From NCBI GenBank assembly GCA_965232465.1, contig OZ246977.1, forward strand, positions 1,348,649 to 1,412,648: 64,000 nt of DNA. The letters run 5' to 3'. The position numbers and the translations under genes were made by a program. Shown piece after piece: positions 1 to 64,000 of the stretch (position 1 is its first letter; each line of letters begins with the position of its first letter). The DNA is from Alphaproteobacteria bacterium. GTDB taxonomy: Bacteria; Pseudomonadota; Alphaproteobacteria; JAQWUY01. The notes beneath the pieces are model-generated. The model was not told the DNA's origin, ran no database searches, and was given only the letters and a program-made list of their open reading frames with translations.

Positions 1-235
1 CCATACTATATTTTGTTATTATCTGTTCAGTTAGCACAAAAAACAAGTATAAACAACATCCTTTGTGCTTAATAAATGGGGTGTTGTAGAAGATAACTTG
101 GAACTTGATCATACTAAACATAGGGTTTATTCAAATGCTCATTGTGCATAGGAGCATTTAAATAAGGCTTATATGCGTTTATAGTGTGGACATGGTTCTT
201 ATTAACTTATAATGACATAAAGGAAAAATTTATCA

Positions 236-1734
236 TGTTTTCACAAAATACGGATAAGCCTCTGGTTTATCTATCTTTTATGGTGTTGCTTGCTATAGTA
301 ATACCGATTGTTGTTCTGCCTGAAGCTTCTGGTCGTGTTATCGATTGGGCATTTGGCGTGGTAACTGCCAAATTTAGCTGGCTGTTTTTATTGGCGGGGT
401 TTGGATTTGTTGGGACATTGCTCGTCATTGCGTTCAGTAAATATGGTAGCATCCGCATGGGTGCAGATAAACCCCAATATTCAGACTTTTCTTGGTTTGC
501 CATGTTGTTTACAGCTGGTGTGACCGCTGCGATTATTTATTGGTCGGTTATTGAATGGGGATATTATATCGACGGTCCACCTTTAAATATTGCAGCCCGC
601 ACACGAGAGGCAAAAGAATGGGCATTAGCATATGGTATATTTCACTGGGGTCCCACTGGATGGGCGTTTTATACGGTGTTATCCTTGCCATTTGCATATA
701 TGTTATTTGTCAAAAAACAATCCCATTGTGATATGTTAAACTTATGCAAACCAGCACTGCCAAGCATTGGTAATAGTTGGGGAATGGTATTTAACTTACT
801 GTTCGTGGTTAGCTTACTGGCGGGTGTTGCCACTAGCCTTGGACTGGGCACGCCATTATTAACAGAAATTGCGAATCAGCTAATGGGAACAGGTAATGGC
901 TATGATATACAATTGGCGGTTATCATCGCCATTACAGTCGTATTTTCTTGGTCTGTGTATAGTGGATTAGATAAGGGCATTAAAAATCTTAGCAAAATTG
1001 CCACGATTATGATATTGGTATTATTGATGTATACTCTAATTTTTGGTCCAACTATTTTTATACTAGAAGCATTTTCAAATTCCTTAGGTTTGATCTTAGG
1101 CAACTTTATTGAAATCAGTCTATGGACGGATGTGACCAATGCAAATGCCAAATTTACCCATTGGTGGACAGTATTTTATTGGGCTTGGTGGGCTGTATAT
1201 GGTCCATTTATGGGTATGTTTATCGCCCGTATTTCCCAAGGTCGTACCATACGCCAAATGGTATTTGGTGCGTTGGGATATGGTACACTAGGTTCGGCTG
1301 TATGTTTCAGCATCTTTGGTGGATATGCTATGAATCTGGAGTTAAGTGGTGTATTAGAAGTTACCAAAGTTATGAAAGACAGCGGTGACCCCATGGCAAT
1401 TGCCCAAGTGTTTGCATCCTTACCAGCTGGCAAATTGGTATTGGTATTCTTGGGGGTTGCAGCATTGATTATGTTGGCAACAACATTTGATTCCGCATCT
1501 TATACTTTGGCGATGATTTCTTCCAAGGATTTAAAACCTGGTGTCGACCCAGATCGTAATTTACGCTTGATATGGTGTTTTGCAATAGCCATCTTGCCCA
1601 TTGGATTATTGTTCTTGGGGGGATTAGGACCATTAAGAACCGTATCGATTGTTATGGGATTGCCCATGTTGATATTATTAACATTGGGATTAAAATCTTT
1701 CCTAAACATGGTAAATAAAAAATTATTATCTTAA
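236..1734 (+). CDS. BCCT-family transporter (betaine/carnitine/choline type)
   Basis: Polytopic membrane protein with the BCCT signature WTVFYWAWW. The track ORF starts at GTG 184; ATG 236 follows an AGGAAA ribosome-binding site and is the likelier start. Confidence 0.85.
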
Positions 1735-1746
1735 AATATGCACAAA

Positions 1747-1778
1747 AAAACCACAGCCAGTAGAAGGCTGTGGTTTTT
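1747..1778 (+). terminator. Rho-independent terminator downstream of the BCCT gene
   Basis: Perfect 8-bp stem ccacagcc/ggctgtgg with a 7-nt loop, followed by a T-run. Confidence 0.7.
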
Positions 1779-1849
1779 AAATTATAAATAAAGTCATGCG
1801 GATTATTTATTGAATAATAAGAGGTATGATAGGAACGATATTGTTGTGT

Positions 1850-2140
1850 TTAAGAGCTAATAAATTGTAATATTTCAAAGCCAGTATAAAAAATTAAGAA
1901 TGCACTAGCTATCAATAATTGATACTTATATTCTTTGAGTACGCCAAACTGTTCGCTATCGTGTTTTAATATTTGAATACTAAAATCTATTGACGATAAA
2001 AGAGCTACTATTAAAAAATATACTTGAATATAAGTATTTTGCTCGGAAGGAATGATAAAAACAGCAAAGGGAATAAAAGCAATAGTACTTAGAATGAATG
2101 TTTTACTTAAAGTATCAAGATTTTTAATTTTTTTAATCAT
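1850..2140 (-). CDS. Hypothetical small membrane protein (96 aa, about 3 TM segments)
   Basis: Open frame with hydrophobic segments; no recognisable family. Confidence 0.35.
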   Translation of the reverse strand: MIKKIKNLDTLSKTFILSTIAFIPFAVFIIPSEQNTYIQVYFLIVALLSSIDFSIQILKHDSEQFGVLKEYKYQLLIASAFLIFYTGFEILQFISS

Positions 2141-2154
2141 GATATCATTTTTTA

Positions 2155-2289
2155 GAAGATATCAAATACACGATAGCACCAGCCAATACCGCACCAACAA
2201 GTACAGCATTTAATGTGGCAATACTGATCCCTGCAATAGTGGCACCTGTGGCGGCACCTGTAGCTGTGTTTTTTAATTGTGGATTCATA
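2155..2289 (-). CDS. Hypothetical 44-aa glycine-zipper membrane peptide
   Basis: Not in the ORF track (below 60 aa). ATG at 2289 is preceded by AAGGA. Product: MNPQLKNTATGAATGATIAGISIATLNAVLVGAVLAGAIVYLISSK. Confidence 0.35.
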
Positions 2290-2536
2290 TAATTTATCCT
2301 TTAAAATAAAAAGTGTACATATGTCTGTGCAAGTAACACGATGTTTATTATATAAGGTTTAAAACAAAAATACAAGTAGATAGTTTTTTATGGAACCAGT
2401 AGCAGGCTGTGATTTTTTAATTATAAAAATCATTTAGAGTTGAATTTTTCTATATTATAGTATATGGTGTAATCGATATATGTTTAAATGTCGCATAATG
2501 AATATTATGTTAAATGGTATGATAAGGAATTGTAAA

Positions 2537-3334
2537 ATGAAATTTTTAAAATTGATGTCTATTATATTTGTTGCAATCAGCACATTTATGCGTCCTGTAT
2601 ATGCACAAAGTGTTATTGAAGAAATTGTCAAACGCGGAACATTACGGGTTGGATTCAGTACATTTAAACCGTGGGCGTTTTTGAATAAAACCGGTAATTG
2701 GGTAGGATATGAAATAGATGTTTCCAAAAAACTTGCCGAAGACTTAGGGGTTAAATTGGAACTGATACCCACCGCTTGGGATGGTATTATCCCTGCCCTG
2801 AATGCGGGTAAATTTGATATGATCATCGGGGGTATGAGCTTAACCACCAAACGCAATTTAACTGTAAACTTTTCCAATCCTTATGGAGGTATGGAATATG
2901 TGGTGCTGGCATCCATTAAGCACAAAGATGTGAAAATTGTTGACATTAACACCCGTAAATATCAATTTACCGCCCGTCGTGGGGCAATTCCAGCCACACT
3001 GACAAAGAAAACTTTTCCACAAGCAAAGCTATTACAATTTGATGATGATGGTGTATCTGCACAAGAAGTCATTAATGGTAAGGCGGATTTTACAGTGACC
3101 ACAGGCATAGATGCTGCGGATCATATTGATGAATATCCTGAAAATGTCGTACTATTAGAAAATGGTAAATCCTTATCTTACACACCCGCATCTATTGCCC
3201 TACGTAAAGGCGACATTGATACCTTGAATGTCATAAACAACTGGATTTTACTAAACAAAAACAGTGGCTGGTTACAAGAAAAATCTGATTATTGGTTTAA
3301 AACCAAAAAATGGAAAGATCAACTGCCAAAATAA
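2537..3334 (+). CDS. Polar amino-acid ABC transporter substrate-binding protein (family 3 SBP)
   Basis: Signal peptide MKFLKLMSIIFVAISTFMRPVYAQ. Family-3 SBP motifs such as GTLRVG, GYEIDV and IIPALNAGKFDMIIGGMS. AAGGA ribosome-binding site before ATG 2537. Confidence 0.8.
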   Translation: MKFLKLMSIIFVAISTFMRPVYAQSVIEEIVKRGTLRVGFSTFKPWAFLNKTGNWVGYEIDVSKKLAEDLGVKLELIPTAWDGIIPALNAGKFDMIIGGMSLTTKRNLTVNFSNPYGGMEYVVLASIKHKDVKIVDINTRKYQFTARRGAIPATLTKKTFPQAKLLQFDDDGVSAQEVINGKADFTVTTGIDAADHIDEYPENVVLLENGKSLSYTPASIALRKGDIDTLNVINNWILLNKNSGWLQEKSDYWFKTKKWKDQLPK

Positions 3335-3339
3335 CATTT

Positions 3340-3843
3340 TTAATATGCCTTAAATCCTTCGGCAATACTGTAAAGAATGCTGTAATCATAAGTGTTGGGG
3401 TTAAATCCTCCGGTTGTTGCAGTGCTGGCAACAACCACACAGCCCAGTTCATTTAAAACTTGTGTTACCTGTGGCAATGCCCGAATACCCCCCAATGGAC
3501 CAGGGGCGGCTGCCATTAACATGGTGTGTTTGCCTGATAATGGTGTTTGTTTTTTACCGCCAGAAAAATTTCCTGTTGTGGAAATCCAATCCAGTACATT
3601 TTTACCATATGAGGAAAAAGTACTATTATATTCGGGCGTAGCAAATATAACTTTATCAGCGTTCAGAATTTTATCACACAACGATTGTAAGCCTGCGGGT
3701 TCTTCCATACCAACTTGAAACAAAGGGAAATCCACTTGTTCAAAGGGGATACTTTCCCCACCAATATAATTCAAAACAGTTTCCAATGCTATACGATTAA
3801 TGCTGTTGGGATTATTAGATAAGGTTATGCCTATTATATTCAT
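3340..3843 (-). CDS. NAD(P)H-dependent FMN reductase (flavodoxin-like fold)
   Basis: The N-terminal MNIIGITLS..., the internal KVIFATPEYNSTFS segment and the GKHTMLMAAAPGPLGG glycine-rich segment are typical of SsuE/ChrR-type FMN reductases. GAGGA ribosome-binding site. Confidence 0.75.
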   Translation of the reverse strand: MNIIGITLSNNPNSINRIALETVLNYIGGESIPFEQVDFPLFQVGMEEPAGLQSLCDKILNADKVIFATPEYNSTFSSYGKNVLDWISTTGNFSGGKKQTPLSGKHTMLMAAAPGPLGGIRALPQVTQVLNELGCVVVASTATTGGFNPNTYDYSILYSIAEGFKAY

Positions 3844-3961
3844 GTTTTCCTCGCTCAGTAAAATAGTTACACTTAAAATATATATTTAATTTTAGAAAAA
3901 TATGTAAAAATATGTTATAAGCACATTAACATAATATGTCATAAAAAGGGAGTCCAAATAA

Positions 3962-6211
3962 ATGGAAAAGAAAAGCATTAAACAAGAAGCCTTACATTTT
4001 CACGCACAAGGCAAACCGGGTAAATTAGAAATTTCCCCCACGAAACCCTTAACCACACAGTGGGATTTATCGTTGGCATATTCCCCTGGGGTGGCACATC
4101 CATGTACAGAGATTGAAAAAAATCCCCTACTGTCTTATGAATATACGAATCGTGCCAATATGGTTGCGGTTATTTCCAATGGTACTGCCGTTTTGGGGTT
4201 AGGTAATATTGGGGCATTGGCATCAAAACCTGTTATGGAGGGTAAATGCGTTTTATTCAAGAAATTTGCCGATGTGGATGCCATTGACTTAGAACTTGCA
4301 ACCGAAGATATAGATTCGTTTATCGATGCTGTATCACTGATGGGACCTAGTTTTGGTGGGATTAACCTTGAAGATATCAAAGCACCTGAATGCTTTATAA
4401 TTGAACAACAATTAAAGCAAAAAATGGATATTCCTGTATTTCATGACGATCAACATGGTACAGCTATTGTAGCTGCCGCTGGGCTTATTAATGCGGCCCA
4501 TATCGTCGGTAAAAATTTTGCCCATATGAAATTGGTGGTAAATGGTGCTGGGGCCGCATCCATATCTTGTGTGGAATTGGTAAAATCCATGGGTATCAAA
4601 GACGAAAATGTTATCTTATGTGACAGCAAAGGCGTGATTTACCAAGGGCGTAAAGCAGGCATGAACCAATGGAAATCAAAACATGCGGTAAAGACTGATG
4701 ACCGTACCCTAAGTGATGCAATCAAAGGGGCGGATGCTTTCTTTGGACTGAGTATCAAGGATGCATTAAACAAGGATATGATTGCGTCTATGGCAAAAGA
4801 CCCGATTATTTTTGCCATGGCAAATCCAGACCCTGAAACCACCCCGGACGAAGTGGCAAAAATTCGTAATGATGCCATTGTAGCCACAGGACGGTCTGAT
4901 TATGTCAACCAAGTCAACAATGTACTGGGTTTTCCATTTATATTCCGTGGGGCATTGGATGTACAAGCCACCAAAATTAACGAAGAGATGAAAATCGCAG
5001 CCGCACATGCAATTGCTGAACTGGCCCGTTTACCTGTACCAGCGGAAATATTACAATCGTATGGGTATGAACAAATTAATTTTGGGAAACAGTATATTAT
5101 TCCCATGCCATTTGATTATCGTTTAATCAGTGTGGTATCCCCTGCGGTGGCAAAGGCGGCAATGGATACAGGCGTTGCACAAAAACCCATTCAAAATATG
5201 GATGCATATGTGCAATCATTAAAGAATCGCTTGGATCCAACCGCAAATGCCATGCAGGCCATATTTAACCGCTTAAAGCAACAGCCAAAACGGGTAGTGT
5301 TCGCCGAAGGAGAAAACGAACACACTATTATGGCCGCCAGTGCATATCAAGAGGCGGGATATGGAGATGCTATTTTAATTGGTAATGTGGGGTATGTACA
5401 AAATAAATTGAAGGAAATGAATATTGCCACTGACTTAACAATTGTCGATGCAGCCAGCACCCCTGATATTGATAATATGATTGATAATATGTATCAATCC
5501 ATGTGGCGTAAGGGATTGTTAAAAAGAGATATTAGCCGTTTAATGAAAACAGACAGAAATGTATTTTCAGTGGCGTATATGCGGGCGGGTAAGGCGGATG
5601 CTATGATAACCGCATCTAGTCGTACATATACTTCTAACTTGGATATGGTGGCAGAATTTATCCCCCCTGCCCCCAACAAAACCCCCATTGGAATTATGAT
5701 GATAATATCCAAAGGGCGGACAGTATTTTTGGCGGATGCATCGATTCACAAACGCCCAACAGCGGAACAACTGGCCGAAATTGCAAAATCTGCCGCCTTG
5801 TTTGCACACCGTATGGGACACACACCAAGGGTAGCATTTGTATCCTTTTCCAGTTTTGGCAGTCGCCCAGGGCGCACCCACGATTGTATACAACAAGCAC
5901 GGTATATTTTAAATATTGAACAAGTATCATTTGAACACGATGGGGAAATGTTGGCACATTTGGCATTAAATTATGATGTGTTGCAACAATATTATCCACA
6001 AACGAATCTGTCCACATCGGCAAATATTCTGGTTGTGCCAGATTTAACCACCGCTTCTGTTGCTAGTCGTATTTTACAAGAATTGGGGGGCGGACATGTT
6101 ATGGGTCCCCTGTTAACAGGGTATGAAATTCCTGTGCAAATTCCACAAATTACCACATCTGCCAACGATTTAATAAACTTGGCAGTGTTATCGGCTTATG
6201 ATAGTATATAA
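3962..6211 (+). CDS. maeB: NADP-dependent malic enzyme with C-terminal phosphotransacetylase-like domain
   Basis: 749 aa with malic-enzyme N-terminal motifs (AYSPGVA, NGTAVLGLGNIG) and a PTA-like C-terminal half. Confidence 0.9.
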   Translation: MEKKSIKQEALHFHAQGKPGKLEISPTKPLTTQWDLSLAYSPGVAHPCTEIEKNPLLSYEYTNRANMVAVISNGTAVLGLGNIGALASKPVMEGKCVLFKKFADVDAIDLELATEDIDSFIDAVSLMGPSFGGINLEDIKAPECFIIEQQLKQKMDIPVFHDDQHGTAIVAAAGLINAAHIVGKNFAHMKLVVNGAGAASISCVELVKSMGIKDENVILCDSKGVIYQGRKAGMNQWKSKHAVKTDDRTLSDAIKGADAFFGLSIKDALNKDMIASMAKDPIIFAMANPDPETTPDEVAKIRNDAIVATGRSDYVNQVNNVLGFPFIFRGALDVQATKINEEMKIAAAHAIAELARLPVPAEILQSYGYEQINFGKQYIIPMPFDYRLISVVSPAVAKAAMDTGVAQKPIQNMDAYVQSLKNRLDPTANAMQAIFNRLKQQPKRVVFAEGENEHTIMAASAYQEAGYGDAILIGNVGYVQNKLKEMNIATDLTIVDAASTPDIDNMIDNMYQSMWRKGLLKRDISRLMKTDRNVFSVAYMRAGKADAMITASSRTYTSNLDMVAEFIPPAPNKTPIGIMMIISKGRTVFLADASIHKRPTAEQLAEIAKSAALFAHRMGHTPRVAFVSFSSFGSRPGRTHDCIQQARYILNIEQVSFEHDGEMLAHLALNYDVLQQYYPQTNLSTSANILVVPDLTTASVASRILQELGGGHVMGPLLTGYEIPVQIPQITTSANDLINLAVLSAYDSI

Positions 6212-6239
6212 ACAATGTTTTAGAAAATATAAAATAAAA

Positions 6240-6268
6240 AACAGCCCTGTAAAGGCTGTTTTTTTTAT
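6240..6268. terminator. Bidirectional rho-independent terminator (maeB / tRNA-Ser)
   Basis: acagcc-ctgtaaa-ggctgt hairpin with an A-run before and a T-run after. Confidence 0.7.
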
Positions 6269-6272
6269 ATCT

Positions 6273-6360
6273 GGCGGAGAGACCGGGACTTGAACCCGGG
6301 CATCAGTTTGACCCGATGACGGATTAGCAATCCGCTGCATTACCACTCTGCCACCTCTCC
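6273..6360 (-). tRNA. tRNA-Ser (anticodon GCU), long variable arm
   Basis: The reverse complement folds as a cloverleaf: GGAGAGG acceptor, anticodon loop GGATTGCTAATCC, long extra arm, T-arm GGTTCAAGTCC, 3' CCA. Confidence 0.9.
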
Positions 6361-6431
6361 AAATATTTCACCCATTTATAAGGCGTGTCGATATATTTGT
6401 CAATTAAAAAAAGTATATATTAGATATAATT

Positions 6432-8393
<1,962 letters not shown>

Positions 8394-8423
8394 CTAAAAG
8401 TATGCGTTTTTTAGTGTGTATGT

Positions 8424-8801
8424 TTACTCGTTTGTCATATTACGCAATTTTTGTAATCTTGCCAATATATTTTCCACATCTTTTACCAATGTATGTGTTG
8501 TTTTTGTCATATCCTTGGATATATCCAAATTACCTTGTCGAAACGCTTTTATTCCATGTATCTTAATTAACCTTAACACCCCTTGTGTAGTGTATCCTTC
8601 GTTTTTTAGATAATGGTGAATGCGTTGTAAATAAGCAATATCATCGCTTGTATATAAGCGATTATGTCCATCAATTTTCTTCGGATTTAAATATGGAAAT
8701 TTTTTTTCCCAGAACCTAAGCGTGTGGATTCCCACACCAACAATATTTGATACATCCCTTATGCCTTTATATACAGGTTCAGTCATAAGGATAATATACA
8801 C
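8424..8801 (-). CDS. MerR-family transcriptional regulator
   Basis: MerR HTH segment (IRDVSNIVGVGIHTLRFWEKKF). Its position after ihfA is the usual alphaproteobacterial arrangement. Confidence 0.7.
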   Translation of the reverse strand: MYIILMTEPVYKGIRDVSNIVGVGIHTLRFWEKKFPYLNPKKIDGHNRLYTSDDIAYLQRIHHYLKNEGYTTQGVLRLIKIHGIKAFRQGNLDISKDMTKTTHTLVKDVENILARLQKLRNMTNE

Positions 8802-8807
8802 AAAAAA

Positions 8808-9098
8808 TTATATTTTTTCCACCTTATTTTTCAATTGGTTGCTCACCCGAAATGAAACCACTCTGCGGGCGGAAATAACGGCTTCTTCCTTGGTCTTGGG
8901 ATTACGACCTATGCGTTCAGACTTTTGCCGCACAGAAAAAGTACCAAAAGAAGAAATCTTGACTTGATTACTTTCATTTAACTCTTCTGTTATAATATCC
9001 ATCAAGTCCGCAACAACATCAATAATCTCCTTGCGGGGGATACCAGTCTTTGCATGAATATCTTTAACTAAACCCGCTTTTGTCAAAGGATTGGTCAT
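8808..9098 (-). CDS. ihfA: Integration host factor subunit alpha
   Basis: 96-aa HU/IHF-fold protein with GIPRKEIIDVVADLMDII... and GRNPKT. Confidence 0.85.
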   Translation of the reverse strand: MTNPLTKAGLVKDIHAKTGIPRKEIIDVVADLMDIITEELNESNQVKISSFGTFSVRQKSERIGRNPKTKEEAVISARRVVSFRVSNQLKNKVEKI

Positions 9099-9186
9099 TT
9101 TTTATCTCCTAACAATTAATTATTTGTATACCTACACGCCACTTTATACCAAAAAGAATATGGTAATGCAAGTAAAATAACGCATG

Positions 9187-10143
9187 TTACCATTTTAATA
9201 AAGCTGACCCCCAACTGAATCCTGCACCCATAACAGTTAAAGCAATTATATCATTGGCTTTAAACATTTCTTTTTGTACCGCTTGGTGCATGGCAACAGG
9301 CACAGTCGCCGCCGAAATATTGGCATGATTTTGTAATGAAACAATAATCTTATTCATGGGAACTTGTAATTGATTGGCAACGGCTTTAATAATCCGCAAA
9401 TTTGCCTGATGTGGTACCACCCAATCCACATCGGATAATGCTATATTATTGTGGACAAGGGCGGTTTCAATCGCCGTCGACATGGCGTTTATTGCAAATT
9501 TATACACAGACTTGCCATCCATATGAATACCCTGTATGCTACCGGTGGGGTCGTTTGGCTTGGTGTGGGCAATTAAATCGTGCGTATACGCCCCATCAGA
9601 AAACAAATGGGTCGACAATATCCCTTGTCTATCCGATTGTTCGACAACCACCGCCCCCGCCCCATCACCAAATAACACACAAGTGTTGCGATCAGACCAA
9701 TCGAGCATACGGGAAAACAAATCGACCCCGATAACCAATATGCGTTTGGCTTGGGACAGCATAATCATATTATGGGCATTATTCAGGGCAAATACAAACC
9801 CTGCACATGCGGCCGCCACATCATATGCAGGCACAGCAATACGCATTTTTTGTGCCACACTGGTGGCAACAGATGGAAAGGAATAATCCCCTGAAACAGT
9901 GGCAACAATAATTGCGTCTATGTCGGAAAATTGTAATCCTGCATTAGCAATGGCAATGTTGCCAGATTCAAATGCCAAATCTGCACAAGTTTCGTCTTCC
10001 ACTATATGGCGGGTACGAATACCAGTACGGCTGATAATCCAATCATGATTTGTGTCGACCATCTTGGATAAATCATCGTTAGTGATAACCTTGGGTGGTA
10101 AATAAGACCCTACACCTGTGATACATGCATTTTTTAATTCCAT
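9187..10143 (-). CDS. fabH: 3-oxoacyl-ACP synthase III
   Basis: 318 aa; N-terminal ITGVGSYLPPKVITNDDL and the thiolase-fold catalytic region. Confidence 0.9.
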   Translation of the reverse strand: MELKNACITGVGSYLPPKVITNDDLSKMVDTNHDWIISRTGIRTRHIVEDETCADLAFESGNIAIANAGLQFSDIDAIIVATVSGDYSFPSVATSVAQKMRIAVPAYDVAAACAGFVFALNNAHNMIMLSQAKRILVIGVDLFSRMLDWSDRNTCVLFGDGAGAVVVEQSDRQGILSTHLFSDGAYTHDLIAHTKPNDPTGSIQGIHMDGKSVYKFAINAMSTAIETALVHNNIALSDVDWVVPHQANLRIIKAVANQLQVPMNKIIVSLQNHANISAATVPVAMHQAVQKEMFKANDIIALTVMGAGFSWGSALLKW

Positions 10144-10152
10144 AACATACTC

Positions 10153-11199
10153 TTATTCATTTTCATAATGCAATGCATTACTTTTTTCTAGTTCGTGTTG
10201 CAAAGAAGTAATAAAATCTTGTTCCACTAAGTTAATGGCAATTTTTATGGCATTGGAAAACCCAAAAGCATTTGTTGCCCCATGTGATTTTATGGCAATA
10301 CCATTTAAGCCTAACATGATTGCCCCATTATATAGGGAAGGATCCAAGCGTTTTCTTAATCGTAAAAACACAGGAAGTGCACACACCATGCCTAATATCC
10401 CGAACACAGACGAAAGAATTGATTTTTTTAAAATTTTACTGATTAAGCGTGCTGTACCTTCCATAGATTTTAGGGCGATATTGCCACTGAAACCATCGGT
10501 TACAACCACATTGACAGTGCTTTTCATAATATCATCACCTTCGACAAAACCATGATAATTTACCAATGCATGACTGGATAAAAGATTTGCTGTTTGATGT
10601 AATTCTGGGTGTCCTTTGGTATTTTCTGCCCCCACGTTCAAAACGCCAACAGAGGGATTTTTTATGCGATGCAGAAGGGTAAAGAACAACGACCCCATGA
10701 TACTGAATTGTACCAAATTTTTCGCATCGACACTGATATTTGCCCCCAAATCCAAAATAGAAGTGGGTCCATTTTGTGTGGGAATACTGGTACATAAAGC
10801 AGGTCGGCTTACACCCTTTATCAATCGTAAAGTAAACATTGATAACGCCATTAGTGCTCCTGTATTTCCCCCAGAAACCGCACAATGGGCGGTACCTTCT
10901 TTGACTGCTTGGAATACTTGGGCCATGGAACTGTCCCGCCCTGTGCGTAATACAGCACTCGGCTTTTCGCCCGCTTTAATCACACGGTCTGTGTGGACAA
11001 CTTCCAACCGGTCTTGCAGGCGTTTGTATTTTTTTAATTGAATCTGTATGGGTGCGGATTTGCCATATACGATAAAGCGTACATTTTTGTGCGTTTTTGC
11101 GACCAAATTAGCCGCACCGATGACAACGCCAACACCTTTGTCACATCCCATAGCGTCTAACGCCACAACTATTGTATCTGTACTTTTTTGTTTTAACAT
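10153..11199 (-). CDS. plsX: Phosphate acyltransferase
   Basis: 348 aa; N-terminal IVVALDAMGCDKG. Upstream of fabH as usual. Confidence 0.9.
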   Translation of the reverse strand: MLKQKSTDTIVVALDAMGCDKGVGVVIGAANLVAKTHKNVRFIVYGKSAPIQIQLKKYKRLQDRLEVVHTDRVIKAGEKPSAVLRTGRDSSMAQVFQAVKEGTAHCAVSGGNTGALMALSMFTLRLIKGVSRPALCTSIPTQNGPTSILDLGANISVDAKNLVQFSIMGSLFFTLLHRIKNPSVGVLNVGAENTKGHPELHQTANLLSSHALVNYHGFVEGDDIMKSTVNVVVTDGFSGNIALKSMEGTARLISKILKKSILSSVFGILGMVCALPVFLRLRKRLDPSLYNGAIMLGLNGIAIKSHGATNAFGFSNAIKIAINLVEQDFITSLQHELEKSNALHYENE

Positions 11200-11203
11200 T
11201 ATA

Positions 11204-11734
11204 TTATTTCTCTTTTAAGGTCCGTAACACATCAAATGGACTATGTTTTTTGTTTTTTAGCATTATATCTTTTTTGGGATTAGGTGTATATTCGAACCAT
11301 GCTCCCTGTTTTACTGGGTTGGTTGGTAATGCCAACAGTAATTCTTGAATACAAGATTCATAAATGTCGATAGTACCATTTTCAATAGGTTCAGGCAACA
11401 AATATGTTTCGTCTGTATTTTCGTCACTGTGCATGTTATATCCATAATCCACTTCCATGGGGGCGTTTATATCCATTTCGAACACATCACTACTCAGCCC
11501 ACAAACAACCATAATAGTCGCCCGAATATCACCGCTCAGACGGTACATATCATGCGTTGCTAGTAAGGGTTTCAGACACATTCTGGCAGAATACGCCTTT
11601 ATCTGCGTATCCGCAGGCATGCGTTCACTATTTAATTGTGCCAATTCATATTCTTGACACACCCACTCATAAAACTGTCCTTTTGTAGGAATATCCTGGA
11701 CAATAATGCGTTTTGATAAAGTTACTTTTGCCAT
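11204..11734 (-). CDS. YceD/DUF177-family protein
   Basis: 176-aa acidic protein directly upstream of plsX, where yceD usually sits. The family call rests mainly on position and size. Confidence 0.55.
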   Translation of the reverse strand: MAKVTLSKRIIVQDIPTKGQFYEWVCQEYELAQLNSERMPADTQIKAYSARMCLKPLLATHDMYRLSGDIRATIMVVCGLSSDVFEMDINAPMEVDYGYNMHSDENTDETYLLPEPIENGTIDIYESCIQELLLALPTNPVKQGAWFEYTPNPKKDIMLKNKKHSPFDVLRTLKEK

Positions 11735-11737
11735 GTA

Positions 11738-11956
11738 TTATTTGTGGCGAAAGGTAATTCGCCCCTTGGTTAAGTCATAAGGGGTCATTTCCACATCCAC
11801 TTTGTCCCCCACCATAACACGAATGCGGAATTTACGCATTTTACCAGCTGTATGTGCGATGATTTCATGTCCATTTTCCAATCGCACACGAAAAGTGGCA
11901 TTTGGTAAATTTTCAATGACTGTACCGCTAAATTGAATCAATTCTTCTTTTGCCAT
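11738..11956 (-). CDS. infA: Translation initiation factor IF-1
   Basis: [72 protein letters not shown] is canonical IF-1. The track ORF carries 8 extra N-terminal residues. Confidence 0.9.
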
Positions 11957-12047
11957 GTAGTATCCTTTTTTGTTACACATATACTGAGATTTTCATTGAT
12001 GGCTCATTTATGCCTTATTTAGATAAAAAAATCAATATATTTTCTTG

Positions 12048-13016
12048 CTATTTTCCTGCTACTTTCCCGAAAACATAATATAAAAAGGCTTTTTTTGTAT
12101 TATGCAACAGATTTTTTACCTGTGCCTTTCCTATGCACACCTGTATTAAATTGGCAAAAAAACATTTTATAGATTCTGATGCCATGGGATATTTTTGCAT
12201 ATGAGGGGCATACATATAATTCCCCATATCGTACCTTGTTGACAATATCCGACTAATTTCATGTATCCGCCAACCCGTCATATGTAAATCTAAACTGCCA
12301 ATACATTGTGCACGCTTATATTGTTGACAAGCAATAGTGGCAAATCGTACATAGGCAAAAACTGTCCAATACTGCAATCGATATGGGCATATCCGTATTT
12401 TAGTTCGGCGGGTATATTCCGATAAAAAGTATTGTTTTTGAAATTCTGTTAAAGTACCATTATGCCATATATCCAATATAAACCATGCTAAGTCTTCGTG
12501 TCTGTCGCCCATGTGGGCAAATTCCCAATCCAAAACAATGCCTGTATCAAGCACATTATCACACTTATAATCACCATGGACAGCCACTGGAGTAAAATCA
12601 GGAATATTATGTAACAACCATGTAAGGGCTGTTTGTAATGGTGGATATAACATGTGGGTATCTTGTAATACTTTTTTATATGTCGATAATCGCTGTGCTG
12701 TGTCCACATAAGGAATGGGTAATTTCAAACTGTGTATACGCTGTATATAATATGACAAATACCTTATACACACATTGTCCAATGCTTGGTATGTAAATAT
12801 ACTGCCCTTGTGGTATTTTAAATATATTATCGTGTTATCAATGTGTAAAACCGATGGGGCGTGATCGCCTTGTAATGCCATATAAACCGAAAATTCTTCA
12901 CAGGGGGTTAAGGTATCGACAATATCCATTTGTCCAAACATATGGCGGGGGTAACGGGCAACCATACCACTTTGTTTAATATGCGTATGCAAAGCCCCCC
13001 CATACAAACGAGTCAT
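12048..13016 (-). CDS. APH/ChoK-fold phosphotransferase, possibly a type II (Pseudomonas-type) homoserine kinase
   Basis: 322 aa with the Brenner catalytic motif HGDYKCDNVL. Family membership is solid; the substrate is inferred. Confidence 0.55.
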   Translation of the reverse strand: MTRLYGGALHTHIKQSGMVARYPRHMFGQMDIVDTLTPCEEFSVYMALQGDHAPSVLHIDNTIIYLKYHKGSIFTYQALDNVCIRYLSYYIQRIHSLKLPIPYVDTAQRLSTYKKVLQDTHMLYPPLQTALTWLLHNIPDFTPVAVHGDYKCDNVLDTGIVLDWEFAHMGDRHEDLAWFILDIWHNGTLTEFQKQYFLSEYTRRTKIRICPYRLQYWTVFAYVRFATIACQQYKRAQCIGSLDLHMTGWRIHEISRILSTRYDMGNYMYAPHMQKYPMASESIKCFFANLIQVCIGKAQVKNLLHNTKKAFLYYVFGKVAGK

Positions 13017-16000
13017 GCCCTATCCCCAATAACCATATGTGCCAATTCCCTTAAAATAGATTCTGTTCCTTTTATGCGTTGGGACAATGATTTCCAAGAT
13101 TTCACAACAACCAATTTTTGATCAGGGCGTAACTTTACCATACCTTTACTTTGTGAAATATAGGCAATCAGCTGTTCTGGTTTGGTAAAATTATTTTTAT
13201 AAAAGCTGATAACAATACCTTTGTTACCCACATCCACTTTGTCGATACCTGCATGTATACATAAAATTTTTAGGTGTACAATTTTTAATAAATTATGTAC
13301 AGTTTCTGGGATTGTACCAAATCGATCACCCATTTCAATGGTTATTTCATCACATTCTTGACGGTTTTCTACTCGACTTAAACGGCGATAAAACGATACT
13401 CTTTCGGATAAATCAGCAATATAGTCTTCGGGTATATAAATTGCCATACCGATTGATATTTTTGGGCTAAGTGTGTCCTCGACTGGGGGGGGATCATTAT
13501 CTGTACATTGTTGGCGTTTTAAGATTTCTTGTTCCAACATGCGTTGGTATAATTCCACGCCAACTTCCTGTACATGTCCCGATTGTTCCGCCCCCAATAG
13601 GTTCCCTGCCCCACGAATATCCAAATCGTGACTGGCAATATTAAACCCACAGCCCAAAGTATCCAAGCTGGCGATAACTTGCAGGCGTTTTTTTGCGTTT
13701 TCGTTTAATTTTTTATGCATATCTGTTGTCAAATAACAATACGCACGGATTTTGCTACGCCCAATCCGTCCCCGTAATTGGTAAAGTTGGCTCATACCAA
13801 ACATATCCGCCCGATAAATAACCATAGTATTTGCCGTTTTTACATCGATACCGCTTTCGATAATATTGGTGGAAATCAATATATCATAATTGCCATTGAT
13901 AAAATCCTCCATAAGGGTATCCAGTTCTTTGGCAGGCACCCCTCCATGGGCAATAGCAATGCGTAAATCAGGCACAAGGGCGGATACCTTTTTATATACT
14001 TCTCGTAAATCGGATACCCGTGGACAAACAAAATATGATTGTCCCCCCCGCCAGCGTTCACGCATCAAGGCTTCTTTAATAATCATACTGTCATATGTCA
14101 TGTTAAAGGTACGAATGGGCAATCGATCTAGGGGCGGTGTGGTCATAATGGACATGTCCCGTATCCCTGTTAAAGCGGTTTGTAAAGTACGGGGAATGGG
14201 GGTAGCGGATAAGGATAACATATGTACATTTTGTTTAATGCGTTTTAAGGATTCTTTTTGGGCAACGCCAAAACTTTGTTCTTCGTCAATAACAACTAAA
14301 CCAAGTTTTTTAAATTGTATAGTGCGGGCAAACAACCCGTGTGTACCGACGACTATGTCTAATGTACCATCCGCCAATTGCTGTTTAACCCTGTTGTTAT
14401 TTTTCGTGCCGGTCAATCGGGATAATTGTTCCACATTGATGGGCAATCCCTTAAATCTGTTACATAAAGTATTATAATGTTGTCGTACCAACAATGTGGT
14501 GGGGGCAACAATGGCGACTTGTGTATTGTTCATAATGGCACAAAATATTGCTCGCATGGCAACTTCGGTTTTACCAAAACCCACATCGCCACAAATCAAC
14601 CTGTCCATTGGTGTGCCACGGATTAAATCATCCAATACATCATCAATGGCACAGGCTTGGTCATCAGTGGGGATATATGGAAAAGATTCACAAAATTCAT
14701 CATATAGCCCTTGTGGTGCGGGAAATCGATCGCCCTTTTTTAAGTTCCGCTCCGCCGCCACCGCAATTAACGCATCCGCCATTTTTCCCAAACGGTCCTG
14801 CAAGCGTTTTTTGCGGGCATTCCATGCCCCTCCGCCCAATTTGTCTAATTGCACCGTATCGCTTGCTTCGCCATATCTGGACAATATATCGATATTTTCC
14901 ACAGGTACAAATATGGCGTCACCTCCTGCAAATAATATTTTAACACAATCATGTAACATCCCATTAATGCTAAGGGTCTCCAGCCCTTCATATCGTCCAA
15001 TACCAGAAGTGGCATGCACGATCAAATCACCTGATTCCATAGTAGTATAATCTGTAATAAAATTGGCATTACGGCGACGACGGGCATTTTTCAAAATTTT
15101 TTCGCCTAATATATCTTGTTGCGATATAAGGGTATAGTTTTTCGACTCAAAACCTGCACCAATAGGAATAACCCCAACGCCTATGCCTTTAATATGTGGA
15201 ATTTCATTTACACTTTGAATCTCTGTCACCTTAAAGCCAAAATCGGTTAAATATGCACCAATGCGTTCCATTTCCCCCATGCTGTTACATGCCACAATGA
15301 TGGGTTTTTTATGTGCAATAACATAATCTTTAAAGACCTGCCACACCCCATCCCCCTGCACACGGGTAGTGGTAAAATCCATACTGGTACCAATGGGTAG
15401 ATTTTGCCCCTTAGGCACAGGCGATTGATGACATCTGATGATTGTACGGTTGTGCATGTATCGCCCCATAGTATTCCCGTCGATATACATATCTGTGGCG
15501 GGTACAGGACGGTATACCCCTTCCATATCTATATTGTGTGTTTTGTATTGTTGTAAACGGCTGGTATAATATGCGGAAATATCATCATAACGGTTGTATA
15601 ACGCAGATTCCGCATTATTGGCAAATACAACCGGACTAGCAATAGGGATATAATCAAACAAAGTCTCCAATTTATCGTAAAACATGGGCATCCAGTGTTC
15701 ATATCCTTTATATGGCATGCCACGGCTAATGGAATCATATAAGGGATCGTTCATTACTTGGATACCAAAGGCAGAACGATATTTTTTACGAAACGATTGT
15801 ACAGTGTCGTCGTTAATAAGGATTTCGCTGGCGGGACAGAGGATACATTCCTTCACAGATTGTAATGATTTTTGACTCATCACATCAAAGGTACGGATAC
15901 TTTCCAAATCTGTATCAAATAAATCCAAACGAAACGGATGCGGATAATGGGGTGGGAATATATCAATAATTCCCCCACGAATGGCAAATTCCCCCTGTTC

Positions 16001-16459
16001 ATGTACAGTGGGAGTGTTACGAAATCCATTATTTATCAAAAATAAATGTAACTGTTGGACATCGACGGTATCCCCTGTTTGTATGTACTTTACTTTGTCT
16101 TGAAGGATATATCGGGGCATAAGCCGTTGGGTCAAGGCATCAACCGTTGTCAAAAGTATATGTTTAGCAGTACGGTCACCAATAAGATGGGATAAAACAC
16201 TACATCGATTAGCACTGATACACGAGGATGGTCCGACCCGATCATAAGGCAGACAATCCCAGCTATCGAACCGTAAAACAGACACCCCTTGTGTATTAAA
16301 AAATTCCAGCGTTTGTTCTATGACTGTAATTTCTTTCGCAGAAGTTCCTACAAACAATGTTGTTTCGCCTGTGTTATGGTACACATCCAGCAATACTTGT
16401 GGCACATAAGATGGCAACACTCGTCCCAGTGCCTGATCAGTATTCGGGAAAATTTTCAT
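13013..16459 (-). CDS. mfd: Transcription-repair coupling factor
   Basis: 1148 aa with UvrB-homology N-terminus, RNA-polymerase-interaction domain, superfamily-2 helicase motifs (GDVGFGKTEVA, DEEQSFGV) and TRCF C-terminus. Confidence 0.95.
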   Translation of the reverse strand: MKIFPNTDQALGRVLPSYVPQVLLDVYHNTGETTLFVGTSAKEITVIEQTLEFFNTQGVSVLRFDSWDCLPYDRVGPSSCISANRCSVLSHLIGDRTAKHILLTTVDALTQRLMPRYILQDKVKYIQTGDTVDVQQLHLFLINNGFRNTPTVHEQGEFAIRGGIIDIFPPHYPHPFRLDLFDTDLESIRTFDVMSQKSLQSVKECILCPASEILINDDTVQSFRKKYRSAFGIQVMNDPLYDSISRGMPYKGYEHWMPMFYDKLETLFDYIPIASPVVFANNAESALYNRYDDISAYYTSRLQQYKTHNIDMEGVYRPVPATDMYIDGNTMGRYMHNRTIIRCHQSPVPKGQNLPIGTSMDFTTTRVQGDGVWQVFKDYVIAHKKPIIVACNSMGEMERIGAYLTDFGFKVTEIQSVNEIPHIKGIGVGVIPIGAGFESKNYTLISQQDILGEKILKNARRRRNANFITDYTTMESGDLIVHATSGIGRYEGLETLSINGMLHDCVKILFAGGDAIFVPVENIDILSRYGEASDTVQLDKLGGGAWNARKKRLQDRLGKMADALIAVAAERNLKKGDRFPAPQGLYDEFCESFPYIPTDDQACAIDDVLDDLIRGTPMDRLICGDVGFGKTEVAMRAIFCAIMNNTQVAIVAPTTLLVRQHYNTLCNRFKGLPINVEQLSRLTGTKNNNRVKQQLADGTLDIVVGTHGLFARTIQFKKLGLVVIDEEQSFGVAQKESLKRIKQNVHMLSLSATPIPRTLQTALTGIRDMSIMTTPPLDRLPIRTFNMTYDSMIIKEALMRERWRGGQSYFVCPRVSDLREVYKKVSALVPDLRIAIAHGGVPAKELDTLMEDFINGNYDILISTNIIESGIDVKTANTMVIYRADMFGMSQLYQLRGRIGRSKIRAYCYLTTDMHKKLNENAKKRLQVIASLDTLGCGFNIASHDLDIRGAGNLLGAEQSGHVQEVGVELYQRMLEQEILKRQQCTDNDPPPVEDTLSPKISIGMAIYIPEDYIADLSERVSFYRRLSRVENRQECDEITIEMGDRFGTIPETVHNLLKIVHLKILCIHAGIDKVDVGNKGIVISFYKNNFTKPEQLIAYISQSKGMVKLRPDQKLVVVKSWKSLSQRIKGTESILRELAHMVIGDRA

Positions 16460-16716
16460 TTTATCAAGCTATCTGTATACTTTATCAATTTATCGACTAT
16501 GTCTTGAAATTTTGGATGTGGGCATTGTTGATACCGCACCATATACAGTATATTTTGGTCGGTCAGTTCCAAAAATTCCAGTAACAGGTTCAATTCTGTA
16601 TCACTAGCATTGGGGACAAAGTGTGCAGAAAAACCCTGTAACAATTGGTTACCCTCAAGCGTACCACGATATTTAGCTTTGTAAAGAATTTTTTTTTGTA
16701 CATCTGACTTTTGCAT
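16456..16716 (-). CDS. sdhE: FAD assembly factor SdhE (succinate dehydrogenase assembly factor 2, DUF339)
   Basis: Small protein with the conserved RGxxE motif (YRGTLEGNQLL). Immediately upstream of mfd and divergent from recG, the usual alphaproteobacterial arrangement. ATG 16716 preferred over the longer track start. Confidence 0.6.
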   Translation of the reverse strand: MQKSDVQKKILYKAKYRGTLEGNQLLQGFSAHFVPNASDTELNLLLEFLELTDQNILYMVRYQQCPHPKFQDIVDKLIKYTDSLIK

Positions 16717-16763
16717 GTATAATATATACACTAAAAATATAAATGATACAAGGATGGGCACAT

Positions 16764-18830
16764 ATGCGACCAGAATCTTTATTTGGATTATTCAGCCCTA
16801 TTACCGCCTTAAATGGCGTTGGGCAAAAGACGGCGGATGCGGTGGGCAATCTGTGTGGCAATCGAGTCATAGATGTTTTAAAACATATTCCAAGGGATTA
16901 TATCACCCGCACCCACTTCGATAATATCGCCCTTGCAATATTTGGGGATATACCCATATTACAAGTTACTATACAAAGACACATCGTTCCCCCCCGACAC
17001 AGCAAATCTCCATATCGCTTGGTAGTGGGCGATGATACAGGCACATTAGACCTGATATATTTTAAAGCAGGCGAATCCTATATGAAAAAAAATTATGCTG
17101 TTGGTGATTCGGTTTTTGTGTCCGGACGGTTGGAAATCCACAACGATTGTAAACAGATTATCCACCCAGATTATGTGGAAAAAGACATTTTAAAAATTCC
17201 TTTGTGTTCGCCCATATATACGCAATCTGCACGGATTTCTTCAAAAATGATTCATAAAATTGCTTTGCAATGTTTACAAAAAATATCCCCCTTAGACGAA
17301 TGGATTGACCCTACATTGATACAAAAATATACCTTTATGCCATTTGGACAAGCATTGCACACCTTGCACAATCCTCCTGATACTTCCCTTATTGAACCCG
17401 CCCGCCGCCGCTTAGCCTATGACGAAATGCTATCATCACAAATTACCATTACTCTGTCACGCAACAGACGGCAAAAAAATATGGGGATGGCTGTGCAAGG
17501 GGATGGGCATTTACGTAAAAAATTGACAAACGCCCTACCCTATGATTTGACCAATGCCCAACACCAATCATTACAAGATATTTATACAGATATGGCACAA
17601 TGTGTTGCCATGAATCGCCTATTACAAGGGGATGTGGGTGCGGGTAAAACTTTGGTTGCCCTGATGGCGATGTTGAATACAGCGGAATGTGGGTATCAAT
17701 CGGTTATTCTCGCCCCTACCGAAGTATTGGCAGATCAACATTATCATAATATACAAAATTTAATACGCCAAGCCAACCTGCCATTAAGCATTGGGGTTTT
17801 AACAGGGCGTATCAAAGGAAAGATCCGTACAGAAATTTTAAAAAATTTGCAATCGGGACAGATTCATATCCTAATTGGTACCCATGCGTTGTTCCAAGAT
17901 GGGGTCAACTATAATAATTTGGCGTTATGTGTGATTGATGAACAACATCGTTTTGGTGTCGAACAACGGGCATCATTGATGGCAAAAGGCAATCATCCAC
18001 ATGTATTAAGCATGACGGCAACACCGATTCCTCGCACTTTGTTAATGACCGCTTTTGGTGATATGGAAACATCCCAATTATATGAAAAACCTGTGGGACG
18101 ACATGCCATTGATACACGGGTGATTCCCATTGCAAAAATCGATGACATTGCCTGTGCATTGCATCGGGTAATACAAAACGATAACCAAATATATTGGGTG
18201 TGCCCATTGGTGGAAGAATCAGAAAAACTCGATGTAACAGCTACAGAAAACAGGTACGCATATTTATGTCGTATATTTGGCAATGACATGGTAACAATGG
18301 TACATGGCAAAATGAAATCGGTGGAAAAACAACATGCTATGAAATTATTTAATCAAGGTATGGCAAAAATTATGGTGGCGACCACGGTTATTGAAGTGGG
18401 TGTGGATGTACCAAATGCCACAGTCATGATTATTGAACAAGCGGAACGATTCGGGCTGAGCCAACTGCACCAATTGCGGGGACGTGTTGGACGGGGACAG
18501 GATAAATCATCTTGTATCTTAATATATAAAACATTAAATTCTGTATCACAAAATCGACTCAGAGTTATCAGAAACACAGACGATGGATTTGAAATTGCTG
18601 AGCAAGACTTAAAATTACGGGGACCAGGGGATATATTAGGCACACAACAAAGCGGTATTCCCACCATGGCGTATGCGGATATGATCAGGGACAACGACCT
18701 ATTAGAAACTGCCCGCAAAGATGCTCAATATATTTTAAACAAAAATCCAAATTTGGTCGACAATATGGGTATGCAAATTCGAAATTTGTTGTATATTTTT
18801 GAAATGGAAAAATCGCTTATTGGCATTTAA
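16764..18830 (+). CDS. recG: ATP-dependent DNA helicase RecG
   Basis: Wedge domain plus SF2 helicase motifs (GDVGAGKT, DEQHRFGV, QLRGRVGRG). ATG 16764 (MRPESLF) has an AAGGA ribosome-binding site. Confidence 0.9.
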   Translation: MRPESLFGLFSPITALNGVGQKTADAVGNLCGNRVIDVLKHIPRDYITRTHFDNIALAIFGDIPILQVTIQRHIVPPRHSKSPYRLVVGDDTGTLDLIYFKAGESYMKKNYAVGDSVFVSGRLEIHNDCKQIIHPDYVEKDILKIPLCSPIYTQSARISSKMIHKIALQCLQKISPLDEWIDPTLIQKYTFMPFGQALHTLHNPPDTSLIEPARRRLAYDEMLSSQITITLSRNRRQKNMGMAVQGDGHLRKKLTNALPYDLTNAQHQSLQDIYTDMAQCVAMNRLLQGDVGAGKTLVALMAMLNTAECGYQSVILAPTEVLADQHYHNIQNLIRQANLPLSIGVLTGRIKGKIRTEILKNLQSGQIHILIGTHALFQDGVNYNNLALCVIDEQHRFGVEQRASLMAKGNHPHVLSMTATPIPRTLLMTAFGDMETSQLYEKPVGRHAIDTRVIPIAKIDDIACALHRVIQNDNQIYWVCPLVEESEKLDVTATENRYAYLCRIFGNDMVTMVHGKMKSVEKQHAMKLFNQGMAKIMVATTVIEVGVDVPNATVMIIEQAERFGLSQLHQLRGRVGRGQDKSSCILIYKTLNSVSQNRLRVIRNTDDGFEIAEQDLKLRGPGDILGTQQSGIPTMAYADMIRDNDLLETARKDAQYILNKNPNLVDNMGMQIRNLLYIFEMEKSLIGI

Positions 18831-18879
18831 ATAAAAATGTCTTGTATTTTTATCGCATACCATGTATATGTGGTGTACT

Positions 18880-19338
18880 ATGTTAATAAAAAAATTTACT
18901 ATTTTAGCCATTGCTGCATTCACTTTATCTGGATGCATTTTCAGTTCGATTACCGAAAATAATATTGAAGCCCATGGATATGTACCCAATATTGATCAAA
19001 TTCAGTCTATGCGTACAGAACAACCCACTAAGCAGCAGGTACAATCTGTACTTGGAAAACCTTTTGTGGTCGACATATATGATAATAATTATTGGTATTA
19101 TCTGTTTTACAGAACCAAACAATATGGATTTTCCGCCAAAAAAATTATGGATTTTAAACTAGTGGAAATATCATTCAACGAAGAACAGGTACAATCTGTT
19201 ACCGAATATAATCAATCCATATTACAAGATATTGACTATAATACATCACAAAGTGAAACAGGTGGTAAAACATTGGGTATTATTGAACAGGTTGTCGGCA
19301 ATATTGGTAAAGTCCGCACCCAACAAAAACAACGATAA
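18880..19338 (+). CDS. bamE: Outer-membrane lipoprotein, BamE/SmpA-like
   Basis: Lipobox LSGC after a signal peptide. Conserved stretch VQSVLGKPFVVDIYDNNYWYY resembles BamE. Confidence 0.6.
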   Translation: MLIKKFTILAIAAFTLSGCIFSSITENNIEAHGYVPNIDQIQSMRTEQPTKQQVQSVLGKPFVVDIYDNNYWYYLFYRTKQYGFSAKKIMDFKLVEISFNEEQVQSVTEYNQSILQDIDYNTSQSETGGKTLGIIEQVVGNIGKVRTQQKQR

Positions 19339-19483
19339 TACACAATAAACATAAAATTACCCACACCCACTCTTTGGGTGTCGGGGGGTGTATCCATAGG
19401 TAATATGGTGCTCGATGCCATTAACAAAATCGGTATAGGTTGTTGATATATACAATTAAATAAGCAATACTTTACAACTTATA

Positions 19484-19511
19484 AAGGGGCTGTAAAAAGC
19501 CCTTTTTTATT
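19484..19511. terminator. Bidirectional rho-independent terminator between bamE and ftsA
   Basis: gggct-gtaaaa-agccc hairpin flanked by A- and T-runs. Confidence 0.65.
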
Positions 19512-19554
19512 TCCCTGTCACGAAGTCGTTTGTGGCAAACCCAAACATTACAAA

Positions 19555-20769
19555 TTATTTTATAACCCATTGCCAAATACGGCAGATCTTGGTGCCTGTG
19601 TATTTTTTGTTATATGATAGGTTTTCCAATGATATGTGGTGAGCACTATATTTTATCAACCCCACCAGTGCAGCACTTATAAAATTAGAATCGCTATGAT
19701 TCTTTAATACTTTTTTTGGGAGGATCCCAATACGCACATTGGCATCCATGACAGTGCTTACCAAATCGGTGATTCCATCGGTTTGCGAACCGCCTCCGGT
19801 CAGAACAATGCGTTTTATATGTCCGAACTGCTTGGGAATGTTATGTTTGATATTTTCGAACATTTTAGTATATTCTTGTGCCATAATTTTACTAATTTGT
19901 CCTAGCGTAATATAATATTCTTTATTTTGTTCCCCCATACGATTATATGCCATAGGACGGTTGGCATCCATATGGGGTAAGTCCGCCACCCACACCGTAC
20001 CTTGTTTTATAAATTTTTCGGTACATTCCCGACGCATAGCAGTTTCCCCCTCAATCCGCTTGATAATATCACCCGCCCCAAATACAAAGTCTTTACACCA
20101 CACCAATGCCCCTTGATAAAACAAACTGACCGCCATGTTTAAATGCCCTATATCGATACACATGACATAATCTAAGTCAAATTCCTGTTCATTCAACACA
20201 GCCAATGCGGACATATACCCATTCACAGCAATACGGTGTATGTTTACATCCAAATCTTCAAACACCGAATGGATATTCTTTAATATAGCTGAATCCCCAC
20301 GGCACACCAAAACATAGACCGTTAAGTTTTTTCCCGCCAATTTATGCGGTTTTTTTGTAAGGATAGTATCGACAATATATGTAAAGGGTGCAATATGCAA
20401 AAAATCCCTATGGTTGTCCCTATTATCTTGTTCGAAAACTTTTATACACTGACCGATAACCTTGTTTATATCATTTGGTGTTACATGTCCACTGTCGATA
20501 TGTACAGTGGATTTTTTCCATGTGCTGATTGTTTTTAAACCCGATACAGTACACCATACTTTAATATATTTTTTCCGCGTTTTTTTGCGAATTTGTTGCA
20601 ATATTTTCGATACAGTACACACCGCCATATCATGGTCAGTAATCTGTCCATTTTCAAAGCCCTTTGATTCTATCATAGATGCAGTCTCTATAACCACATT
20701 GCCATTTTTATCGACCATACCAATGGCACACGATATCTTATATGCACCTATATCAATCGCCAATATCAT
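19555..20769 (-). CDS. ftsA: Cell division protein FtsA
   Basis: Actin-fold ATPase with N-terminal ILAIDIGAYKISCAIG. Confidence 0.9.
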   Translation of the reverse strand: MILAIDIGAYKISCAIGMVDKNGNVVIETASMIESKGFENGQITDHDMAVCTVSKILQQIRKKTRKKYIKVWCTVSGLKTISTWKKSTVHIDSGHVTPNDINKVIGQCIKVFEQDNRDNHRDFLHIAPFTYIVDTILTKKPHKLAGKNLTVYVLVCRGDSAILKNIHSVFEDLDVNIHRIAVNGYMSALAVLNEQEFDLDYVMCIDIGHLNMAVSLFYQGALVWCKDFVFGAGDIIKRIEGETAMRRECTEKFIKQGTVWVADLPHMDANRPMAYNRMGEQNKEYYITLGQISKIMAQEYTKMFENIKHNIPKQFGHIKRIVLTGGGSQTDGITDLVSTVMDANVRIGILPKKVLKNHSDSNFISAALVGLIKYSAHHISLENLSYNKKYTGTKICRIWQWVIK

Positions 20770-21596
20770 GCGGATTTATCCTCGCACTGTTTCTTAAAAC
20801 ATATACTCACCCGCCCTTCAATGCGTAAATCAATGGTGTCAATCGAGCGGGCAAGTAAATCCTTTTTCTGTACAAGTTGCCCCAATAATACCCACGCCTG
20901 TTTGGGGTTTTTCGCTGGCAAGTGCACCCGAATGTCCCCTTGTAAGATAACATCCCAACGGCGTTTTGATATGTATTCAGCCGATTGTACAATCGGTTTT
21001 AAATTTGTGTCGGTGTTTATGAAATCAAAAAATGTGGACACCTGTGTTTCCACATCTTCGCCTAACAATACTTTTAGGTGAGAAAATTGATCAATATTGT
21101 CTTGACCGATATGCATACCTTCGCCATCAATTAAGGTAAATGTCCCTTTGCGTTGTAATACAGCAACTGGTATGCGTTCGGTTATATGCACATACAAAGT
21201 ATCAGGGTAAGTCCTTGATATTCTTACATTTTTGACCCAGCCAAGATGGGCAATGCGCTGTTGCATAGCAGATATATCCACCATAAACATAGACATTTTT
21301 GTATCTTGCAGACCGATCGCCCGCATTATTTCCGCTTGGTTGGTGTATTTTCTGCCTTCCAGCATTAAGTTTTGCACTTGCAATCCTGTTTTTTCTATGA
21401 ACTGGGATGCCAACTTTTTTGATATGGCATTCAAGTATGGAATATACAACACAGCAACACAGATGATAATAAAGGTCACCCCCACCCCCCACTGCCAAGG
21501 TTTTAGGCGACCATATACCCACCGTAATATAAACAAAATCCCCATATATTTTAAGAGTATTTGTACGATTTTGATTATTTCTGACACTTTTTGCAT
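20766..21596 (-). CDS. ftsQ: Cell division protein FtsQ (POTRA domain)
   Basis: Single TM then a POTRA-like periplasmic domain. Sits between ddl and ftsA. Confidence 0.7.
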   Translation of the reverse strand: MQKVSEIIKIVQILLKYMGILFILRWVYGRLKPWQWGVGVTFIIICVAVLYIPYLNAISKKLASQFIEKTGLQVQNLMLEGRKYTNQAEIMRAIGLQDTKMSMFMVDISAMQQRIAHLGWVKNVRISRTYPDTLYVHITERIPVAVLQRKGTFTLIDGEGMHIGQDNIDQFSHLKVLLGEDVETQVSTFFDFINTDTNLKPIVQSAEYISKRRWDVILQGDIRVHLPAKNPKQAWVLLGQLVQKKDLLARSIDTIDLRIEGRVSICFKKQCEDKSA

Positions 21597-22552
21597 CCAT
21601 CCCCCTGTGCATTGGTTTGTACATCTGTTTTTGCCATTTGTAATATTTTTAACAATAACTGTAAAAACGACATACCTGTTGCCTTGGCTTGTTCAGGTAA
21701 CAACGAAAGATTCGTCATTCCTGGGTGGGTATTAGTTTCCAAAGTGGCAATATACCCTGTATCTGGGTCATAACGAAAATCCGTTCGTGATACCCCACGG
21801 CACCCCAACAATGTATGTGCCATAAGGGCATACGATTTTAAAGCATCCACCACCTTATCATCAACGGATACCCCATTACACATATGCACAGTTTTTCCAT
21901 CTGTATATTTTGCTTCATAATCATATACGCCACTGTGGGGTATAAGTTCCGTAATGCCAATTGGGTGGTCATCGACAACAGATACTGTTAATTCAGTACC
22001 TGATATAAATTTTTCCACCATAATATCCCCATATTGCCAATCGGTAAAATCGGGTATATCAGTGGGTTTATGCACAATATACAGCCCTACACTGCTTCCT
22101 TGTTTGGCGGGTTTTATTACATAAGGCATGGGAAATGGCAAGGAATTTGGATTAAAATCTTCTGCGTGCATCCGCACAGATGGAGCAACGGGTATGCCCG
22201 CATATTGAAACCTGCGGATGGTTTGTGGTTTATCCATGGCAATTTTTGATGCCCTGTATCCACTGTGCGTATATGGAATTTGCAAATTGTTTAAAATCGC
22301 CTGTATTCCCCCATCTTCGCCAAAAGTCCCATGCAACGCATTAAATACTATATCAGGGGCAGGGGTTAATTGTTTACAAATTATATCTGTATTATCTGTA
22401 TCAATAACAATGCGTAATACCATATATCCTGATTGTTCCAAGCAATCGGCAATCGCCTTTCCACTGTCCATGCTGATTTCACATTCGGCGGAGATACCCC
22501 CCATAACAACAGCGATAATCGTTTGTTTATCAATATGTATAGTGTTGCTCAT
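21575..22552 (-). CDS. ddl: D-alanine--D-alanine ligase
   Basis: ATP-grasp ligase; N-terminal IAVVMGGISAECEISMDSG. Confidence 0.9.
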   Translation of the reverse strand: MSNTIHIDKQTIIAVVMGGISAECEISMDSGKAIADCLEQSGYMVLRIVIDTDNTDIICKQLTPAPDIVFNALHGTFGEDGGIQAILNNLQIPYTHSGYRASKIAMDKPQTIRRFQYAGIPVAPSVRMHAEDFNPNSLPFPMPYVIKPAKQGSSVGLYIVHKPTDIPDFTDWQYGDIMVEKFISGTELTVSVVDDHPIGITELIPHSGVYDYEAKYTDGKTVHMCNGVSVDDKVVDALKSYALMAHTLLGCRGVSRTDFRYDPDTGYIATLETNTHPGMTNLSLLPEQAKATGMSFLQLLLKILQMAKTDVQTNAQGDGCKKCQK

Positions 22553-23460
22553 GCGGTGTCTCCTATGATTTTTATTTCTGGTATTAAGGACACTTTGTGT
22601 GTATCATATACTTTTTGTTGTGCCATGTGTACCAGTTTTTCCAAATCAGCGGTGGTTGCCGTGCCTGTGTTAATTAAAAAATTACAATGTGTTGGCGATA
22701 TATGTGCCCCCCCGACCGCATACCCCCGCAACCCCACAGAATCAATCAATTTCCACGCTTTATATCCTTTGGGATTACGAAAAGTCGACCCCCCTGTTGC
22801 CGATTTGACAGGTTGGGATTCGATACGATTTTTAATAATCATATCCATATTTTGGGCAATATCATCCTTGGGTGTTGGTATGCCCTTAAATACCGCTTGG
22901 GTAAATATCAATCCTTGTGCCACCTGACAATGGCGATATGCCAAGCCCATATCTGATATGGTAAAATCCAACTGTTCCCCATGTCTGTTCAGGGCCGATG
23001 CAGATACCAATACATTTTTTATTTCGCTATTATATGCCCCCGCATTCATGGCAAGTGCCCCGCCCACTGCCCCAGGTATGCCAATCATAAATTCCAAACC
23101 GGACAATCCATGTTGTAACGCAGTTTTTGCCACTTTGGCATCACTGACACCTGCTTGTGCAATAACCATATCGCCATTTACTTGTATATAGTTTAATGCT
23201 GTCATGCGAATAATAACCCCTTTATATCCGCCATCACGCACCAATACATTAGACCCCAGCCCCAATGGATATATGGGGATATTGGCTGGTATATTTTGTA
23301 AAAAATCCTGTAAATCATCCATATCCGCAGGGGTAAATACACACGCTCTTCCACCCGTGCGAAACCAAGTTAGTTTATCCATATCAAGCACCTGTACCCG
23401 TCCCCGCACAGGGGGTATTTTGCCTGATATGGTTTGTATGGACATATTGTTATCCGCCAT
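22549..23460 (-). CDS. murB: UDP-N-acetylenolpyruvoylglucosamine reductase
   Basis: FAD-binding MurB motifs (WFRTGGRA, GLGSNVL). Confidence 0.9.
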   Translation of the reverse strand: MADNNMSIQTISGKIPPVRGRVQVLDMDKLTWFRTGGRACVFTPADMDDLQDFLQNIPANIPIYPLGLGSNVLVRDGGYKGVIIRMTALNYIQVNGDMVIAQAGVSDAKVAKTALQHGLSGLEFMIGIPGAVGGALAMNAGAYNSEIKNVLVSASALNRHGEQLDFTISDMGLAYRHCQVAQGLIFTQAVFKGIPTPKDDIAQNMDMIIKNRIESQPVKSATGGSTFRNPKGYKAWKLIDSVGLRGYAVGGAHISPTHCNFLINTGTATTADLEKLVHMAQQKVYDTHKVSLIPEIKIIGDTA

Positions 23461-24890
23461 TATACTTTTCCGACACCCGCATTATGGGCGTAGGTGGTAA
23501 TGTCCCCTGCCCCCATATAAATCACCATATCATCAGCAGTTACCATATGCGATACCTTATCATACACGCCTTGAAAATCGTCCACTACCTGTACATGATT
23601 ATGCCCTGATGCGGAAATGCCCATTGCCAACGATTCATGGGTTATGCCATCTATGGGTGATTCCCCAGCAGGATATATGGGGGTAATAATCACACAATCC
23701 GCTTCGTTAAAACAGGTACAAAAATCTTCGAACAAGATTTGTAAGCGGGTATAACGATGGGGTTGTACCACCGCATATAGTTTGCCTTCACAGTTGGCTC
23801 TGCCCGCTTCTAATACCGCCTTTATTTCCACAGGATGGTGGGCATAATCGTCTATGACTTTTGCACCATTGATGTACCCTGTATGGGTAAATCGGCGTTT
23901 TACCCCTTTGAAATCCATATAAAGGGATGCCATTTTATCAATATCAATCCCCACTTCCAACGCCACCGCCACCGATGCCAACGCATTTTGAATATTGTAG
24001 GTACCCCTTAATGGCAACACCAAACCCATAATATCCCCATGCGGTGTGATAACATCTAATGTGGTTCCCATAGGTGTATTTTTAATATTTACCCCCCGAA
24101 TATCCACTTGGGGATTTAAACCATAAGTCACAATACGACGATTGGTAATTTGCATTGCCATTTTTTGGACTTCTGTGTGATCGGCACACAAAATAGCACA
24201 CCCATAAAATGGTATATTTTCCACAAACTGTAAAAAGGCGGTTTTTATATGATCATAGGATGTATAAAAATCCATATGTTCCGCATCCATGTTGGTAACC
24301 ACCGCAATTGTCGTTGGTAAACGGGTAAACGACCCATCCGATTCGTCCGCTTCCGCCACAAACCAATCCCCTGCCCCAAAGGTGGCGTTGCTACCCAAAT
24401 TATTTAAAATCCCCCCATTTACCACAGTAGGGGCAACTCCCCCATTTATCAACGCATGGGCAACCAAAGAAGTCGTCGTCGTTTTACCATGTGTACCCGC
24501 AATGGAAATGGATACTTTTAACCGCATAATTTCCGCTAACATTTCCGACCGATGGACAATGGGAATTCGATGTTTTGAGGCGTATACATATTCAGGATTA
24601 TCTGATTTAATAGCCGTCGATACAACAATCGCATCCGCCCCATGTACATTTTTTCCACAATGTCCGATACAAATATGTGCCCCAAGCGTTTGCAATCGGG
24701 TGGTAATATCGGATTTTTTTATATCAGATCCACTGATAACACAGCCCATACTCAGCAAAATTTCGGCAATACCACTCATACCAATACCGCCAATACCGAC
24801 AAAGTGTAAGCGTCCTAGATTGAAACCTTGCTGAGGTAAGGTGACATTAAAAATATCAGCCATACGTTTTTGTGTCTGTTTTTGTGTCAT
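23460..24890 (-). CDS. murC: UDP-N-acetylmuramate--L-alanine ligase
   Basis: Mur ligase with HFVGIGGIGMSGIAE and GTHGKTTTTS. Confidence 0.9.
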   Translation of the reverse strand: MTQKQTQKRMADIFNVTLPQQGFNLGRLHFVGIGGIGMSGIAEILLSMGCVISGSDIKKSDITTRLQTLGAHICIGHCGKNVHGADAIVVSTAIKSDNPEYVYASKHRIPIVHRSEMLAEIMRLKVSISIAGTHGKTTTTSLVAHALINGGVAPTVVNGGILNNLGSNATFGAGDWFVAEADESDGSFTRLPTTIAVVTNMDAEHMDFYTSYDHIKTAFLQFVENIPFYGCAILCADHTEVQKMAMQITNRRIVTYGLNPQVDIRGVNIKNTPMGTTLDVITPHGDIMGLVLPLRGTYNIQNALASVAVALEVGIDIDKMASLYMDFKGVKRRFTHTGYINGAKVIDDYAHHPVEIKAVLEAGRANCEGKLYAVVQPHRYTRLQILFEDFCTCFNEADCVIITPIYPAGESPIDGITHESLAMGISASGHNHVQVVDDFQGVYDKVSHMVTADDMVIYMGAGDITTYAHNAGVGKV

Positions 24891-26005
24891 GTGGTGTTAC
24901 TCGTAAAATATGTCTGTACCATATGGGCAATTTTATATTCCGCTTGGGGTACAAAAAACTGTTTACCCTGTGCGGATAAATCCATTCTCCGTGTGTATGC
25001 ATCCATATCCAGTATAAGCAAATCAAGTTGTTTTTGCAAAAGATTTTGTAAATCTTGTGTTTCTGTAACAACCACACCACCTGTGAACTGAATAGCGTTG
25101 TAGTATTGGTGATTGTCAGCGGCGTATTTATATGGGACAAACACGGTGGGAACTCCCGCACACGCATTTTCCATAACCGTGCCTGCACCACTACGTGCTA
25201 TGGCAATATCCGCCCATTGTAATGCTGATACCATGTCTTCAATAAATGGGGTAACAGTAGCAATTATGCCAGCTTGTTTATAAAATTGGGACACAGTGTC
25301 CAGCTGTTTCATCCGTACCTGTTGCATCACTTGTATGGTATTTGCATATTTTATCAGCAGCTGTGGCACCACTTCGCCAAATACTTTTGCCCCCTGTGAG
25401 CCCCCGGTTATCAACACACGGATTTTATCCGCATCTGCTGTATAAGGTATATCGTATATGGATGCAATGTCTGTACGAATGGGATTACCAGTATAAGTGC
25501 ATATATCCCGTGCCAATCCACGGGTATCAGAAAATGACACTGCCACCCGTTTTGCCCACTTGGAAAATAACCTATTGACTCGTCCCGCATAAGCGTTTTG
25601 TTCATGCAAAAACACAGGCACCCCCCACGCCACACAAGCAAACAGCACCGGCACTGATGCGTATCCACCAAAACCAATGACCGCATCAGGCTTTAAACGG
25701 TTTATATGTCGAAGTGCTACAAAAAAACCCCATAAAATAATCAGTAATGATATTATCTTGAACGCAACACTCTGTCCCACGACCGCACGGCTGGGAATGG
25801 CAATAATATTTTTGAGGGTATCCACACCGCTGGTATCACACCACTTCACCCCCCGTGTATCTGTAAATATATGGATGGTATTGCCCATATTATGCAAATG
25901 TGCACCGGTTTTAATGGCGGGGTACATGTGTCCACCTGTTCCACCTGTGGTAATAATGATTGTTTTTTTCATACTATACCCCTTCATATTTTCTGCGTCG
26001 GGCAA
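24887..26005 (-). CDS. murG: UDP-GlcNAc:lipid I GlcNAc transferase
   Basis: GT28 family; ITTGGTGGHMYPA. The real start may be the internal MKKTII. Confidence 0.9.
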   Translation of the reverse strand: MPDAENMKGYSMKKTIIITTGGTGGHMYPAIKTGAHLHNMGNTIHIFTDTRGVKWCDTSGVDTLKNIIAIPSRAVVGQSVAFKIISLLIILWGFFVALRHINRLKPDAVIGFGGYASVPVLFACVAWGVPVFLHEQNAYAGRVNRLFSKWAKRVAVSFSDTRGLARDICTYTGNPIRTDIASIYDIPYTADADKIRVLITGGSQGAKVFGEVVPQLLIKYANTIQVMQQVRMKQLDTVSQFYKQAGIIATVTPFIEDMVSALQWADIAIARSGAGTVMENACAGVPTVFVPYKYAADNHQYYNAIQFTGGVVVTETQDLQNLLQKQLDLLILDMDAYTRRMDLSAQGKQFFVPQAEYKIAHMVQTYFTSNTT

Positions 26006-27122
26006 ATGCCATAAACAGCCCTAAGCTACCCGCTACCGCCACATAAGACGATCCCCCCATAGAGATAAGCGGCAAAGTCATACCTTTGGCGGGAATAAGC
26101 CCAATAGTAGACGCAATGTTAATCGCCGTCTGCATGGAAAATTGTGCACAAATCCCCACCATTGCTAGCATGCTAAATACATCATTTTTATGCCATATCA
26201 ACCACAACATACGGGCAATAATTGCCCCAAATAATAATAATATGGCTATGGTAACTATTAATCCGCCTTTTTCTGCGTACACGACAAAAATAAAATCTGT
26301 ATGTAGCTCTGGTACCGCTTTTATAATGCGACCATTGCCAACCCCTTGTCCAAAAAATCCGCCTTCTTGAAATGCTTCGAGAGATTTTTTAACTTGATAG
26401 CCTCCATTTAAAAAATTTTCCCAACGGGTACTGACATGGGGAAATATCAAATACGCAATCAGTATCAGCAACATCACCAATATCCCAATCACTATTAACC
26501 ATAAATGTGCCAATCCAGCCATGTATAATTGTGATACCCAAATTCCTGTCAATAACAAAGTTTGTCCAAGATCTGGTTGTATTATAAATAGTATGGCAAA
26601 CACCGCAAAAATTCCAAAACTGATCCCCACTGCGGGAATGTTCACAGTGTCAAAACGAGCGGATAAAAACCATGCGGACACCACCGCAAATATAGGTTTG
26701 GCAAATTCACTGGGCTGTACAGAAATACCATCAATTTGTATCCAACGGGTCGCCCCTTTACTGGATTCACCCAAAAATAGTAATAATATTAACGCCACAA
26801 TCAATACAAACGCCAAAACTACACACAAAATGCGAATCCATTTTAAAGGTAATGCGGATGTAATAAAAAATACGATAAACCCCAGGGCAGAAAAAATTAA
26901 AAATCTCATATTAATAATCTTATCTTCCATAATATTTAACCGTGTATAATTGGAACTAGGCACAGAAAAACTGGTCATAATACCTACAATAAATAATATA
27001 CATATCAATCTAAGTAGCATTTTATCCAATGATCGCCACCAATTTTTAATCCCGCCGATGGATATATAAGAAAACAATCGTGTTATCATGTACGCCCCCC
27101 CTGTGTATACAGTTGTACACAT
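25974..27122 (-). CDS. ftsW: Cell division / peptidoglycan glycosyltransferase FtsW (SEDS family)
   Basis: 10-TM SEDS protein within the dcw cluster. Confidence 0.85.
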   Translation of the reverse strand: MCTTVYTGGAYMITRLFSYISIGGIKNWWRSLDKMLLRLICILFIVGIMTSFSVPSSNYTRLNIMEDKIINMRFLIFSALGFIVFFITSALPLKWIRILCVVLAFVLIVALILLLFLGESSKGATRWIQIDGISVQPSEFAKPIFAVVSAWFLSARFDTVNIPAVGISFGIFAVFAILFIIQPDLGQTLLLTGIWVSQLYMAGLAHLWLIVIGILVMLLILIAYLIFPHVSTRWENFLNGGYQVKKSLEAFQEGGFFGQGVGNGRIIKAVPELHTDFIFVVYAEKGGLIVTIAILLLFGAIIARMLWLIWHKNDVFSMLAMVGICAQFSMQTAINIASTIGLIPAKGMTLPLISMGGSSYVAVAGSLGLFMAFARRRKYEGV

Positions 27123-28375
27123 TCGATAAACACATCACCCCGGTGGGCAAAATTGTTAAATTGGTCCCAAGATGCACACGCAGGCGATAATAATACAACA
27201 TGTGCCATTTGCCCAGCCGTTTGTTGTATGCATGCGTATACATCAGAAACAGCTTGCTGCATATGTCCACTAATTATATAGGGTACATGGTGGGTATCCA
27301 AAAAATTGGCAATATTTTGTGCCCCTTCACCAATCAAATACGCATATGATATACGATGCAAATATGGGATAATGTCCACATATCCATCCCCTTTTTCTTG
27401 CCCACCGGCAATCCAATGAATGTTTTCATAACACCCCAATGCCATTATAGTGGATTGTACATTGGTGGCTTTGCTGTCATTGATAAAAATCATATTTTCG
27501 TCTTGATACACCACTTGTTGACGATGTTTTAAACCTTGAAAGGTGGTACAAGCATTTAAAATATCGGTTTTATCAATACCCAATTTTTCACATATTGCCA
27601 CCGCAACGGATATATTTTGGCGGTTGTGGTTGCCTTTAAGATATATTGTTTCCTCTGCATTCTTATAAGACACCGTATGCACATCACAGCCTCTGTTTTG
27701 TAAAATTTCTGTAACATAATTGCCCATATCATCGTCTGTGCATATGACCGCCCCATCGTTCATATTGTCAAAAATCCGCATCTTTGCGGTCACATAATTT
27801 TCCATATTACCATGCCATGTCAAGTGATCAGGGCTGATATTTAATAATCCCGCCACATCAAAACGCATACCATTGATACGGGTTAACATATACGATGACA
27901 TTTCCATCACATACACGCCCCCCATCCCTAAGTTGGGCAAGGCAACAGCGGGGGTGGTAAAATTCCCCCCCACCGCATGGGGTATGCACACGCTGTTTAA
28001 AATGTGTGCCACCAACGCAGTAGTGGTTGATTTCCCATTTGTACCCGTAATACCGACATAAGTCGCTTGTGGGGACAAATCATAGCGCAATTTAACCTCC
28101 CCCACCAAAGGAATACCGCATGCCAACGCCTTTTTACATATGGGATGGGTATCTGGGATACCGGGACTGGCAACGACAAAATCCAAATTCTGCATATCCA
28201 TATGCTGCATATTACATAGCTGAACACAGGGCATATTTCGTACCTGATAACAGGCGGATTCTGTATCATCCCACGCATATACTATTGCCCCTAGTTCCAC
28301 CAAAATGCGGGTACTATGTATACCAGCAACCCCCAAACCTAAGACAGCAATATGTTTTCCTTGATACATATACAC
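27086..28375 (-). CDS. murD: UDP-N-acetylmuramoylalanine--D-glutamate ligase
   Basis: Mur ligase; GITGTNGKSTTTAL. Confidence 0.9.
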   Translation of the reverse strand: MYMYQGKHIAVLGLGVAGIHSTRILVELGAIVYAWDDTESACYQVRNMPCVQLCNMQHMDMQNLDFVVASPGIPDTHPICKKALACGIPLVGEVKLRYDLSPQATYVGITGTNGKSTTTALVAHILNSVCIPHAVGGNFTTPAVALPNLGMGGVYVMEMSSYMLTRINGMRFDVAGLLNISPDHLTWHGNMENYVTAKMRIFDNMNDGAVICTDDDMGNYVTEILQNRGCDVHTVSYKNAEETIYLKGNHNRQNISVAVAICEKLGIDKTDILNACTTFQGLKHRQQVVYQDENMIFINDSKATNVQSTIMALGCYENIHWIAGGQEKGDGYVDIIPYLHRISYAYLIGEGAQNIANFLDTHHVPYIISGHMQQAVSDVYACIQQTAGQMAHVVLLSPACASWDQFNNFAHRGDVFIECVQLYTQGGRT

Positions 28376-28376
28376 C

Positions 28377-29453
28377 TTATCGTAATTTTAATGTAGACAA
28401 CCCGATAATCGCCAAAATTATAGCACATATCCAAAATCGAACGACAATTTTACTTTCGGGTAAGCCCTTTTTTTCATAATGGTGATGCAATGGTGCCATG
28501 GCAAAAACCCGCTTGCCCGTCAGACGAAAACTGATAATTTGAATCATAACGCTAAGGGCTTCAATAACAAAAATACCGCCAATGACCGATAAAATAATCT
28601 CATTTTTAGTCAACACCGCTAATGCCCCGAGTGATGCCCCCAAACATAATGACCCTGTATCCCCCATAAATACCGATGCAGGCGGGGCGTTAAACCATAA
28701 AAATCCCAGAGTTGCACCAACAATAGCCGATGCCACAATGGTCAATTCCCCAACCCCTGCCACATAAGGAATAAATAAATACTGGGCATATACCACATTA
28801 CCAACCAAATAGGCAATGGCACCATAACACGCCGCCGCAATAAAAATTGGCACACCTGCCAGTCCGTCTAATCCATCGGTCAAATTAACCGCATTGCTGG
28901 ATCCAACAATAACAAGTATGGCAAATGGTACAAAAAATACCCCTAAGTCAAACATTGTGTTCTTGACAAATGGCAATACCAATACAGATGACAAATCATC
29001 CCCCACCCTATATTGAAACCAAATAACTGCTACTAAGGCAATAACACATTGTAGCAAAAACTTTGTACGGGAACGCATATCACGATTTTTTAATTTACCA
29101 TAATCATCCATAAAACCAAGTAAACCATATCCCAAAATTACAAATATCATAATCCACACATACGCATTGGTAATATCCGTCCACAGCAATATGGAAAGCA
29201 ACACAGATGCCAATATCATAACCCCACCCATGGATGGCGTACCATGTTTTTTCTGGTGATTTTCAGGCGTATATGCCCGTACATTTGATGCCCCATTTTG
29301 CAACATGCGTAATATATTAATAATGCGATTACCAAATAACAAGCACAATATCAATGCGGTTATCATTGCCCCTGCGGAACGAATGGTAATATAGCGGAAT
29401 ATATTAAAAATTTGAAAAATATCTTCATATTGTGGTAATATGTTATATAACAC
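28377..29453 (-). CDS. mraY: Phospho-N-acetylmuramoyl-pentapeptide transferase
   Basis: Polytopic membrane enzyme with NAVNLTDGLDGLA. Confidence 0.9.
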   Translation of the reverse strand: MLYNILPQYEDIFQIFNIFRYITIRSAGAMITALILCLLFGNRIINILRMLQNGASNVRAYTPENHQKKHGTPSMGGVMILASVLLSILLWTDITNAYVWIMIFVILGYGLLGFMDDYGKLKNRDMRSRTKFLLQCVIALVAVIWFQYRVGDDLSSVLVLPFVKNTMFDLGVFFVPFAILVIVGSSNAVNLTDGLDGLAGVPIFIAAACYGAIAYLVGNVVYAQYLFIPYVAGVGELTIVASAIVGATLGFLWFNAPPASVFMGDTGSLCLGASLGALAVLTKNEIILSVIGGIFVIEALSVMIQIISFRLTGKRVFAMAPLHHHYEKKGLPESKIVVRFWICAIILAIIGLSTLKLR

Positions 29454-29467
29454 TTGTTTGCTACTTT

Positions 29468-30871
29468 CTAATCTGTTTTAATTGTCATTTGCTGTAATAA
29501 AATATCCATCCGCATACCCCTTGACCCCTTGACCAACACCACATCGTTATCTTGCAAACAATCCAGTACTAATGGACATAATTGTTGTATACTTGCCCCC
29601 CAAAATACGTGTTTTTTATCAGGAATGCAACCATATAAATAACGCATCTGTTGCCCACATAAAAATATCATATCAATAGTATTGAAATACGCAGGATCAT
29701 ATATATCTTGGTGTAACTGTATACTGGATTGTCCCAATTCCAACATATCACCAATAACTGCGATACGACGATTTTTTGTCGGCATATCCACCAAAACCTG
29801 TAACCCTGCCCGCAACGATACGGGGGAACTGTTATAAGTTTCATCAAATACAGATACAGATATTGTATGTCCATTATCTTTATATACCTGATACGCATCT
29901 ATCTGTCCCCGTGCAACAGAAGGGGTATGATGTGTAAGCACATCCACCGCTTTGGTAATGGATAATCCCAAAGCATATACTATGTGCAACACTCCCACTG
30001 CATTCAACACCCGATGTGTACCCAACATCGGCAATACAATCTGATATGTATTGCCTGCAATATTAACCGATGTGGATTGCCATCCATATTCTTGTATTGC
30101 ACAAGATATAATATTTTTTTTTGTGTATACGAATGTTATATTTGCGTATGTATCCGCGCCTTGCTGTAAAATTTCTGGGTGCAGGCTATCACCATTATAT
30201 ATGGCAATTTTATCGCCTTTTTTATTCTCTGTCAGTCCTTCAAAAATTTCTGATTTTGCCTTTGCAATGCCTGCAACATTTTTGAATGATTCCAAATGTG
30301 CCATATCGACGGCGGTTACAATCGCCACATGTGGACGGACAATTTGGGTCAAATGGCGGATTTCACCGCCAGCAGACATACCCATTTCAATCACCGCATA
30401 TGCACAATCAGCATGAATTGCCAACAATGACAATGGTACGCCCAGATGATTATTTAAGTTACCCACAGTTGCTTGGGTCTTGCCAAAATTTAATAATATG
30501 GCGTTTAAAGTATCTTTGACACTGGTTTTACCCACCGACCCTGTAACGCCTATGACTGTACCCTTAAATTGCGTGCGGGCATATATTCCCATATCTGTTA
30601 AGGCCTGAAGGGTATCGGATACGACAATTTGCGGTATGGCAATATTATCACACTTATGATGTACCAATACGCACACCGCCCCTTTATCAATTGCTTGTTG
30701 TATATATGCATGCCCATCGTTTGTATCGGTTTTTAAAGCGATAAACATATCACCTTGTTTCGTCTTGCGACTGTCAATAGTAAATGAATATACCCATATG
30801 GTATTATTCCCATATACCTGCCCCTGGCAAGCATCGGCTAAGGTTTGTATATGCCAAGCATGTGTATTCAT
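29468..30871 (-). CDS. murF: UDP-MurNAc-tripeptide--D-alanyl-D-alanine ligase
   Basis: Mur ligase; GVTGSVGKTSVK. Confidence 0.9.
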   Translation of the reverse strand: MNTHAWHIQTLADACQGQVYGNNTIWVYSFTIDSRKTKQGDMFIALKTDTNDGHAYIQQAIDKGAVCVLVHHKCDNIAIPQIVVSDTLQALTDMGIYARTQFKGTVIGVTGSVGKTSVKDTLNAILLNFGKTQATVGNLNNHLGVPLSLLAIHADCAYAVIEMGMSAGGEIRHLTQIVRPHVAIVTAVDMAHLESFKNVAGIAKAKSEIFEGLTENKKGDKIAIYNGDSLHPEILQQGADTYANITFVYTKKNIISCAIQEYGWQSTSVNIAGNTYQIVLPMLGTHRVLNAVGVLHIVYALGLSITKAVDVLTHHTPSVARGQIDAYQVYKDNGHTISVSVFDETYNSSPVSLRAGLQVLVDMPTKNRRIAVIGDMLELGQSSIQLHQDIYDPAYFNTIDMIFLCGQQMRYLYGCIPDKKHVFWGASIQQLCPLVLDCLQDNDVVLVKGSRGMRMDILLQQMTIKTD

Positions 30872-32337
30872 GTTCTCATATCCTGTATAATTTGTGTGAT
30901 AGTTTGCACATCACTGTGTGGATATATGGTATCGCCAATTATTTGTCCTGTTTCATGTCCTTTGCCTGCCACCAATACAATATCCCCCTGCTCAGCCGTA
31001 TGCAAGGCATGGGCAATAGCATCAATGCGATTGCCTGCATCGACACACTTCATACGATTACCTTTTATAATCTGCTTACGAATAGTTGCGGGATTTTCAT
31101 GACGCGGATTATCATCAGTAACAAAAACAGCATCAGCATAATCACAAGCAATTTTACCCATTTTCGGGCGTTTGTCGTTGTCCCGATTACCCCCACATCC
31201 AAACACGATTATCAAACGATTTTGCGTATGTTCCCGTAACGCCTGTAATGCGGTCTGCAACGCATTAGGCGTATGGGCATAATCCAAATAAATATCCGCC
31301 CCAAGAGGGGTTTTTACCACAAACTGCATGCGACCACATACAGGGGTTATATGCGACAAATGGGGCATAATATCGCTTATATTTAATCCATTTTGTAATA
31401 CCAAACCGAGGGCACATAAGACATTTTCCAATTGAAACGCCCCAATTAAGGGAATATGTGTACAGATCCTTTGTTTCATAATGGTCATATGTACATAAAA
31501 TCCCGTTTCTGTAGTGGATAAAGCGTACACATGAATATCTGGCACCCCCACCATTTTTTTACCCACAACCCCATACGATATTACCCGAATGTCCCGTGCC
31601 AAACATATGTGTTGCAAATGACAAAATTCCTTAGTACCAGCGTTTAAAACAGCGGTACTTTGGGGGGGAAGTACATGGGAAAACAACCGAGATTTTGCCT
31701 TAAAATACGATGCCATATTCCCATGATAATCCAAGTGGTCGTGGCTAAGATTGGTAAATGCCCCTACTTGCACTGACAAACCGTCTAGCCGACACATATT
31801 TAATCCATGTGAAGATGCTTCCAAGCACGCATATTCCACATTATGCTGTGTGTGTGCATCATATAATATTCGATGTAAATCTGCTGGTTCGGGCGTAGTC
31901 AGGGAAATACTGTCATCCTGTATGGCGCCTTGCACCCCCATCGTGCCCACAGAAATAGCTGATTTACCACATTTTTGTAATAATTGCGTAGCAAAATTGG
32001 CAACACTAGTTTTCCCATTGGTACCTGTTACCATCATAATATATCTGGGTTTTGGCATATAAAAAACATTACACATTTGTGCATATACTCGACGGGGGTT
32101 TTTACAATATATCACTTGTATGGTATTGGGAATATCCGATAAACTGTCTTGTATATCCATATGGGTGATAATCACTTGTGCCCCATTTTCAATGGCATCA
32201 TAAATGAAATCTGTTCCATTCATTACTGTACCCCGCACCGCCAAAAATGCCATACCTGTTTTGACCATACGGCTGTCGCTGGTTAAACCGGAAATAAAAT
32301 AAGATGTATCATTGTATATAATAGTTTTGTATATCAT
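30868..32337 (-). CDS. murE: UDP-MurNAc-L-Ala-D-Glu--2,6-diaminopimelate ligase
   Basis: Mur ligase; MVTGTNGKTSVA. Confidence 0.9.
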   Translation of the reverse strand: MIYKTIIYNDTSYFISGLTSDSRMVKTGMAFLAVRGTVMNGTDFIYDAIENGAQVIITHMDIQDSLSDIPNTIQVIYCKNPRRVYAQMCNVFYMPKPRYIMMVTGTNGKTSVANFATQLLQKCGKSAISVGTMGVQGAIQDDSISLTTPEPADLHRILYDAHTQHNVEYACLEASSHGLNMCRLDGLSVQVGAFTNLSHDHLDYHGNMASYFKAKSRLFSHVLPPQSTAVLNAGTKEFCHLQHICLARDIRVISYGVVGKKMVGVPDIHVYALSTTETGFYVHMTIMKQRICTHIPLIGAFQLENVLCALGLVLQNGLNISDIMPHLSHITPVCGRMQFVVKTPLGADIYLDYAHTPNALQTALQALREHTQNRLIIVFGCGGNRDNDKRPKMGKIACDYADAVFVTDDNPRHENPATIRKQIIKGNRMKCVDAGNRIDAIAHALHTAEQGDIVLVAGKGHETGQIIGDTIYPHSDVQTITQIIQDMRT

Positions 32338-34469
32338 GAGGTCTTTTTCCTGCGGGCTTTGCGTTTCTCATAACTCAGTATTTTTAAATCCTGTACTTGT
32401 TGGCTGTTTTCATCCACAGGTATAATTCCCAATACTGGGGCAATTCGTTTTACAATATTATGTACTGTGGGTGCGGCCACCTGCCCACTGGTTAATTCCC
32501 CCGATTTTGGGGCATCGACCATCACATACACCACATACTTAGGGGCGTGCATAGGAAAACCCGCAATATAAGACAAAATTACCGTGTCTTCATCGTATAC
32601 GCTGTTCTTAACTTGATTGGCGGTTCCCGTTTTACCCCCCAAAACAAACCCTTTAACAGCGGACTTTCTGCCCGACCCCTCCAGCGTATTTAACCGCATC
32701 AATTTACGGATAGCATCGGAAGTTTTCGTCGATACTACACGGTGGGCATCATGTATTTGATTGCCATCAGATTTAATAAATTTAGGCGTATGGTACATTC
32801 CCCCGTTAATCAAAGACGCCACGGCAGCAGTTAAATGCAAAGGTGTTACAGAAATACCATGCCCATACGCAATGGTCATTGTTTCCACCTGACGCCACTG
32901 TGAAGGATATAAGGGTTTTGCTTTTTCAGGTAGCACAATTTGCAATTGATTCAAAAAGTTCAGTTTTTCCATCATCTGTTTTTGCTTTTTTGTCCCAACC
33001 TTTTTCGCCATAAGTGCCGCCCCAATATTAGACGAATAAATAAAAATTTCGCTAACATCTAGGACACGGTTTTTTGCATGATAATCCTTAATGATATGGT
33101 GATTTATCCGCAATGGTTTGCGGGCATCAAATGTATCGCTAATTTTTACCAATCCACTTCCCAGTGTCATAGCAGAATTAATAATTTTAAAAGTGGAACC
33201 CAGTTCATACAGCCCCATAGTTGCACGGTTAAATTTAGATAATGCGTCTGATTGTTGCACATGATTGGGATTAAAATCTGGCATCGACACCATGGACACC
33301 ACTTCACCATTTGTTACATTCATAACAATTGCCACGCCCCCAGTGGCATCAGTAGCTTCAATTATTTTGGACATTTCCGATGTAACAATATGCTGTACAC
33401 CCGTATCCATAGTTAAATGTAAGGGCTGTTTATCGACCTTTAACAAAGTATTTTTGGATTTTTCAATCCCACTGATACCATTATTATCCACATCCACATA
33501 CCCCAATACATGGGAAAATAATGCCTCTTGTGGATATATACGCATATAGCGATCTTGCGTTTTATCGAATGTAATCGCTGGATCACCGATGGCATTAACA
33601 TCATATTGCTGTTGCGGAGTGGTACGGCGTTTTATCAATACATACTCCAACTTTTTCTCCACCTTTTGTAAAATATCTTCGTACGACATTTGGGGAAATA
33701 TATTTAATAATGCTTTGCTTAATCCCTTAGAATCTGTAACTTGACGGGGTTTTATATAAACATATTTTTTATCAGAAAAACTGAATAATTCCTTATACAA
33801 TTCGCTAATCACTTTTAAGGAATTCCATTCGCTAGTGTTCAAATTATCTGTTAGTAGCACTTTGCCTATGCCATTTTGTAATGTATTGTATATTTGGTCA
33901 TACGATATATTTGTAAAAATTTTGGCAAGTACATCAACAATTTCCCCCATATCTGTAATTTTATCTGTGTCCACATATACATAAGTTTTATTGTCCACAA
34001 CCACCGCCTCCTGCCCATATGTATCCCCCAAGGCAATCAGGGCATGGTATTGCACACTATCAATATGTTTTTGTAACAAAACACGACTGGATTTTCGGGT
34101 TACTTTATCATACATATCCGCATATGGTACATCTGAAAATATAGCTACAAGGCTGCGGGTTAATTTTTTCGCATTTTTTACTACACTGGGATTTACAATC
34201 ACCCACTCGGTACTCAGCATACCGGCAATCAGTACGCCTTTTGCATCATAAATATTGCCCCGCACATCATTGTTAATATCAGAGCGTGTACCATTGCTAT
34301 TTTTTCGCACATCAGACAAACTGATAAAGAAAATTTTTATCAATAATATGACATATACAACACCAATTATTCCACTAATTAGCCATACTCTGGGTCGTAA
34401 AATGCTTTTTACCGCACTTTCCCCCACTTGCATAGGTATCATAAGGTTATATTTTTGTATCATCAGCAT
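32334..34469 (-). CDS. ftsI: Peptidoglycan D,D-transpeptidase FtsI (PBP3), unusually long at 711 aa with a triplicated N-terminal module
   Basis: TM anchor, PBP dimerisation region and a transpeptidase with STFK and KTGTA motifs. The internal repeats are described in the findings. Confidence 0.85.
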   Translation of the reverse strand: MLMIQKYNLMIPMQVGESAVKSILRPRVWLISGIIGVVYVILLIKIFFISLSDVRKNSNGTRSDINNDVRGNIYDAKGVLIAGMLSTEWVIVNPSVVKNAKKLTRSLVAIFSDVPYADMYDKVTRKSSRVLLQKHIDSVQYHALIALGDTYGQEAVVVDNKTYVYVDTDKITDMGEIVDVLAKIFTNISYDQIYNTLQNGIGKVLLTDNLNTSEWNSLKVISELYKELFSFSDKKYVYIKPRQVTDSKGLSKALLNIFPQMSYEDILQKVEKKLEYVLIKRRTTPQQQYDVNAIGDPAITFDKTQDRYMRIYPQEALFSHVLGYVDVDNNGISGIEKSKNTLLKVDKQPLHLTMDTGVQHIVTSEMSKIIEATDATGGVAIVMNVTNGEVVSMVSMPDFNPNHVQQSDALSKFNRATMGLYELGSTFKIINSAMTLGSGLVKISDTFDARKPLRINHHIIKDYHAKNRVLDVSEIFIYSSNIGAALMAKKVGTKKQKQMMEKLNFLNQLQIVLPEKAKPLYPSQWRQVETMTIAYGHGISVTPLHLTAAVASLINGGMYHTPKFIKSDGNQIHDAHRVVSTKTSDAIRKLMRLNTLEGSGRKSAVKGFVLGGKTGTANQVKNSVYDEDTVILSYIAGFPMHAPKYVVYVMVDAPKSGELTSGQVAAPTVHNIVKRIAPVLGIIPVDENSQQVQDLKILSYEKRKARRKKTS

Positions 34470-34484
34470 AAATATTTCTTTACA

Positions 34485-34838
34485 TTATTGCCCTGTATAA
34501 ATACGCAACGACACATTGTTGCCAACCGATACGGTTTCAAAATCGCCCACCATATGAATGCTATCAATATGCACCATATTCTTAGCACTTGTAAATTGTT
34601 CTTTGGGAAGCAGCATCTGACTCAATCTTTCAATGCGTTTTGGGGTAGTCAAATACGCCCATTCCATATCCAAAGTCGCCGATTCCGATGTACTAACATG
34701 TATAGCGGATTGTACTTTTTGTATTTGGGTATTTAAAATATCGACTTGTCGAGCGTTATATATCCATCCACTCCCCAAGAACACAACCGATAATATCAAA
34801 AACACTGTCAAAGGTGTCATTAAAATATTTTGTTTCAT
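34485..34838 (-). CDS. ftsL: Cell division protein FtsL (alphaproteobacterial type)
   Basis: 117-aa bitopic protein between rsmH and ftsI. Confidence 0.65.
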   Translation of the reverse strand: MKQNILMTPLTVFLILSVVFLGSGWIYNARQVDILNTQIQKVQSAIHVSTSESATLDMEWAYLTTPKRIERLSQMLLPKEQFTSAKNMVHIDSIHMVGDFETVSVGNNVSLRIYTGQ

Positions 34839-34882
34839 CTTATTTATCCTTTATCTTTACATATATTTTCCAACCCCACACA

Positions 34883-35815
34883 TCATATGTGGTGTGTACG
34901 AACCGCCGTTCGTAATTTAGCCGATCTTGCCCTAGGGTTTACCAAGGCTTCTGCATCTGTACAGACAATTGCCTTGTGATTTTTCACCCTAAATAAAGCG
35001 GGACTTTGCTGTAATATCGGCATATGACGATTGCCTGTGTGTTGCCCTGTGCTATCCTTAATAAAATGTTTCACAATGCGGTCTTCCAATGAATGAAACG
35101 ATACCACAGTTAACCGCCCTTGATCTGACAATAAATGTACGGATGCCTGCAATGCCCGTTGCAATTCGCCAAGTTCATCGTTTACCGCAATGCGGATACC
35201 CTGAAAAGTACGAGTAGCCGGGTCAATTTTACTCTTTTTATTGTGCACAACACTACGCACAATATCCGCCAATTGCCCCGTGGTTTTAATCGGTTTTTTT
35301 TCCCGTTGTCGCAAAATTTCTGATGCCACTTTGCCCGCCATTTTTTCTTCGCCATAGTGTTTAATAATATGTGCTAATGGTCCGTGTTCATAATTATTAA
35401 CAATATCATACGCACTGATACCAAATTGTGACATACGCATATCCAATGGTCCATCTTCTTTAAACGAAAATCCCCGATTTATTTCGTCTAATTGGGGGGA
35501 GGATACCCCCACATCCAATACAATAGCATCGACCTTATCCACCCCTACATTTTTAAGCAGATCTTGCATGTCCCCAAAACACCCATGTAACATATAAAAT
35601 CGTTGGGGGTATTGCTGTTTTAATATTTGTGCATGGGCAACTGCATCTGGGTCACGATCAATACCATATACAGTACAATCGTTGGATTCTAATATGGCAC
35701 GGCTGTATCCACCCGCCCCAAAAGTTCCATCGACAATCACATCCCCCCGCTGTACATCCAAGGTCTGCAACACTTCGCATAACATCACGGGAATATGCAC
35801 AGACTTTATATTCAT
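34883..35815 (-). CDS. rsmH: 16S rRNA (cytosine1402-N4)-methyltransferase
   Basis: SAM-dependent methyltransferase motifs (VDGTFGAGGYS); follows mraZ. Confidence 0.9.
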   Translation of the reverse strand: MNIKSVHIPVMLCEVLQTLDVQRGDVIVDGTFGAGGYSRAILESNDCTVYGIDRDPDAVAHAQILKQQYPQRFYMLHGCFGDMQDLLKNVGVDKVDAIVLDVGVSSPQLDEINRGFSFKEDGPLDMRMSQFGISAYDIVNNYEHGPLAHIIKHYGEEKMAGKVASEILRQREKKPIKTTGQLADIVRSVVHNKKSKIDPATRTFQGIRIAVNDELGELQRALQASVHLLSDQGRLTVVSFHSLEDRIVKHFIKDSTGQHTGNRHMPILQQSPALFRVKNHKAIVCTDAEALVNPRARSAKLRTAVRTHHI

Positions 35816-35820
35816 AATGG

Positions 35821-36276
35821 TTACCCCTGACTTGGTTTCTTAATTTTTAAACCAGATTTAACAAATCCTTCCCGATGCCCTTTAAACAATTTTTCGTACA
35901 AGTCAGGTTGCCATATCTGAAAATGCCAACCACTGCCAACAAACACCGCTTTATCCGAAATACCTGCAAACTGTGCCAATTCTTCGGGTAATACAAACCG
36001 CCCTGTCATGTCATAACTTATCAAACGGGCATTTGCCATAATGTAATTTAAAATATGTTCGTCTTCGGAAAACATTGGGGCATTTTCCGCCATACTGTTA
36101 ACAATAAGATCCATTAAATCCTCGCTTCCTGCCTCTAAATAATCAGTTCTGGGCGATGGAAAGGCACAAAAATCTGTTGCAGAAGTCTTTTCCAAAACAT
36201 CACGAAATGCTGAAGGCAAAGAAACTCTACCTTTTGTATCAACTTTATTCGTATATGTACCAACAAAATATTTCAC
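35821..36276 (-). CDS. mraZ: Transcriptional regulator MraZ
   Basis: 151 aa; N-terminal KVDTKGRVSLPSAFR. First gene of the dcw cluster. Confidence 0.9.
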   Translation of the reverse strand: MKYFVGTYTNKVDTKGRVSLPSAFRDVLEKTSATDFCAFPSPRTDYLEAGSEDLMDLIVNSMAENAPMFSEDEHILNYIMANARLISYDMTGRFVLPEELAQFAGISDKAVFVGSGWHFQIWQPDLYEKLFKGHREGFVKSGLKIKKPSQG

Positions 36277-36563
36277 TTAAATACACCTTTAAAAACGATA
36301 CCCTTATAAAATAATAATCATAGTATAAAATGGAAAAGTATGGTTGTCAATGGTTTTTTGTAGTATTTTATGGTAAAACATGGATATTATACACAAATAC
36401 TATGCTACACCCCTTGTTTTTAAAAGATTTCAGAGTATATAAGACAAAAAAATAATTCTTTTTTTATTTCATTAAAACAACATGATACATAAAATATCTT
36501 GCACATCCCCCTCCCTCCCATAAATTACAATCTATGGTGTTATATTATTATGGTTTTTAATAC

Positions 36564-36593
36564 TTGAAAAAAAAAAAAAATCCTCTGTATACT
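36564..36593 (+). promoter_or_regulatory. Putative sigma-70-type promoter of the adhesin gene with an A14 homopolymer in the spacer
   Basis: TTGAAA (36564-36569), an 18-bp spacer made of 11 A's plus tcctctg, then TATACT (36588-36593). The A-run spans 36567-36580. Confidence 0.4.
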
Positions 36594-36662
36594 TATATTG
36601 TGGTGCCTGTTTGGGCGGGTGCCGAATTAAACTGTAATATTAAGATATTGAGGATGAAACAC

Positions 36663-39600
36663 ATGAAAAAATCTTTATGGGCAACGGCTAGTGTTATTGT
36701 GCTGGCATATACAACACCTGTATTCACCGATGACACGGACAAAGTGGTCAATGCCACGGGGAATATGTTTATGGATAGCATAAACAGAACAGGGTTTTTT
36801 GAATGGATAAGCGGCGGGGTCGGCTATACAGATAAAACCCTAAATTGGGATATTACCGCTTTTAGCAACCTGTCGGAAACAAAAGACACGGTTACATATT
36901 TGCAAACTTCTTATAATCGTCAAAAGTCAGTGAATCGATTAAACTTGGGGTTGGGGTATCGGAAGCGTATTGATACAACTGCTACCCCATTAATTGTTGG
37001 GGTCAATGCGTTTTTTGATAGCAAGGACGGGACAAAGAATATACTTGCTTTTAAGGCATCGGACAATTTCCAACGGTTTAGTGTGGGGGCGGAACTGAAA
37101 ACCGCACGGTTTGACATGGCGGCAAACCTATATCGTCGCATTGGCAATACCATTATCGACGATAAGAAAGTATTACAAGGCTGGGATATCACCGCTAAGG
37201 GCAATATCCCCAATTATGAACAGGTGTCTGTGGGGGTGGGGACCTATAGATTCGATGGGGTTGAGGATACAGTTGTTAGGGGCAATAAATTGATTGCCGA
37301 ATTTACCCCCAATGCGGTGGTAACAGTGCGGGGCACATATGACAAACCCAATGGCGAATCGGCACAGACCGATATATCGGTCGATTTTAAATTGGCATTC
37401 GACAAAAGTATACAAGACCAATTAAAATCCGCCCCTGTATCCGGTACAGATGCCGTATGGCACAAACGCTATGACAAGGTCGAACGGCACTATGATATTA
37501 AAACAGCGGAGGCACAGTCCACCCCCACATTAGGCACCGCTATCAGCAGTGCAGATTTGGCAACAAATAACATCAGTTCTGGCGATGGGACAACAGAACA
37601 ATCTGCATACGCCTTACAAAACAGCCAAAACTATGAGATACTAAACTTTGCTGGCACAATCGATAGTACTGATACTATTGAGGTCACTGTTGCAAAAGTG
37701 AGTGGCGATGGGGTGAAAGGCACGGACTTTCAGTTATACGCAAGCGATGGGACAACTGTTATTGCATTAGCGGATGTAACCGCAGATAGCAAGTTCGAAG
37801 ATAAAGCGGGGGGCAGAGAAGCCACCTTACAATTTACTTTTAGTGCGGATGGATTTAAAGACCGGGTGGTATTCGTTAAAACCAACAGCACTTTCACCGG
37901 TACTTTAACAATGGCAGATCTTGTTCTCCCCTATGCGTCTGGGACTGTAACGGTTAGCACCGCCGATATATTGGGTAAATTAACTGTATCCGGCAGCCAA
38001 ACACAAAAATCCGATTGGACAATTAAGAGCCTAACAGACACAGATAGTCATGCGAATCTTACGGTGAATGGCAAGACTCTGACTGTATCCGGGACAATCG
38101 GGTCCCCTACCACTGTAACCGCTGTATTCGAACATCCTGAGTATGCGGATCAGACCAAAACCTTCGAACTGTCCACAGGTGCCGGTACATTGGGGGGAAC
38201 GCCTACGGGGTTATCGGGTAAATGGGGCAAAACCTTTGCTGTGGATTATAAACTAAAAACTTCTGATACGGTGGGGGATGTAACAGTATCGTTTGATACA
38301 GGTGCCGATTTCAGCTTTAAGATTTTACCCCGTACTGATGGCAGTAAGGGAGGTAAGACCGCCACCACCGCAGGTATTATTGACACATCAAAAACAGCGA
38401 TTAACGCCAGTACTGGGGCAATTAATGGGGCAGCACTGACCAAATCGGGAACCTTGTTAGTGGAAATAGTCCGTGCCGCCAAAGGCGGATTGCCAGAGCT
38501 AACAGTATATGAAAATATTACGGTGAATAAACAAGTACTGGGTACAGATGTAACCACTATCCCGACCATATCGTTAAACAGTGGCGACAATAAGTGGAAA
38601 ACAGGGAATAGCAAATTTGACCTAAAATATACCAACCTGCCCGGCGGTCTGGCGGCGAATGCGTTTTCGTGGGCGGTTGCCAAAAAAACAGGGGCGGCAC
38701 CCAGTGGTACGGTCCGAATCGATAATGATGGTAAAATCAGTGGAGCAACCTCCGCTGGTACAGTGGTTATCACCTTAACCGCCAAAGGGGATAAATACAG
38801 TGGTAGTTTAACCTTAGCGGACTTTGCCATTGCCAAGCAAACAACGACAGATACGCTAACTATGGCGGATCTTGTCATATCCTATTCAGATGGGGATGGA
38901 AATAAAGTGGTAAGCACCGCAGAGATACTGGGGCAATTGTCCGTATCCGGGGGGCAAACACAAAAATCCCAATGGACACTGGTAAGCGTTGCCGACACGG
39001 ATAACAATGGCGATCTTGCTGTAACGGGTGGTGGCAAAACCCTAACCATATCCGATGAGATTAAAACCAAAACAACGGTTACCGCCACATTGTCGCATCC
39101 TGCGTATGAAAATAAGACGGCGACATTTGAATTGTCGACGGAGCCATCGAAGATAAGTACAACGGCACCCAGTGGGTCAGGTAAGTGGGGTAAATCGTAT
39201 ACTACGAATTATAATTTAAGACGTACGGTGGGGAGTGTAACATTTACTAATGCAGATTACACCTTCTCTATTGTGCCAACGGGCGATGATGGCAGTGGTA
39301 AGACACCCACCACCTCAGGTATTGTTGCCAGTGGGCAAAATGCTATAAGTAACCCCAGAACCGGGGCGATTGATGCCAGCAAATTAACCAAATCGGGTAC
39401 CTTATTGATAAAAATTGTCCGTGCGGCAAAAGGTGCTGGTGCCGCCCGAGTAGATGCGGTAACTGAATACCAAAACTTTACGGTGAGCAAACAGGACAGC
39501 ACAGACCACACCGGCTTTACTGTGTCCGCTGGGGCTATTGCATGGGCAACGGCAAGTACAGCGGTTACATATACCCTAACGAATGGTCCTGCGGGTATTG

Positions 39601-41924
39601 GCACCGCCACATACGCCTTGACAGCATCGGGGACAACGGCGGGTACGACCACAGGAGCTAGTGCTATCACCGTAGCGTCGAGCGATGGTAAGATTGGCAA
39701 AACCACTAAGAGTGGGGTGGTAAAAGTCAAGGTTACCTATGCCGCCAACGACAAATATGAAACGATGACCCGGGATGTGGATGTAACCATCAATAAGCAA
39801 GCGGGCACAGGGGCATTAACTATGGGGAACCTTGTGATACCGTATGGGGGGTCTGGGGATACAAAAGTAAGCACCGCCACCATAACAGGGAAATTGGGTG
39901 TACCCAGTGCCGGTGGTTTAGGGGCAAAATCGGATTGGACCTTAAAAAGCCTAGCGGATACGGATAGTAATTCGAATCTTACTGAAACGGATAGTGGCAA
40001 GACTTTGACCATATCCGGAGCAATCACCACCAGTACAACGGTTACCGCCACCTTCGAAAGTGATAAATACACGGATAAGTCCGCCACCTTTGAACTATCG
40101 ACTGGTGCCGGGGCAATGAGCACCGGCGATACCCGGACGGGACTATCCGGTAAATGGGGTATAGGGTTTAGCACAGCGGCGGATTATAAATTAAAACTGT
40201 CTGATAGTGTGGGCGATACGAGCGTAACCTTTACAAAAGGTGCCACCTCAACGCCGGGCGATTATACCTTCTCTATCGTTACGGGGAATGTGCCAAGTGA
40301 TGCACCGTCGGGGGCAAAAGCGACCACCACCAGTATCCTTGACACATCGAAAACGGCGATTAACGCCAACACTGGGGCTATTAATGCGGCGGCACTGGTC
40401 AAATCGGGCGACCTGTTGGTAAAAATCGTCCGCAAAGCCAAAAGCGGATTGCCCGCATTAACAGATTATGAAAATATTACCGTAACCAAACAGGATAGCA
40501 GCGACCACACCGGATTTACTGTATCGGCTGGGGCGATTACATGGAACGCCAATAGCCAAACGGTTTCGTATACAGAAAATGCCAGCAAACCTGCGGGTAT
40601 TGGCACCGCCACATATGCCTTAATAGATACAGGTACAACCGCCGGTACTGTAGCGGGCGGTAAAGGCACTATCGAAGTAACTTTGAGCAATGGTAAAATT
40701 GCAAAAACTGTCCGTAGTGGGGTGGTAAAAGTTAGGATTACCTATGCAGCCAACGATAAATACGCACAAATGACCCGAGATGTGGATGTACCCATCAATA
40801 AACAAACGGCAGCAGGGACGCTTAGTATGGCAAATCTTGTTGTACCCTATACATCCGGCAATAAAACAGTAAGCACCGCCGATATACTGGGGCAAATGAC
40901 TGCTCCAACAGGAACACAAAAAGCCGATTGGACCCTAAAAAGCCTAGCAGATACAGATAGTAATGGAAACCTTGCCATTGATGTGGGTGGAAAGAGTATA
41001 ACCATATCGGGGACAATACCCGCAGGGACAACAGTTACCGCTGTATTTGAAAGTGTCAAATATAATGATAAAACCGGTATAACCTTTGAACTATCCACAA
41101 GCAAAGGGACAATGAGTTCTGGCACCCGTACGGGATTATCGGGTAAATGGGGTACAGGCTTTACTAGTTCTACGAATGTGGATTATAAGTTAAAACTTTC
41201 TGATACAGTTGGGGATACAACAGTAACCTTTACAAAAGGTACAACAACGAATGCCGGCGATTACACCTTTACTATTTTACCCACCAGTGCTGGCAGTAAA
41301 GGGGGTAAAGACGCTACCACCTCAGGTATCGCATTAACCGGGGCAATTAACGCTAATACAGGGGCTATTGATGGGACAAAACTGACAAAATCAGGGAAAT
41401 TGTTAGTAAAAATTGTCCGTAAAGCCAAAGGGGGATTATCCGAAATCACCGATTATGAAAATATTATTGTGACGAAACAAGTACTAACACCAGCGGTTGC
41501 TTCTTCTGTAAAATCAGTCCAAGCTCCTGGAGCACTTCATACCATGACGCAAGCGGGTACGGCAAGTGATCCCTTTGCAACAGCATCACGGCAACTATAT
41601 CCGATCAGCAAATTAATATCTGTACCCAGTGGATTAGGCACACCAACTGTTACAGTAACTTGGACTGAATCGGGCAATTTGCAAACACAAGGATTAGGTG
41701 TTAGTGTCATTAACGACAGACTAGGAGCCCCAGATTTTAATATAATGAACAGCAATAAAGGGACAACAATTCCTAACGCATTACAAAGAAATATTTTTGA
41801 TTTTTTCAATAGGGACGCAACAAATACTGTACAACTTATCTTTACCTTTACCAACCCTGATACAGATAAGTACGATCTAACACAATCGGTTATTAATGTA
41901 TATATAAAAGGAAATGCCGGATAA
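36663..41924 (+). CDS. Giant surface protein, putative inverse autotransporter (intimin/invasin-type beta-barrel plus bacterial Ig-like repeats)
   Basis: Signal peptide MKKSLWATASVIVLAYTTPVFT. The N-terminal ~250 aa align by eye with the intimin beta-barrel. About 1400 aa of Big_2-like Ig modules follow in four ~1-kb tandem units, then a unique ~150-aa C-terminus. ATG 36663 has a GAGGA ribosome-binding site 10 nt upstream; ATG 36654 is an alternative. The track start at 36564 is a TTG running through the poly(A) and is rejected. Confidence 0.65.
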   Translation: MKKSLWATASVIVLAYTTPVFTDDTDKVVNATGNMFMDSINRTGFFEWISGGVGYTDKTLNWDITAFSNLSETKDTVTYLQTSYNRQKSVNRLNLGLGYRKRIDTTATPLIVGVNAFFDSKDGTKNILAFKASDNFQRFSVGAELKTARFDMAANLYRRIGNTIIDDKKVLQGWDITAKGNIPNYEQVSVGVGTYRFDGVEDTVVRGNKLIAEFTPNAVVTVRGTYDKPNGESAQTDISVDFKLAFDKSIQDQLKSAPVSGTDAVWHKRYDKVERHYDIKTAEAQSTPTLGTAISSADLATNNISSGDGTTEQSAYALQNSQNYEILNFAGTIDSTDTIEVTVAKVSGDGVKGTDFQLYASDGTTVIALADVTADSKFEDKAGGREATLQFTFSADGFKDRVVFVKTNSTFTGTLTMADLVLPYASGTVTVSTADILGKLTVSGSQTQKSDWTIKSLTDTDSHANLTVNGKTLTVSGTIGSPTTVTAVFEHPEYADQTKTFELSTGAGTLGGTPTGLSGKWGKTFAVDYKLKTSDTVGDVTVSFDTGADFSFKILPRTDGSKGGKTATTAGIIDTSKTAINASTGAINGAALTKSGTLLVEIVRAAKGGLPELTVYENITVNKQVLGTDVTTIPTISLNSGDNKWKTGNSKFDLKYTNLPGGLAANAFSWAVAKKTGAAPSGTVRIDNDGKISGATSAGTVVITLTAKGDKYSGSLTLADFAIAKQTTTDTLTMADLVISYSDGDGNKVVSTAEILGQLSVSGGQTQKSQWTLVSVADTDNNGDLAVTGGGKTLTISDEIKTKTTVTATLSHPAYENKTATFELSTEPSKISTTAPSGSGKWGKSYTTNYNLRRTVGSVTFTNADYTFSIVPTGDDGSGKTPTTSGIVASGQNAISNPRTGAIDASKLTKSGTLLIKIVRAAKGAGAARVDAVTEYQNFTVSKQDSTDHTGFTVSAGAIAWATASTAVTYTLTNGPAGIGTATYALTASGTTAGTTTGASAITVASSDGKIGKTTKSGVVKVKVTYAANDKYETMTRDVDVTINKQAGTGALTMGNLVIPYGGSGDTKVSTATITGKLGVPSAGGLGAKSDWTLKSLADTDSNSNLTETDSGKTLTISGAITTSTTVTATFESDKYTDKSATFELSTGAGAMSTGDTRTGLSGKWGIGFSTAADYKLKLSDSVGDTSVTFTKGATSTPGDYTFSIVTGNVPSDAPSGAKATTTSILDTSKTAINANTGAINAAALVKSGDLLVKIVRKAKSGLPALTDYENITVTKQDSSDHTGFTVSAGAITWNANSQTVSYTENASKPAGIGTATYALIDTGTTAGTVAGGKGTIEVTLSNGKIAKTVRSGVVKVRITYAANDKYAQMTRDVDVPINKQTAAGTLSMANLVVPYTSGNKTVSTADILGQMTAPTGTQKADWTLKSLADTDSNGNLAIDVGGKSITISGTIPAGTTVTAVFESVKYNDKTGITFELSTSKGTMSSGTRTGLSGKWGTGFTSSTNVDYKLKLSDTVGDTTVTFTKGTTTNAGDYTFTILPTSAGSKGGKDATTSGIALTGAINANTGAIDGTKLTKSGKLLVKIVRKAKGGLSEITDYENIIVTKQVLTPAVASSVKSVQAPGALHTMTQAGTASDPFATASRQLYPISKLISVPSGLGTPTVTVTWTESGNLQTQGLGVSVINDRLGAPDFNIMNSNKGTTIPNALQRNIFDFFNRDATNTVQLIFTFTNPDTDKYDLTQSVINVYIKGNAG
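37899..41480 (+). repeat. Four diverged ~0.95-1.0-kb tandem coding repeats inside the adhesin gene
   Basis: Unit starts near 37899, 38851, 39808 and 40811; each begins T/ALTMADLV-type and ends ENITV(T/N)KQ. Units 2 and 3 carry an extra ~100-aa Ig-like sub-module. Confidence 0.8.
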
Positions 41925-41940
41925 TACTTTTAAATTTATA

Positions 41941-41963
41941 AAGGGGCTTAGCCCCTTTTTATT
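41941..41963 (+). terminator. Rho-independent terminator after the adhesin gene
   Basis: aggggc-tta-gcccct hairpin followed by a T-run. Confidence 0.7.
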
Positions 41964-42000
41964 GTTCATATATTGACAAAATACATTACGATATAATTAC

Positions 42001-42271
42001 TTGATTCAATATATAGTCAATTCGGCATAAAATGATTCACCATAATTATACTGCACATTTTATTTTGTTGGTTATATGGTGAATCTAAGGGGCTAACGCC
42101 CCAGCTTCTCTGTACATTCTTGCGTTTAATGTGGATTTACCCATGCTTTGCATGACAAAAACCCACACATGTTCACCCCACTTTGCACCCCGATCGGACA
42201 CCACAATGCCACTATGGGGCAGGCGGTTGCAACCGCATTTTGTCAATCAAATTATATTTGATTGACTATAT
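42001..42271. mobile_element. MITE-like non-coding repeat, copy A (271 bp), with 11-bp terminal inverted repeats ATATAGTCAAT
   Basis: Left end atatagtcaat (42001-42011) and right end attgactatat (42261-42271). Internal 25-bp perfect palindrome gtcaatcaaattatatttgattgac (42242-42266). The ~80-bp left module is repeated at 50155-50240. TA dinucleotides flank both ends. Confidence 0.5.
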
Positions 42272-42427
42272 GATATGCTTTACAATCAGGATTGATTTCT
42301 GATTGTGTAGTATGTGATCTCCTGCTTCTTTTCGTCATAAGTAAGTCTCCTTAGTGTTAAATGTGGTATATGCTGAATATAACACATAGGGTAATAAATA
42401 ACACTTACACAAATTTCATGACAGACT

Positions 42428-45058
42428 CTACAATTTTTCAAGGACTAATTTAGTTTTTTTCACAATTTGCTGGGCATCTGCCAAAGATTTTTTATCTTTT
42501 TCGATGATATGGGTGGGGGCTTGGGATAAGTATCCTGCGTTGCTTAATTTTCCCGAAAACTTTTTCACATCGCCTTGGGCTTTTTTCAATACTTTGCTTA
42601 GCCGTGTGATTTCTGCATCTGTATCAATGGCACCATCGAAAGGGATAAACACTGTGGCACCATCTTGTAAGAATTGCCCCGCCCCTTGAATCGGTGTATC
42701 AATCTGTATAATCGGGTTGGTTTTTGCCAGTTTTTGTATCAAATCTGCATGCGTTTGCAATGCTTGATGCCGATCAGTGTGTACACCCATAACTTTTACA
42801 TCAATAGTATTTTGGGCGGGAATGTTCATTTCTATGCGGATTGAGCGTAATTTTGTAATAAAGCGTTTGATATAATCAATTTCATCTTGGGCAACCTTAT
42901 CTGTATTATCCGCTGATTGTTGTAACCACCCTGCCCCGATAAGAGCTGTATCTTTGGTACCAAACTCTGTCCATAATTCTTCGGTAATAAAGGGAATCAT
43001 TGGGTGCAGAAGTTTTAAAATATGTTGATACACCCAGCCCATTGTATGGCGGGTTTCGATAATAATATTATCGTTTTCTGATCGATATAAAGACTTGGAA
43101 AATTCTACATACCAATCACAAAATGTCCCGCGGACAAAATGATATAATACATTGGAAGCTTCCGAAAAACGATAAGATTCGATGGCTTTTTCGAAATTGT
43201 CTTTTGCTTGTATTAAATCAGCAATAATCCAGCGGTTAATAGGGCTATTTGGACTGGCTATATCAAAGTCCTTGGGGGCATACGCTTTGTTTATTTCACA
43301 AAACTTGCCCGCATTCCAAATTTTGGTTAAGAATCCTTTTGAACCTTCGACCCGTGATGTACTGAATTTAATGTCTTTTCCTGGTGTAGAAAGGCTAGAT
43401 AATGTAAACCGTAAAGCATCCGTTCCATATTGTTTAATCAAGATTAGAGGATCGATAACATTGCCTTTTGACTTGGACATTTTTGCCCCTTTTTCATCCA
43501 ATACTAAGGCATGTACGACCACCGTATGAAAGGGTTCAACCCCCATAAAGTGAATTCCCATCATCATCATACGGGCAACCCAGAAAAACAAAATATCAAA
43601 TCCTGTTACCAAAATATCATTTTGATAATATCTGTCTAATTCAGGGGTATTTTCTGGCCAGCCCAATGTGGAAAACGGCCACAAGGCGGATGAAAACCAA
43701 GTGTCCAAAACATCACTGTCTCTTTTCAATACCACATCATCACCAAACTGTACTTTTGCCTGTGTATACGCATCTTGTTTTGTATCCGCCACAAATACAG
43801 TGCCATCTGGTGCATACCAAGCGGGAATCTGATGTCCCCACCACAATTGACGGGAAATACACCATGGTTGGATATTATCCATCCAGTCAAAATATGTTTT
43901 TGTCCAATTTTCGGGAATAATTTTTGTACATCCTGATTTAACCGCTTCAATGGCGGGTTGTGCCAATTTTTCTGCATCCATATACCACTGATCGGTCAAA
44001 AAGGGTTCAATCGGCACCCCCCCTCTGTCCCCATAAGGTACTGTGTGGGTATATTCTTCCACATGATTTAAATATCCAAGTACTTCCATATCTTCAACCA
44101 CTTTTTGACGACAGATAAACCTTTCGAGTCCTCTGTATTTATTTGGTACATTATCATTCATATACCCATTTTTGGTTAAGATATTGATACTTTCCAAGTC
44201 TTGGCGTTTGCCCACTTCAAAATCATTAAAATCATGGGCGGGTGTTATCTTTACCGCCCCTGTGCCTTGTTGGGGATCGGCATATGCATCGGCAACAATG
44301 GGAATATACTTACCCGTAAGCGGTTGAATACACATCTTACCCACCAAATCTGTATACCGTTCGTCATCAGGATGCACAGCAACACCCGTATCACCAAGCA
44401 TGGTTTCCGGGCGAGTGGTACCCACCGTAATAAAGGTGTTTTCAAGCCCTACAATAGGATAGTTAAAAAACCACATATGTCCATTGACTTCTGTTTGAAT
44501 CACTTCTAAGTCAGAAATTGCTGTTTCCAGTTTTACATCCCAATTCACCAGCCGTTTGTCACGGTATATAAGCCCTTGGTTATACAATTCGACAAAAACT
44601 TTGACAACCGCCTTACTCAGCCCTTCATCCATGGTAAAGCGTTCATGATTCCAATCGGTGGAATTGCCCAATCTGCGTTGTTGTTGGACAATCTGTCCGC
44701 CAGATTGGCGTTTCCATTCCCACACTTTTTCCAAGAACCTATCCCGTCCCAAATCATGGCGTTTAAGTCCTTGTTTATTGAGCATCCTCTCGACCACCAT
44801 TTGTGTGGCAATACCCGCATGGTCTGTCCCTGGTACCCACAAAGTGTCAAAACCTTGCATGCGCTTATACCTTATAATAATATCTTGCATAGTATTATTT
44901 AACGCATGACCCATATGTAAATTGCCTGTTACATTAGGGGGGGGAATGACCACAGAAAATGGTGTCCCCACACCAGAAGGGGTAAAATATCCCCCTTGTT
45001 CCCATTTGTCATATATATCTTGTTCCCGATTCGCATGCAAAAAGGTTTTGTCTAACAT
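42428..45058 (-). CDS. valS: Valine--tRNA ligase
   Basis: 876-aa class I aaRS with HMGHALNNTMQD (HIGH) and KMSKSKGN (KMSKS) motifs and a C-terminal coiled coil. Confidence 0.95.
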   Translation of the reverse strand: MLDKTFLHANREQDIYDKWEQGGYFTPSGVGTPFSVVIPPPNVTGNLHMGHALNNTMQDIIIRYKRMQGFDTLWVPGTDHAGIATQMVVERMLNKQGLKRHDLGRDRFLEKVWEWKRQSGGQIVQQQRRLGNSTDWNHERFTMDEGLSKAVVKVFVELYNQGLIYRDKRLVNWDVKLETAISDLEVIQTEVNGHMWFFNYPIVGLENTFITVGTTRPETMLGDTGVAVHPDDERYTDLVGKMCIQPLTGKYIPIVADAYADPQQGTGAVKITPAHDFNDFEVGKRQDLESINILTKNGYMNDNVPNKYRGLERFICRQKVVEDMEVLGYLNHVEEYTHTVPYGDRGGVPIEPFLTDQWYMDAEKLAQPAIEAVKSGCTKIIPENWTKTYFDWMDNIQPWCISRQLWWGHQIPAWYAPDGTVFVADTKQDAYTQAKVQFGDDVVLKRDSDVLDTWFSSALWPFSTLGWPENTPELDRYYQNDILVTGFDILFFWVARMMMMGIHFMGVEPFHTVVVHALVLDEKGAKMSKSKGNVIDPLILIKQYGTDALRFTLSSLSTPGKDIKFSTSRVEGSKGFLTKIWNAGKFCEINKAYAPKDFDIASPNSPINRWIIADLIQAKDNFEKAIESYRFSEASNVLYHFVRGTFCDWYVEFSKSLYRSENDNIIIETRHTMGWVYQHILKLLHPMIPFITEELWTEFGTKDTALIGAGWLQQSADNTDKVAQDEIDYIKRFITKLRSIRIEMNIPAQNTIDVKVMGVHTDRHQALQTHADLIQKLAKTNPIIQIDTPIQGAGQFLQDGATVFIPFDGAIDTDAEITRLSKVLKKAQGDVKKFSGKLSNAGYLSQAPTHIIEKDKKSLADAQQIVKKTKLVLEKL

Positions 45059-45147
45059 AAATATTTCCTTATTATATCAAACTGTTTTATCAACGCTTTA
45101 ATTTTAAAAATCGTTACATATGCGTTTCTTTAAATCCAGAGAATATA

Positions 45148-46416
45148 TTATAAATCGCTAAATTTATCAACCGTCATGTTACCTGTTATGGTTAATATAT
45201 CGACAATTGCCAAAGCGTATTGTTTTAATCCTGTCACATATTGTTGGGTGGCATTGATTTCGGCTTCTATTTTTTCCAACAATGCATCAGAGGTGGATTG
45301 TCCTGCGTTATATTTCACCTGTTCCGTCTCAACCGCCACTTTGTTTGCTTGTACAGTGATTAAATTGGCATCCAACAGATTTTTTTGTGTCACATACACC
45401 TGCCAAAATTGCCGTAAGGTATTACGGACTGTGTTTTGTTCTACTTTTAGGCGAATGGCATTATTGCCCAGATTCAAGGTGGTTTTTTCAGTCTTTAGGC
45501 GGTTACTTTTGTTCACATCAAATGTTATGTTGTATTGAAGGTTAATTGTATTGTTTAATTCCCCCCCATCGATGATATTTTTACGGCTTGATGCGGATAA
45601 AGTAACCGTACCTTTGCGTTCCGCATGTTCGGATGCAAGGGTATTTTTCAGTTTATCCCTATTATTAATAAGGATTTTTAAATCCGGATTGTGAACAAAT
45701 GCCTGTTCGATGGCCATATCAAGGCTAGCAGGCAATGATACTTTCGACAAATCAGGAATCGGCAAGTTTTCAGGAGCTTTAAACCCAACAATCCGTTCGA
45801 ATTCTTGTTCGATATTACTTAATTGCACTTCTAAGCCAATACGGGTGGCTTTAATGCGGGCAAATTTTGCCTGTGAATTCAATTTTACAGATTCGGACAA
45901 AGTGCCATTTTGAAAATTGATATTATCGCGTATCATCGCAGATTCAGCGGATTTTTCGCTCTGTAGTTGCGTTTCATATTGCCGTCTTAATTCGATAAGC
46001 GAAAAATAAGTATTTATAATTGTTTTAATGACCGAAGTTTCTGTTTTATAATATGTCAAGTCCGCATTTTTTTCGTCGATGAGTGCATTTTCATAAGCTA
46101 ATTCTTCACGTCCAAATGTGTATGCCGTCCAGCGCCCCGATAAGGTTGCAGAAGATGCATTGCCATCACGATTTACAGATTCCAATCCACCTGTAAATCG
46201 GTTGCTGGCATCCACAGATAGCGACAATGTGGGTTTAAGTTCCGCCACCAATCGTTCTGTATCCAGCTTAGTCGTGTCCCGTACCGCCCGTGCCAAATTA
46301 ATTTCATCCAATGTATTTAATGCCAAATTTAAGGCATTATAAAATGTAACCGGCTGTGCATAAGACACCCCCAAAAAGGTAAATATACCCATGCTGATAA
46401 GTTTCGTTTTTAACAT
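45148..46416 (-). CDS. TolC-family outer membrane efflux channel
   Basis: Signal peptide followed by two tandem TolC-like helical/barrel repeats. Confidence 0.75.
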   Translation of the reverse strand: MLKTKLISMGIFTFLGVSYAQPVTFYNALNLALNTLDEINLARAVRDTTKLDTERLVAELKPTLSLSVDASNRFTGGLESVNRDGNASSATLSGRWTAYTFGREELAYENALIDEKNADLTYYKTETSVIKTIINTYFSLIELRRQYETQLQSEKSAESAMIRDNINFQNGTLSESVKLNSQAKFARIKATRIGLEVQLSNIEQEFERIVGFKAPENLPIPDLSKVSLPASLDMAIEQAFVHNPDLKILINNRDKLKNTLASEHAERKGTVTLSASSRKNIIDGGELNNTINLQYNITFDVNKSNRLKTEKTTLNLGNNAIRLKVEQNTVRNTLRQFWQVYVTQKNLLDANLITVQANKVAVETEQVKYNAGQSTSDALLEKIEAEINATQQYVTGLKQYALAIVDILTITGNMTVDKFSDL

Positions 46417-46560
46417 GATAATCTCACTATTTGATAAATAATTGTCTACAGAATAATATGTCCCATTGTACTATATTTTTGCCATTCTAACAACATTATT
46501 TTAAAATAAAGGCTTGACCTGTTATGGGATTTTATTGTACAAGAAAACACAATTTAACAA

Positions 46561-46634
46561 GGCGCGGTGGCGGAGAGGCTACGCAGAGGACTGCAAATCC
46601 TCGTACACCGGTTCGAATCCGGTCCGCGCCTCCA
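46561..46634 (+). tRNA. tRNA-Cys (anticodon GCA)
   Basis: GGCGCGG acceptor, anticodon loop GGACTGCAAATCC, T-arm GGTTCGAATCC, 3' CCA. Confidence 0.9.
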
Positions 46635-46659
46635 AATATCCCCCCCTATTTTAACCGAT

Positions 46660-48294
46660 TTACAAAGTACCTTGTTTAATATGCGTAGGCAGTGATAGTA
46701 TCGTATTGTGTATTTCGTATATGTTTGAAACAGTTTTAAGGTGCATGTTGCTGGAATGGGCGGTGACTGTGTCGCCGACTGATAGGCGTTTTAGGTGGCG
46801 GTGTAGGCTTTTTTGATAATTGCCCTGCATAATCTGTTGTTGTTTGGTAATTTCGTCCGTTTGGGTATCACCCCCACGATTGCCCATCAACACATCAAAC
46901 ATCAACAGCGTACCCTGTCGCAGTTGTTCATACATGACCTTAATTTCTTGCCAGCCTTTTTCTGAAAATAATATCTTATTGGTGTACTTTTCCTTTGCCA
47001 AATCCATAAATACCCCTGATACCAACTCAGATGCCTTGCTTAATTCCACCGCATACGATATGTATTCCCGTATCTTCCTTGCCTCATCCTTGGTGAGTGT
47101 CCCTTTGGGAATGTCCGTATAAAACTGTTTTAAATCCTCAACCCGTTGCTGAATATTGGTATGGGATTTTTGCATACATTCGGTGATATTCGTGTTGTAA
47201 TTACGGTACGACTCTTCCACCAAACTGACGCTGTTTGCCAAGGTGTCTAGGATAAATAAAATTTCCTTGCTCACATACCCATGAATCGTCACACTGTCCA
47301 CACCCTCCCGTTGGGCTATGGATAAAATACCATTGGTATCTGTCTGTGTATCAATGGGATTGTCATAGTGTTGTGCTATATTGATAATCTTGGGGATAAA
47401 TGGTATCCATACCATTAAGGCAAAGTTAAATACCATATGCGTATAAATAAGCGATTGCTCCTGCAACCCAAACAAATATGCCTGTACCGTATCGGGGGCA
47501 TATCGTACTATGCCGATTAACACAAGTACACACATAACCGCCATTACACCCCGTAGTATCATGATAAGTTTTGGGACTGTGCTTTCGTCTTTTTCCCCAC
47601 CCCGTGTCATCCAGTAGGCTATAAACGCACTGCCCAAGTTTGCCCCTAGTATAAACGCTATTCCTGGAACAGCGGATAAGCTACCCGTATGTACGAGGGT
47701 TACCAAGGTTAAAATAGACGCCACACTGGAATGCATGGCAAAAGTAAGCACCGCCCCCACGATAAATGCCAACAATAAATCAGATTCAAAATAATAGACA
47801 ATATCCACAAACAACGGCATACTTGCCACCGGGGCAATAGCGGATTTTAACATTTGTAGGGACAGAATAATCAACCCCATACCAAACAAGATATGTCCGA
47901 TGTGTTTACGGTGGGCACTGTCAGACTTCAAATGCATCCACCCGCCAATGGCTAGCAACACAGGAATGAACCCAGATATATCAAAGGTAAGCACCCGAAG
48001 CACAATAGCCGAGCCCACATCCGCCCCTATGGCAACGGCAAGAGCAATGGCAAGCGGAATAATCCCTGTTGCCACCAACCCAGAGGTCAACACGATCACC
48101 GCCGTAGCCCCCTGCATGGCGATGGCAAGCACCGCCCCCAATGCAACTGCCCGTATATTACCATACTTGGTCATAAGTACATTGGCAATCAAACCACCAT
48201 ACGCTTTCTTAACAGACGACCGAACCATGTTAATCGATACCAACATCAACATCACACCCGCCATCAACGAAAATATAAATTCTAATAATATCAT
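46660..48294 (-). CDS. Na+/phosphate cotransporter family protein (NptA/YjbB-like, with PhoU-like C-terminal domain)
   Basis: Two Na/Pi-cotransporter repeats (N-terminal MILLEFIFSLMAGVMLMLVSINMVRSSVKKAYGG) and a cytoplasmic PhoU-like C-terminal half. Confidence 0.75.
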   Translation of the reverse strand: MILLEFIFSLMAGVMLMLVSINMVRSSVKKAYGGLIANVLMTKYGNIRAVALGAVLAIAMQGATAVIVLTSGLVATGIIPLAIALAVAIGADVGSAIVLRVLTFDISGFIPVLLAIGGWMHLKSDSAHRKHIGHILFGMGLIILSLQMLKSAIAPVASMPLFVDIVYYFESDLLLAFIVGAVLTFAMHSSVASILTLVTLVHTGSLSAVPGIAFILGANLGSAFIAYWMTRGGEKDESTVPKLIMILRGVMAVMCVLVLIGIVRYAPDTVQAYLFGLQEQSLIYTHMVFNFALMVWIPFIPKIINIAQHYDNPIDTQTDTNGILSIAQREGVDSVTIHGYVSKEILFILDTLANSVSLVEESYRNYNTNITECMQKSHTNIQQRVEDLKQFYTDIPKGTLTKDEARKIREYISYAVELSKASELVSGVFMDLAKEKYTNKILFSEKGWQEIKVMYEQLRQGTLLMFDVLMGNRGGDTQTDEITKQQQIMQGNYQKSLHRHLKRLSVGDTVTAHSSNMHLKTVSNIYEIHNTILSLPTHIKQGTL

Positions 48295-49091
48295 TGGCGT
48301 AATAATATATGTTGTAATCCTGTGTCGTTATGGGCAAGTACATGCATTGGGGTGTATAAAAATTCTGATAAGGTGCCATTATAATACCCTTTGCCCCCTG
48401 CTTCTTCAACAATGATTAAGCCTGCTAGTACATCCCAAATGCTGACCTCGTATTCATAATACATTTCTGCTTGTCCCATTGCCACACATGCCAATGAATA
48501 GGATGCACAGCCGAAAAAGCGATATACCATATGCACATCTTCTATACGGCGGATAGTGTCGATATAATCGTCTATTTTCCATCTTACAGAACGGCTAAAA
48601 ATAGCCTTTGCCCTGTTGAATTCTGTTTCTTTTGATACGCATATGGGGGTATCATTCATGTATGCCCCATGCCCTTTGACCGCCCATAATAACATATTTA
48701 ACATAGGATAATATAGCATGCCCATAACCGCTTCGCCTTGGTCAATATAAGCAACGGATATACCCCATAACGGTATACCTGATACAAAATTACTGGTACC
48801 GTCAATAGGATCAAGCACCCATATACCCATTGTATTGGTATTGGTCTGTTTTGCAAACGCCTCCCCTTCTTCGGTCAGCATACGATCGGTTTTAAATGTT
48901 TCTGCTACCTGTGTCCGCCACAAATCGTCAATTGCCTTATCCGCCATGGTCACAAAATCTTGTTTGCGTTTTTCTTCGACAAAATTATCCGTATGCTCAG
49001 CTCGCATGCGGTGTGCCATTTCACCTGATTGTAATATGAGGTCTTTGGCGAAATCTAATCGGTGTTGAATATGTTGGGCGATATGTGTCAT
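48291..49091 (-). CDS. Inositol monophosphatase family protein (SuhB-like)
   Basis: IMPase motif WVLDPIDGTSNFVSGIPLWGISVA. Confidence 0.8.
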   Translation of the reverse strand: MTHIAQHIQHRLDFAKDLILQSGEMAHRMRAEHTDNFVEEKRKQDFVTMADKAIDDLWRTQVAETFKTDRMLTEEGEAFAKQTNTNTMGIWVLDPIDGTSNFVSGIPLWGISVAYIDQGEAVMGMLYYPMLNMLLWAVKGHGAYMNDTPICVSKETEFNRAKAIFSRSVRWKIDDYIDTIRRIEDVHMVYRFFGCASYSLACVAMGQAEMYYEYEVSIWDVLAGLIIVEEAGGKGYYNGTLSEFLYTPMHVLAHNDTGLQHILLRQ

Positions 49092-50149
49092 GGTTTCCTT
49101 TTCCTAGTTGTTTTACGATATACAGGCTGTATTTGTTGAAATCTTGTCCTGTACGTTATATGCTTTGTTTCACAATGTCCTTCGATAAAATGCAAAGCAC
49201 TGCGGGCTTGTTCAGATAAATTTTCTTCGATAGTCGAAAGTTGTACACTTGTAAGATTGCTCTCATTTTTATTATCGAATCCTAATATTTGTACATCTTT
49301 GGGGACTTTTATATGTATATCTTTTAAACTTTCAAGTACGGCAATACTCCACCTATCAATAACACCGAAAATACTGTCTAATTCGTTTAGGTCTTGCTTA
49401 ATTTTATAGGCAAGATTATAAAAGTCTTGATAATAATCCTTTTTGGCTTCATAGATCACCAATTCATATCCCTGTGATACCACATAGCTTTGAAATATCT
49501 CCATACGGCTACGGATGGTCAAGGACATGTCTTCTGCACAGGATAAAACCCCTATTTTTTTATGTTTCCGGGGGGATAGCATTTTTAACGCCAATCGGGC
49601 AACCGCCATAGGACTGTCACATACATGATACGCATCTTGAATACTAGGGTTGCGTTGCATCAGTACCATAGGGATATTGTGATCTTTGCATTCCTTAACC
49701 ATTTCAAGACTGGGATCTTCGGCTGTGCAAATAATGCCCTTTACCCGATAAGCAATAAATTGACGAATAAGCATATCAATACCCTGTTGCTGTTGTACAG
49801 GCATAATCAAAGGGTGCATGTTTTGTAAAATAGTTTCTTGTATCACCGAATATAAACGGGAACTAGCAAGCGGGGCTAGGTTGGTGGCAAACATATCAGT
49901 ATTATTTTCATTGTAATTGGGGTTGGTGGAGGCGACAATACCGATTAAATTTGAATGTTTGCTAAAAAAACCGCTGTTTATATAGTTGGTACGATACCCC
50001 AAAGTATTTGCCGCATCAATCACCTTTTTACCGACACTTTCTGATATATATGCCCCCTCAACAAATGCCCGTGACACAGTCGACTGGGATACGCCCGCCA
50101 ACCGTGCCACATCCATAGAGGTAATGCGATTGCCTAATTTTCTTGTCAT
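49088..50149 (-). CDS. LacI-family transcriptional regulator
   Basis: N-terminal HTH ITSMDVARLAGVSQSTVSRAF plus a periplasmic-binding-protein-like effector domain. Confidence 0.85.
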   Translation of the reverse strand: MTRKLGNRITSMDVARLAGVSQSTVSRAFVEGAYISESVGKKVIDAANTLGYRTNYINSGFFSKHSNLIGIVASTNPNYNENNTDMFATNLAPLASSRLYSVIQETILQNMHPLIMPVQQQQGIDMLIRQFIAYRVKGIICTAEDPSLEMVKECKDHNIPMVLMQRNPSIQDAYHVCDSPMAVARLALKMLSPRKHKKIGVLSCAEDMSLTIRSRMEIFQSYVVSQGYELVIYEAKKDYYQDFYNLAYKIKQDLNELDSIFGVIDRWSIAVLESLKDIHIKVPKDVQILGFDNKNESNLTSVQLSTIEENLSEQARSALHFIEGHCETKHITYRTRFQQIQPVYRKTTRKRKP

Positions 50150-50154
50150 GCCAT

Positions 50155-50288
50155 ACTATAGTTGATTTGGTATAAAATGATTCGCCATATTTATTATACT
50201 ATACATTTTATTTTGTTGGTAAGTTTAAGGGGCTAACGCCTCTCGCTCAGTATTATAAGTCAATCAAAGTATATTTAATTGACTATAT
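50155..50288. mobile_element. MITE-like repeat, copy B (134 bp), same family as 42001-42271
   Basis: Left actatagttgat and right attgactatat terminal inverted repeats. The shared module ggtataaaatgattcgcc...ttaaggggctaacgcc is followed by the near-palindrome gtcaatcaaagtatatttaattgac (50259-50283). The element overlaps the ugpQ stop codon and ends 6 bp from the lacI-family start. Confidence 0.5.
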
Positions 50289-51105
50289 TTCTAAAATCAC
50301 TGATACATTTTAATTCATCTGTTTGAAACACCCGAACGCCCATATCAAAAAGACGTCCCCAAATAGCACTGGGATTTTCCAAGCCTGCATCATCATGATA
50401 CCCTTTGATGCCATGGGAACACATCAAAGTGTTTACCCATATTTTTATATCATGTTCCTTAAAATATGTATAAACATGGGATAAAGTATCGAGGCTGTCA
50501 TATTTAGATTCCACCACCACTGCATCCATATAGGTTGCCAAGGCACAATATTGTTGCCAGTTATCTTTGTTAAAATGTAAAATGGGCATACCCAAACACC
50601 CTATAGTATCAGATATAGCCTGTAAATCTTGTATGCTTTGCACATCAGCTACATTATTTTTGATATCCACGAAATCTTGTGTATCTGTGCGTTTTATGAC
50701 CTCTGTAATATGGGGGAGTAAATGTCGATATTTAGCATCTAAGTCCAGATACACTTTCCCCCGTGCCATATCCACAAATTCTTCTAAGGTTGGTATAATC
50801 TGTTCCGTAATATGGGTATCTCTGCCGTCTGCGTATTTCAGCCGAAACTTTTTAAGATCTTGCATGGTTAACGATTGTGGGTCAATATCCACCCCCACCA
50901 TACGCAATAAACTCTTATCATGCATAACAAACAATACGCCATCGGCACTTTGTTGAATATCCACCTCCACAATATCATAACCATTATCAATACAGTGTTG
51001 CAGGGACAGCAACGAATTTTCAGGGGCATTACGCCACGCCCCACGGTGGGCAACAATGCCAAAAGTATTATCGAGTGATTTTATAAAATCCGTATAAGTC
51101 ATCAT
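50275..51105 (-). CDS. ugpQ: Glycerophosphodiester phosphodiesterase
   Basis: GDPD family; HRGAWRNAPENSLLSLQHCIDNGYDIVEVDIQQSADGVLFVMHD. Confidence 0.85.
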   Translation of the reverse strand: MMTYTDFIKSLDNTFGIVAHRGAWRNAPENSLLSLQHCIDNGYDIVEVDIQQSADGVLFVMHDKSLLRMVGVDIDPQSLTMQDLKKFRLKYADGRDTHITEQIIPTLEEFVDMARGKVYLDLDAKYRHLLPHITEVIKRTDTQDFVDIKNNVADVQSIQDLQAISDTIGCLGMPILHFNKDNWQQYCALATYMDAVVVESKYDSLDTLSHVYTYFKEHDIKIWVNTLMCSHGIKGYHDDAGLENPSAIWGRLFDMGVRVFQTDELKCISDFRNIVN

Positions 51106-51137
51106 AAATCCTTTTCTTAATATATGCCTTTATATTT

Positions 51138-52205
51138 TTATATGCGGGCGTGTGTATGTTTATTGAAAAAATGTAAGTCCTCAGCCAAGCAGGATATATA
51201 GATGGTATCACCCGCCGATGGCACCGTATTTTCAAATATGGATATATACATATCTACCCCATTACACACCACACGCATGGTGCTATATGCCCCCATATTT
51301 TCCACAAAACTTACTTTTGCTACGATTGTATTATCCATGGGCATATCGCTTATAATGATTTTTTCTGCCCGCATGCCCAATAAAACATCATCTGCTGTTA
51401 TATTGTGTGTATCACAAACAGATTGCCAATTTATGAGTACGCTACCTAAACCTTGTACAGCAGATAAAGGCACTATGTTCATCGCAGGGGTACCAATAAA
51501 CTGTGCCACAAATACAGATGCAGGACGATTATAAATCATTTCTGGTGTATCATATTGTTCGACAACACCATTGTTTAAAATCATAATTTTATCAGCTAAT
51601 GTCATGGCTTCTATTTGATCGTGGGTTACAAAAATGGAAGTTGCCCGAATATCATGATGTAAATCGGTTAATTCCACCCGCATTTCATGGCGTAATTTTG
51701 CATCCAAATTTGACAAAGGCTCATCGTATAAAATCACCTTGGGCTTTCGTACAATGGCACGGGCAATTGCCACCCGCTGTTGTTGTCCACCAGACAACTG
51801 TGAGGGACGGCGATCCAGTAAATGGGACAAGTCAACAATTTTTGCCACCTCAGCAATACGGGTGTGCCGTTCTGCTTTTTTTACCTTTGCCACTTTCATA
51901 GCATATCCAATATTATCGGCAACCGTCATATGCGGATATAAGGCATAATTTTGAAATACCATCGCCAGTCCCCGCTTTTTCGGTTCTTGGTCTTGTACTG
52001 CCGCCCCGTCGATATAAATTTCGCCACCGGTTACGGTTTCAAGCCCGGCAATCATATTCATTAAAGTGGACTTTCCACAGCCACTGGGTCCTAAAATAAC
52101 CGTAAACGCATTCTTATCAAAACTGACATTTAAGTTTTTAATAACCGCACCCGATCCATAATCTTTGGTGACATTTTTTAATTCAATATATTTTTTTTGT
52201 GTCAT
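51138..52205 (-). CDS. ugpC: ABC importer ATP-binding protein (UgpC/MalK family)
   Basis: Walker A GPSGCGKST, signature LSGGQQQRVAIARA, Walker B ILYDEPLSNLD and a MalK-type C-terminal regulatory domain. Confidence 0.85.
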   Translation of the reverse strand: MTQKKYIELKNVTKDYGSGAVIKNLNVSFDKNAFTVILGPSGCGKSTLMNMIAGLETVTGGEIYIDGAAVQDQEPKKRGLAMVFQNYALYPHMTVADNIGYAMKVAKVKKAERHTRIAEVAKIVDLSHLLDRRPSQLSGGQQQRVAIARAIVRKPKVILYDEPLSNLDAKLRHEMRVELTDLHHDIRATSIFVTHDQIEAMTLADKIMILNNGVVEQYDTPEMIYNRPASVFVAQFIGTPAMNIVPLSAVQGLGSVLINWQSVCDTHNITADDVLLGMRAEKIIISDMPMDNTIVAKVSFVENMGAYSTMRVVCNGVDMYISIFENTVPSAGDTIYISCLAEDLHFFNKHTHARI

Positions 52206-52472
52206 ATATATATCCTCCTTATATTATATCTTTAATCCACGGGAAATAATCCGATGATTAAGCATGATAATAATCAGCGGAATAACCGTTATCATAAGCC
52301 CTGCGGTCATAATCAATGTATAATCTGTAAGCCCTTCATAAGGGTCTTCTCTTAGGGAATTTAACCCAACCAATGCTGGCTGTATTTTTGGATTGTTGGA
52401 GGCAATTAACGGTCAAAAGTACTGATTCCATCCCCCCGTAAATAAAATTAAAAATAATCCTAGATAGTGTAG

Positions 52473-52847
52473 TCACGAGATTTTTGTCCATAATGCGATG
52501 CATCTGATTTGTACAGCGGCGAGAAATGAAGTGGTGTTTTTAGCGTATCTTGTTGCAATACCACGCCATCGTTTTAGGTGTAGAAACGCATTTTCCACTA
52601 AGCACCGCCAATGATACAGGTGTTCATCATACTCCCTTTGTTCTTTGCGATTCTTTCTTGGGGGAATAACAGGCTCTATACCTTGTTGTTTTGCTAGGTG
52701 TATGATATGCTCACTATCATATCCCTTATCTGCCAACAAATACTCTGCACTGATGCCTTCAATCAATCTGCCTGCTTGTGTGCAATCAGCCGTGGTACCG
52801 TTCGTAATAAGTATTCTGACCGGCATACCATGCGCATCCACGGCCAA
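52473..52847 (-). CDS. IS5-family transposase, C-terminal DDE ORF (orfB), reached by a -1 shift near AAAAGGGGG
   Basis: The frame upstream of the annotated start reads ...GLNTKIHLAVDAHGMPVRILITNGTTAD, the conserved DDE_Tnp_1 core. It overlaps orfA by 85 nt. Confidence 0.75.
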   Translation of the reverse strand: MAVDAHGMPVRILITNGTTADCTQAGRLIEGISAEYLLADKGYDSEHIIHLAKQQGIEPVIPPRKNRKEQREYDEHLYHWRCLVENAFLHLKRWRGIATRYAKNTTSFLAAVQIRCIALWTKIS

Positions 52848-53236
52848 ATGTATCTTCGTGTTGAGCCCCCTTTTGTGCGGCTCATATCTTGATTACCGCC
52901 TAGTGCACCAGATGCATGAGGATGCACCTTACAATGACTAGCGTCTATTATTAACCATTCATAATCCGGATCTGTAACTAAAATTTCCAACAACTTTTCC
53001 CATATCCCCTTATCACGCCAGCGGATAAAACGACGGTGCGTGTTACTCCAATCCCCTAAATCAGGCGGTAAGTCACGCCAAGGGGCACCTGTGCGTATAA
53101 TCCAAAATACCGCATTGATAAATAAACGGTTGTCTTTCGCTATACCACCCCATGTGCCTTTACGACCCGGTAAGTGTGGCTCTAATAATTCCCATGTTTT
53201 ATCACAAATATCATGGCGTCTGTGTGCTAATGTCAT
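52763..53236 (-). CDS. IS5-family transposase, N-terminal ORF (orfA)
   Basis: MTLAHRRHDICDKTWELLEPHLPGRKGTWGGIAKDNRLFINAVFWIIRTGAPWRDLP is the canonical IS427-group N-terminus. Confidence 0.8.
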   Translation of the reverse strand: MTLAHRRHDICDKTWELLEPHLPGRKGTWGGIAKDNRLFINAVFWIIRTGAPWRDLPPDLGDWSNTHRRFIRWRDKGIWEKLLEILVTDPDYEWLIIDASHCKVHPHASGALGGNQDMSRTKGGSTRRYIWPWMRMVCRSEYLLRTVPRLIAHKQAD

Positions 53237-53987
53237 CTCAATGTCCTTTATAATAGTGTTAATATCAAAAATACTATAACATAGTTCTTACCTCATGACT
53301 ACACTATTTAGTATAGTAGGCTTAGATTGAGGAATTAAAATATCCACTAAGAAGCGAAAGGGACCTGCTCCATCCATTTGTGCAGCCTTTACCATAGAGG
53401 GTGGAATCGTACGGAAGTACTGTACAAATACCAAAGTACCACCGGCTTCAATCATTAACGGCAAACTCATCCCCCCATAGGAGTTTAAAATATTAAACCG
53501 CATATCCAATGAATAGCCAAATATAAATGTCCACAAACCCCCTAAGTTTGCAATGGTATTTATGGGTAAAAAGATATTGGATGCCACTTGATACATAACA
53601 ATGGTTAGGGTATCCCCTGGTACCAAAATAATAACTATTACACACCCATACATCAGTTTGCGGATAAAATTGCCAAAAAACACGATGGTATAGGCAGCCA
53701 ATATGGCAAATAATATGCCCCCGCCACCAATCAATACACCTAAAATGGCACTGTTTAAAATTTGTCGTGGAATAAGTGTTTCTGTGCTAACCGTATATAG
53801 GTTTTGCCATAAATGTGTACCAAGTACCAACTGTAATTCCCCACCATTTTGTACAAAATCTGCATATGAAGTACTTGCAGTGGTTAAAATAATATACAAT
53901 GGCGTAAGTATATATATGCACCCCAATATCAAAACTGCATACGCAGTAATGTTTATGGAGCGGGTGTTTTCTATCATATTCATATCA

Positions 53988-54939
53988 TTATCTTTCATAT
54001 TTTATATGCTTACCAAGCAACAGAAATTGTAACCCTGCGATAGTCAATCCGATGATTAAAATAATAATGGTTTGTGCCGCCGCCCCCGATAAATCGAGTC
54101 CCACAAACGCATCCTGATATAATTTGTATATAATCAATGTGGTTTCCCCACGGGGATTACCTTCGGTCATAATGTTAATTAACGCAAATGATGATGTTAA
54201 ACCTTGGTTAATTTCCAATAACATGGTGATAAATAATTGTGGCGTAATAAAGGGCAACTGCATATCCCATAACCGTCGCCATGCCCCCGCACCATCCATA
54301 GCCGCCCACCGGAGTTACACTACCAATTGCAGCAGATAACCGTCGCCATGCCCCCGCACCATCCATAGCCGCCGCCTTATGCAAAGTATTTGGAATAGCC
54401 TGTAAACCGGCGAGTATAACCACAAAATTAAAGGGAATATTGCCCCATATACTGGCAATATAAATCATAATCCATGCGTGTAAAGTGTTGTCCCGTGGAC
54501 TCCATAGTTCGGGGTACTTATCGGCAAATCCCGCTAAAAACCCCATTTGTGGGTCAAGTATAAATACAAACACCACACCAGCACTAGCCGCTGCAAACGC
54601 CTTTGGCCAAATAAATACACTGCCAATATGACGGGTGCCACGCACACCTCTGTCCACTGCTAAAGCCAATATTAAAGATATGGAAATTGCCAAAAACGAA
54701 GAGATCATCATGTATATGATTGTCCGTATAACAACTGTGATAAATTCCCCATCGCTCAGCAATTCTATGAAATTATCAAACCCCACATATTCTGTACTGC
54801 CCCCAAATGGGGATTCCAAATGAAACGCCCAATAAAACGATACCAATATGGGTGTAAAGAAAAATAACATTACTAATATAAGGCAGGGGGAGGCAAATAG
54901 CATAGCATGTAAAGTATTATGAAAGTATCCTTGTCGCAT
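53988..54939 (-). pseudogene. ugpA: ugpA-like ABC permease pseudogene (frameshifted by a 67-bp insertion/duplication)
   Basis: The 36-bp sequence aaccgtcgccatgcccccgcaccatccatagccgcc occurs at 54271-54306 and again at 54338-54373, separated by 31 bp. MDGAGAWRRL is therefore encoded twice and the frame breaks. Both flanking frames are MalF/UgpA-like. Confidence 0.75.
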
Positions 54940-55015
54940 GTTTTTAAACTCTCTATCTCATTATTTATAGTCTGGGACGGTATATAACCGTCACAGACTA
55001 ATATTTAAAAATAGA

Positions 55016-56317
55016 TTATGGTAATTTCTTGCCTTTGTGGACTTTTTCAAACCGTCTTAACAGTTTGTTACCTTCGGATTGCGTGTGCCGTAATGCTTCT
55101 GCCACTGTTTTTTTACCATCGACAGCCTTGGCAATTTCCACTTTGAACACATCACGGAACTGCGGGTAAAATCCTAAGCGGATACCACGACTGTTTTCAC
55201 CTGTAGGGGCGTTTAAGGCGGTAAGTCCCATTTCCACCGCACCAAATTCTGGTTTTTCAGTTGCCCCTGTTTTTTGTAATTCCACAACCACATCATTGGT
55301 CATGGGCATATACCCTGTTGCCTCTGTTACCAAAATTTGCCATTCAGGTTTACGGATAAAATCTAAGAATGCTTTAATACCTTCGGCTTTATCTGCGTGT
55401 CCTTTCATCACCCAAATAGCACCGCCACCGATGAATTGGTTATGCCGTTTATATCCTTCGTACATCGGTGCCAATCCAACCATGAGATTATCACCCAGTG
55501 CATCGAATGCCTTTCTATACCCCCCTGTGGAGGCTTCAATCATGGCACAATCCCCCGCATCAAAGGCTTTTCCATAGTGGTTTTGTTTCAGATCTTTATT
55601 GACACTTACAAGACCTTGTTTACGCCATTCTAATAAATTGGTCAGGTGTTTTTCAATCAAACCGCCAGTAATTTTATATTCGGCATCCAGCCCACCATAA
55701 CCATTATTATTTGTCGCTAATGCTGTGTTGTGTCTGGCACCAAATTGTTCTATTACACGCCATGGGTGTAAATCAGTGGAAAAAATACACTGTTCACCAT
55801 TGGTCTTTAGCTTTTTACCTATCCGTACCAATTGTTCCCAAGTTTCGGGTAATTTTGTTTCCCCAACGGAAGCTAATTTTGTTTTGTTACCATAAAACAG
55901 AAAGGTGGAACCATTATAAGGTTGTCCCCATAAATTATCATTTGAATCTTGGTAATACGACTTTGACCCATTGGAATATGATGCCCAATCTGCATCTGTG
56001 GCAACTTGATAGGCTGGTATAACAGCCCCAGACATTAACATATCAGCTGTGCCCGCATCATAAAACAATATCATTTCTGGATGGTTTTTTGCCCGATATG
56101 CGGCAATTGCCTTGGTCACAATATCCCTATAAGACCCTTGTGCTATACAAGAAACTGCGTACTTATCCTGCGACTCATTAAACGCATCACAGGCTTGTTC
56201 TGTGGCAGGAAACAATGTTTTATGACTCGATGTCCAAAAAGTCAACTGGGTTTTGGTTGCTAATGCAGGGGTAGACAACATCCCCAACATTATAAGCGAT
56301 GATATAATTTTTTGCAT
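55016..56317 (-). CDS. ugpB: ABC transporter substrate-binding protein (family 1, UgpB-like)
   Basis: Signal peptide MQKIISSLIMLGMLSTPALA with an AGGAGA ribosome-binding site; SBP_bac_1-type periplasmic protein. ATG 56317 preferred over the track start at 56446. Confidence 0.75.
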   Translation of the reverse strand: MQKIISSLIMLGMLSTPALATKTQLTFWTSSHKTLFPATEQACDAFNESQDKYAVSCIAQGSYRDIVTKAIAAYRAKNHPEMILFYDAGTADMLMSGAVIPAYQVATDADWASYSNGSKSYYQDSNDNLWGQPYNGSTFLFYGNKTKLASVGETKLPETWEQLVRIGKKLKTNGEQCIFSTDLHPWRVIEQFGARHNTALATNNNGYGGLDAEYKITGGLIEKHLTNLLEWRKQGLVSVNKDLKQNHYGKAFDAGDCAMIEASTGGYRKAFDALGDNLMVGLAPMYEGYKRHNQFIGGGAIWVMKGHADKAEGIKAFLDFIRKPEWQILVTEATGYMPMTNDVVVELQKTGATEKPEFGAVEMGLTALNAPTGENSRGIRLGFYPQFRDVFKVEIAKAVDGKKTVAEALRHTQSEGNKLLRRFEKVHKGKKLP

Positions 56318-56782
56318 AACTATTCTCCTTATAATATAAATTTCTCTAAATGCAATGTGTATAAAAAATGTGATGCATATACCAACATACACATTAATTA
56401 TGAAAAAAATTATATTGTAAAAAATAGTACAAATCAATATAAGCAAATTGCGTCAGTATATATACCCACACAAAAATATTTTTTATATCATATTGAAAAA
56501 TAACAATATTTATAATATAATGCGATTGTTAAAAAAATCTAAAAAACACAATCCCCAAAAAATATGTGAATATTTACCCACATTATAAGAATAATTACCC
56601 ATAATAGATTCTAAATCTTAAAATACTTATGCATACAACCTGAAAAACATACTGCAAAACTAACCCATATGGCAGCATTTTTTATTCTTAGCCATCTGAA
56701 ATCTCTGATTAGCTGATAAACAAAGAATGCTGGGTGACCACACCCCAATAATTGTCCCACTTTTAGGTTAATGCTTTTTGTC

Positions 56783-56814
56783 ATATTGTCAATGATAAAT
56801 ATCATTGACAATAT
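56783..56814. repeat. 32-bp perfect palindrome ATATTGTCAATGATA-aa-TATCATTGACAATAT, two terminal-repeat-like arms of the MITE family placed back to back
   Basis: 15-bp arms around a 2-nt centre. The arm matches the MITE terminal repeat ATATAGTCAAT at 10 of 11 positions. Confidence 0.5.
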
Positions 56815-56829
56815 TTTGTGTTTTGGCAC

Positions 56830-56920
56830 TTGTGGGTTGTATCCTAATGCACTGTGTGAGTGGATGTGGTTGTATTCGTATTGCCACTGTCCTATGATTA
56901 CTTGTGCTTCTGATAGTCTC
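56830..56920 (-). pseudogene. Remnant of the C-terminus of an rve-integrase-type (IS3/IS481-like) transposase
   Basis: [32 protein letters not shown] matches the conserved C-terminal box (W..YNH.RPHSALGY.TP) of DDE-integrase transposases. No other transposase sequence lies nearby. Confidence 0.45.
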
Positions 56921-56923
56921 ATT

Positions 56924-57100
56924 TTGTCCGCCGGTATTATTGACCCAGCAAAAATCGTTCGCTGTGCCATTCAAGATGCCGCATCCATTGTTGGTTTGTT
57001 AATCACCACCGAAACCATGGTGGCTAATGAGCCTGTGGATCCTGCTGCAGCACCTGCTATGCCAACGGGTGGAACAGGCGGTATGCCAAGCATGATGTAA
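56924..57100 (+). pseudogene. groEL: groEL 3'-terminal fragment (last ~59 codons only)
   Basis: [58 protein letters not shown]-stop is the Cpn60 C-terminus, including the Gly/Met-rich tail. The upstream part of the gene is absent. Confidence 0.7.
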
Positions 57101-57333
57101 AATTTTTTGGTTTTAACCTTCAACATGTTCTTGAAAAACTCTCTTTAAAAACTCCTTTATTTAGGAAATTTCTTATTTTGTCTTAACTTTAAGATGAAAT
57201 TTTTTTGTTGCTTTTTTATTTTTTATAATGGTATAACTACTTGGATATTAACTACAGTAGTGAATCACATTTTGAATCTTAATGCAACACTTTTATGGGT
57301 TCACTGCCTAAATTACAATGAGGGAGAATTTAA

Positions 57334-58620
57334 ATGTCTGATAAGTATCAAGAGGATTATGCTGTTTCTGTTATTCCACGGGATAAAAGGCGGTCTTTAT
57401 TAAGTCTAACATTAGTATGGACCGCAACTGTTATCACTGTATCTGGGTTGGTTGTCGGATCATTTTTGGTGGCGGGAATGTCCTTGCAAGGGGCATTTAC
57501 TGCGGTTATACTTGGTAACATTTTACTAACTGTTATTGGTGGTATCATCGGTACCATGGGGGCCCGTCAAGGGGTTGGCTCTGCCATGCTTGCCCGTCAT
57601 ACATTTGGACGGCAAGGGGCAAAAATCATTGCTATTTGTGTTGCGATTGTTATGCTTGGATGGTTTTCTTTCCAAATCGATGTATTTGGTAAAACCTTAA
57701 ATGCTATGTTCCCCAATGGTGGATTTATCTTTAGTCCACAGGTGGCTGCTATTTGGGGCGGTGTGTTAATGACCTTAACCGCTTATATGGGATACCGTGG
57801 GTTATCCATGTTAAGTACAGTTGCCGTACCTGTTTTGGTGGTTCTGGCACTGGTTGGGGTGATGACTGTTATTGGCAAAGATGGTGGCTTTGGGGTTATT
57901 GCTTCTTATGTACCTGAGGGGACTATGGCAATGGCTGTGGCGATTGACATTGTTGCTGGTGCGGTGATTGCTGGTGCGTGTGTACAAGCGGACATTATGC
58001 GGTATGCAAAATCCGATAAGGATGTGTGGATTTCCACCGCTATTGGCTTTATGATTGCCAATGCGTTTATGATGATGGTCGGTTATATGCTGTCTGTTTC
58101 TAGTGGTACTTGGGACTTACCAGCGGCGATGGTTGGCTTAGGCTTGGGTATTCCGGCATTGTTGGTGTTGGTATTGGCACAATGGACAACCAACGACAGC
58201 AACTTGTACTGGTCGTCTTTGAGTTTTGCCAACATTGTCAATGTGGAAAAACGCAAAATTGTACTAGTATGTGGTGCATTGGGAATTTTGGCAACATTAT
58301 TGGGTATTGCTGATAACTTTGTATCCTTCTTATTGGTATTGGGTAAAACCATTCCACCGATTGCAGGTATCTTTGTTGCCGATTATTTCTTTGTTTCCAA
58401 AGGACAGTACATATATGGTAAAGGCACCAAGTACAGCCAATGGCAAGTGTCCGCACTTATTGCATGGGTAGTGGCGATTGTCGTTGGATTTAAAGTCACT
58501 TGGGGTGTTAGTGTAATTAACGCCCTTGTCGTATCGTTTGTAGTGTATTTCGTCTTAGCCAAAGTGTTAAACCAGAAAATATCTGTGGGCGAATACGAAG
58601 AACAAGACAACGGGTTTTAA
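57334..58620 (+). CDS. NCS1-family nucleobase/hydantoin-type permease (CodB/PucI-like)
   Basis: 12-TM protein; the N-terminal region (SLLSLTLVWTATVITVSGLVVG, GARQGVGSAMLARHTFGRQGAK) is typical of cytosine/allantoin/hydantoin permeases. GAGGGAG ribosome-binding site. Confidence 0.75.
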   Translation: MSDKYQEDYAVSVIPRDKRRSLLSLTLVWTATVITVSGLVVGSFLVAGMSLQGAFTAVILGNILLTVIGGIIGTMGARQGVGSAMLARHTFGRQGAKIIAICVAIVMLGWFSFQIDVFGKTLNAMFPNGGFIFSPQVAAIWGGVLMTLTAYMGYRGLSMLSTVAVPVLVVLALVGVMTVIGKDGGFGVIASYVPEGTMAMAVAIDIVAGAVIAGACVQADIMRYAKSDKDVWISTAIGFMIANAFMMMVGYMLSVSSGTWDLPAAMVGLGLGIPALLVLVLAQWTTNDSNLYWSSLSFANIVNVEKRKIVLVCGALGILATLLGIADNFVSFLLVLGKTIPPIAGIFVADYFFVSKGQYIYGKGTKYSQWQVSALIAWVVAIVVGFKVTWGVSVINALVVSFVVYFVLAKVLNQKISVGEYEEQDNGF

Positions 58621-58644
58621 TTCCATATTGTAAGGTACAAACAC

Positions 58645-59724
58645 ATGGGCATGCAACACTTAACCTTGGCGGATATAGAAGCCCTACGGGTTGGCACATG
58701 GGTCTTGGGTACGGGGGGCGGTGGCAACCCGTATCACATGGCTTTGGGGGCAACATTATTAGCCAAACAAACAGCCAAAAATGCACACTTGATACAAGTG
58801 GACGATTTAGCAGAAGATGCCTTGGTGGCAATGGTGGCGTTCATTGGGGCACCTCTCGTGTGTTTGGAAAGGTTACACGATTATGAACAATCGTTAAGAC
58901 CTATTCGTATCTTAGAACAAAAAATGGGCAAAAAAGTCGACGCTTTATTGCCTTTGGAAATTGGCGGTGCCAATGGTATGTATGCATTCCCCATCAGTGT
59001 GGCAACAGGGATTCCTGTTGTCGATGCGGACTGTATGGGGCGGGCGTACCCAGAATTACAAATGATAACCCCCGCCATAAATAATGAACCTTGCCCCCCT
59101 GCGGTTATGAGTGATATTCGCAATTCCGATGTGTATTTTCCCAATTTTGAATCATGGGATTGGGGCGAACGCTTAATGCGGGTTACCTGTGCGGAAATGG
59201 GGGCAGTGGCGTGTATGGGGTTTGCACTAACTGGTGAACAAGTAAAGCAAAGTTCCATTCATGGTACCATTACCCAAGCCAAAAATATTGGCAATGCGTT
59301 AATTTCAGCAAACAAAAATAACCAATGCCCGATTCAAGCATTACAGGACACCACCCCCAGTAAATTTTTATTTGAAGGTAAAGTGGTGGATGTAAACCGC
59401 CGTATTGAAAGGGGATTTTTAAAAGGAAAATTAACCATTAAAGGTACGGGAAATTACACAGAGGATGAACTGTTAATCCATTTCCAAAATGAATTTTCTG
59501 TTGCCCTGTTAAATAATGAAGTATTGGTGACAACCCCCGATTTAATCTGTGTACTCGACACGGTAAGCGGTGACGGTGTGGGAACAGATGCGGTGCGATA
59601 TGGACAACGGTTGTCTGTGCTTGCATTACCCACAGACCCGATTTATTTATCAAAAGGTGGATTAAAAGCCGTATCGCCAAGGGCGTTCGGTTTTGATATG
59701 GATTATAAATCTGTATTTGTGTAA
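58645..59724 (+). CDS. DUF917-family protein
   Basis: 359 aa; GTGGGGNPY near the N-terminus and overall length fit DUF917 (PF06032), a family commonly adjacent to hydantoinase/oxoprolinase-family genes. Confidence 0.6.
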   Translation: MGMQHLTLADIEALRVGTWVLGTGGGGNPYHMALGATLLAKQTAKNAHLIQVDDLAEDALVAMVAFIGAPLVCLERLHDYEQSLRPIRILEQKMGKKVDALLPLEIGGANGMYAFPISVATGIPVVDADCMGRAYPELQMITPAINNEPCPPAVMSDIRNSDVYFPNFESWDWGERLMRVTCAEMGAVACMGFALTGEQVKQSSIHGTITQAKNIGNALISANKNNQCPIQALQDTTPSKFLFEGKVVDVNRRIERGFLKGKLTIKGTGNYTEDELLIHFQNEFSVALLNNEVLVTTPDLICVLDTVSGDGVGTDAVRYGQRLSVLALPTDPIYLSKGGLKAVSPRAFGFDMDYKSVFV

Positions 59725-59748
59725 AATTTATGTAAGGAAAGACAAATT

Positions 59749-61287
59749 ATGAAAACTATCGGCATAGATGTAGGCGGTACAAATACGGATGCAGTTTTGG
59801 TGGAAAATGGCAAGGTATTACAGTCGTGTAAAACTTTGACCACAGAAGATGTTATTACTGGTATCAAAAACGCCCTAACCCATATATTGGAATCCGCAGG
59901 TGAACAGGCAAAAGGGCTTGGGGCGGTTATGATTGGCACCACCCATTTTGTCAATGCGGTTATCCAACGCAAATGTATTTCAAAGGTTGCCACCTTGCGA
60001 ATTTCCGCCCCCGCATCGACAAAACTGTATCCCACTTGCGATTGGTCCGAAGATTTGGCACAGTGTGCAAATGGGGGACATTATATGATTGAGGGGGGCT
60101 TTGAATTTGATGGACGGGAAATTGTGCCGTTAAATGAAGATATGATTCATTATGCCATTCGACAGATTAAAGCCGATGGGATAAACTGTATCGCCATATC
60201 GTCCGCATTCGCCACCATTCGCAACGACCATGAAAAACGAGCGTTGAAAATCGTACAACAACACATGCCCAATGTGCTTGTAACCCTGTCCAGTGATATT
60301 GGCAAAGTGGGGCTGTTAGAACGGGAAAATGTAACAATTTTAAATTCTGCCTTATTACCACTATCCCACAAAACAATTGATTCCTTTGAACAGGCGTTGC
60401 AAAGCATTAACCTAGATGTACCTTTATATATTACGCAAAATGACGGTACTATTACCACTGCGGATGTCGCCCGCAATCGTCCCGTATTCAGTTTCGCATC
60501 GGGACCGACCAACAGTATGCGGGGGGCGGTGTTCTTGTCCGGGGTTGACGAAGCGGTGGTTTGCGATGTGGGGGGAACGACCTCTGATTTGGGATATGTA
60601 AAAAATGGCTATCCGAGGGAAGCAAACAATGTAGTGAAAGTGGGCGGTGTACGGACGCTGTTTCGTATGCCTGATGTGTTCAGTATCGCCCTTGGCGGTG
60701 GCACCATGGTACACAAAGACAGTGCCGTTGGACCTTTAAGTGTGGGGTATAGATTATTTGAAGACTCCATCAGTAATGGCGGTACTGTGTTAACCACCAC
60801 CGATATTATGGTGGCAACCGATGTATTAGATATTGGCGATAAAGTACAATTAAACCACTTGTCAAACGATTATATCCAATCTGTACTTAACAATATAAAA
60901 GGTATGGTAACCGATGCGGTAGATCAAATAAAATCTGACAACCGTGCCGTACCATTATTAGCCGTTGGCGGTGGGGCATGCCTTATTCCCGATAAAATCG
61001 AAGGCATATCCCAAGTCATTAAAGTGGAAAACGCCGGCGTCGCCAATGCGGTCGGGGCGGCAATTGCCCAAATCAGCGGATATGTGGATTGTGTCATCAG
61101 CGATATGAACCGTGAAGATGCTCTGGCAAAAGCCACCGCATACGCCAAACAAGATGCGGTACAAAAAGGGGCAGATGAACGCACCTTAGAGGTCATAGAA
61201 ATCGAAGACATTCCCATGAATTATATGCCAGGAAACAACCTACAAATAAAGATAAAAGTGGTGGGCGATATTAAAGGTTTTGTATAA
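59749..61287 (+). CDS. Hydantoinase/oxoprolinase-family protein (HyuA-like, A-subunit type only)
   Basis: N-terminal IGIDVGGTNTDAVL (Hydant_A_N) and an ATPase-fold middle region (VVCDVGGTTSD). No HyuB partner is present. Confidence 0.75.
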   Translation: MKTIGIDVGGTNTDAVLVENGKVLQSCKTLTTEDVITGIKNALTHILESAGEQAKGLGAVMIGTTHFVNAVIQRKCISKVATLRISAPASTKLYPTCDWSEDLAQCANGGHYMIEGGFEFDGREIVPLNEDMIHYAIRQIKADGINCIAISSAFATIRNDHEKRALKIVQQHMPNVLVTLSSDIGKVGLLERENVTILNSALLPLSHKTIDSFEQALQSINLDVPLYITQNDGTITTADVARNRPVFSFASGPTNSMRGAVFLSGVDEAVVCDVGGTTSDLGYVKNGYPREANNVVKVGGVRTLFRMPDVFSIALGGGTMVHKDSAVGPLSVGYRLFEDSISNGGTVLTTTDIMVATDVLDIGDKVQLNHLSNDYIQSVLNNIKGMVTDAVDQIKSDNRAVPLLAVGGGACLIPDKIEGISQVIKVENAGVANAVGAAIAQISGYVDCVISDMNREDALAKATAYAKQDAVQKGADERTLEVIEIEDIPMNYMPGNNLQIKIKVVGDIKGFV

Positions 61288-61495
61288 AAAGCTATAAACG
61301 CTTAAAACCAAAAAAAATCGAATGTAATCATTTTATACGAATTTAACTATAATTTTTTTTGGCTGTAATTTTTTTAAAAAAAGCCTTGCATGGCGATTGA
61401 ATGGGAAGTGAATTTTACTTTATCATTTATTGGATATGTAGTATATATTATATATTAGGTGTCATAGGCTATCAAATATATAAAAGAATGTGTTA

Positions 61496-62093
61496 TATGA
61501 AATTGGATATAAACCCACATTTTGAACAGGCTTTGCGGATCATGGAAAATACCTGTCAGCATCTGTTTATTACGGGCAAGGCGGGGACGGGGAAGTCTAC
61601 TTTGTTGGAATGTTTTTGTGCCAATACCCATAAACAAGTGGTGGTGTTAGCACCCATGGGCGTATCAGCACTGCATGTTAAGGGACAGACCATTCACAAG
61701 TTTTTTAACTTTTATATTGATGTGACCGTTGAACAAATTGAATATGGAGAAATCGTTTCAAGGAATCCCGAAATATATAAAAGTATTGATACCATCATTA
61801 TCGACGAAGTATCCATGGTGCGGGCGGATTTATTGGATTGTATCGATGCGTTTATGTCCGCATATGGTCCGCAACAAGACACACCTTTTGGCGGGGTGCA
61901 AATGGTGTTTATTGGCGACTTGTACCAACTGCCCCCGGTGGGCAAAGGGGAAAGACAGGTATTTCGGGACTATTATACATCACCCTATTTTTTCAGTGCG
62001 GATGTTATGAACGATATATCACTGGATATTATCGAACTGGAAAAGGTCTATCGACAAAAAGATGCGGACTTTATCAAAATAAACAGCAAATAA
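61496..62093 (+). pseudogene. Truncated Pif1/RecD-like DNA helicase (N-terminal ~200 aa only)
   Basis: Walker A FITGKAGTGKST, Walker B IIIDEVSM and the Pif1 signature KVYRQKD.DFI are followed directly by a stop. The C-terminal helicase domain is missing and recO follows. Confidence 0.6.
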
Positions 62094-62199
62094 ACCAAAA
62101 AGTCTATCTTAACTTTAACAGTTAGTGGTCCAAACGATGGGGTCCACTTCTAATATCCTTTTATACTTAATATAGGTGGGGATATTTAACTATTTATAG

Positions 62200-62949
62200 T
62201 CAAATATTGGTTGTATCAATACGATTATAAAACCAGTTCTGCAGCCTTATGCGGGTGTCGGGCAAATGGGTTTTACCACAATCGTACAGAAATTTTTTAA
62301 TGAAATAAGCGGATAAAGACAGGCTGTCATAATAGTGTTGGTATGATGGTCTGCAATCCATATTAGGGGTATTTTGCAATAAAAAAGGCGGTAAAGGTAA
62401 TAATTTTTTCTTATATGTCTGCCCCGCCCCCCAGCTAACAGCACGCCCCGATTTTGGGGATACGAATACCAAATTTTCGGTGGTATTAGTGGCGGCACAT
62501 TTCGATAAATCCAATCCATACCCCATAACAGTTAATAAAGACACTTCCCATTTGCAATATGCATATGCCCAATAATCGCTATCGAGTATCACAAAAAGAT
62601 TTAATATATCGTCAAACAATCCCACATACGATTGCCCCATTACTGTAACCATATCCACCAACGACAACGCACTATTAAATGCCAGTAATTTATCTGATTG
62701 TGATAAAAAAGGCACAGCATGTGGGCGTATTAAATCGATTTTAAAGCGTCCCAGTTGCCCTTCGGTCCGCACCCGATAAAAAACGCTTATGGCGTTGCCT
62801 ATTTCAAGGGTTGGGCGATGGCGTTTGGAATACGCCCCTTTTACGACACCATTTATTTTACCGTGGTTTTGGCTGTATACAGTCACCACAGCGTCATATT
62901 CGCTAAGCCGTATAGTTTTTAAAACTATTGCTGTATCTTGCCATTCCAT
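62200..62949 (-). CDS. recO: DNA repair protein RecO
   Basis: 249 aa; N-terminal OB fold (WQDTAIVLKTIRLSEYDAVVTVYSQNHGKINGVVKGA) and a C-terminal RecO helical domain. Confidence 0.85.
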   Translation of the reverse strand: MEWQDTAIVLKTIRLSEYDAVVTVYSQNHGKINGVVKGAYSKRHRPTLEIGNAISVFYRVRTEGQLGRFKIDLIRPHAVPFLSQSDKLLAFNSALSLVDMVTVMGQSYVGLFDDILNLFVILDSDYWAYAYCKWEVSLLTVMGYGLDLSKCAATNTTENLVFVSPKSGRAVSWGAGQTYKKKLLPLPPFLLQNTPNMDCRPSYQHYYDSLSLSAYFIKKFLYDCGKTHLPDTRIRLQNWFYNRIDTTNI

Positions 62950-62955
62950 AAAGGA

Positions 62956-64000
62956 TTATCCACTGTATGTATCGTCATTGCGTAATACATGAATTTTTAC
63001 AGTGGTTTTTTTGCCTGTTTTTTGTAATATTGCCTTACGCATGGCACTTCGCACCTTTTCAACCACTTTGTTGTCCTGCATAATGTCTTTATTGGACAAT
63101 TTTTCCACCGCTTGTATTACCAAATCAATCAAAGCGGTATGGTCCGCTTCATCAGGCATATGCAATCCTTCGATTTGAATTTGCGGTTCACACAATAAAC
63201 TGCCATATGTATCCAATGCAATGGACACCATAGCCAACCCAGTAAACGCCATTTTTTTACGTTGCCTGATGGCACTGTTATCAGACGCAGTTATTTGCGT
63301 ACCATCCAATACCCATTCCCCTGTATGCACTTTGCCAACACACAATGCCCCCTCAGCCGAAAGCGACATTAAATCCCCATTTTTTAATACAAATGCCTGT
63401 TCGACCCCACATTCCATTGCCAGTTGTGCATGGCGATATAAGTGTATGTTTTCCCCGTGCATAGGAATGGCATATTTGGGCTTTAAGTGGGTATATAATT
63501 CGGCAATTTCCACCCCTGACCCATGTCCCGACGCATGTACAAACGCATCGGAAGTATTGATAATTTCCACCCCATTTTCCACAAATAACGATTGAATATA
63601 CCCAACCGATACTTCATTGCCGGGGATACAACGGGCGGAAAATATAACCGTATCACCCTTGCCCAATTTTACATCACGGTGTTCGTTGCGGGCAACACGG
63701 GCAAGCCCCGCCCGCCATTCGCCCTGTGACCCTGTACAAATATACAACAGTTTTGATTTACAAATATCTCTGACTGCATCCGCTTCATAGACTTGCGGAA
63801 TATCCTGAAAATATCCAGATTTTTTGGCACAATCCAACATGCGCCATAAGCTTTTGCCAACAAATACTACCTGACGATTACATTTTCGTGCCGCTAACAA
63901 AAAACTTTCCAACCGTGCCAAATTCGATGCAAAACAAGTTACCGCCACACCCCCCGCCAGCCCTGCCAGCACCTCCATAATAGAATCCCGTACATCCCCT
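62956..64000 (-). CDS. rnj: Ribonuclease J (beta-CASP metallo-beta-lactamase RNase), 5'-partial at the window edge
   Basis: Beta-CASP and C-terminal domain motifs (SGHGSGVEIAELYTHLKPKYAIPMHGE). The frame stays open to the end of the window, so the N-terminal MBL domain lies outside. Confidence 0.75.
   Translation of the reverse strand, partial: GDVRDSIMEVLAGLAGGVAVTCFASNLARLESFLLAARKCNRQVVFVGKSLWRMLDCAKKSGYFQDIPQVYEADAVRDICKSKLLYICTGSQGEWRAGLARVARNEHRDVKLGKGDTVIFSARCIPGNEVSVGYIQSLFVENGVEIINTSDAFVHASGHGSGVEIAELYTHLKPKYAIPMHGENIHLYRHAQLAMECGVEQAFVLKNGDLMSLSAEGALCVGKVHTGEWVLDGTQITASDNSAIRQRKKMAFTGLAMVSIALDTYGSLLCEPQIQIEGLHMPDEADHTALIDLVIQAVEKLSNKDIMQDNKVVEKVRSAMRKAILQKTGKKTTVKIHVLRNDDTYSG

Follow-up and report, generated by a model that had tools for sequence, protein, structure and literature searches.

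An NCS1 permease, DUF917 and short HyuA-like gene module as a candidate operon for the uptake and ATP-dependent opening of a cyclic amide

The 64-kb stretch of alphaproteobacterial DNA that we analysed (the window) carries three co-oriented ORFs on the + strand at 57334-61287, with a 24-nt spacer between each according to the ORF listing of the window. They encode an NCS1-family permease of 428 aa (57334..58620; Pfam PF02133), a DUF917/S-Me-THD-like protein of 359 aa (58645..59724; Pfam PF06032 and PF20906), and a short HyuA-like ASKHA ATPase of 512 aa (59749..61287; Pfam PF05378 and PF01968). A Shine-Dalgarno-like GAGGGAG (57320..57326, + strand) can be read 7 nt 5' of the NCS1 start codon, and Shine-Dalgarno-like AAGG and AAGGAAAG precede the DUF917 and HyuA-like starts. 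Each of the three proteins has homologues of matching size, to which it aligns over 95-100% of its length. An earlier note on this DNA had described three tightly spaced, co-oriented genes with ribosome-binding sites, which agrees with these coordinates and spacers, and the profiles it named for searching do match, PF06032 to the DUF917 protein and both PF05378 and PF01968 to the HyuA-like protein. An AT-rich inverted repeat with 17-nt arms and a 33-nt loop (61302..61368, + strand) begins 15 nt past the HyuA-like stop codon and may mark the end of the operon, a weak assignment; the terminator scan did not call it. The three genes are a genuine recurring module, here as one intact operon; the window copy is ordinary, and the enzyme class, as yet uncharacterised, merits study.

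The mobile-element debris that the earlier note saw around the module is real. It comprises an IS5-family element (52457-53314; terminal inverted repeats of 23 nt), two ABC permease genes, one frameshifted and the other ending at the IS element, remnants of rve_3 and of the 3' end of groEL, and a truncated PIF1-like helicase. The further statement that everything around the module is decaying goes too far, as only about 6 kb of flanking DNA is affected and elsewhere the window carries housekeeping genes that are intact, e.g., mfd, valS, recG, ftsI and parE/gyrB. The decay also looks recent, since the decayed flanks retain a perfect 38-nt repeat and an IS element with recognisable terminal repeats. 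With decay that appears both local and recent, and with most of the window intact, the argument from three intact genes amid decay to selection is a weak one.

The permease falls within the NCS1 family by its match to PF02133 (E 2.9e-24, 86.1 bits against a gathering threshold of 23.5, residues 20-401). To that extent its earlier description as a cytosine/hydantoin-type NCS1 transporter stands, but a cytosine-type binding site does not. CodB contacts cytosine through Gln105, Trp108 and Phe204, plus Phe33 (PMC9379551), and only the Trp is kept in the window permease (Trp110), with Met107 in place of Gln105, Thr35 in place of Phe33 and Val211 in place of Phe204. The score against the NCBIfam cytosine permease equivalog NF008241, 267.7 bits, lies under the cut-off of 326, and on these two grounds, the score and the loss of the cytosine-binding Gln105, we rejected an identity as the cytosine permease CodB. 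The PDB matches are CodB (7qoa, E 5e-47) and Mhp1 (E 1e-7). Residue mapping, over this weak overall similarity to Mhp1, aligns Trp110, Gln114 and Asn287 with Mhp1 Trp117, Gln121 and Asn318, positions which correspond to the hydantoin-binding residues of Mhp1 (PMC9379551). At the position of Mhp1 Trp220, which contacts the 5-substituent, the window permease has Val211 and most relatives have Phe, making its pocket atypical; the Na2-site residues Thr285 and Thr286 are kept. When 25 DUF917-linked NCS1 permeases were compared, Trp110 and Asn287 were found in all 25 and Gln114 in 22, with the Gln of CodB position 105 in none; that Gln is also absent from 28/28 clade members examined. Judged by these residues, the permease belongs to a subfamily that is related to CodB but differs from it in the substrate pocket.

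The second protein matches both Pfam domains of the DUF917 family far above the threshold of 27 (PF06032, E 2.4e-48, 164.6 bits; PF20906, E 6.7e-58, 195.6 bits), and the GTGGGGNPY motif by which the earlier note had recognised it lies at aa 22-30 (DNA 58708-58734). Further motifs are LEIGGANG (aa 104-111), DADCMGRAYPELQM (aa 127-140, DNA 59023-59064), FQNEF (aa 280-284) and TPDLIC (aa 297-302). The protein has all 67 columns that are invariant across a 48-sequence alignment in which it is itself included, and no Cys or His is among the invariant residues. Its AF2 model has a pLDDT of 91.7, and a Foldseek search of the PDB returned a sole structural relative, 2o3i (E 5.5e-22, TM 0.78). Homology to HyuB was not detectable, either with the HyuB profile (hhalign probability 0.2%) or among the Foldseek matches in the PDB. 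Pfam now names the former DUF917 "S-Me-THD-like", and the window protein reaches 100.9 and 93.4 bits against the two NCBIfam equivalogs for thiohydantoin and S-methyl-thiohydantoin desulfurases, whose cut-offs are 450 and 440, so we rejected its assignment to either of these named desulfurases (NF058529, NF058532). The earlier note had regarded the substrate as not established. Our literature search agrees in that it returned no biochemical data for any HyuA-like/DUF917 pair and no paper establishing a substrate, but the DUF917 family is not wholly unknown, given the named desulfurase equivalogs.

The third protein matches PF05378 (E 1.1e-35, 123.4 bits) and PF01968 (E 5.7e-30, 105 bits), the latter over only model positions 1-173 of 291. 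It belongs with the A-type ATPases, having kept the phosphate-1, phosphate-2 and adenosine motifs: DVGGTNTD at aa 7-14 (DNA 59767-59790), DVGGTTSD at aa 273-280 (60565-60588) and VGGGA at aa 406-410 (60964-60978). Its sequence matches in the PDB are N-methylhydantoinase (7hk5, E 4e-26) and 6yra (E 3.8e-24), deposited under the name 5-oxoprolinase and with caprolactamase in the entry title, and over about 360 residues it is homologous to the nucleotide-binding parts of N-methylhydantoinase, caprolactamase/5-oxoprolinase, and the acetophenone and acetone carboxylases. At 512 aa against about 690 aa for canonical alpha subunits, it is about 180 aa shorter and has no C-terminal domain. A tblastn search across the full 64 kb of the window gave no HyuB-like sequence (best E = 4.4), which is consistent with the earlier description of a HyuA-type protein with no HyuB partner. 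A canonical HyuA/HyuB hydantoinase, oxoprolinase or caprolactamase was therefore rejected on the absence of HyuB from the window, the length of the alpha subunit, and a score of 116 bits against the NCBIfam CapA equivalog, whose cut-off is 1000.

The pairing of the second and third proteins is effectively obligate. In 79 of 80 genome loci the next gene downstream of DUF917 is HyuA-like, the sole exception being a contig end, and in an independent DUF917 clade the two are co-located in 31/31 metagenome loci, these being the loci with enough flanking sequence. The neighbourhoods of DUF917 homologues, which the earlier note had suggested analysing, thus bear out its claim of a recurrent association, with co-occurrence far above chance. 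The window pair, with its 24-nt spacer, fits the arrangement of a short HyuA-like protein (about 510-540 aa) adjoining DUF917. The two proteins are also naturally fused in many eukaryotes and in some bacteria. All four domains occur in one chain in 18/18 long proteins tested, and one further fusion protein has the reverse domain order; fusions were seen in Ancoracysta, Willaertia, Hyaloraphidium, Acanthaster, Pelomyxa and Anaeramoeba. Compared with a eukaryotic HyuA::DUF917 fusion, the window HyuA-like protein shows 42% identity to the N-terminal half over its whole length, and the window DUF917 protein 37% identity to the C-terminal half. The AF2 model of one such fusion has a pTM of 0.87 despite a 45-aa disordered linker.

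Linkage of the pair to a transporter is likewise recurrent, with the type of transporter varying between clades. Ammoniphilus, Bacillus and L092 have the genes in the order NCS1-DUF917-HyuA-like and a gene for a PucR-family regulator close by. In C. difficile and L. rhamnosus, locus tags or protein accessions are reported to be consecutive, and 18 of the 31 metagenome loci have an NCS1 permease alongside the pair. The dedicated importer of the earlier note is thus upheld by linkage in many unrelated lineages. In the clade closest to the window enzymes, an NCS1 permease was present in 0/80 loci, and the transporter is a Dpp/Opp-type ABC system, found with an AroM racemase-like gene. Because the closest enzyme relatives use an ABC importer, the window module is a mosaic, and a common substrate across the clades is an assumption on our part. 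The Dpp/Opp-type ABC importers and the AroM racemase-like genes are each present in well over half of 80 alphaproteobacterial loci, and in more than half of these loci, by a wide margin, AroM and the pair are translationally coupled; the window has no AroM. Genes for DUF917, AroM and hydantoin racemase are enriched near cyclodipeptide-oxidase homologues (bioRxiv 10.1101/2023.09.25.559410). Nitroreductase-family genes occur in 15 of 80 metagenome loci. The pair is hardly ever linked to a gene for a carbamoylase, dipeptidase or amidohydrolase (at most 1/80 per query), and these counts lend no positive support to any particular product.

We propose, with confidence evenly divided for and against, that the three genes form an operon whose products would bring a small cyclic amide into the cell and use ATP to open its ring, with DUF917 standing in for HyuB. 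Uptake would fall to the NCS1 permease, which is probably Na+-coupled and appears to recognise a planar ring with cis-amide or imide groups through its Mhp1-like Trp/Gln/Asn arrangement. Enzymes of the hydantoinase/oxoprolinase family divide the reaction between two subunits, A transferring phosphate to the bound 5-oxoproline and B hydrolysing the product of that step (PMC6061476). If 5-oxoprolinase, N-methylhydantoinase and caprolactamase are taken as the model, the HyuA-like protein would be the ATP-binding subunit and would place a phosphate on the lactim oxygen of its substrate. In the position of HyuB, DUF917, presumably in complex with the HyuA-like protein in this organism, would act by binding the phospho-lactim intermediate and hydrolysing it to phosphate and a ring-opened product. 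The named DUF917 equivalogs act, by their NCBIfam names, on C2 of thiohydantoin rings, and such leaving-group displacement at an imidate-like carbon would be analogous to the hydrolysis of a phospho-lactim. The opening of a cyclic amide, which the earlier note had suggested, is plausible by analogy. Against the proposal, characterised DUF917 enzymes work on their own and independently of ATP, so DUF917 might do without a phosphorylated intermediate, and the window permease has an atypical pocket. The likeliest substrate classes would be, in order, cyclic dipeptides (2,5-diketopiperazines), 5-substituted hydantoins, and other small lactams. Our searches turned up no dedicated catabolic hydrolase for cyclic dipeptides or closely related rings. 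Tentatively, and with doubt outweighing belief, we raise the wider possibility that HyuA-like and DUF917 proteins constitute a previously uncharacterised class of ATP-dependent cyclic-amide hydrolase, with the non-homologous DUF917 in the HyuB role and diketopiperazines or near rings as natural substrates, ranging from bacteria to protists, fungi and echinoderms.

Several other readings of the pair were weighed against this proposal. The ATP might be spent on a non-hydrolytic reaction, such as carboxylation as in the acetone and acetophenone carboxylases, amination or group exchange on a phospho-imidate, or ATP-driven epimerisation with the AroM-like racemases. The best structural matches of the ATPase half in Foldseek do include acetone and acetophenone carboxylase subunits, and the coupling of AroM and the lack of linked downstream hydrolases would fit as well; however, the carboxylases need a HyuB-type metal subunit that is absent here, the window has no AroM, and the sequence scores to the lactam hydrolases 7hk5 and 6yra are higher than those to the carboxylases, and we find this reading unlikely. 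We think it rather improbable that the two proteins are sequential enzymes, with DUF917 acting alone on a 2-thio- or S-methyl-thiohydantoin-type compound (e.g., an ergothioneine catabolite) and the HyuA-like protein then processing a hydantoin separately. In favour of it, the only named equivalogs of DUF917 are the two desulfurases, as the Pfam name also reflects. Nevertheless, the window protein scores far under their cut-offs, both proteins share one chain in many eukaryotes and some bacteria, and there is, to our knowledge, no earlier case of a HyuA subunit forming a complete hydantoinase when a HyuB-type partner is lacking. Among the ORFs scanned (the 52-57 kb and 61-64 kb flanks and the nine largest ORFs of the window), neither ergothionase nor thiourocanate hydratase, nor any other ergothioneine-pathway gene, was seen. 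There is, in our estimate, little likelihood that the HyuA-like protein, instead of phosphorylating a substrate, serves DUF917 as an ATP-dependent activase or chaperone, in the manner of the HgdC/BcrAD activators, GlmL/MutL or the diol-dehydratase reactivase. Its Pfam matches to MutL (26.5 bits, just under the cut-off of 27) and BcrAD_BadFG are weak, and they and the lower-ranked Foldseek matches to dehydratase activators and a reactivating factor fall several to many orders of magnitude behind those to HyuA, covering nothing beyond the generic ASKHA core; DUF917, which has no invariant Cys or His, gives no hint of a redox cofactor that would have to be activated.

Two further readings concern the module as a whole, and we give very little credence to either. 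An ordinary cytosine or nucleobase salvage permease lying by chance beside two unrelated genes would account for CodB being the best match in both NCBIfam and the PDB, but not for the sub-cut-off score, nor for the recurrence of the three-gene order in distant phyla with spacers here of only 24 nt; the Gln105 that cytosine transport requires is replaced by Met in the window permease and is missing from every DUF917-linked permease and clade member compared. A recently acquired, non-functional cassette in which disruptions have not yet accumulated would suit the pseudogenised flanks with their IS elements and a module GC3 of 0.41-0.44, slightly above the 0.35-0.37 of the housekeeping genes. This is countered by three full-length ORFs, each with a ribosome-binding site, a DUF917 protein with 67/67 invariant columns, and an ATPase with its ATP motifs.

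Among known systems, the CodBA operon has the permease closest in sequence to that of the window, with Trp108, Asn280, the Arg216/Tyr285 pair and the Na2-site threonines conserved. The window permease differs in the replaced Gln105, Phe33 and Phe204 and in its score under the equivalog cut-off, and no cytosine deaminase accompanies it. The Mhp1-type hydantoin clusters, in which an NCS1 permease stands with a hydantoinase, carbamoylase and racemase, resemble the window module in coupling an NCS1 importer to putative ring-opening enzymes, in the shared Trp/Gln/Asn ligand-contact positions, and in the racemase-like AroM genes near related loci. In contrast to those clusters, the window permease sits in the CodB branch (E 5e-47 to CodB against 1e-7 to Mhp1) with Val211 at the Trp220 position, and the module has neither a metal-dependent cyclic amidohydrolase nor a carbamoylase. 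The thiohydantoin and S-methyl-thiohydantoin desulfurases (NF058529, NF058532) share the two-domain DUF917 architecture and fold with the window protein and act on a hydantoin-type ring, whereas the window DUF917 lies far under their cut-offs and is obligately paired or fused with an ATPase. The two-subunit lactam hydrolases OplAB (5-oxoprolinase), HyuAB (N-methylhydantoinase) and CapAB (caprolactamase), with PDB entries 6yra and 7hk5, differ in that the window has in the place of HyuB a DUF917 protein with no detectable homology to it, and an ATPase about 180 aa shorter. Nevertheless, the ATPases are homologous with intact ATP-binding motifs, both arrangements place a two-gene enzyme beside a transporter, and the eukaryotic HyuA-like::DUF917 fusion mirrors the HyuA-HyuB fusion of the eukaryotic oxoprolinase.

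The three ORFs of the module are co-oriented on the + strand and lie at window positions 57334-61287, as the earlier note had placed them. They encode an NCS1 permease of 428 aa (57334-58620; PF02133), a DUF917 protein of 359 aa (58645-59724; PF06032 and PF20906, a two-domain family currently named S-Me-THD-like in Pfam), and a HyuA-like ATPase of 512 aa (59749-61287; PF05378 and PF01968), so that the family assignments first made by eye are upheld by Pfam profiles, and the motifs quoted for the module proteins are present in them. The ORFs are separated by 24-nt spacers and have purine-rich ribosome-binding sites. Homologues of equal size align with 95-100% of the length of each protein, the DUF917 protein matches 67/67 invariant columns of a 48-sequence alignment that includes it, and the ATPase retains the three ASKHA nucleotide-binding motifs. 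No HyuB-like sequence was found within the 64-kb window, in agreement with the claim that the usual partner subunit is missing. Promoter and terminator scans of the window returned hits at chance level only, and cluster look-ups of six window proteins gave a singleton in every case. The GC3 of the module (0.41-0.44) is slightly higher than that of the housekeeping genes (0.35-0.37), weak evidence that would fit a later acquisition.

The module had also been described as embedded in mobile-element debris, and its damaged flanks are real. Directly upstream are an rve_3 transposase/integrase remnant (56611-56970, - strand) and, overlapping it, a groEL 3'-end remnant that ends at 57100 (+ strand); immediately downstream is a truncated PIF1/AAA_30-type helicase of 230 aa with the N-terminal part only (61401-62093). 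An ABC permease gene on the - strand is inactivated by a frame-shifting 67-nt insertion, made up of a perfect 38-nt direct repeat (54269-54306 and 54336-54373) and a 29-nt spacer, which doubles the peptide AAMDGAGAWRRL in the EAA loop; the fact that the repeat is still perfect suggests a recent event. An IS5-family element of ~860 bp (52457-53314), with 23-nt terminal inverted repeats that are 87% complementary and a transposase split into two overlapping ORFs (DUF4096 and DDE_Tnp_1), adjoins the 3' end of a second ABC permease ORF, with an intact ATPase gene on its far side. However, the decay is local and appears recent, and intact housekeeping genes occupy the rest of the window (among them mfd, valS, recG, ftsI, parE/gyrB, and malic enzyme). 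As a result, the intactness of the module is not by itself remarkable.

Two other ORFs of the window deserve mention. A 1786-aa ORF at 36564-41924 has an inverse-autotransporter (intimin/invasin-type) beta-domain and a GC content of 0.46 against a window mean of 0.405; it may be an adhesin, which would hint at a host-associated lifestyle. An RNase J-like ORF (62956-63978, - strand) starts at the beta-CASP domain with no in-frame metallo-beta-lactamase N-terminal domain upstream, and the gene may be disrupted or may run past the window edge in another frame.

The co-occurrence of DUF917 and HyuA-like proteins proposed in the earlier note held up when gene neighbourhoods were examined, and three independent lines (genome loci, metagenome loci, and fusions) make the pairing real and near-obligate. 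Scanning a DUF917 alignment against one genome per species yielded 80 loci, mostly from Alphaproteobacteria and 42-63% identical, and in 79 of these a HyuA-like gene of 510-520 aa begins no more than ~150 nt 3' of DUF917, the sole exception being a contig end. An independent metagenome sample, seeded with a 4-sequence alignment of Firmicutes-type DUF917 proteins, gave a HyuA-like gene in all 31 loci whose flanks extended to 4 kb or more upstream and 2 kb or more downstream. These neighbour counts rest on tblastn, since at high-GC loci long antisense ORFs contaminated the ORF-based clustering. An exhaustive HMMER search with 50% clustering retrieved 3,328 DUF917 relatives, and among the best 150 representatives 21 are at least 800 aa long. 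In each of the 18 long proteins examined for domains, a single chain contains HyuA_N, Hydantoinase_A, S-Me-THD_N, and S-Me-THD_C, and one further fusion has the domains in reverse order. Hosts of the HyuA-like::DUF917 fusions include Ancoracysta, Willaertia, the fungus Hyaloraphidium, the starfish Acanthaster planci, Pelomyxa, and Anaeramoeba. When compared with the Ancoracysta fusion, the window ATPase shows 42% identity from end to end to the N-terminal half, and the window DUF917 protein shows 37% identity to the C-terminal half. For this fusion, the AlphaFold2 model reaches a pTM of 0.87 even though the linker of 45 residues is disordered, suggesting that the two halves would adopt a defined arrangement.

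The window carries a single DUF917 gene. Elsewhere, 2-4 tandem DUF917 paralogues often stand beside a single HyuA-like gene (comparison loci L005, L043, L055-L066, L074, L081, and many of L095-L174), and in such cases one ATPase may serve several specificity or hydrolytic subunits.

In the ATP-dependent hydantoinase/oxoprolinase superfamily, an A-subunit kinase works with a B-subunit hydrolase or carboxylase. By both structure and sequence, the window ATPase groups with the nucleotide-binding subunits of N-methylhydantoinase, caprolactamase/5-oxoprolinase, and the acetone and acetophenone carboxylases. Subunit A is known to phosphorylate the enzyme-bound lactam, and the phosphorylated intermediate is then hydrolysed by subunit B (PMC6061476). 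One explanation for the missing HyuB would be that DUF917 is a divergent form of it, but this was rejected: no homology between the two was detectable by hhalign (probability 0.2%), and a Foldseek search of DUF917 against the PDB matched only the structural-genomics entry 2o3i and no HyuB. The predicted DUF917 structure (pLDDT 91.7) displays a conserved GxGGGG loop running into a helix, with conserved EIGG and DADxMGR motifs at strand ends. The conserved residues include Glu, Asp, and Arg, with no invariant His or Cys, and from their placement in the model we infer an anion- or phosphate-binding, Mg-type hydrolytic site. In NCBIfam, the only DUF917 enzymes to have been named are those that displace SH or SCH3 at C2 of a hydantoin ring, a reaction that closely parallels the displacement of a phospho-lactim's phosphate. 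The window protein itself is not a thiohydantoin or S-methyl-thiohydantoin desulfurase, as it scores far under the NCBIfam equivalog cut-offs. With subunit B missing, DUF917 always accompanying the ATPase, and the leaving-group chemistry running parallel, the module can be read as a two-component ATP-dependent cyclic-amide hydrolase in which DUF917 would stand in for HyuB beside the HyuA-like ATPase and to which the NCS1 permease would feed the substrate, a reading that we give an even chance.

The best match of the permease is the cytosine permease CodB (E = 5e-47). The identity of the permease as CodB was nevertheless rejected, given a score of 267.7 against the NCBIfam cytosine-permease cut-off of 326 and the replacement of key pocket residues. 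When mapped onto the CodB structure, the window permease keeps Trp108 (as Trp110) and the Na2-site threonines (Thr285 and Thr286), but replaces Gln105 with Met107, Phe33 with Thr35, and Phe204 with Val211; mutation of CodB Gln105 abolishes cytosine transport (PMC9379551). In a profile alignment, Gln114, located one helical turn past the conserved Trp, aligns to Gln121 of the hydantoin permease Mhp1, and Asn287 aligns to Mhp1 Asn318; these two Mhp1 residues are the chief hydrogen-bond partners of the hydantoin ring (CodB paper, PMC9379551). Among 25 metagenome NCS1 genes linked to DUF917, whose products are only ~30-35% identical to the window permease, the Trp is kept in 25/25, the Gln in 22/25 (Glu in the other 3), and the Asn in 25/25, and none has Gln at the CodB-105 position. 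From this pocket signature, the ligand would be not cytosine but a compound whose hydrogen-bonding face is of the imide or cis-amide type. At the Na2-site positions corresponding to CodB Thr278/Thr279, 18 of these 25 permeases have Lys and 17 have Ile (within L095-L174; e.g., L097, L105, L115, and L121), substitutions that suggest sodium-independent coupling; the window permease retains Thr-Thr at this site.

The closest relatives of the window permease are all from Firmicutes, at 40-49% identity. In five of the eight Firmicutes contexts that we examined, DUF917 lies beside the permease or two genes away, and the order NCS1-DUF917-HyuA-like is identical to that of the window in Ammoniphilus, Bacillus, and contig L092, with a PucR-family regulator gene close to the Ammoniphilus and Bacillus cassettes. 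In gene lists from the literature, a permease, a DUF917 protein, and a hydantoinase bear consecutive locus tags or accessions in C. difficile R20291 (CDR20291_1615-1617) and in L. rhamnosus (PMC12915319, PMC7513527). In the remaining three contexts the partners of the permease are a NicX-like protein and a short SBP_bac_3-like one. The Clostridiales loci L085, L086, L088, L093, and L094 have this arrangement of NicX-like (PF26233) and SBP_bac_3-like (~205 aa) genes, and L094 carries both partner sets, suggesting that they are alternative or sequential enzyme sets for one imported compound. NCBIfam gave no specific name for the NicX-like, short SBP_bac_3, AroM, or PucR neighbours.

An NCS1 gene is present in 18 of the 31 well-flanked metagenome loci; with the NCS1 protein as the only query, a metagenome scan gave no match. 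None of the 80 alphaproteobacterial DUF917 loci has an NCS1 gene. At these loci the importer is instead of the Dpp/Opp ABC type, a LysR regulator is usually present, and the ATPase gene is followed directly by an AroM racemase-like gene; the window lacks all three. The nearest relative of the window enzyme pair is from an uncultured alphaproteobacterial MAG (OZ254962.1), to which DUF917 is 63% and the HyuA-like protein 70% identical. Overall, the window enzymes are 50-70% identical to those of the alphaproteobacterial loci versus 35-41% to those of the Firmicutes cassettes, while the window permease is 45% identical to the permeases of the latter (comparison with L001/L005, L087, and L089). 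With enzymes of the alphaproteobacterial type and a permease of the Firmicutes-cassette kind, the operon is a mosaic, and this pairing is the only distinctive point of the window copy.

The Dpp-type importers and AroM racemase-like genes of the alphaproteobacterial loci provide one hint at the substrate. Nitroreductase-family genes are present at 15 of 80 metagenome loci, and in Bacillus a pair of them lies next to the cassette. The Bacillus pair matches the albonoursin synthase AlbA at E = 7.8e-16, but only at rank 10 and as one of many nitroreductases, so its identity as a cyclodipeptide oxidase is not established. DUF917, AroM, and hydantoin-racemase genes are enriched near cyclodipeptide-oxidase homologues that have no cyclodipeptide synthase (bioRxiv 10.1101/2023.09.25.559410). 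Linked carbamoylase, dipeptidase, and amidohydrolase genes were found at no more than 1/80 loci per query in a test of limited sensitivity. In our ranking of candidate substrates, cyclic dipeptides are slightly ahead of 5-substituted hydantoins and other lactams.

The window copy is one ordinary example among database sequences and is not surprising by itself. The significance lies in the pair, in which the B subunit of the superfamily is consistently replaced by an unrelated protein, and which has thousands of members, eukaryotic fusions, and repeated wiring to NCS1 or Dpp-type importers. A known substrate would annotate many 'hydantoinase/oxoprolinase family' and 'DUF917' genes, including those of C. 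difficile and L. rhamnosus, and might uncover the route by which cyclic dipeptides or similar stable lactams are salvaged. This enzyme class is a good and directly testable target. In its proposed working, the module resembles the HyuAB/OplAB/CapAB lactam hydrolases combined with a transporter. It differs from them in that HyuB is absent, the alpha subunit is truncated, and the equivalog scores lie far under the cut-off; likewise, its permease falls outside CodB and its DUF917 protein outside the thiohydantoin desulfurases in membership tests. In contrast, the module is a clear member of the widespread, uncharacterised HyuA-like/DUF917 pair.
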